The position numbers and the translations under genes are program-made. 41,160 bases of DNA from Octopus bimaculoides (taxonomy: Eukaryota), in contig NC_068987.1 of assembly GCF_001194135.2 (NCBI RefSeq), positions 54,169,266-54,210,425 of the forward strand. Direction: 5' to 3'. A model generated the notes under the pieces. The model did no database searches, was not told the DNA's origin, and saw only the letters and a list, made by a program, of their open reading frames with translations. Shown in pieces: positions 1-41,160 of this stretch; the first letter of the stretch is position 1, and each line of letters opens with the position of its first letter.

Positions 1-266
1 TAGCCATCAATGGAACTGTAAAGATATGTAAAACTTTCCAAAAATTTAGCACATAAATACATATGCATGCATCTAGACATAAAAACGCATCCATAAAACA
101 AACATACAAATCTGCGCATACACTAACACCAAATACTGCACACACACACATATGCACAAATACCTAGATGATGTTGATAAAAGTTCCAATGAAGGAGCCT
201 TGAATCTATGTTAGAGTCCGGCTCTTTCTCTATGGACAAGAAATACAGAAATGAAACTGATTGATA
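1..266 (+). mobile_element. 3' end of RLE-type non-LTR retrotransposon (copy 1): ORF C-terminus, 3' UTR, then (TACA)n
   Basis: Reads GTVKICKTFQKFST* from the window start, matching the ORF end of the copies at 4803-4925 and 40345-40910. The UTR motif TTCCAATGAAGGAGCCTTGAATCTATGTTAGAGTCCGGCTC recurs, reverse-complemented, at ~3930-3990 and ~40400-40450. Confidence 0.7.
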
Positions 267-316
267 ACATACATACATACATACATACATACATACATAC
301 ATACATACATACATAC
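267..316. repeat. (TACA)n microsatellite
   Basis: Perfect tetranucleotide run abutting the RLE 3' end. Confidence 0.98.
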
Positions 317-640
317 AAGCTTGCTTTCCGACCAAGAGGTCGCAAGTTTGGTGCACACTTCTCGGCATCTTAACCAGATGTTCTTTTGTATAGCCTCAAG
401 TCGACTCATACCTTGTAAGTGAAAATGGGTCGACGGAAACGGTTTAGAATCTCGTAGGGTGTATTGTACTTTGTAATTCAAGAGCCTTGCTACATGCAGT
501 GTATCAAGCTGATTCTGCCTGAGAATCACATTAAGGGTACACGTATTTGTGGAATGCTCGTTCACTTACACGTTAATTCAGGAGCAGGTAATTCACTTGA
601 TCGAACAACTGAATAGTCTCCGTCGAACGACGAAGATCCA
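317..640 (+). mobile_element. Degenerate SINE with family-A head/body and family-C tail
   Basis: 317-450 aligns with the heads at 36270 and 17833 (AAGCTTGCTTCC, TATAGCCTC, CCTTGTRAGTG, GACGGAAAC). 470-640 aligns with the tail of the 1669-2050 SINE (GTAATTCAA, TAAGGGTACACGT, CACGTTAATT). Confidence 0.65.
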
Positions 641-690
641 CCACCATGTATGCAAGCACACACAAACACGCGCGCGCACATAAATATATT

Positions 691-904
691 TACGGGCGCA
701 TTACGGTGCTGAAAAGTTCCTGGATTTCGGTAAAAAAAACTATAGAAGGATCAGTTAATTATAATTTTATTCAACATATTCCTCTTCTCAGATTCACACA
801 CAGCGGTCCTTCAGTTTTTCTAAGCCTCTTAAAAGAACTCTGAAGGTTGGGCCTCCAACCAGGCCCTTCGCGACACCCTTCAGGCCATGAACTTTTCAGC
901 ATAT
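691..904. mobile_element. Mariner-derived MITE (~200 bp)
   Basis: Terminal inverted repeats TGCTGAAAAGTTCCTGG / CCATGAACTTTTCAGCA, TA-rich flanks and no coding capacity. TIR and subterminal sequence resemble the mariner end at 24240. Confidence 0.75.
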
Positions 905-921
905 ATGCAATATATGCATGC

Positions 922-989
<68 letters not shown>

Positions 990-990
990 G
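922..990. repeat. (TA)n-(TG)n microsatellite
   Basis: Direct observation. Confidence 0.97.
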
Positions 991-1361
991 TTGACAAATA
1001 TATTTTACGATTCCGTACTGTTACTGTTTATCTCTCGCTCAGAGATTTAATATAACTTATCTCTCTCGTTACGAGATCAGCGACAGTGTGACGCTTGAAA
1101 AAGGATATAATATCTTGCGAGTAGAATGAGTTCTTTATCCCTAGACAGTGATTAACACACACTGAAGACGGGTAACCACCCAGAAACCCGGGTCTCTGTG
1201 TATCACGTAAGGCTAGAGATGGGAGCGATGACCTTCCTAGCAAATACTAATCGGGCGGGCAGATTGTGTCGCTGGCCAGCCGGAGGAGATGTCTTCCTGG
1301 GGCTAAAAACAACAGTAACACCGTCCTCTATAGTACCACCGCATTTAGTTGACAAATATAT
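990..1361 (+). mobile_element. Hammerhead-ribozyme-containing non-autonomous unit (retrozyme-like or solo Penelope pLTR) bounded by a 14-bp direct repeat
   Basis: GTTGACAAATATAT occurs at 990-1003 and 1348-1361. Nested complementary blocks: 1019-1028/1311-1320, 1078-1085/1267-1274 and 1134-1161/1195-1223. Confidence 0.65.
1148..1206 (+). ncRNA. Type I hammerhead ribozyme motif (minimal core, palindromic stem III)
   Basis: CTGAAGA 1162-1168; stem II CGGGT-AACC-ACCCA 1169-1182 (one C-A mismatch); GAA-ACCCGGGT-C 1183-1194 with a GUC cleavage triplet. Stem I pairs ACACACA with TCTGTGT (one mismatch) and extends by GTGAT/ATCAC past a TA bulge. Confidence 0.8.
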
Positions 1362-1668
1362 ATGTGTATATATAAAGAATGATGAGGTATTAAAGTAGAG
1401 AACTCAGTACTGGATTTAGATGTCCACAAAATCAGTAGAAGACTCATATCGCCGCACACACCTCACCAATGATCAAGTGAAAAAACCAAGTATGCGCTGG
1501 GTGTGGTAGCTAGATGGAGAGAGAATTATATCACCACTGGATTAGTATTTTATTTACTAAACCAGAAAGAATAAATGCCAAGACTGACCNNNNNNNNNNC
1601 TAAGGGTCTGTACTAATATCGTTGCTTATTTTGTCCATCGATCTAAAGATTTACCACTTGACCACAAT

Positions 1669-2050
1669 TGTTGTTGGCACTCCGTCGCTTACGACGTCGA
1701 GGGTTCCAGTTGATCCGATCAACGGAACAGCCTGCTCGTGAAATTAACGTGCAAGTGGCTGAGCACTCCACAGACACGTGTACCCTTAACCTAGTTCTCG
1801 GGGAGATTCAGCGTGACACAGAGTGTGACAAAGCTGGCCCTTTGAATTACTGGCACAACAGAAATAGGAAGAGTGAGAGAAAGTTGTGGTGAAAGAGTAC
1901 AGCAGGGTTCACCACCATCCCCTGCTGCAGCCACGTGGATCTTCAGGTGTTTTCGCTCAATAAACACTCACAACGCCCTGTCTGGGAATGGAAACCGCGG
2001 TCCTATGACTGCGAGTCCGCTGCTCTAACTACTGGGCCATTGCGCCTCCA
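1669..2050 (-). mobile_element. Full-length tRNA-type SINE (family C) with 14-bp target-site duplication
   Basis: Head GGCGCAATGGCCCAGTAGTTAGAGCAGCGGACTCGCAGTC...GGTTTCCATTCCC is A/B-box-like; the tail ends in (CAA)n. TSD CACTTGACCACAAT at 1655-1668 and 2051-2064. Confidence 0.88.
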
Positions 2051-2713
2051 CACTTGACCACAATAAGAGATGCGTATTCCTCATTATAAAATTATATTTT
2101 ATTTTATTTCATTGTATCACTTTCAATTAGAATGAATTATATTGATGTTCTTAAATTGTCACCAGAATATCTCTAAAGAATAAGTTTACATTTTTATTGC
2201 TTACTTCAATATTTTTAATTACATTTTCACAATAAATGTAATTAAATTTTTTTCGTATGTCCAATAAAATATTATTTAATTGACTGTCTTATTAAATTAC
2301 ATTTATTTTAATCTGACTTTCATATGCATAAAAAGATACACTGCCTTTGGTCTACCCCAAAAGGAAATATGACAGTCTGCACGCGTTAGGTTAATATACT
2401 CGGTATCTGAACAGTCCCCTGGCCGTTTACAATTTTGACCTGATTCCCACAAACGATATTTATCTGTAGCATGATGTAGTGGATCGTACAATGGAGTTTT
2501 CAAGGCTTATTTCAGTCATGGTGGATACTGAATAAGCCAGCCTCTTAACACAAGATTGCTTCCAAATATCAATATTTACGATTACAACTAAGCAGCGGAA
2601 TATTACTTGGCCTTTCGTGATTTGAGGACTCAATAACGATTGGTCAGCCATGTTGAAAGTAAGATAAATAGCATATGAGACTTCCACGCCTTTCTCAATG
2701 GTATTATCCGGTT

Positions 2714-2935
2714 AAGGACGATGGATTGGCAGAATCGTTTGAGCGTTGGCAAATGATTTACGTTATTTGCTCTTGCTCTTTACGTTCCGAGCTCAAATGC
2801 CGGTTAGATCAATTTTAGCATTCATCCTTCTGTACTCGATAAAATGAAGTATCAGTAAAGTGTTGGTAGGGTCAATGGTATCGACCTAGTACCATTAAAA
2901 AATTGATTGCCTTGTGCCTAAATTAGAAGCCCTTA
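2714..2935 (+). mobile_element. Degenerate SINE (family B)
   Basis: Aligns with the reverse complement of 15790-16002 (TGGCAGAATCGTT, TTCATCCTT, CGATAAAAT.AAGTA.CAG, GGGTC.AT). Confidence 0.6.
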
Positions 2936-3064
2936 TATCCAAGTGTAATATTTACCACCTAGAATGAAACCTAAGTTTGCTGGAAGCTTGCTTACCTATT
3001 AAGCAATGCATTTAGCTAACTTAAAAAATAAGAAACACACGAACCAAGAAGATAACCTGAAGAT

Positions 3065-3240
3065 GGTTACGTAATCTGCAAGAAATAGCTTTCGAGCTCT
3101 CCCACAATTTACAGTCTACTATCTTGAACTTAAAATAGGATTTATTCCAGAATGTTGGTCTAAATATACCGAAATACTACATGGTCATAGTTGAAATATT
3201 TATAACCAAAGACATTCCAATCGTAACCACTCCCGTATTT
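3065..3240 (-). repeat. Unclassified interspersed repeat, related to 22345-22400 and 22610-22760
   Basis: All three sites share a GAGATTTGGYTGCTATTTCT-like motif. Confidence 0.4.
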
Positions 3241-3299
3241 TGATTATGTGTATATGTGTCATGAATGTCGCCATGTATCTGTGCTTGGGTATGTGTTTG

Positions 3300-3316
3300 T
3301 GCGTGGGTATGTGTAT

Positions 3317-3357
<41 letters not shown>

Positions 3358-3577
3358 AGTGTATTTGTATGTGTGTATTAGCAGCTGAAAATCAACTTCT
3401 AAAATATTGACTATTATCATATGTACATATGTATGTGTGTGTGTATGTATGTATGTATGTATGTATGTATGTATGTATGCATGTATGTATGTATGTATGT
3501 ATGTATGCATGTATGTATGTATGTATGTATGTATGTACGTAGGTATGTATGTATGCATGCGTGCATGTACTATGTAT
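3300..3577. repeat. Compound (TG)n / (TGTA)n microsatellite
   Basis: Direct observation. Confidence 0.95.
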
Positions 3578-3860
3578 GTTCCTTTGCGATTTGTTTTAAG
3601 AGTTTTCCTTTGCAGAATTCAAGTAGAAAGCCTAAATCCGGCGAACCACAAAACCCAAGACAGCTCTCGGATTTTGTGGTTACCTTGATTTGTTGAAGTG
3701 TGCATATGTGTGTATGTGTGTATTGTGCGTATGTTGTGTACGAGTGGTTAAAATTACACTTGTGAGTGCGTGTCACGACAGAACACCCAGGAGCATCATA
3801 TGGAGAATCACTGAAATGTTTTACAAATTTTCACTGCTTAGTTAATCGTTTCTAAGTACA

Positions 3861-3894
<34 letters not shown>

Positions 3895-3904
3895 CGTGAA
3901 TATA

Positions 3905-4008
3905 TGTATGACAATGTATGTATGATCTCTTGCTAATAGAGAAAAAGCCGGTTTCTAACCTAAATCCAAGGTTATTTCATTGGAATTTCAGCATCAGTAG
4001 GATATTTT
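3905..4008 (-). mobile_element. RLE element copy 2, distal 3' UTR
   Basis: The reverse complement matches 160-245 of copy 1, and TACA-type repeats flank it on both sides. Confidence 0.65.
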
Positions 4009-4074
4009 TGTATGTATGTATGTATGTATGTATGTATGTATGTATGTATGTATGTATGTATGTATTAATGCATG

Positions 4075-4581
4075 AATATTCTTTTATTCTTTTATCTGTT
4101 TCAGTCATTTGACTGCAGTCATGCTGGAGCACCGCCTTTAGTCGAACAAATCGACTCTAGGACTTATTCTTTGTAAGCTTGGTACTTATTCCATCGGTCT
4201 CTTTTGCCGAACCGCTAGGTTACGGGAACGTAAACACACCAACATCGGTTGTCAATCGATGGTGGGAGAATAAACACATTCGCACAAATACATACATATA
4301 TATATATATTAAAAACTTAGGGAATAATAAGTATTCCAGGTTATCAGGACATTTGCTACTTTACACTTTACTAATGCAATGTAAACAGTATCATTTACAA
4401 TATTATCACAAATTTGGGATTTTACCAATAGAACCACAACTCCTGTTTCAGGACAACCTTATTTTCTGGAATACACATAGAAAGTTATATTCAATATTGG
4501 GTATAACTTTCTATGCGTATTCCAGAAAATAAGCTTGTCCTGAAGCAGGAGTTGCAGTTCTATTGGTAAAATCCCAAATTT

Positions 4582-4623
<42 letters not shown>

Positions 4624-4802
4624 TATATATATATATATATATACACGACAGGTTTGTTTCACTTTCCGGTTACCAAATTTACTCACAAGGCTTTGGTCAG
4701 CCCCAGGCTATAGTAAAAAATACTTGCCCAAGGCACCACGCAGTGAGACTGAACTCGGAACCATGTGATTGGGAAGCAAGCTTCCGACCACACAGCCACG
4801 CC
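4075..4802 (-). mobile_element. SINE family A (head 4646-4802, tail 4075-4290) with an insertion in its central microsatellite
   Basis: Head GGCGTGGCTGTGTGG..GAAGCTTGCTTCCCAATCACATGGTTCCGAGTTCAGTC. The tail matches 7550-7662, 9928-9981 and the reverse complement of 36480-36548. Confidence 0.85.
4401..4590. repeat. Near-perfect ~190-bp palindrome (foldback)
   Basis: Arm 4408-4489 is the reverse complement of arm 4502-4583 with a few mismatches, centred on AATATT 4493-4498. The ORF track shows near-identical peptides on both strands. Confidence 0.95.
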
Positions 4803-4925
4803 AGCAGATTTGTATGTTTTGTTTTATCTATGCATTCACATGCTTATATTTGCATGTCTAGACATTCCTATATATACTTAAATGATAAACTTCTGGAAAG
4901 TTTTACAGATTTTTACAGTTCCAGT
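4803..4925 (-). mobile_element. RLE element copy 2, ORF end and proximal 3' UTR (5'-truncated)
   Basis: Minus strand reads GTVKICKTFQKFII*, then TCTAGACAT...ACATACAAATCTGC as in copy 1. Confidence 0.72.
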
Positions 4926-5050
4926 GTATGTATGTATGTATGTATGTATGTATGTATGTATGTATGGATGGATGGATGGATGTATGCATGTATGTATGTA
5001 TGTATGTATGTATGTATGTATGTATGTATGTATGTATGTGTGTGTGTGTG
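4926..5050. repeat. (TGTA)n/(TGGA)n/(TG)n microsatellite between two RLE copies
   Basis: Direct observation. Confidence 0.97.
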
Positions 5051-5099
5051 CGCGCACATGTATGTATGTGTGTATATATGGAAGTTTTATGTGTTCATA

Positions 5100-6075
5100 T
5101 ATATTGTATTTCTTTTCCTTATTCGAATTTCAGATTAAAAGTCCTGTCACTTGCTCGATAAGAACAGTTACTAAAAAAATGATAAATAATGAAATTATTT
5201 TCATCACCCTTAGCGCAAACCATTTAACCAGTAAATCTTAAAAAGTCCTACAGATTTTTATTGTCCTCTATATTGTGATCATCTGCAGCATATAAACAAT
5301 GAAACACAGTCTTTTTCAATGAAACTAAATTAAATTGTATTTTTACCTCAGGCGCATCGGTACACATTTTGCTGCCTTTTATCATTCCTTAATGCTCAAT
5401 AATGGATATAAAGCCGAAAGTGGGTTTTAGTGTTGGATTTACAAACTCCTCATCAATGGCCCGTGAATAAGTTCTTTCGTATTTTCTTTCCACATTGTTG
5501 CCAAGTTGGCAACTGGTTTCTACGACAGAGCATTTTTTTATTTTGCGATCCAAACAAGAATATATTCCTTTGGTTTACAGCTTCTGAACTCCTGCAAGAA
5601 AGGGTGAGCGATGTTTTTGGATTCAAGATATCCATTCCATAAACACTGTTATGATCAAATTTCTTAATGGATTTAATGAGAGTACAACGAGCAGCACTGA
5701 CAAAATAAGGCCCTTCATGTTATTTTTTTGATAATGAGTAAAGTCAAGCCTAATTCGTTTGTTAGAATTATAGAGAAATCAATTTGTATACCACATTTCG
5801 ATTAGGTATTGAGTAACAGCTACGTGTAGTGGTAGATTTTGGCTAATCCTAATATTTTGATAATCCGCTCACACAGTATATTATCAACCCCTTTCTAGTA
5901 GACCAGACACACTAAAGCTAACTTTCAGCGGTTCTTTATTGTTTCATCTTTCTTCTTTAGCAACTGCTCTACATTAACCCAATATTTTCTTTATCACAAC
6001 ATCATCTTGTTCAGGTTTCATATCTTTAGTAGCTCAATGTTCCTGTATAAACTGGTTAAGGTATTCACTGTACAT
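5100..6075 (-). mobile_element. Older RLE element copy 4: degenerate RLE domain and ORF end
   Basis: One minus frame with stops reads LDRKIKKCSVVETSCQLGNNVERK...PTFGFISIIEH*GMI, paralleling WDRQDKVCTVIENSCPAVVNI...KFTFISIII at 40603-40836. A frameshifted GTIKICRTF lies near 5240. Confidence 0.6.
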
Positions 6076-6518
6076 TGTATACATCTGTGTGTGCGTGCGT
6101 GCGTGCGNNNNNNNNNNNNNNNNNNNNNNNNNNNNNNNNNNNNNNNNNNNNNNNNNNNNNNNNNNNNNNNNNNNNNNNNNNNNNNNNNNNNNNNNNNNNN
6201 NNNNNNNNNNNNNNNNNNNNNNNNNNNNNNNNNNNNNNNNNNNNNNNNNNNNNNNNNNNNNNNNNNNNNNNNNNNNNNNNNNNNNNNNNNNNNNNNNNNN
6301 NNNNNNNNNNNNNNNNNNNNNNNNNNNNNNNNNNNNNNNNNNNNNNNNNNNNNNNNNNNNNNNNNNNNNNNNNNNNNNNNNNNNNNNNNNNNNNNNNNNN
6401 NNNNNNNNNNNNNNNNNNNNNNNNNNNNNNNNNNNNNNNNNNNNNNNNNNNNNNNNNNNNNNNNNNNNNNNNNNNNNNNNNNNNNNNNNNNNNNNNNNNN
6501 NNNNNNNNNNNNNNNNNN

Positions 6519-6584
<66 letters not shown>

Positions 6585-7549
6585 TGTGTGCGCGCGCATG
6601 CAATGTTCTTTCAAGCGGCTTTTATTTTGATGAGAATTGAAATATAGTAGTTGATCACTATTTTGATTCGTCTAATATCTTTATTCTCTTTCAATATAAA
6701 ATTCTGTTAGAACATCTATGCCTGATAATTTTCTGATTGTCATTTTCTTTAAATTTCTTTCTACTAGTGTACCATTATTTTCATATTACTTTTGCTACTT
6801 ATCTTTGCAATGGGCTGCCACTAGTTCACTTAGTTTCGCAACTTGCACGTCGAACTATCACAGCATCATTCAACACTTTCTTCTGTTTGGGTAGAGTTTT
6901 TAATAAGGATTTTTGAAACTATGATAGATTTAATCAAGATATCTGGCCCACAGTCAGTTCAACATTTGACATTTATAAAACCTAAGCTTTAGTTTTTCAA
7001 ATATAGTTCCAGGTTCTAGTTTCAGCTTATTTTGTTTAATCTCTTCGTCTTTAACACTTTCTTTCCCACCATTTTTCCCTCACTGGATCCAGCAACAGTT
7101 TTCGTTGCACAATTTTCGTTCTCAGACTTAATTTTTTTTCAACATCATTCTTCTTTGATTTACACATGTTACCTACAAAAAAAAAACGCCTTTTACGCTG
7201 GTATCACTTCCAGCTGATACATGTACAGTAACTCACGACAACTCTTCCGTTCTTTCACGATATGCATTTGAATTACACACACTCACACATACATATACAT
7301 ACACAAAGCCATTCATATTGCACGAATGCTCGAACTCTTCCTAACACTCTACACATCTAGTCTCACACACACAGGCACACAGACACATACATGTTTTCTC
7401 ATAGACCAGCATCTTTGTTTTCAAACATATCTAACAGTATGCACTGATCCTGAAAGTATGCAGTGATACATGGCATGTTATAATAAATCGGTCGATTTAT
7501 TGTATCTCTACAGCTTTTTAGATTGTGCATATTAAATGATATATATATA

Positions 7550-7662
7550 TTCTTTTATTCTTTTGTCTTTTTTCGTTTCAGTCATTTGACTGCGACCATG
7601 CTCGAGCACCGCCTTTAGTCGAGTAAATCGACACAGGACCTATTCTTTATCAGCCTAGAACT
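7550..7662 (-). mobile_element. SINE family A tail, cut by an assembly gap
   Basis: TTTCAGTCATTTGACTGCGACCATGCTCGAGCACCGCCTTTAGTCGA matches 4095-4160. Confidence 0.8.
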
Positions 7663-9015
7663 NNNNNNNNNNNNNNNNNNNNNNNNNNNNNNNNNNNNNN
7701 NNNNNNNNNNNNNNNNNNNNNNNNNNNNNNNNNNNNNNNNNNNNNNNNNNNNNNNNNNNNNNNNNNNNNNNNNNNNNNNNNNNNNNNNNNNNNNNNNNNN
7801 NNNNNNNNNNNNNNNNNNNNNNNNNNNNNNNNNNNNNNNNNNNNNNNNNNNNNNNNNNNNNNNNNNNNNNNNNNNNNNNNNNNNNNNNNNNNNNNNNNNN
7901 NNNNNNNNNNNNNNNNNNNNNNNNNNNNNNNNNNNNNNNNNNNNNNNNNNNNNNNNNNNNNNNNNNNNNNNNNNNNNNNNNNNNNNNNNNNNNNNNNNNN
8001 NNNNNNNNNNNNNNNNNNNNNNNNNNNNNNNNNNNNNNNNNNNNNNNNNNNNNNNNNNNNNNNNNNNNNNNNNNNNNNNNNNNNNNNNNNNNNNNNNNNN
8101 NNNNNNNTATGAGCATATATATATTTTTTTGCGGAGGGTCAAAATTGGTAACACAAACAGGACAGCGAAAGCAAACAGGAAGAGCTGCTCAGCCTAAACG
8201 AGGCTGTGGTGGCGAACGCGTAAATCAAGCTTGGACAGAAGACAGACAAGAACACGTCTTCCTTGTTCCAGCTACAACGGAGAGAAAGAAACACAAGTTA
8301 GGAGAAGAAAGAAAGATGGCCAATGGGCACGTGGGAGCCATGTGAACAGGGGAGGAGGAGTGAGGGAGAGAGAGTGACAGAGTAAGGGTATAGAATAGTG
8401 GGAGAGCAACTGTTTTATCGGAAGCGTATATTGTTGTTAAATGCTCGAAATGCGAGAAAACAGCCAACAACTGGTGAAGGGTCGTTCTTTATGTTGTTTG
8501 TCTTGTTTTCCATTTGTGCCTTTCGTTGTTCGAAAAAATAGTTTATATTGCATGTACTCGTACTTCGTATTTTTTTATTGTACGCATTTCATGACGTCCT
8601 GTGCCCACATATCCATGAGACCATGTTAGATACAGGCAAAATAAAAATCATCGAAGTGGGCGGGTTAACGTAAGCGAGCGTGAGCACGTGAGTGACAGGT
8701 GGAGTGCATATGACAGCCACGTGCATGTATCTATGTTAGTGTACGTGTATGTGCCTGGGTTTGAGTGAGCCAGGGTGGGCTTGAGTGGGCCAGTGTGAGT
8801 GTGTGTGTGTGTGCTCATGAATAATAATGTGTCTATGTATAAATTTACGGTGATGTAGGTATCCATAGGAGTATCTATGTGTCTGTCGGTGTGTATGTGT
8901 ATGTGTGTGCGCTCGTGTATGTGTGTGTGATGTGTATGTGTGTGCGTGTATGAGTATGTATTTGTGAATGCGTGAATGTATGTGGTACACCGTGTGAAAT
9001 ATATGATTGCGTGTC

Positions 9016-9055
<40 letters not shown>

Positions 9056-9835
9056 NNNNNNNNNNNNNNNNNNNNNNNNNNNNNNNNNNNNNNNNNNNNN
9101 NNNNNNNNNNNNNNNNNNNNNNNNNNNNNNNNNNNNNNNNNNNNNNNNNNNNNNNNNNNNNNNNNNNNNNNNNNNNNNNNNNNNNNNNNNNNNNNNNNNN
9201 NNNNNNNNNNNNNNNNNNNNNNNNNNNNNNNNNNNNNNNNNNNNNNNNNNNNNNNNNNNNNNNNNNNNNNNNNNNNNNNNNNNNNNNNNNNNNNNNNNNN
9301 NNNNNNNNNNNNNNNNNNNNNNNNNNNNNNNNNNNNNNNNNNNNNNNNNNNNNNNNNNNNNNNNNNNNNNNNNNNNNNNNNNNNNNNNNNNNNNNNNNNN
9401 NNNNNNNNNNNNNNNNNNNNNNNNNNNNNNNNNNNNNNNNNNNNNNNNNNNNNNNNNNNNNNNNNNNNNNNNNNNNNNNNNNNNNNNNNNNNNNNNNNNN
9501 NNNNNNNNNNNNNNNNNNNNNNNNNNNNNNNNNNNNNNNNNNNNNNNNNNNNNNNNNNNNNNNNNNNNNNNNNNNNNNNNNNNNNNNNNNNNNNNNNNNN
9601 NNNNNNNNNNNNNNNNNNNNNNNNNNNNNNNNNNNNNNNNNNNNNNNNNNNNNNNNNNNNNNNNNNNNNNNNNNNNNNNNNNNNNNNNNNNNNNNNNNNN
9701 NNNNNNNNNNNNNNNNNNNNNNNNNNNNNNNNNNNNNNNNNNNNNNNNNNNNNNNNNNNNNNNNNNNNNNNNNNNNNNNNNNNNNNNNNNNNNNNNNNNN
9801 NNNNNNNNNNNNNNNNNNNNNNNNNNNNNNNNNNN

Positions 9836-9902
9836 CGGACGGACGGACGGACGGACGGACGGACGGACGGACGGACGGACGGACGGACGGACAGATAGAT
9901 AG
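9836..9902. repeat. (GACG)n grading into GACA/GATA
   Basis: Direct observation. Confidence 0.95.
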
Positions 9903-9927
9903 AGAAATATGCATATTCACACACATA

Positions 9928-9981
9928 TTATTTCATTCTTTTACTTGTTTCAGTCATTTGACTGTGGCCATGCTGGGGCGC
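9928..9981 (-). mobile_element. SINE family A extreme 3' tail
   Basis: TTCTTTTACTTGTTTCAGTCATTTGACTGTGGCCATGCTGG. Confidence 0.7.
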
Positions 9982-10034
9982 ACACACACGCACACACACG
10001 CGCACACACACACGCGCGCACACAGACACACACA

Positions 10035-10073
<39 letters not shown>

Positions 10074-10189
10074 CGTTAGCGATGTATATGTTACACCCGA
10101 AGACTTAAATAAACCGGACGCGTACCTTCCCTTCCAATTCCATTCACTGTATCATTGAGACACACCTTTATACGTCAGAAACCCCCTCC

Positions 10190-11170
10190 TCCGCATCATC
10201 ATCATCATCATCGTCGTCATCACCACCACCACCACCACCATCAGCATCACCAACAGCAATAACAACAACGGCAAATTTACCATCAGTTTTGGAACCTCTG
10301 TGTGGTTGACTGACCTGTTAGAAAAAACGATTAAACTATACGTTACTAATTTTAATTAAGGGATGGGAGCATTTGGTACCCTAAAGGAAAAGTCGACCGC
10401 GGCTGGAATGACAAGACTGACTTTAATTATAACAAAAGCAACAACCACCACCCCCACTACCATCCTCTGCCACCAAATTCTGAGTTCAACCCCCCCCCCA
10501 GTAGTTCACCATTACAACCAACCTCACCACTACTACTACTGGATCTTTAGCATCATCATCTCCACACCATCGCCGCCACCACCAATATCGTCATCGTCGT
10601 CGTTGTCATCATTATCATCATCGTCATAATCGTTCCCGGAGTCATCACCGCTGCCGCCGCCACCACCATCACCACCAATACCGCCACCACAACAACAAAA
10701 ACACTACCACCAACACCACTAGCACAGCAACACATTTAAGCAGTTCCATCAACAACAGTAATCATCACCCCACCCCCACCCCTCCAGTATATTTATTATC
10801 CAAATCTCCATCTCCCAACTCCACCGCCATTATTATCAGTTAAAACTGCCACCTCCAGCCGACTCCCTTCAGCCTCCCTCATTGTTGTTCGAGATATTGA
10901 AATAGTAACAAGTAGTCCCTGCATTTTCACACGTGTTATGTGTATGAGAGTAGGACATCAGCATCATCGTCATCATCATCATCATCATCATCATCATTAT
11001 TACCACCACCATCATGAACAGCAACAACAAAAATAGCAACAAAAACCACATCCGTTATATTTTTCTAGTATTAGTATAGTAGCGGTGGTTGTGATTGTGG
11101 TGCAGATGCCGGTGGTATTGGTGGTGGTGGTGGTGGTGGTAGTGGTTTTGGCGGCGATGACGGCGATAAA
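10190..11170. repeat. Degenerate trinucleotide field (CAT/CAC/CAA, switching to GGT at ~11080)
   Basis: Direct observation; it generates the poly-T/P/S/M ORFs in the track. Confidence 0.9.
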
Positions 11171-11868
11171 AGTACGGCTGACGAACGTTAAATTTAGCGC
11201 AGTTACTTAAGCTTCTTTTTCTAAAAGTATTTCGACTCGACTTTATTACCTTTATATTCTGAGATAAAAAAAAAAAAAAAAAAAGCTCCGCAATTCGTAT
11301 TCCAATATAAAATGCAAAAACTTCAGTCAGGAAGATTCATGCGTAATTGGGAAAGACACTTGTGTCCAAAGTCATATAATAGTGACTTATGGCGTAGGCC
11401 GAACTAATAATAAAGGAATAAATGAATATATCGTGTAATATATCTTGTAAATGAATATATATGTACATTATAGATAACTTTACGGTTATTCATTGAAGAC
11501 CTTAGCTGTGGGGATTGACATGGTGTAAAAACATCTTGTCTTTTTAAGTAAGCAGAAAAACAATTTCGCGTCTTCTTACAGGTCTTCATCGGGATAACTA
11601 TACCGCATTAGAGAAGGACCTTTATTCTTTGGTCTACTCGAAGTACTTTGAATCTAAATATACATACACAGGCATACTGGCACACACAAACACACAAATA
11701 TACATACACACACACACATACACACAACACGTCAAACATGCGTACATGCAAACCAGGACAGCTGCTAATGTTATACTCCGAAATGATATTGGTATATATA
11801 TATATATTTAAATATAGATAGATAGATAGATAGATAGATAGANNNNNNNNNNAGATAGATAGATAGAT

Positions 11869-12397
11869 ATGTTTCTTTATTAGCCACACAGGGCTGAACA
11901 CACAGGGGACAAATTACAATGAAGAGCTTTTCTTTTTGGGTAGAAAAAAAAAGGCGGGGTAGGTTTTCGATCAAAAGGGATTAAAAAACACGATCAATAG
12001 GGATCGTGTATCACAGAAATATCATGATGTAAAATGTAAAGGAGGAAACAGATAAGGTTTATCCGTGGAAAGAAAAGCCTACGGAAAAGGCCATGGTAAC
12101 CTCGGTCAATAATGTCACATGTTAGCACATTTATTTGCAAGTAAGTAACTCTCTGTTTTAAATTTTCCGGGTTCATAGGATCATGTTCAAGGTAGCTTCC
12201 TCATTCATGCGTGCCATCCTTGCTATATTCACTCATCTTTTTTTGAAACATTCACTAGACAAAACTTGCCTCTCTACTCTCACTTTCCTTTTCAAGTGAT
12301 ACTTGAAAAAGTTGATGAGAGATTGACCAGAGAGGAAAGTGTCTGTCTCTAAACCTTTCAGACGCGTCCACCAGATACATTATTTTGCCATAGCCAC
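11869..12397 (-). mobile_element. 5'-truncated Tx1-like LINE inserted in (GATA)n
   Basis: 12250-12397 aligns with the ORF2 end of 27960-28085 (TTTCAAGTGA.ACTTGAAAAA, CGTCCACCAGATA). The 3' end reads AATAAAGAAACAT then (ATCT)n. (GATA)n lies at 11814-11868 and 12398-12463. Confidence 0.78.
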
Positions 12398-12464
<67 letters not shown>

Positions 12465-12499
12465 AGACAATATTTACATTCTCAAGTAGTTTTCTTTCT

Positions 12500-13530
12500 T
12501 TGAAGATTAATTTATACCATCGTAGTTCAATTTGTATCGATTTTACTCTTTTGAAGTAGCGTAGATCAGGCCCATACCGTACGCTGATACTGTATGAATT
12601 CATAAGAGCTCATCAGCAATGGAAACGGCAAGAGATATTTATTCTGTCTATGGAAATGAAGATGTCTTGGTTAGTTTCTTCTGAATTTTTTTTTACTCTC
12701 ACAGATTACTTTCGCTCAGTACAATCAAGTTCTATCAATATCGAGATTCTGAAAACCGTAGTTATAAAAATCGGAAGCAAACAGCAGGATAATTAGCAAA
12801 ACAGTTCTATTCAAATCACTTATCAATCATAAAACACCTTCATGAACGAGGAAAAGTATCTACGTAAACTTTGTCAGTTTACGTCGACTGCTTCTCAGCT
12901 TCTCATAAAAGTATAAACTTACTACCAAATTATTCGAAGTAGAAACATCACAAGTAACGATAAATGGATTTTCTACAGCCTTGTCCAACAAAAATGTCAA
13001 TAGTTAGCACCAAAAGAAAATTAGAATCCATCTTCAAAACAGGACTACGCCCTCACAAAAGTCATGCTCTGTGTTTGATGGTCTATAAAGGGTGTCGTCT
13101 ATGGCGAGAGCAGAAAGTACTGTCGCCAATTGCAAGCATTGCACAAAATATGCTGAAAAAGCTCCACCATTGATCAATAGCAAAGAGCAGAACCAAATAT
13201 TGCCCAAATTACTCAGGAATAGATTATCGCACTAGATATTGCAATTTTTCCTTATTTTCTTTATTCTCCCGACCTAGCACCATCTTACTATCATCTTTTC
13301 AAATCATAGCAGCCTTATTTATAAGGAAGCGGTATATAAATTTATGGAGGGGTTAAAAATGATATTGCTTCTTTGCTTCAAATCTTGAAGAACTTTAAAG
13401 CCAGAAACTGATAGCATTATGTTGTCAATAATGAAATGTTATCTTGATTAACTATATCAATTAAGGACGAAGAAGCCCGTTTCTTTCCTATTTTGAAATG
13501 CGACAGAAGTTTCTTTCCAAGCTAACATAT
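12500..13530 (+). mobile_element. Degenerate mariner transposon
   Basis: Fragmented motifs ITSNDKWIFY, KVMLCV, YSPDLAPSYYHLF, and a right-end TIR-like AAATGCGACAGAAGTTTCTTTCCAAGCTAACATA. Confidence 0.8.
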
Positions 13531-14063
13531 AGTAACGTGTATGCAATAGAATGGTAAAAAGAAATAGCATTATAATATATATATACGTGTGTTAGCATAT
13601 GTGTGTGTCTGCGCGCGCGTGTGGGGGGGAGTACATAAATGCATACATACATAAATAAATCCATACATGCGTACATAAATACATACATACAGACATATCT
13701 AACGTAAGGTATTACAAAATATGTTTGTTTTTTTTTCATATATATGAGTATAATTTATTGTTGCCATTTATCTATATGGTATATTTTTTTTATCATGGGT
13801 TCAGCTAATTTCCAGTTTGCTCCCAGTTAATAAATACCACCAGTAGATTGATTAATATGTGCTTCATAGTATTCGTGTGTCTAGTTACTGAATATGTATC
13901 TTATTTTGAATATGTGTGTGTGTGTGTGTGTGCGTGCGTGCGTGTGTGTGTGTGTGTCTGTGTGTGTATGTGTCTATATATATATATATATATATAAATA
14001 TATAACTATATATATATATACACAGAGAGAGAAAGTGACATACATACATATACATATATACAT

Positions 14064-14106
<43 letters not shown>

Positions 14107-14768
14107 NNNNNNNNNNNNNNNNNNNNNNNNNNNNNNNNNNNNNNNNNNNNNNNNNNNNNNNNNNNNNNNNNNNNNNNNNNNNNNNNNNNNNNNNNNNNNN
14201 NNNNNNNNNNNNNNNNNNNNNNNNNNNNNNNNNNNNNNNNNNNNNNNNNNNNNNNNNNNNNNNNNNNNNNNNNNNNNNNNNNNNNNNNNNNNNNNNNNNN
14301 NNNNNNNNNNNNNNNNNNNNNNNNNNNNNNNNNNNNNNNNNNNNNNNNNNNNNNNNNNNNNNNNNNNNNNNNNNNNNNNNNNNNNNNNNNNNNNNNNNNN
14401 NNNNNNNNNNNNNNNNNNNNNNNNNNNNNNNNNNNNNNNNNNNNNNNNNNNNNNNNNNNNNNNNNNNNNNNNNNNNNNNNNNNNNNNNNNNNNNNNNNNN
14501 NNNNNNNNNNNNNNNNNNNNNNNNNNNNNNNNNNNNNNNNNNNNNNNNNNNNNNNNNNNNNNNNNNNNTATATATATATATATATATGTATGTATATATA
14601 TACATATACACACACACATACACACACATATATAGCCATTTAAGCACCAAACATCTTTGCTGAAACTTGTCCTCGTTTTGTCCTTTTACTGTACTCAAAT
14701 CCTAATATATACATACACACACACATACATAAATGCATATATACATACATAAACCAACCACTGATTGG

Positions 14769-14800
<32 letters not shown>

Positions 14801-15448
14801 CATACATATATATGTTATGTAATTCATTTTATTGGAGTTGAAAAGACCTCACAGAATGATACTCTGTGTTTCAAGTAACAGATCATCAGACAGCCGGGAG
14901 TGTCTAAAACAATTCTGTAATTTATAAGTATTTATAAACGGTGCAGCAAATTTTATTTTTGTAATATTAACTCATCGAATAATCATTTAGAGCTGATTGG
15001 ATAATGGCATTATTACTATTCAAAATAACAGGAATCTGTGTACATATATATATGTGCGTATTGGTGGCGGTGGGGGTTACATATGTGTATATGTATGTTG
15101 CTACATACACATATGTACGTTAACATATTTATGCGTGCTTATGTGCGAAAAAAGGTGTAGGAAAGTAAGTAGAGCGATACATGGGTAGGTTATCAGGCAA
15201 GGTAGTTTGGGGATAAAATTACCTGTGTAACATGAATCTCGATTCGGTATCACATTACTAATCATCATCACCATCATCAACACCATCAATACCATCAACA
15301 CCAACATCAACAGCTAACTCCATGCATCACATGACCAGTAACCAACCATTGATTGGCATAATTACTTTTACGGTAAATCGCGTTTCACTCCCCTCAGGAG
15401 TTTCTCGATCGCTTCTCTATATGCGTATGTTTGGGTACGTGTGTAAAT

Positions 15449-15450
15449 GA

Positions 15451-15539
<89 letters not shown>

Positions 15540-15790
15540 CGCATGTGTGTCTGTGTGTGCGTATGTCCATGCGCATGTCTCTGTGTGTTTGTGAGTGTAT
15601 GAGTGTATGAGTGTATGTGTGAGTGCTCGTGTGTGCGTATGTGCGCGCGCACGTGAGTGTGTGTGCGTGTGTGTGTGTATGGGCATGTATGCTAGTGCGT
15701 ACGTATTTGTGCGCACGCATGTCTGTGTCTGTGCGTGAGAGTTTGTGTGCGAGTGCGTGTGTCTGTGTGTATGTATGCGTATGTACGCAC
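15449..15790. repeat. (TG)n and degenerate TG/CG repeat
   Basis: Direct observation. Confidence 0.93.
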
Positions 15791-16002
15791 TACTACCCAC
15801 AGAGGGGACAAACAAGGACAGACAAACGGATTAAGTCGATTACATCGACCCCCAGTGCGTAACTGGTACTTATTTAATCGACCCCGAAAGGATGAAAGGC
15901 AAAGTCAACCTCGGTGGAATTTGAACTCAGAGCGTAGCGGCAGACGAAATACCGCTAAGCATTCCGCCCGGCGTGCTAACGTTTCTGCCAGCTCGCCGCC
16001 TT
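15790..16002 (-). mobile_element. SINE family B, well preserved
   Basis: Minus strand AAGGCGGCGAGCTGGCAGAAACGTTAGCACGCCGGGCGG...GAGTTCAAATTCC (B-box-like), then GAGGTTGACTTTGCCTTTCATCCTTTCGGGGTCGA. A second copy lies at 24555-24742. Confidence 0.85.
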
Positions 16003-16119
16003 AAGTGCGCACGCATGTGTGCGTGTGAGTGTGTGTGTGTGTGTGTGTGTATGTGTGAATATGTACGCTAGTGCGTGTGTATGTTCCTCCCATTAATATC
16101 CGTATTTCCTGTTGAGGTA

Positions 16120-16370
16120 GTGGTGGAGTGGTGGCGATGGTGGTGGTGTGGTGGCGATGGTGGTGGAGCTGTGGCGATGGCGATCGTGATAATGATGGTG
16201 GTGGTGGTGGTGGTGGTAGTTGTTGTGGCTGTGATGATGATGCTAGTGCTATTACTGTTGATAGGGTCGTTTTGTCGTTGCTGCTGCTGCTGCTGCTTGT
16301 AGTGTTGATGGTGGTGGTTATGGTGGTAGTCGTCATCATCGTAGACGTTATCATTGTTATGAAAGTTGTA
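16120..16370. repeat. Degenerate (GGT)/(GAT)/(GCT) trinucleotide field
   Basis: Direct observation. Confidence 0.9.
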
Positions 16371-16544
16371 GGGAGCTCTCAGCATGCATCAGCTGACTAA
16401 AGAACGCAGCAGCTATTGCGTGAGGGCACTAGTTCTGGGTAATCAGAATGCTCTTGAATCTGTGGAATTCCTTGACTGGCCCTAAGTACCTGTTCCCTTA
16501 ATGAAACCTCGCATTCCATCTCTTTTCATTACTGTTATTTTCCA

Positions 16545-16763
16545 TACCTGTTTTCCCTCGAAGCAAACAGGCGAAAAAGGCTGTGTGGTAGACGAGGCTG
16601 AAGGGATTCAGGGTGGTCACCTCCCGTTTCGATCAAACCCTCATCGACTTTTTCTTGTTTCACTTAGAAAGGAAAGTGGTAGTGGACAGGGAAGTGCTCT
16701 GCCTCAGTGAACTTGTCAAAAAGGAGGTTTGATAGTGATGAAAACAGGGTTGGGTGAATGGAC
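16545..16763 (+). mobile_element. Tx1-like ORF2 C-terminal fragment
   Basis: Reads AKKAVW*TRLKGFR...LIDFFLFHLERKVVVDREVL, matching AKEVIWWTRLKG...FIDFF of 27960-28478. It is followed by (TCTR)n. Confidence 0.7.
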
Positions 16764-16853
16764 CTGTCTGTCTGTTTGTCTATCTCTCTACCTATCTGTC
16801 TATCTATCTACCTATTTGTCTGTCTGTCTATCTGTTTATCTATCTAGTTAGCT

Positions 16854-16927
<74 letters not shown>
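16764..16927. repeat. (TCTG/TCTA)n directly followed by its complement (GATA)n
   Basis: Strand switch at ~16847-16855. Confidence 0.92.
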
Positions 16928-16928
<1 letters not shown>

Positions 16929-17832
16929 TTCACAGCCGTCATTCACAAGCTTAACAAGTACCATGCTTTCGTTCATTGCTGTAGGTGCTTCGGTTGTCAC
17001 AAGCAAACATAGACACACTTTCAGAACGTCCAACCTTGACTCACTGAAACATTCAGGGTGTAATAGGTGAAGGAAGAGGAGGTGACATCATCCCTCAGCT
17101 GAATAGTCTAATAGTTCCTCATAATTCTGACGGCAGCGTGTATATTTCTGCTTATGATAATATTATTATACAACCATTATTAATTTATCACACAATCTAT
17201 TTTGGAACATTGAAACTATTTCTTTCCGTTTAAAGAAATGCCTCAGGTCTGAAAGGGTTAATTAATGAACTTAAAATAAATATAAATTTCCATTAGAAGT
17301 ATAAATTAACAATTTCTAAAACAAACTAATTACTCGCCTAGTAAAACAGTCCAAACAGAGAGAACCAGCGATGTTCTGCGTCAGCAAAAATAATCTTTAT
17401 TTAAATTGAATAGAAGGATGTGGCAGTAATTCTTTTGTTTCAAGGTTTCGCAACGGCGGGTTTCAGCTTGCTTTGTTTTTTGTCCGTCTTCACTTCGACA
17501 ATGATGTTATTTCCTTTCACTTTCGTCTATTTCTCAATGATTTCCTGACAAAAATCTAAACAAAAATTTTAGTAACGATGATTGTTATATGTCTTAAATA
17601 AAAATTCAGAAAAAAATGTTGGTTATAAATAGTAAGAGTTTTGCGATTATCATTGCTCCGAGCGATAAAAATCACACAACAAATTTCAGATTCATATGAT
17701 ATAATGCTTGCAGGAAATAATTTTTTGCTGGCGGGCGTTAAAATCTAAAGGACTGCAAAGTCTTGGCAGATATACACTCGTGTGTATGTGTGTGTGTATG
17801 CATGTATATATTTATAAACATGTATATTTATA

Positions 17833-17990
17833 TGATTGTGGGGTAAGAAGATTGTAACCCGACCACATGATTCCGGTTTCAATATCACTACGTGGCATCT
17901 TGGGCAGGTGTCTTCTACCGTAGCCTCGGGTTGACCAAAGCCGTGTAAGTAGATTTGGTAGACAGAAACTGAAAGAAACACGTCATATGT
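17833..17990 (+). mobile_element. SINE family A head/body, followed by (TG)n and a gap
   Basis: GGTAAGAAG...ACCACATGATTCCGGTTTCA...GGCATCTTGGGCAGGTGTCTTCTAC...GATTTGGTAGACAGAAACTGAAAGAA. Confidence 0.82.
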
Positions 17991-18012
17991 GTTAGTGTGT
18001 GTGCGTGTGTGT

Positions 18013-18063
<51 letters not shown>

Positions 18064-18473
18064 NNNNNNNNNNNNNNNNNNNNNNNNNNNNNNNNNNNNN
18101 NNNNNNNNNNNNNNNNNNNNNNNNNNNNNNNNNNNNNNNNNNNNNNNNNNNNNNNNNNNNNNNNNNNNNNNNNNNNNNNNNNNNNNNNNNNNNNNNNNNN
18201 NNNNNNNNNNNNNNNNNNNNNNNNNNNNNNNNNNNNNNNNNNNNNNNNNNNNNNNNNNNNNNNNNNNNNNNNNNNNNNNNNNNNNNNNNNNNNNNNNNNN
18301 NNNNNNNNNNNNNNNNNNNNNNNNNNNNNNNNNNNNNNNNNNNNNNNNNNNNNNNNNNNNNNNNNNNNNNNNNNNNNNNNNNNNNNNNNNNNNNNNNNNN
18401 NNNNNNNNNNNNNNNNNNNNNNNNNNNNNNNNNNNNNNNNNNNNNNNNNNNNNNNNNNNNNNNNNNNNNNNNN

Positions 18474-18556
<83 letters not shown>

Positions 18557-18963
18557 CGAGCATATATATACATATATATATATATATATTGCTTATATGT
18601 CAAAGGCGTTATAATTTAATTCCCGTTTCACTAAAACACACACACGTGTTTGTGAATGTATATGTATATGTATAAGCCTGTAATACAGAGTCTTCGAAAA
18701 TGTAGACATCATACATGCAGAGGGTGACAAATCCTTAAAATAATTTCACAGAGAGTTTAAGGCTCATCGGCTGCCTTCAACCTGGATACGGCGCTGCACG
18801 CGACTACTGTTCGCAGAGATGCAGGCGAGAGCCTGCTGTTTGCAGCATTGGCAGACGAACTGTTCTGAAAAGAAATAGACGAGATCCAAAACAAATAGCT
18901 GCCCTCCTTTCCTGACGCCACAGCCCTCGACAATGTAGTGAATTATTCGTTGGTTTGTACAAA

Positions 18964-18996
<33 letters not shown>

Positions 18997-19084
18997 TATC
19001 TTCATCATCACCGAGGATATGCAAGAGAGATGGACAAAATAGTTCATCCAACATTATCAACATTATCAACATTATCGTTGGGCT

Positions 19085-20105
19085 TTCTATAGAGTTTGTA
19101 AATATTCTTATTCAAATCTAAAGATACATCTAGGAAACTGACAATAGATACCAACCTGACGGTTGTCAATTTCCTAAATTATCTTTAGATTTAAATAAGA
19201 ATATTTACAAACCCTATAGAAATCCCAACGATAGATTTAGCTATATTAATGTAGGTTCCTGCCATCCCACCATAGTGTTTAAGAATTTAGATAAAAACAT
19301 TAGCAAGAGAATTTCTAACCTCTCCTCCGATATAAACATTTTTAACAGTGTTGCCCCAATGTATAATAAATCTCTAAAAGATAGTTGCTTTAGCGAGAAA
19401 ATAACCTCTACACCTGCTATTAGTCCAGAAATAAAGAAAGGGAAAAATAGGAATAGGAAAATTATGTAGTTCACACCACCTTACTCCCCCGAAGTGACCT
19501 TTAATATAGGTAGATATTTCTTATCACTTATAGATAGGCATATTCCAATCAATCATAATTATAGGAAGCTCTTTAATAGGCATAACCTAAAAATTAGTTT
19601 TAGTTCTACTACTAACTTTAAAAATATAATTGCACACAACACGCAAAACAACAAAATGAAACCAGCTGTTCCTGCAGAGTTAAAAGCTTGTGCCCGCTAA
19701 ATGGTGCTTGTATGATCGAGGCCATCAGTTTTGAAGCCACCGTAGACTCTACAACCTCTAAGGACATAGTTTCGTCAAAGAAATATATGTGTCTCACAGA
19801 GGTAAATTTTAAAACCAGGTTCAACAATCACACCTTAAGATTCAGACACTGGGATAAAAGGAAAGCAGCCAAATTATGCAGTTATATATGGTCCTTAAAA
19901 GAAAAGGTGTCAGTTATAAGATTCACTGGAAGATCTTGGCCAAGTGTAAGCCTTACACCAACGGCAGTAGAAAGTGTGGTCTTTGCGATATGGAAATATG
20001 GTGCTTCTGGAAAAGTTCTTTAAAACCCGCTACATGTCTAAATTCAAGAACTGAACTTTTTGTGTCATGTCCACATATGACAAAACATTTGTTACATTTT
20101 TGGAC
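19085..20105 (+). mobile_element. Penelope-like element relic: RT thumb plus C-terminal GIY-YIG endonuclease
   Basis: TNLTVVNFL, YKPYRNPND, SCHP, FTPPYS...IGRYFLSLIDRH, CPLNGAC, KYMCLTEVNFKTRFNNH, YIWSLK, CGLC, LNSRTEL..CPH; several frameshifts and stops. Confidence 0.92.
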
Positions 20106-21464
20106 CTCACAAGATCACAGATAGAACCTGGTTTTTATATTATGTCCACGTACAAGCCTTTCATATGTCATAACATTTCTTATATATTTCTTATATATAT
20201 TTTATGGCTTTATATATTTTTTTCTGTATATTATCTTTCACCCTTTATAATTTTGTAACTATATATGCGTGTAGTATATATCAAGTGTGTATTGCGTACA
20301 TATATACATGTGTACGAATGATTGTATATATATGAGTGCAAGACTCTATCTGTTGTACTTGTCTCCTTCCTTCATACATATATGTATGTATATACGTTTA
20401 TATATCTGCAGGTGTAGATGTGTTTGACAGACAGGAGGGTGCATTTGTGTACATACATATATAACTCATTTGTATATTCAAGTTCTGCGGCGAATGTGAA
20501 TGTTTTATGGTTTATGTTTTTACGTGTATTTTTATTTGTATATACGTCTATCCGCGTATGTATGTGCCTGTACGTATAGAGATGTGTATATCAACATAAT
20601 GATGCGTACATGGGTATATATACGTGTGTATGTGCGTGTATGCGTGTATTGTATGTATGTTTACATATGTATAGACATATATATGTGTGTGTATGTGTGT
20701 GTTCCTATATATATATATATATATATATATNNNNNNNNNNNNNNNNNNNNNNNNNNNNNNNNNNNNNNNNNNNNNNNNNNNNNNNNNNNNNNNNNNNNNN
20801 NNNNNNNNNNNNNNNNNNNNNNNNNNNNNNNNNNNNNNNNNNNNNNNNNNNNNNNNNNNNNNNNNNNNNNNNNNNNNNNNNNNNNNNNNNNNNNNNNNNN
20901 NNNNNNNNNNNNNNNNNNNNNNNNNNNNNNNNNNNNNNNNNNNNNNNNNNNNNNNNNNNNNNNNNNNNNNNNNNNNNNNNNNNNNNNNNNNNNNNNNNNN
21001 NNNNNNNNNNNNNNNNNNNNNNNNNNNNNNNNNNNNNNNNNNNNNNNNNNNNNNNNNNNNNNNNNNNNNNNNNNNNNNNNNNNNNNNNNNNNNNNNNNNN
21101 NNNNNNNNNNNNNNNNNNNNNNNNNNNNNNNNNNNNNNNNNNNNNNNNNNNNNNNNNNNNNNNNNNNNNNNNNNNNNNNNNNNNNNNNNNNNNNNNNNNN
21201 NNNNNNNNNNNNNNNNNNNNNNNNNNNNNNNNNNNNNNNNNNNNNNNNNNNNNNNNNNNNNNNNNNNNNNNNNNNNNNNNNNNNNNNNNNNNNNNNNNNN
21301 NNNNNNNNNNNNNNNNNNNNNNNNNNNNNNNNNNNNNNNNNNNNNNNNNNNNNNNNNNNNNNNNNNNNNNNNNNNNNNNNNNNNNNNNNNNNNNNNNNNN
21401 NNNNNNNNNNNNNNNNNNNNNNNNNNNNNNNNNNNNNNNNNNNNNNNNNNNNNNNNNNNNGAAT

Positions 21465-21815
21465 ATATTGTCATCTAAATTACGCAAAATGAAAATAATA
21501 CTGACATCTCATTTTAACAGATATATTTACCAAAATTACATAACAATATCTTGAAACACTAAAGAGTAAATCTATTTAATAAAATCGCCATTGGCTTCAA
21601 CCATGGCCTCCAAACTACTTCAGAATCTCCTGCAACTCTTCTGAACAGAATAATCAAGGGGGTTGCAGTCTGGTGGGGTTAGGTGGCCTGGTGTTAGGGG
21701 TGATGCTGTCGCAGAAATTGTCTGGCAGCCATGACTCGGTTCACCTGCTTGTGTGCCATGGTGCAGAGTCCTGTTGAAGGTTGGCTTTCTGTTTTCGGAT
21801 GTCCTGGAGCCATAC
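21465..21815 (-). mobile_element. Tc1/mariner-superfamily transposase C-terminal relic and end
   Basis: Minus strand QQDSAPWHTSR*TESWL...PPNP/PDCNPLDY...LEAMVEANGDFIK*. Confidence 0.75.
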
Positions 21816-22290
21816 TTAGTGCATGTTGTTAATACGTCCAGGAATGCTAGTTGATTGTCTTTTTTCCTTTTCCATTATGAGCTGTATGGATGACTTTATT
21901 GAGTTCACATGATCTAACAGTACTTGGACATCTTCCTGGTGGGGCCAGAGTGTAAAGGTGTCATCTACATATCGCAGCCATAGGGTTGGTTTTAGTGGTG
22001 TTGAATCTAAAGCCAAATTCTCAAAGTATTCCACGAATATATTGGCTATTATCGGTGATAATGGCGAACCCATAGCTAAACCCTCTTCCTATTCATACAT
22101 ATCAGTGTCCATTCTGAAGTAGGTAGTTTCTAGACAGAAGGTCAACATTTCCATCACTTGTTCAATTCCCCAGTGCTAGGAGAAACTCTGTATCTCTGAC
22201 AAAAGTGTGTTGAGGCAATGAAAGACCTCTCAATACAATTGTGTCAAGGATACAACACACTTGTATGTTTACGTCGTATCTCGATCCACT
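21816..22290 (-). mobile_element. Penelope-type reverse transcriptase fragment, a different lineage from 19085
   Basis: GLAMGSPLSPIIANIFVEYFE...WLRYVDDTF...HVNSIKSSIQLIMEKE. Confidence 0.92.
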
Positions 22291-22423
22291 TGATCTAAGG
22301 ACAGGGTGTTTCCTTCACTTATTTAATACGGTAATATGTAATAATTGGGAAATTTGGTTACTATTTCTAACAACAAATCGAGCGACAAAGCTGAAGTCCA
22401 TTCGCTGGATTATTATAATAGAA

Positions 22424-22495
22424 TGTTGTTGTTGTTGTTGTTGCTGCTGCTGCTGCTGTTGTTGTTGCTGTTGTTGTTGTTGTTGTTGTTGTTGG

Positions 22496-22541
<46 letters not shown>

Positions 22542-22580
22542 AACTGTTAGTCGTTCGCGTCGTCGTCGTTACTATTGTTG
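22424..22580. repeat. (GTT)n/(GCT)n microsatellite
   Basis: Direct observation. Confidence 0.97.
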
Positions 22581-23299
22581 TTTAAGTCTGATCAATCAGA
22601 CCTCTGATTAAAGGCACTCTACCAGTGACCATCCTGTCTTTTTACGACGTGCAAGGAACCCAAAATCACCATTATCCAACGGTTGAGTATGAAATAAAAG
22701 AGATTTGGTTGCTATTTCTAAGAAAAGGAACGATACGTAGAGAGACTACTTTGATGGCAGTTTAAAAAAAAAACAGACGATACATTTTTCTCTTTGTATT
22801 TATTTATTTATTCAACAGTGATGTGACGAAGACATTACCATCTACGAGTGTCAGTTATATTAACGATCCTAAGTCATAAAAAATCATTTTACAAGTGTCA
22901 AGTGTACTTTTCTTGACTTCAGCCATAAAAACCAAATATGTCCGAATTACAGAGACAGCAACTTCCTGCGACTGTACGTATGTGCTTCTGATACGATGTA
23001 CTTATGTACAGAAGTAAATGATGCTAGGTATTTATAATAGATGTCAACGTGAATATGTGTGTGTGTGTGTATGTGTATGCCCATATTCTTCTCTCTCCTT
23101 CTCCTGCTCCCTTCCCACCTCTCTATCTCTCTCTCTCTCTCTCTCCCTCTTTCTTTGCATCTGTGCCCTTGGGAAATTCTACACAACGTCCTTATCTTGC
23201 ATGCTCTTTATCGTCGTAATCATGGGTCACGGTATTATCAGAGAAATCTGGCCGAGATCTACTGTGAAAAAAATGCTTATATCGGTTCCACACTCGCCA

Positions 23300-23562
<263 letters not shown>

Positions 23563-24066
23563 AAACAATCCAATACTTTAGAATTACTACTCAAAACCTA
23601 ATTTCACTTATCAGCCAAGTCGTTGCTGTAATATCGCAAAATTAACTTCCAATATTATATCTATTCATTACTGCTACATAATAATTTTACCCTTTAACCC
23701 AACTTGTAGACATTTTTAGTTATCTGATGTCTATAATAATTTGCTTAATTTCGTCTTCATTTTTTTAATGCCCCTTCAAACACCGAGATCACATAAGTAA
23801 GCCACAAATTATAAATTTACGAATTAAGCCCATTTTAACAACTGATAAATAAGGCAATATATAGTTTCACTTCTGTCAATTTATATAACAACCGATCATT
23901 TATCTTAAATCTTCGTTTCAAAAAAAAATAACTGCTTAAATTATTATCAGCCATCGTTTAATCTTTCTTACATTTATTCTTCGTCTAACTTCACCTCACT
24001 CAAACAGTAAACACATAATACTTTCCTCGCTTTTCTCCTTCTTATTTTATCCGTCGAGACTTCTGC

Positions 24067-24117
<51 letters not shown>

Positions 24118-24239
24118 NNNNNNNNNNCTCTCTCCCTCTATCTCTCTCTCCCTCTACCTCTCTACCTCTCTCCCTCTTTGTCTCTCTCCTCTCTCCTTCT
24201 GTTTGTGTGTGTGTGTGTGTGTGTGTGTTTGTGTGTGTC

Positions 24240-24470
24240 TACGAGAGTTGGCTGAAAAGTTGATACACTGACCCAAAATTCTCTGATGGAATGTGACCAA
24301 ATGAGTCTTATTTTTCAACATACCCACTCTCCTAGCGGTCCACACACTTCTTCCATCAATGTTGCAATACTTGGATCCCATTGGTGAAGAAGTTTTCATT
24401 CTGTTGGTCAAAAATATCATAACCAGCAAATATGACGTCATCATCACTGCGATACTGGTTCACGGACAAA
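24240..24470 (-). mobile_element. Mariner 3' end with TIR
   Basis: TA-CGAGAGTTGGCTGAAAAGTT terminus. The minus strand reads HWWKKCVDR..GYVEK*, a typical mariner transposase end. Confidence 0.78.
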
Positions 24471-24554
24471 TGGAGAGATACATTCAAGTACCTAGTATCA
24501 TGCCAAGATGAAAATTTTGTATAAATTTGCATGCTGGTTAGTCATAATGCTTAA

Positions 24555-24742
24555 TAATGTTTTCAAATTTTGGCACAGGATCAGCCATTTTGGGGAAGGG
24601 GATAAGTCGATTACATCGACCCCTAGTGTTTTATGGGTACTTAATTTATCAACCCAGAAAGGATGAAAGGCAAAGTCGACCTCGGCGGAATTTGAACTCA
24701 GAACGTAACGACGGGCGAAATACTGCTAAGCATTTCGTCCAG
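24555..24742 (-). mobile_element. SINE family B
   Basis: TAAGTCGATTACATCGACCCC...AAAGGATGAAAGGCAAAGTCGACCTCGGCGGAATTTGAACTCAGA is shared with 15833-15930. Confidence 0.85.
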
Positions 24743-26809
24743 AACCTTCATATTGCTTAATAATAATTATACCTTAACATGATATAAACCACTCCTTAAG
24801 AAATTTGTATTATGCGTAATATGTAATGCAAGATTAATTCTCCTACTTCCATCAAGTATTTTGCCTCTCATACTGATATGGGAAGAAAAATTTACATCTT
24901 TATTTAGACATAGAAAGTTTTCAGATGATATCAATTTTCCATCGTGCAATAAATATTTCAATTCTTCAGTCAGAAAAAAGAGTTTGTGGTTAAAAATTAA
25001 TGCTCTTTAGAGTAAAAGATATGTAATTAAAGAGTAATAATCTAAGTTATCAAACTTGTTTACTTTTATTAAAGTATAGATGCGTTGCCAAGTGATAATT
25101 ATGGCGTTTGGGGCTCACAATTTCTATGAACTAAACAGCAGATGGATTCTCAGAAAGAGTGTCGCGATGCATCCTTGAACTACGAACTCCATTTCACGTT
25201 GCTCCATCTGCTCAAACGAAAATGAGTACCAGCCAAGTACTGGTACAACACTTTTTTCTCTTCAGTAGTCACATTCTCAGTGTTCAGCTGCGTCAATGAT
25301 GTTTAGATAACCAGAGATGATTAACGAAAGTATGATACCAAGTCATACTCATATTTAAGTGATGGTTATGGTTTGCTTTATCAAATCTGCGTGTGATCCT
25401 TAAACGGTATATATGGTTTCCGTAGTGTTAAAACCGTAATTCAGTTATATTTTAGCTTCTAAGTTAAACCAAATTTCATTATTTGTTTTATAATATTTCT
25501 TTAGTTTTATCTAACTATAGGATAATATCGTTACAGACTTTTAATGTTTTTGGATATGTTTAAAAAATCGTCGAAATATGTGTAATTATTTATCAACTAT
25601 ATATTTTAACTATATGTTTCTAATTAGTAGTTTGGATGGCGCAATTTCGAATGGTTCTGTTGCATTCTAGGATATATGTTATCTAAATATTTTATACAGA
25701 AAATTTACTTGAATTGTCTCTATATATATATTTCAAGCTGGATTTTAACAACGAAAAAAACTCCACAACAGGTAGCTAGATACTAAAGTGTTACACTTTT
25801 TTATTCTTCGTTGAACTTTAAAACAAATATTGCGTATCTTTATTGCTGTTTATTGATTGTGCTTGTAAAGTGTATATAGTCTGGTTAATTTCTTATCCTG
25901 AAAATTCCATCTTTAAGAGACTTTTATTTAAACATTTACTAACATAAACAAGTGCGCCAATAATTGTAGTCACAAAAAGGCATTTATAATCATTTATAAT
26001 CTAAGCATAGAAGCTGTAAGTTTCGGTACAGTTATCTGTAACTATTCTCTCTCACTCACTCGAACTCTCCATACCCCTCTGTCTCCTTCTCTCTCTTCTT
26101 TCTGAGTCCAGGGGAAGAGGCATTGTCCATGACCTTTGGAGGTCTTCCAAGAACCGACGAGCTTGTTGCTGTTAATACTTCAATTAAACTGTTTGTATTT
26201 AAATACCTGCAGGAAATGCATGAGCAGAGTGGGGATTCCAAAGGGCCGATGCTCTGGAGAAGAAAGAACTGGGCAAAGTGGATTAATATGAGGCCAATGG
26301 AGTCGGATGTAACAAGAATAATGGAGAGATAAATATATATANNNNNNNNNNNNNNNNNNNNNNNNNNNNNNNNNNNNNNNNNNNNNNNNNNNNNNNNNNN
26401 NNNNNNNNNNNNNNNNNNNNNNNNNNNNNNNNNNNNNNNNNNNNNNNNNNNNNNNNNNNNNNNNNNNNNNNNNNNNNNNNNNNNNNNNNNNNNNNNNNNN
26501 NNNNNNNNNNNNNNNNNNNNNNNNNNNNNNNNNNNNNNNNNNNNNNNNNNNNNNNNNNNNNNNNNNNNNNNNNNNNNNNNNNNNNNNNNNNNNNNNNNNN
26601 NNNNNNNNNNNNNNNNNNNNNNNNNNNNNNNNNNNNNNNNNNNNNNNNNNNNNNNNNNNNNNNNNNNNNNNNNNNNNNNNNNNNNNNNNNNNNNNNNNNN
26701 NNNNNNNNNNNNNNNNNNNNNNNNNNNNNNNNNNNNNNNNNNNNNNTTTTAGGCTGCTGATATTGACTTTATCAAAGCTTAATATTTCAAGTCAGCCATT
26801 TCGATGTTA

Positions 26810-26940
26810 GAATCATCCTCTTCATTATCATCATCGTCATCATTATCGTCGTCGTCACTGTATCGTCATCATTATCATCATCATTATCATCATCATCATC
26901 ATCATCATTATCACCGTCGTCATCAGTGACGTTGTCATCG
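26810..26940. repeat. Degenerate (CAT)n
   Basis: Direct observation. Confidence 0.9.
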
Positions 26941-26988
26941 CTGTCCTTGTAGATTACAGGATAATTTGCCGTTATCCCCACGACTCAC

Positions 26989-27196
26989 CGTTTGGCAAGT
27001 TATTTTTTGCAATGCTTTCCCACCGCCCGTCGCCTTTGTAGTAATAAATGAAATCATTGATATTGTAGTTGATGTTGTTCATGACATTTTATTACATCCC
27101 CAGCTATCTTGTAACTTCAGATGCTATCAATTTGGTAGTGCGAAGAAGAGCTTGTTCCTGGTAGACCTTCAACTCTGTTCGTACTGCTATCGTCTC
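26989..27196 (-). other. Possible exon (5' UTR plus ATG at 27082; MNNINYNINDFIYYYKGDGRWESIAKNNLPN)
   Basis: Acceptor-like TTGCAG at 27197-27202 and a consensus donor G|GTGAGT at 26989/26988. No homology recognised. Confidence 0.22.
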
Positions 27197-27242
27197 CTGC
27201 AATTTCAGATAAGAAGAGTCTTGTCATTAGTATTCAGGCTTT

Positions 27243-27244
<2 letters not shown>

Positions 27245-27312
<68 letters not shown>
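27245..27312. repeat. (TAA)n microsatellite
   Basis: Direct observation. Confidence 0.98.
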
Positions 27313-27314
<2 letters not shown>

Positions 27315-27530
27315 CTACGTAAAATACTGTCTATGTGATCTCAAATGTTAAAACAAACATAATTTTCTTATGGTTTCTTAAACATTCTCTAGAACAACAC
27401 TATGTACAAATCCAAATATATGGTACCCTAGGCATAACACTTACATGAACTTCTAACTTGTTGTCTCTTGAGGTCTCTGGGTGAGACTTGGATCCAACTT
27501 GTACAAATGTAAAGCAAAATTCAAACATAA
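27313..27530 (+). mobile_element. Probable extreme 3' end of an R4/Dong-like non-LTR element between (TAA)n tracts
   Basis: Begins CTACGTAAAATACTGTCTATGTGA (LRKILSM*), resembling the HILRKVL* terminus of R4-clade ORFs. ~190 nt of UTR follow, then (AAT)n. Only 7 codons support the call. Confidence 0.45.
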
Positions 27531-27571
27531 AATAATAATAACAATAATAATAAAAATAATGATAATGATGA

Positions 27572-28378
27572 TTTTTTTTTATTTGCCACCAGAGCGAAGG
27601 ATGAAGGGACAATACAAAGACAGACATAAAGTGTGGAGGTCTACATATAATGGAATGATAAAATAAAAAGTATACACGGTATACATAAGAAGAAGGGAAA
27701 TATACATAGTATATGACACTAGAAAAGGAGGGGAAAAGGGTCGTGATGGGATCCCCTTGATTCAGGAAGACCTCTCGGGATAATCAAGGAACCCCACCCT
27801 CCAAGGTCACCCTGAGTACCAAGGATGAGAGCCCATTCCAACTTCTTTCTTCCGACTCACAGGTCTATACTGAGAGTGGTACTATCCACACTTGCCATTT
27901 TCACAACTTTCAAGTACCTTTTCATAAATTCACTCGAGAACAGCACCTCCCTCTCAACCCTAACTTTTCTTTTCAAGTGAAACTTGAAAAAAATCGATGA
28001 AGGCTTTACCAAAGAGGAAAGTTTCTGTCCTCATTCCTTTCAGCCTCGTCCACCAGATAACCTCTTTCGCCACAGCCACCAGACAAAGGAAAACTACCTT
28101 GCCAGCCCGATTTAAGGAGGGCGGCAGGGCAATCATCATTATGAACTCGGACAACAGACGAATCTGTCCTACACGCAACAATAGTTGTTCGACATAACTC
28201 CACAAGTCAACAATGCCTGGACACTGAACGAGTGCATGTTGAACGGTTTCGTCGCTCTGCAAGCACTTCGGACAAGCTCGTCTGACAGCACATCCGTGTC
28301 TGTAGAGTTTATCTCGAACCGGTAGCGCCTCCACCCCGGTAGCACTGCCAGGCCAAAGACATCTGGAAATTATCCATA
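27572..28378 (-). mobile_element. Tx1-like LINE copy A, 5'-truncated
   Basis: LPVRDKLYRHG...CPKCLQSDETVQHALVQCP (C-terminal CCHC)...AKEVIWWTRLKG; 3' UTR; AATAAA plus an A/ATC/ATT tail at 27533-27583. Confidence 0.9.
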
Positions 28379-28639
28379 AAATAGTAATAATAATAATAAT
28401 ACTTTCCTTATTGGTCATAACCACCGAACACAAAACATAATGGACAATGCACAGACAAGGGACAGTTAGGTTATACATTTAAACAGCAAAACACAATTAG
28501 CAAAGAAAATTACAAAACAATATATAATTCCCCAATACGTGGGAGATCTACCGAGAGGTGACCAAAGAAACCTCACTCACTTTGGGCCCCTGACACCAAG
28601 GCACCTCAGGTAGACAACCCTCTCCTCTTCACTCCATGC

Positions 28640-31177
28640 GGCCTGAAGGCGCACACCTAGAGTAGGCTCATTCACACGGGCCATCCATGCTACATTCACC
28701 CACCTTTTGACAGCACCTCCCTCTCCAGTCTCACCTTCCTTTTCAGGTTGAACCTGAAAAAGTCAATGAGGCATCGGCCAAAGACGAAGGTACCCGTCTT
28801 CAACCTTTTCAATAGCGTCCACCTCTTTCGTTATAGCCACCACACAGAGAAAAACTGCCTTTCCTTCCCGGCCAAAGGAAGGAGGTGGGGCAATCTTCAC
28901 GATGGACTCGGACGAAAGCTGGATCCGTCCTACATGCAACAATAACTCTTCAACAAAGCTCCACTAATCAGCAATGAGCGGACTCTGTACTAGTATATGC
29001 AGAATGGTTTCCTCGCTCCCCGTACACCTTGGACAAGACCGTCTGACTGCATATTACGAACCGGCAGCGCGCCCCGGTAGCACTACCAGGCCAGAGACCT
29101 CTGGAAATTATCCATAGGCCCCGGCCAGAAAGTCTTCCAGAAGAGATCAGCCAGTTGATCCCTTTCAACGCCCAGAGTCTCTCCGAGATCGTCGTCACTC
29201 TTGCCCTCCACTAATCCCCAATAGAACTCCAAGGTGGAACTTCCACCGACCACATTGCTCGACTGGCCGAGGACTGTGAGTACTTGGAGACACTCTAGGT
29301 ACCAAGCGCCCTGTCTCGGTCTATGCCTGATCCAGGACTTTAGCTCCGTCAAGGAGACGAGCTGCGGAAAAGCGTGTCTAACAAACGGCGAACAGACCTG
29401 CTCGCCGTTAAGGTGTCGCTGGAAATATTGCAGCCTCAGCACATATCTGCGCATCATGAACCATGGCATGTCCAGTCCTCAACGCAACGGGTGCTGACAA
29501 GCGGTACCGTCTGATAAGCGGTACCCTTCCCTTTCACAAGAAGCAGAGGAGCAAGCGCACCAGCCAGTATAGGCACGAAGTGGGGCAAGGATGACAGTCA
29601 GGCTGTAGTATATGACTGATGCGATGTACGTATTCGTCACCTCCACCTAACCTTTCAGAGACAGCTTTCTCTCGGCCCATTTCTGGGTGAGACTGGCCAC
29701 CCTGTTTGTCACCTCACCCCAGTTCTTGTCCACTTGGAGGTCCGGGCCAAACCAGACCACGAACAACTTAACCAGTCCCTCCATCCAGCGCCCCACAACG
29801 CTGTCGGTCGGCATGGATCTGCCTCTCCAGGTGCCGGGCTGCAAGCCCACTGATTTCTCCTGGTTAATCATTGCTCCCGTCACCACTTTGTATTCCCTTA
29901 CGGTAGTGCCGAGCATCTCTATTTCAGAAACATCTGACACTATCATGTTGACATCGTCCGCGTACGCTGTCACACCTCTTCCACATCCTAGCTCACGCGG
30001 AATGCTCCTAGAAACATCCAGCTTCCGCAGTAATGGCGCGAGTGCCAGTGTGTAGAGAAGGGGTGAGAGTGGCATCCTTGACGGACCGAACGGGTGATGC
30101 TAAATGATTCCGACAAGTGACCATTTACTTTGACCACCGAACAGATGTCGCTGTACATGGCAGTGATCCAGCCTCTGAAACAGGACCGAAGCCAGCCGCC
30201 AGAAGGACAGCCTCCAAGTACCGATAGTCGACCCTATCGAAGGCTTTCTACTGATCCAAATTGATCAGGGCCCCACCCATGCCAGGTTCTTTACAAACTC
30301 TCTCTATGATGTACCGCGTGAAGTGGAGGTTGTTGTGGATAGATCTGTTGAGGATAGCACAAGTCTGCGCATCACCCACCTGGCCACGACAAGCGTCAAC
30401 CTCTTTGCTAATACCTTGGCCAAAATTTTGTAATCTGCATTTAGCAGAGTTACAGGCCTAAAGTTATCAAAATGTCCCCCTTGTTCGGATCCTTTCTCAG
30501 TAGCGTCACAACACATCGGCTCACAGATCTGAGGATTCTCCCGTTCTGCTGCTAATTGCGATAGACATCTACCAAAATCTCACCGAACAAGTCTGGCATA
30601 TGAATATAAAGTTCGAAGGGCAGACCACCCAATCCCGTGCAACTGTCCAGTGCGTCACGTATATCTTTCGCTGTTATCGGCATTTCGCAGAACTCCACGT
30701 CCCTGGCCGAAAGCCGCAGTAATCCATCGAGGTAGGAGGTGAAGTTCACCTCCGCCTCCGAACCATCATGTGCCTCAAGAGACCCCCAAGAAAGACCTCC
30801 AAACGTCTAAAGAAATCCGGCTGTCCCGTTCCGGTCGGTGCGTGCACAGCGAACAGTCTAAAAGCACAACCTTCGTAATCATTTACGTCCAGGACCACCA
30901 TCCTACCTTCCTAATCCAGGAAGACCGACTGTATCTCGAGATCCAGACCTTTTCTGAACAACACCGCGACTCCACCTCCCATTCTCGGTCGACCAAGAGA
31001 TGCAAAGAAATCATAATCATCGAAAATAGGCTCTAAGGTGCGCATGTCCGAGATCCTGGTCTCGCTGACAGCTATTACGTCTAATTTTCGCAGCCTGAGG
31101 TCATTGAGCAGGCGACCTTGCTTCCATGACGGTCCCAGGCCGCGTACATTCATACTGCTCACTCTAAGCAATGCCAT
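28640..31177 (-). pseudogene. Tx1 ORF2 remnant: APE endonuclease, reverse transcriptase, C-terminal zinc finger
   Basis: SMNVRGL...DVIAVSETR (APE), FRPVTLLNADYKILAKVLAKRL, SVRQG/PLSPLLY, AYADD. Many frameshifts, and at ~2.5 kb it is shorter than a complete ORF2. Confidence 0.93.
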
Positions 31178-31219
31178 GTTGGACGATGGGAATGTGTGAA
31201 AATAGGAGAGAGCTACTTA

Positions 31220-33156
31220 CTAAGGCTTTGTAGGTGAATGTGAGTGCCTACTCCGTCCCTCTCGTTGAATGTGGGTTTTTTTCCCCATCAGTTCCTTGTA
31301 AAGTCTAATATTGAGGTCCTTTTGAAAATTCCCTACAAACTGGGGATATCTAGATTTCAAAATTTTGTAGTTGCTTTGAGTAGCTTTGAATATTTTTATG
31401 TGTACCGGTATATTTGTGGTTCGTGTGACATAATTGGATTCATAAATATCCATGTGCTTGTGGACGAGTTCAATTCATTCGTTAGTTTTTGTGTTTATAA
31501 CTGTGAAATTTATAATGTCTGGTTTATGATCATTTGGTGGAATGAAGTCCATCTGTTGTGTATGTAGGTTATATTGTGTTTGTGATGATTGTGGAGGTTG
31601 TGGTGGTAGTGGCGGGGATGATGTTATTGTTTCCTCTATGTGTGTAGGTGAGTTTATGCATGGGGTGTTGTTGTTTCTATTCGTCCCCTCCTCCATTTTT
31701 TCGTACCTGCCTCTTTTTTTCTGCTTATCGTTTGTGCTCTTCCGTCTTTTCCCTCCTTTTCGTGTGACTGTTTGCCATGTCTGTCCATCCTTATTTCCGT
31801 CGTTTTCGTTGTCCGAATAAGGGAGAGGTATTTCTTCCGCAGGTATTTGTTTTACTGTTGGCATTGTTAATGGTGTTGTTATTTTTGGTGGGGAGTTCCC
31901 TGTAGGTGCGTTACTGTTGCTGTTTGTGATGTGGTTGTTGCTGTTGCTAGTGTGCATTCTGCTTGACGTTGTGCAGTTGTTTCCACTCCAGTCGTTGCTG
32001 TAGTGCAGTTGCCGACGCTTTAGTGGTTTTTGTGGATGCTGTTGTGTCCAATTGTCTCTGTTGGTATTGTTGTTACTGTTTCTGCTGCTGCTGCTGCTGC
32101 TGCTGTCCTTGTTGTGGTGTTTGTAGTTGTTGTTGTGGTTGTAGATGTGTTAATGGTTACTGCGGCTCATTTTTCCCCCTTTCCTTCTATCCTTTGGGTA
32201 ATTGACTTTGATGTGACTTGAATCGTGACAGGAGTAACATCGCGACTTTTTTCCTTCCGCAATCAACTGCTGGCCTCCAGAGATGCTGGCCTCCAGAGAT
32301 TTCTATTAGGTCGGGAATTGTCTTTACAGTTCTGGTTTTACTTGCAGCAGAATTTCCAATCCTATACCAGCCCAGTTTTTTGGATTTTTGGATTTCTATG
32401 TGGCTTCTAGGATCTTCCAGCACAGCACCACGGCTTTCACTTCCCACTAGAAATCGACTTCTAGTAGTATGTTACTTATTTTATTCAGATCACTCTCTGT
32501 CCCACATAGATGGGATTTAAAGTGAACTCCTCCGTTTTTAATGGGACAGTTGAGTGTTTTTGTGCTTGTGATTCCGACTTGATGTAGCCAAACTTTGGAG
32601 CGTGGCAGATAAAGCTGGCGTACCCCCATATATTTTTCAGGCAGAGCTCGGCTTTGTCTGATGGTATTTTTTCCAGTCTTCTTTTCATGGACAGACACTG
32701 TACATGATTGATTTTTTTTTCGGTTGCCTCTAGCAGGTTTTGAGGCACATTTATCGTGGCCTTTCTTTCTTCACATTTTATAATCCTCTCAGCTTCCTTT
32801 AAATGTTCTTCCTTATCCTTTAACAACATAATTTCAAACTTATTTGTAACTTTTACGAAGGAAACGTTATTTTTATTTGACCCTTCCCTTTCGTTGTTCG
32901 AAATTTTACTGATTTGTGTGGTAGTCGTAGTGGCGGTGGTGGTAGTAATGGTGATATTTCCCTAGCACAATTAGCTGCTGTTAGTTATATTTCGTGCTTC
33001 CTTGATCGAATTCTCATTACTCCTGACATTTCCACTGTGGTTGTTGTTGTTGGTGTCATTACTGTTGCCACTCCTCCTGCAGCTACTACTATCATTTACA
33101 TCTATAGTGAGTGGGGGCGAGTGACGGCGAAAGACAATTTCTACATCTCCTCCCAA
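31220..33156 (-). pseudogene. Tx1 ORF1 remnant with CCHC zinc knuckle and low-complexity linkers
   Basis: Track ORFs 32971-33156 and 32485-32829 share a frame, as do 31475-31957 and 31220-31453. CYSCHDSSHIKVNY (C-x2-C-x4-H-x4-[C>Y]) lies at 32198-32239 once a 16-bp duplication is removed. Confidence 0.75.
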
Positions 33157-33379
33157 GTTCTACATCTCCTCCCACTTCCCTCTCTTGTTGACTTACTGAT
33201 AAAGACGACGACGCTATATCAAATTTTGTAAATTTTGAAAGGAATATTAATTTTCTTTCCAAGTGATTTTTTTGCCCCACAGGGCAAAACAAAAAATAAC
33301 ACTGTTAATCAGACCAATATGGTCTAGAATAATTTAGTCATAAGTTATAACAGTAAAATGTAACAATAACAATATTTCT

Positions 33380-34108
33380 AGAGGTAAACAAGGCACACAC
33401 TTATGCTTCAGAGACTGCAGCACAACGTGCAGATCGACTTACAAGAGATGCTTCCTCGACTGCTGCTGCATGGACGGCAGAGACCGCAGTACAACGCGCA
33501 GATCGACTTACAAGAGATGCTGTTGCGCGCGCTACGGAGACTACAGCGGAAAGACAACAATGAATGTTGCTCTATACGGCAAACAGGAAAACATCAGGTA
33601 ACTATATCCTTGTCCCCTTATTTATTTCATTAGCGTAATCTTCACAGTATGCTCTCGGTTAAGTGACCCCAATTGTGAGGTAGGCAACAGATACTACACT
33701 TTTCATCTTTTTTGCACAGGCCACACGTCAATTTTTTTGTTCAGATAATGTTGTATGTGCAGCCCAGCAAAACAGTAAGTAAACATACTATTTCTCTTTA
33801 TGTCGTATCTTTAGACTCAACCTTTCCATCTGCTAAACAGCACATGTCAGCAGTTATGTGGTAAGGAAAATAAACTCAATTACTGCCGGTTTTTTACAGA
33901 TCGACCTACTGTCCAAATGGAAAACAATGACAATAGTGTGGGCGTATGAGTCTAGATGTTCACTATTGCGCTAAATAAATCAAACAACGCAGGGAACATC
34001 TGCCATTGATTTCTTTCATTCAGTTGAGAGGTGCATCTGTGAATGGTCTAATAACCAAACAGGCATACTTAACAAACAGCCCCGGACAACGCCGGGTACG
34101 TCTGCTAG
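33380..34108 (+). mobile_element. Non-autonomous Helitron with STPR-like 23-aa repeats
   Basis: 3' hairpin CCCGG-ACAACG-CCGGG at 34081-34096, then CTAG|T at 34105-34109. A 69-bp-period repeat encodes ETAAQRADRLTRD at 33411 and 33480. The 5' end is not located. Confidence 0.78.
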
Positions 34109-34169
34109 TATATTTAAATATACATATATACATATATTCATGCATACACACACAAGTACATTCATACTT

Positions 34170-34400
34170 ACAAACATTCATGCATGCATGCATACATACG
34201 TACATACATACATACATACATACATACATGCATGCATGCAGGCATGCATACATACATACATACATACAAAGACACGTGCATAGATACTTGCATAGACACA
34301 TGTTTACACAGAATCATACGAACATATATACAAACAAGTAAAGATATACATATACGTACAAACATAAGTACATACATGCAAACTTACGTATAGAGATGCA
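34170..34400. repeat. Degenerate (TACA)/(TGCA) repeat
   Basis: Direct observation. Confidence 0.88.
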
Positions 34401-35134
34401 TGCCTGTAAGCATGTAACTATATAGGCATGGGTACCTGCGTAAGTAATTTTGTCGTATTAAATATATAATTTTCGGCGTGATGATAAGAGTAACGTTTGT
34501 ACACATTAAATTTTAATGTGCTTGGTGCATGTCAACCACAATATATTTGCAGTGTGTACAGCTGAAAGACATTTCCATACCTGTTTATTAAACTTCACCA
34601 ATTGGTGAAAGTGCATGTAAAGAGTATGTATAACAGAAGTCTTAATATGTATATATATATGTGTAAAAATCTAACTGCTGACCTTGTAAGATGACAGGTG
34701 AAGCTGACCTCGACAGGCGACGTTGAACTTGGCAGGAAAAGTTGACATAGGCTTACTTAGCCGTCACTTGCAAGCGAGTATGCCTTGAGAGCTTTTACTA
34801 CGTTTTCGCTAATTCTTTCGGTGTACATGGAGTTAGGAGCATATATAGACACCCTTTTGACTCTCCCACCCTTATGTCTGAGGAATATCGTAAATGTGAC
34901 ATTTTTCGAAGGAGAGATTCCTGGGCTCGCTGAACATAAGTATAATGCGAGATAGACACAGCTGGAATATCTTGTGTATAGGTTTGCTCAGTCGGAGCAA
35001 ACCTGAGGCTAAACCACAATATTAGATACCACCACCACCACCACCGCCACCATCAACAACACCACTACAATCTTCCTCATCACCATGACAGCCACTACCA
35101 TCGCCACCAGACCCACCACTTATACACGACGATA

Positions 35135-35258
35135 ATTCCACACAGATTCCATCTATCAAATTGTCTCACAAAGCACTGATCGGCCCAAGTTTATAGTAGA
35201 GGACACTTCCCCAAGGCCGTAGTTGCAAAAGATGGCTTCTTAACCACACAGCCACCCA
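35135..35258 (-). mobile_element. SINE family A head with internal deletion
   Basis: CTATCAAATT.TCTCACAAAGC...TATAGTAGAGGACACTT.CCCAAGG...CTTCTTAACCACACAGCCAC. Confidence 0.65.
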
Positions 35259-35949
35259 TCTTCTAGGCTTAATATACTTGTCTTGAAATATAAGCTTTAC
35301 TCTTGTTTATTTTTGTTTAATAGTTGATCTGAAATTAAATTGAATGAATGAATTTTAGAAGAAACAATATTACTGATAAAAAATAAATAAGAATATTCCG
35401 GAGCAATTTCTATTATGTAGCTTTCGTGGTAATTCCGTTAGTAGGAGAATCAAGATTATGCATGCATTTTTTTTTAATATAAGAATATACTAAAGTGTAT
35501 TTGCATATGCAAATTAAAATTAATGGTAAAGGAATGGACTGAGAAATTTGTTGCTTTTTATTTTTGTTGTTTTGTTTCGTTCTTTTTTGTTGTTTCGTTT
35601 TTTTTTTGTTTTTGTTTTTTTGTTTGTTTTTGTTTTTTCAATAAAGACAAAGACTAGTTAAAACTGTTCTTCAGACGGTTTGTTTTGCATGGTTTGTTCT
35701 CATCACGTTATTAATACTTTGTTATTATTAACTCTGGAAATCTGAAACTAGTACTAACTTTCTCTTGTGATCAACGATACTAGAATTACGTATATTGCGG
35801 TTATATCGTAAACAACACAATTTCGATAGAAGACATTCGATGAGAATAACAAGGTGAAAGCTGCAAAAAGTTCTATATGGAGAAGAATTCATGAGTTTAC
35901 CAAGCAAGGGCATGGTTGGAAAGTCTAGAAAAGAGCTTATAGAAATATT

Positions 35950-37210
35950 TTGACCAAAAACAAAATGAAATAACTGGTGTAGTCATAACACAAATGCCTA
36001 ACAGATATTCTACGTGCGTAGAACTGATAGCAGGATATTGGTACAAGAATTTCGCCTTCTATCATCAAGATTTGATCACATTGTGTGAAAAGTGTATGGG
36101 AATAGTTTAAGCCTGCGTAAATGGCTGTCAACTGCCTTGATTTTTCTTATTTCAAAAATTTCGCCAAACAACACAAAACTAAAGTTACAATCCAATAACC
36201 AGCCGCAACATAATATATAAAATATACGTTAGGTATTTAGTTATGTTCTTATAAAATTATTATACGATAGGTGTGGCTATCTGGTAAGAAGCTTGCTTCC
36301 TAACCACATGGTTCCGGGTTTAGTTCCACTGCGTGGCACCTTAGACAATTGTCTTCTACTATAGCCTTGGGCAGACTAAAGCATTGTGAGTGGATTTGGT
36401 AGGCGGGAGCTGAAAGAGGACCGTCGTGTGTGTCTCTGTGTGTGTGTGGGGGGGGGGANNNNNNNNNNGGGGGGGGGGGGGGATCTGTGTTTTTACCTCA
36501 CCATCGTTTGACAGCCGATGTTGGTATCTTTACCTCTCCGTAACTTAATTCGAAATATATGTTATAATCTCAACTATTTTAAAATTCTCATTCCCTTGTT
36601 GTCGAGGTTTTTCTTTAAAAAGGAGTATTTCCTTGTGGATCACAGATAAGACCTTTGCTAAAAATTGTGTTAATCTCGTTAGAATTGTAATTAAAACTTC
36701 ATTTCTTCCATAACCAATATAAGTAGAAAAATTCTTTCCAGTAGGAACACACGAAACCCTTCTCTTCTTCATAACTACAATAACCTTAATATTTCCCATC
36801 CCAGTGGTATATGTCTTTCTAAAACATAAGTTTATCAAGTTAATATTTCTGTTGTTGATAACAATGAAGCAAAAAGCTACATAGGGCTTGCTAAAAATCT
36901 TTTTAACAATGTAGGAATATATTCTCGTAACACATGTATACATTCAGATTAGAAAAGCATCATACCACAGTATTATACACATATATCTGGGATTTAAAAG
37001 ATAATAATATTAACATTAAAATTATAAAATCAATCAGCCTACTATAGAACATCTCGCTACGTTGATTACACACCAGCAGAAGGTATCCTTACATTAGCTG
37101 ATGGATAAAATTATATAATATCCTTTTGGAATGTTATACAAATGTTTCAAAATTGATGAATTCTTGTTGATATTTTTATCGCTATTCATAAAGAAATTTC
37201 TGATAAAAAT
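35950..37210 (+). mobile_element. Highly degenerate Penelope-like element (RT remnant plus GIY-YIG), interrupted by a SINE
   Basis: Plus frame SGICLSKT*VYQVNISVVDNNEAKSYIGLAKN (36800-36900) and YIWDLKDNNINIKI (~37000) match the 19085 element. A weaker RT-like CVELIAGY lies near 36015. Confidence 0.68.
36270..36548 (+). mobile_element. SINE family A (head, TG/poly-G linker with gap, truncated tail)
   Basis: GTGGCTATCTGGTAAGAAGCTTGCTTCCTAACCACATGGTTCCGGGTT... and tail CCATCGTTTGACAGCCGATGTTGGT...CCGTAACTTA. Confidence 0.85.
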
Positions 37211-38060
37211 AGTTTATTGTATATTTGTTGGATTTACCATACCGTGAAAACTGACCGTATAGTAGAAAAAAATTCCTGTATTCACCAACACTAAAACCTT
37301 GTCAACAACAGTCTACTTTCCTAATGCATGATTTTTAAACATAGTACTAATGATAAAAAACATCACGAGTTCTTATAAGAAAGTAGCTGAATATATTACA
37401 TGTACTGCACATGATAATTAAATAGCTACATGAAAGTATAATATGTTTCTAGCGATTTTTTCCTTTTTTTTTTCTTTCCCTTTGGTGGTAATCAATTAAA
37501 ATCTATTGAACTGTACGCTGATCTTATTTCGTCATGTTTCTGTATATTTTTGGCTCATATAATAGCATATTGCTTCTCAACATCAATCGTTTGAATAATC
37601 GTTAACGTGGAATATGGTTATGAATCATGAAGCTTCATTGTAATAAAATACACAGACTTTTTAAGTATTGAGTACTTGACCCTAGCTACTTTTTTTTTAT
37701 CTGCTTCACTCAAAAATTTATAACTATATTCGTGCGTGTATGTGCATACGTATACGCATATGTACATATTTATAAATATATGTGTACGTGTATGTGTGTG
37801 TGTGTGCGTGTACGTGAGAGTGTGTGTGTACGAGTGTGTATGTGTGTATGTGTGCGAGACGTGGATACAGCTGCAACTTGCCAGCAACCGAAACAATAAA
37901 CAAAGACACATTCTTGGCAGTAAAAGGTTAAACTTCACTAGCAAAGATGATGTATGATGTGTAATGTTCTATCTGATACATTGTACAAGTTTTATTATTG
38001 TGTCGGTTGATGGCGCTATTGTTGTATTTCTATTTGTATTTGTTTTATTTTTTGCTATCT

Positions 38061-38092
<32 letters not shown>

Positions 38093-38233
38093 CATACATA
38101 CATACATACATACACACACACATACATACATACATACATACATACATACATACATACGTACGTACATACATACATACATACATGCATACATATATACATA
38201 CATACGTACGTACATACATTCATACATACATAC
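38061..38233. repeat. (TACA)n microsatellite
   Basis: Direct observation. Confidence 0.97.
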
Positions 38234-38569
38234 ATACATACATACATACACACACTGTAGTGTGAGTGTGTGGTGGCCGGTATTAATATAAATGATGGAC
38301 GTGTCTTTGTGTTCTCATGTTTGTGTGTATATGTACGTATGTTCACGAACGTGCGTGAGTGTGTGTATGTGTGTGTGAGTGTGTGTGTGTGCGTACATGT
38401 GTGTATGCACTACACGTACATATTTGCAAAACTGCCCAAGTAGCGACTTGTATATCTATCACTCTTTATCTCTTTCTCTATCACGCTTTATCTTTCTCTC
38501 CCTCTCCATGCGTGCATACACACTTGCATATGCAATACATACACACACAAATACACGCATACACACATA

Positions 38570-38614
38570 CATACAGACAGACAGACAAATAGATAGACAG
38601 ACAGACAGACAGAC

Positions 38615-38678
<64 letters not shown>
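38570..38678. repeat. (GACA)n-(GATA)n microsatellite
   Basis: Direct observation. Confidence 0.97.
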
Positions 38679-38734
38679 GCATGCATACATATATGTGTGT
38701 GCATGCATATGTATGTATTTATGCATGTATGCAT

Positions 38735-40115
38735 GTACGCTAGGGTTGTCTCAAAAGAAACTCAACTTATAAACTTTTAAAGCGGTGCCCCAACCAACCA
38801 ACCGTTGCACCGTGCTCGCTACGACAGCGCTACGCATGGCTGACTTTGATCTTTATGTCTAATAATAATCAAACTACGCCATCTCTGTAAGTGATCGATA
38901 TTCACGTGTTAGAATAAACGAATATTTATTTCTCATGACAATTTGTCACAAGTAAAACAATAAAGCTAAAAGAAAGGTAACATGTTTGTGAGAAATTCTA
39001 CTTCAAAATAGGAAAAACTTTTACAGAGACTTATCTCTAATGCTGCAACTGACCCATGGGGAAGATTCGTCGGAACTGACACCAGCATATCAAATCATGA
39101 AGAGCAATCCTCGAAGATGATCCCAAATATAGATAGCATTCCACAGCAACGGACAACGAACACGTCACTAATGTGGTTGCTAGGTTCTTTGGTAATTGTT
39201 GTCTGGGTGTCCGTGAGGTTTCTGGAGAAGTAGGCATCCATAAAAAATCGTACAACACAATATATTTTAAAAACTGTAATTTGTGCTTCGTTTGCTGGCG
39301 AATGAACAAAGGGGAAACTGAGCTACTGTCTGTAAGGAGCTGTTTGATCGCTCGAATGGTGATTCGCACAAACCGGCAAGTCACAATCTGTGAGCCTTTT
39401 TTCACAACAGGATTATGGTCACAGTGCTTTTCAGAAGATACTGGAAGACTTTAGGTGGTGAAAAATGTGAGTATCTTTGCAGTTGACACCCGATTTGAAG
39501 GAGAGAAGAGTAGAAGTTGGCTCTGAACTACTCTGAAGTAACTGAAACCAATGAAGACTCTTTTTCCCATCTTATGGCAGAGGATGAAACGTGGGTGTAT
39601 CATTATGATCTGGAAACGAAGGTTCAGTCCATGAGATGGCGTCACGCCTCTCTTCCAGAGCCTAAAATGTTCAAAAGCCCGCTTTCGGCGCTGAAAGTCA
39701 TAGTACCTATTTTGTATGGTGGGGGTGACAAGGACGTCGTCTTCCTTGCTTTTCTGGAACGTGCCTGCACTCTGAACAGCGAGTAGTACATTGAGACACT
39801 CAAAAATATTATAGAAGCCATTCTAAGGAAGAGACAGAAAAAAAGTAAACAATTCACATTCATCATGATAATGTGCGATCCACATATCTTTGGCAACGAA
39901 TTAAACCCTCCGACTTTCACTTTTTCGGTCCAATGAAGAAAAGTATTTAAGGATAACCATATGATGACATGGATGTGATGAAGCTAGCTGTGAAGAAGGG
40001 GTGCAACAATTCTCAACTGATTTTTTCTTCAATGAGGCTCTAAGAGCGGGGTTCAATGTTGGCGCAAATGCCTCTCTTGTGATGAAATCTTTGGTAGTTA
40101 TGTTGTATAGAGGAA
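38735..40115 (+). mobile_element. Degenerate mariner transposon
   Basis: DETWVYHYD.ETK.QSM.W, HDNV, PSDFHFFGPMK, terminal GSYVV*. Left end TACGCTAGGGTTGTCTCAAAAG; the right TIR is not evident. Confidence 0.88.
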
Positions 40116-40322
40116 GATTTACTCGACTAACATAAGCAATGTAAGCAATGGGAACACACTGTGTCAGTTAAGAGGAAAAAGTTATGCCCACTTTTGCATT
40201 AATACGGATTAACTTAGCATGTGCGTGTATGTATCATACATGCATATGTATGTGTGTGAGTGTAAGTATATGTATGTATATAAGTATGTATGTATGTATG
40301 AATGTATGTATGTATGTATGTA

Positions 40323-40344
<22 letters not shown>

Positions 40345-40355
<11 letters not shown>

Positions 40356-40910
40356 ATCTATGTTCTCCTCTGTTTTTAACTATCTAAATTCTTTCTCTGA
40401 GGAAGGAGCTGGTTTCTAACAAAGATATAAAGCTCCATCTTTGGAACATAAATAACAAAAATATGTCGCTTTTCAAACTTGAAGGAAGTCTTGCGTATTT
40501 TTACTGATCCACTTATAGATTGTATTTGTAATGTGCGATTTAGGTGGTTGATTTCTTGTTCTGAAAACCCTAGCTTATCCAGATTGTCACTTAGGCATTT
40601 TCTCACAAAGCCAAATCACTAATTATTATTGATATAAATGTGAATTTATAATCTCGACATTTAAGCTGGAAGTTTTGAAACAGCTGTCTGAAGTTATCCT
40701 CTTTTTCTTTGATTTTCAAAGAGATATTCACAACAGCAGGACAGCTGTTCTCTATGACGGTACATACTTTGTCTTGTCTGTCCCAAACAACAATATCCAG
40801 CTTGTTACATTTACATATCACAGACGAATGTTCCACCAGTATTCTTTGTGCTGATGCTTGCGTATGAATTCAATAAGAGGTGGATGCTCTATATTTTTTC
40901 AGTGCAGTCT
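40345..40910 (-). mobile_element. RLE element copy 3: restriction-like endonuclease domain, ORF end and 3' UTR, flanked by (TACA)n
   Basis: HKEYWWNI; KCNKLDIVVWDRQDKVCTVIENSCP (PD-x-E type); LQIQSISGSVKI.KT..KF; UTR TTCCAAAGATGGAGC...GTTAGAAACCAGCTC as in copy 1. Confidence 0.85.
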
Positions 40911-40911
40911 T

Positions 40912-41027
40912 GTGTATGTATGTATGTATGTATGTATGTATGTATGTATGTATGCATGTATGTATGCACGTATGTATGCACGTATATATGCATGTATGCA
41001 TGTATGCATGTATGTATGTATGTATGT
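40912..41027. repeat. (TGTA)n microsatellite
   Basis: Direct observation. Confidence 0.97.
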
Positions 41028-41160
41028 AGACGTAACGTCTCGCTTCAGCCTCCCTTATTTTCTGTTCACATGCACACAAACTACGGGGAGTTTGTTGATT
41101 GGGATTTTGCTCAAATGTTTTGGGACTTACGCAAGGAATATCTTTAACTTTGCAGTATTA

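What the first reader, a model, noticed from the sequence alone, without database searches (positions are those of the whole stretch)
990..1361. Retrozyme-like unit: ~350-nt rod-shaped element carrying a hammerhead ribozyme
Seen: a complete hammerhead core (CUGAAGA, stem II, GAAA, GUC; predicted cleavage after 1194) with palindromic stem III ACCCGGGU and a bulged, extended stem I. The flanks pair in nested order (1019-1028 with 1311-1320, 1078-1085 with 1267-1274, 1134-1161 with 1195-1223), so the whole unit folds as a rod. An exact 14-bp direct repeat bounds it (period 358 bp). Known: minimal type I hammerheads with palindromic stem III occur in Penelope pLTRs and in non-LTR retrozymes, 150-400-nt units that yield circular RNAs and can cleave as dimers. 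Inference: this is a cephalopod retrozyme monomer or solo pLTR, possibly mobilised by Penelope elements like those in this window. The C1169-A1182 mismatch looks like CpG decay of a C-G pair, so this copy may be impaired while other copies are active. I cannot tell whether the family is already catalogued.
Basis: partly seen in the sequence, partly recalled or inferred. Interest (0 to 1): 0.88.

Follow-up and report, generated by a model that had tools for sequence, protein, structure and literature searches.

The report
Solo hammerhead-carrying short retroelement insertion
A 344-base mobile-element insertion carries a sequence with every conserved base of a hammerhead self-cleaving RNA. It looks like a lone, probably disabled copy of an already known kind of animal "retrozyme"/Penelope-related element, and no second copy could be found to prove it.

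Summary
The hammerhead core is complete: CUGAAGA 1162-1168, GAAA 1183-1186, GUC ending at 1194. Helix III is the palindrome ACCCGGGU. Helix I is bulged and extended. The three nested complementary stretches and the exact 14-bp direct repeat (990-1003 / 1348-1361) are also there.

A strict version of the motif occurred 0 times in 40 Mb of simulated sequence, so it is unlikely to be chance in this window.

Three points do not hold up:
- The "rod" fold is no more stable than shuffled sequence (z -0.9 linear, -0.65 circular).
- No Rfam hammerhead model matches, even at E<=10 on 91 bases.
- The 10.1/11.1 pair, normally G-C, is a C.A mismatch, and helix I has a C.C mismatch.

The unit is single-copy in the window and solo, not tandem. 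It has no similarity to the Penelope-like ORF fragments 18-20 kb away. No relative turned up in any collection I could reach, so covariation, copy number and the Penelope link remain untested.

Best reading (about 0.55): a solo monomer of a short hammerhead-bearing non-autonomous retroelement. With only one cleavage site, it cannot release a circle on its own. This is a new member of a known kind, of modest interest.

The parts
990..1003 (.). Left copy of the exact 14-bp direct repeat GTTGACAAATATAT. Most likely a target-site duplication. The alternative is the terminal redundancy of a slightly more-than-unit-length copy.
   Evidence: (D2), sequence
1004..1347 (+). Body of the inserted unit: 344 bp, 45.6% GC, CpG o/e 1.0. 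It sits between a (GT)n run and an AT/GT-rich microsatellite. It has no poly(A) or simple-repeat tail and no tRNA/5S-like head.
1019..1028 (+). 5' arm of a 10-bp perfect inverted repeat (partner 1311-1320). It forms the outermost helix of the predicted fold.
   Evidence: (I15)
1148..1206 (+). Type I hammerhead-like motif including proximal and distal helix I
1162..1168 (+). Core box CUGAAGA (C3-A9)
1169..1182 (+). Helix II with loop 2: C1169.A1182 mismatch at positions 10.1/11.1, three G-C pairs, loop UAACCA
1183..1186 (+). Core box GAAA (G12 A13 A14 A15.1)
1186..1193 (+). Helix III, the palindrome ACCCGGGU. In cis it gives 2 bp plus a CCGG tetraloop. Between two copies it gives an 8-bp intermolecular helix.
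   Evidence: (I5)
1194..1195 (+). Predicted self-cleavage site: after C17 = C1194, before U1195
   Evidence: inferred from the hammerhead numbering applied
1311..1320 (+). 3' arm of the 10-bp inverted repeat
   Evidence: I15
1348..1361 (.). Right copy of the 14-bp direct repeat
   Evidence: (D2)

Best explanation
Positions 1004-1347 are a single (solo) insertion of a short non-autonomous retroelement. It carries a type I hammerhead motif of the animal kind, with a short palindromic helix III. That places it with the non-LTR retrozymes and the Penelope-like-element end sequences.

Inferred life cycle of the family, none of it shown here:
1. Head-to-tail copies are transcribed.
2. Two hammerheads pair through the ACCCGGGU palindrome and cleave after GUC.
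3. The unit-length RNA is ligated into a circle by a host tRNA ligase.
4. A reverse transcriptase/endonuclease supplied in trans, most plausibly from a Penelope-like element, copies it into a nicked target. Here the target was a GT/AT microsatellite, and the insertion left a 14-bp duplication.

This particular copy has only one cleavage site, so it cannot release a unit-length RNA. Mismatches next to the core (C.A at 10.1/11.1, C.C at 1.2/2.2) make it probably a poor ribozyme. It is best seen as a dead-end offspring copy.

Shown: the motif, the direct repeat, solo status in the window, and the ordinary fold. Inferred: family membership, cleavage, circle formation and the mobilising enzyme.
For: - All conserved core positions and three helices are in the right order.
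- The strict motif occurred 0 times in 40 Mb of simulated sequence and once in the window.
- The helix sizes match the published description of canonical metazoan type I hammerheads, with a palindromic loop 3 and action as dimers (PMC4209133).
- A mismatch at the base of helix II is described for the axolotl Amex2 retrozyme hammerhead, which cleaves better as a dimer (PMC7229834).
- Two copies cofold to -51.7 kcal/mol, against 2 x -20.7 for monomers, using the intermolecular palindrome helix.
- The unit is 344-358 bp at 45.6% GC. Mussel retrozymes are about 350-390 bp and animal retrozymes have low GC.
- An exact 14-bp direct repeat brackets the unit. Animal retrozymes, when they show target duplications, have ones longer than 4 bp.
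- Solo monomers are a recognised class, dispersed along chromosomes (bioRxiv 10.64898/2026.07.22.740005).
- There is no tRNA/5S head and no poly(A) or simple-repeat tail.
- The insertion lies in a microsatellite, as reported for Penelope-like elements (PMC8557442).
- Penelope-like ORF remnants occur in the same window.
Against: - No Rfam hammerhead covariance model matches at the gathering score, or at E<=10 on 601 or 91 bases.
- The G10.1-C11.1 pair, described as highly conserved, is replaced by C.A, and helix I has a C.C mismatch at its second pair.
- The hammerhead fold is 9 kcal/mol worse than the monomer MFE.
- The whole unit is no more structured than shuffles.
- There is no second copy in 41 kb and no tandem arrangement.
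- It has no similarity to the Penelope-like fragments in the window.
- No relative was found by pattern scans of the metagenome, viral and prokaryotic genome collections.
- No relative was found by translated search of the protein collection.
- So multi-copy status and covariation, the usual proofs, are missing.
Confidence: 0.55

Rival explanations
1. The unit is the truncated end of an autonomous Penelope-like element. It would be a piece of pseudo-LTR/untranslated region containing that element's own hammerhead, inserted by target-primed reverse transcription that stopped early. On this reading it is not a separate non-autonomous family.
For: - Hammerheads sit in the flanking repeats of Penelope-like elements, and most genomic motifs occur as single, probably truncated copies (PMC4209133).
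- Retrozymes and pseudo-LTRs are sequence-related in Xenopus.
- Penelope-like ORF remnants are present in the window.
- A contig encoding a relative of those ORFs (L001) has a hammerhead-like motif 265 nt after its stop codon, again with a mismatch at the base of helix II.
- The insertion is in a microsatellite.
Against: - The unit has no recognisable Penelope coding sequence or similarity to the window's fragments.
- The motif has the canonical sizes (helix I 6-7, helix II 4). It does not have the long helix II (6-8 bp) and short helix I described for Penelope minimal hammerheads.
- The window's Penelope-like copies lack their 5' parts and ends, so they cannot be compared.
Confidence: 0.2
2. 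The hammerhead is a chance look-alike inside an unrelated short insertion or ordinary non-coding DNA. It has no ribozyme ancestry and no cleavage.
For: - The Rfam hammerhead models do not match.
- There are two mismatches next to the core, including the normally conserved 10.1/11.1 pair.
- The loose descriptor hits 12% of simulated windows.
- The same core-plus-helix-III string occurs by chance in a conserved bacterial coding gene in metagenomes.
- The finding was selected from a scan of many windows, so rare chance motifs are enriched.
- No family could be demonstrated.
Against: - The strict descriptor gave 0 hits in 40 Mb simulated, which is less than about 0.003 per window.
- Features not needed for a chance core match are present together: a palindromic helix III, a 5'-strand bulge followed by a 5-bp distal helix I, and a 6-nt loop 2.
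- The motif lies inside a unit bounded by an exact 14-bp repeat, of the size typical for hammerhead-bearing repeats.
Confidence: 0.2
3. The unit is a SINE-like element mobilised by a LINE, not by a Penelope-like element, that happens to carry a hammerhead, as Schistosoma Sm-alpha does.
For: - A neighbouring 382-bp insert (1669-2050) that looks tRNA-derived by eye also has a 14-bp target duplication. The resident LINE machinery therefore makes duplications of exactly this length.
- A LINE with RVT_1 and zf-RVT domains is in the window.
Against: - There is no tRNA/5S/7SL-like head.
- The unit has no poly(A) or simple-repeat tail, whereas the neighbouring insert ends in CAACAACAA.
- Its 3' end has no similarity to the LINE copies in the window.
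Confidence: 0.1

Closest known systems
Metazoan non-LTR retrozymes (Cervera & de la Pena 2020, PMC7229834), e.g. the Mytilus galloprovincialis repeats of about 350-390 bp
   Same: Type I hammerhead with a short palindromic helix III. Unit of about 350 bp, GC below 50%, and no LTR/PBS/PPT. When a target duplication is present it is longer than 4 bp. Same phylum, if the window is from a cephalopod.
   Different: This is a solo copy, whereas tandem dimers to multimers define the family. Its predicted fold is not unusually stable. The 10.1/11.1 position is mismatched. Expression and circles are unknown, and no other family members were seen.
Hammerheads in the pseudo-LTRs of Penelope-like elements (Cervera & de la Pena 2014, PMC4209133)
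   Same: Palindromic 15.2-16.2/loop 3, expected action as a dimer, mostly dispersed single motifs, and association with genomes rich in Penelope-like elements.
   Different: Penelope minimal hammerheads have a long helix II (6-8 bp), a short helix I (4-5 bp), an extra unpaired base after A9 and a conserved G10.1-C11.1. Here helix II has 4 positions, helix I is 6-7 plus a distal stem, and 10.1/11.1 is C.A. No Penelope ORF adjoins the unit.
Axolotl HHR_Amex2 / newt satellite 2 hammerheads
   Same: Helix III of two base pairs with a tetraloop, a mismatch at the base of helix II, poor activity as a monomer and better as a dimer, and a repeat unit of 330-350 bp.
   Different: Those sit in very large tandem arrays with demonstrated linear and circular RNAs. 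Here there is a single copy with no expression data, in a different phylum.
Schistosoma Sm-alpha, a SINE-like repeat with a type I hammerhead (Ferbeyre et al. 1998, cited in PMC4209133; details from my own knowledge)
   Same: A short (about 335 nt) non-autonomous repeat carrying a type I hammerhead, with a bulge in the 5' strand of helix I and a 6-nt loop 2.
   Different: Sm-alpha hammerheads have G10.1-C11.1 and are recognised by the Rfam Hammerhead_1 model. This motif is not.

Membership tests
Hammerhead ribozyme, type I | Conserved core: C3 U4 G5 A6 N7 G8 A9, G12 A13 A14, A15.1-U16.1, and C17 (not G) before the cleavage site | tested here: met
   CUGAAGA 1162-1168, GAAA 1183-1186, U1193, C1194
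Hammerhead ribozyme, type I | Three helices around the core, with helix I open-ended | tested here: met
   Helix I has 6 of 7 pairs plus a 5-bp distal stem. Helix II has 3 G-C pairs. Helix III has 2 bp plus a tetraloop. The hammerhead fold is 9 kcal/mol above the monomer MFE.
Hammerhead ribozyme, type I | G10.1-C11.1 pair at the base of helix II (highly conserved) | tested here: not met
   C1169.A1182 mismatch. The conservation is stated in PMC4209133.
Hammerhead ribozyme, type I | Match to the curated covariance models (Rfam Hammerhead_1 and relatives) | tested here: not met
   No hammerhead family at the gathering score on the window, nor at E<=10 on 900-1500 or 1135-1225
Hammerhead ribozyme, type I | Compensatory changes in the helices across related copies | not testable with these tools
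   No other copy in the window or in any searchable collection
Hammerhead ribozyme, type I | Site-specific self-cleavage | not testable with these tools
   Needs in vitro transcription
Non-LTR retrozyme | Head-to-tail tandem repeats (dimer or more), each with a hammerhead | tested here: not met
   One unit only. The only repeat is the 14-bp terminal direct repeat. Solo monomers are nevertheless recognised as derivatives.
Non-LTR retrozyme | Unit of about 170-400 bp, GC below 50%, no LTR/PBS/PPT | tested here: met
   344 bp body or 358 bp period, 45.6% GC
Non-LTR retrozyme | Multi-copy family in the genome | not testable with these tools
   The source genome is not searchable. There is a single copy in 41 kb.
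Non-LTR retrozyme | Expressed as unit-length linear and circular RNA | not testable with these tools
   No transcript data
Penelope-like element pseudo-LTR | Flanks, or is contiguous with, a reverse transcriptase plus GIY-YIG endonuclease ORF | tested here: not met
   The nearest Penelope-like ORF pieces are at 19134-20121 and 21623-22088. There is no similarity between them and the unit.
Penelope-like element pseudo-LTR | Minimal hammerhead architecture: helix II 6-8 bp, helix I 4-5 bp, and an unpaired base between A9 and G10.1 | tested here: inconclusive
   The helix sizes are the canonical ones. C1169 can be read as the unpaired base with G1170-C1181 as 10.1-11.1, but A1182 then intrudes before G12.
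LINE-dependent SINE | Pol III head derived from tRNA/5S/7SL, and a poly(A), simple-repeat or LINE-like 3' tail | tested here: not met
   No such Rfam match at E<=10, no ARAGORN hit, the 3' end reads ...CCGCATTTA, and there is no match to the window's LINE copies

The most novel reading that the evidence does not exclude
The unit is a recent, unit-length offspring of a live cephalopod retrozyme family. In that family the hammerhead natively lacks the G10.1-C11.1 pair, so standard Rfam-based annotation misses it. The clean 14-bp duplication in a microsatellite would then record how a reverse transcriptase/endonuclease integrates a single round of a circular RNA template. That would give a direct handle on the still unproven mobilisation step of animal retrozymes.
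Probability: 0.2. Interest if true: 0.5.

Novelty: new member of a known kind. Interest (0 to 1): 0.3.

Why it matters
Hammerhead-bearing repeats and their link to Penelope-like elements are established in cnidarians, bivalves, insects and lower vertebrates. In the library I could search, no paper describes retrozymes in cephalopods. The only mention is 235 Rfam Hammerhead_1 hits in the giant squid genome (PMC6962438).

If a family stands behind this copy, three things would follow:
- The known range of retrozymes would extend to cephalopods.
- It would show that covariance-model annotation misses variants.
- It would offer a solo insertion with sharp ends for studying integration.

This single copy, as it stands, is an ordinary dead transposon relic.

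Tried and rejected
1. Rfam on the whole window at gathering score, and on 900-1500 and 1135-1225 at E<=10. No hammerhead family matched; the only hits were microsatellite-driven miRNA matches.
2. blastn of 990-1361 against the window with word size 7. No second copy.
3. A relaxed listing of every YTGANRA...GAAA combination in the window. Only the motif at 1162 is foldable.
4. Exact-pattern scans with CTGANGANGGGN6CCCNGAAACCCGGGTC of the metagenome, viral and prokaryotic genome collections. 0 hits.
5. The broader pattern CTGANGAN{8,20}GAAACCCGGGTC. It gave 4 viral and 120+ metagenome loci. On inspection none had convincing helices I and II together, and the top scorers were copies of one bacterial coding gene.
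6. A 'protein trick': the translated frame of the whole unit searched against 5.8 billion predicted proteins, to catch ORFs called on other copies. No hit. Exact look-ups of window ORFs found nothing on record.
7. Reaching related genomes through the Penelope-like ORF. This gave 2 distant hits on short ENA contigs.
8. Reaching related genomes through the LINE reverse transcriptase. This gave 35 hits. One NCBI contig is 75% identical in DNA. One named hit is from Acanthosepion pharaonis. One 708-kb ENA contig was also sampled. None contains the unit.
9. The rod hypothesis, rejected by shuffles for both linear and circular folds.
10. The tRNA-SINE hypothesis, rejected.
11. Pfam did not confirm the GIY-YIG part of the Penelope-like fragment. 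Only RVT_1 was confirmed for 21819-22088, so the 'Penelope-like' label rests partly on my reading of motifs.

Full report
**What is there.**
- Reading 800-1600 confirms the motif letter by letter.
  - The core boxes are CUGAAGA at 1162-1168 and GAAA at 1183-1186.
  - The 8-nt palindrome ACCCGGGU lies at 1186-1193 and C1194 follows it. By the standard hammerhead numbering this puts the scissile bond between 1194 and 1195.
  - Helix II is three G-C pairs (1170-1172 with 1179-1181) closed by the loop UAACCA, with a C1169.A1182 mismatch at its base.
  - Helix I reads A1161-U1195, C1160xC1196, five pairs 1155-1159/1197-1201, a two-base bulge (U1153 A1154), and five more pairs 1148-1152/1202-1206.
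1019-1028/1311-1320 is 10/10. 1078-1085/1267-1274 is 8/8.
- The exact 14-bp direct repeat GTTGACAAATATAT at 990-1003 and 1348-1361 is also real.
- The body between the repeats is 344 bp with 45.6% GC. It lies between a long (GT)n run and an AT/GT-rich microsatellite.

**Is it more than chance?**
- A loose hammerhead descriptor finds one motif in the window. It finds 0.16 per simulated window, so 12% of windows have at least one. On its own that is weak.
- A descriptor that asks for what is actually seen gave 0 hits in 40 Mb of first-order Markov sequence scanned on both strands. It required three of four helix II pairs, a short palindromic helix III and six of seven helix I pairs. Without the palindrome requirement there were 3 hits.
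- That bounds the chance expectation below about 0.003 per window. Over a genome of gigabases some chance hits are still expected, and this window was picked by a scan.
- Only four non-low-complexity 14-mers in the window recur exactly at 100-600 bp spacing. One pair brackets this motif.
- I therefore take both the motif and the insertion boundaries as real features.

**What fails.**
- The rod fold is not supported.
  - The linear MFE (-93.7 kcal/mol) is within one standard deviation of dinucleotide shuffles (z -0.76 and -0.92). The circular fold gives z -0.65.
  - The predicted structure is branched, with 6-8 hairpins, and 55-57% paired.
- In the ribozyme region the monomer MFE (-20.7) is not the hammerhead. 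Enforcing the hammerhead pairs costs 9 kcal/mol.
- Two copies together are predicted to gain about 10 kcal/mol by pairing their palindromes. That fits the dimer mode but proves nothing.
- No Rfam hammerhead model matches, either at the gathering score or at E<=10 on only 91 bases.
- The 10.1/11.1 pair, described as highly conserved G-C (PMC4209133), is a C.A mismatch here.

**Context in the window.**
- The unit is unique in the window. It has no tRNA or other small-RNA head and no poly(A) or simple-repeat tail.
- Just downstream, a second exact 14-bp repeat (1655-1668/2051-2064) brackets a 382-bp insert.
  - By eye this insert has a tRNA-like head on the minus strand and a CAACAACAA tail. Neither ARAGORN nor Rfam confirms the head.
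  - So 14-bp duplications are produced by retroposition in this genome. The hammerhead unit lacks that insert's tail type.
- Penelope-like ORF remnants exist at 19134-20121 (+) and 21623-22088 (-).
  - Pfam confirms RVT_1 only for the latter and does not confirm the endonuclease part.
  - They are fragments that end in microsatellite or assembly gaps. They carry no hammerhead and no similarity to the unit.
  - Because their 5' parts are missing, the absence of a hammerhead in them is uninformative.
- A degenerate LINE (RVT_1, zf-RVT) lies at about 27960-31216 (-).

**Search for relatives.**
- Pattern scans of the metagenome, viral and prokaryotic collections found nothing specific.
- A broader pattern returned only chance matches, including a conserved bacterial coding gene.
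- A translated search meant to catch ORFs called on other copies found nothing.
- Proteins related to the window's transposon ORFs led to a few contigs. One is 75% identical in DNA to the window's LINE. One named hit comes from the cuttlefish Acanthosepion pharaonis. None contains the unit.
- One of these contigs, L001, encodes a relative of the Penelope-like ORF. It has a hammerhead-like motif 265 nt after the stop codon, with a U.U mismatch at the base of helix II. This is a weak hint that such variants travel with this lineage of elements.
- Copy number, covariation and the link to Penelope-like elements are therefore untested, not refuted.

**Comparison with what is known.**
- The published description of canonical metazoan type I hammerheads fits this motif. 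It specifies helix I of about 6 bp, helix II of 4 bp, and helix III of 1-2 bp capped by a 2-4 nt palindromic loop, with activity as dimers in tandem repeats.
- The description of Penelope 'minimal' hammerheads fits less well. Those have a long helix II, a short helix I and an unpaired base after A9.
- Animal non-LTR retrozymes are tandem repeats of about 170-400 bp with low GC. Mussel units are about 350-390 bp. Target duplications, when present, exceed 4 bp.
- Axolotl Amex2 hammerheads have a two-pair helix III, a mismatch at the base of helix II, and cleave mainly as dimers.
- Solo monomers are recognised as dispersed, probably non-transposing offspring. Retrozymes are related to Penelope pseudo-LTRs in Xenopus.
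- Penelope-like elements prefer microsatellite targets. In vitro, hammerhead cleavage is not needed for their integration (PMC11167929).
- On the defining tests:
  - The core and helices are met.
  - G10.1-C11.1 and the Rfam models are not met.
  - Tandem organisation is not met at this locus.
  - Multi-copy status, covariation, cleavage and circles could not be tested.

**The A1182 question.**
- But the element keeps 18 CpGs, with o/e 1.0 and TpG/CpA o/e 0.84, in a window whose o/e is 0.76. There is no sign of general CpG decay in the element.
- A T-to-C change at 1169 would explain the mismatch equally well. The mismatch could also be native to the family, as in Amex2.
- The perfect 14-bp repeat and the intact CpGs suggest a fairly recent insertion.

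**Repeat: duplication or redundancy?**
- The 14-mer could be host sequence duplicated on insertion. It could instead be the overlap of a 1.04-unit copy of a 358-nt circular template.
- Removing either the 358 bp or the 372 bp leaves a natural-looking GT/AT microsatellite junction. The two readings cannot be separated without an empty site.

**Verdict.**
The retrozyme-like interpretation is reasonable but only partly supported.
- Most likely this is a solo, probably inactive copy of a hammerhead-bearing short retroelement of the retrozyme/Penelope lineage (about 0.55).
- The rivals are a truncated Penelope end (about 0.2), a chance look-alike (about 0.2) and a LINE-driven SINE (about 0.1).
- It is a new member of a known kind, of modest interest unless a live family stands behind it.

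Noticed in passing
window 1655-2064: A second exact 14-bp direct repeat (CACTTGACCACAAT, 1655-1668 and 2051-2064) brackets a 382-bp insert. On the minus strand the insert starts with a tRNA-like head (by eye only; ARAGORN and Rfam are negative) and ends in CAACAACAA. A related fragment lies at 500-611 in the opposite orientation (78% identity).
   Followed up: partly
window 19073-20121 and 21623-22088: Penelope-like ORF remnants: reverse-transcriptase thumb plus a Cys-rich/GIY-YIG-like end on the + strand, and the RT core with RYVDD on the - strand. They face each other across an assembly gap. A 162-bp palindrome at 19073-19233 marks the 5' truncation point. Pfam confirms only RVT_1 for 21819-22088.
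   Followed up: partly
window 27940-31216 (-), with fragments at 12241-12397, 16570-16744 and 28710-29116: A degenerate LINE with frameshifts (RVT_1, zf-RVT) and several copies of its 3' end. A 722-bp NCBI contig (GCA_024449705.1) is 75% identical to it in DNA. The nearest named protein is from the cuttlefish Acanthosepion pharaonis.
   Followed up: partly
window 39454-39983: Remnant of a mariner-type transposase (weak Pfam Transposase_1 match).
   Followed up: no
window 4401-4590: A 190-bp near-perfect palindrome (91.6% self-complementary).
   Followed up: no
window 4643-4802, 17837-17979, 36270-36429: Three copies (76-78% identical) of a short dispersed repeat, each next to a microsatellite. 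Several other small repeat families also occur. About 9% of the window is N gaps, and microsatellites are very abundant.
   Followed up: no
L001 1413-1452 (ENA contig ERZ1740060 NODE_43301): A contig encoding a 37%-identical relative of the window's Penelope-like ORF has a hammerhead-like motif 265 nt after the stop codon. The motif has CUGAAGA, helix II with a U.U mismatch at its base, GAAA, a 3-bp helix III, GUU and a 6-bp helix I. A (TA)n run follows about 30 nt later. Rfam does not match it at E<=1.
   Followed up: partly
metagenome loci L019, L020, L032, L038, L047, L057 and others: The string CTGAAGA-N17-GAAACCCGGGTC recurs in a conserved bacterial protein-coding gene, with variation at wobble positions. 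This is a chance hammerhead-like string and a caution about pattern-only detection.
   Followed up: partly
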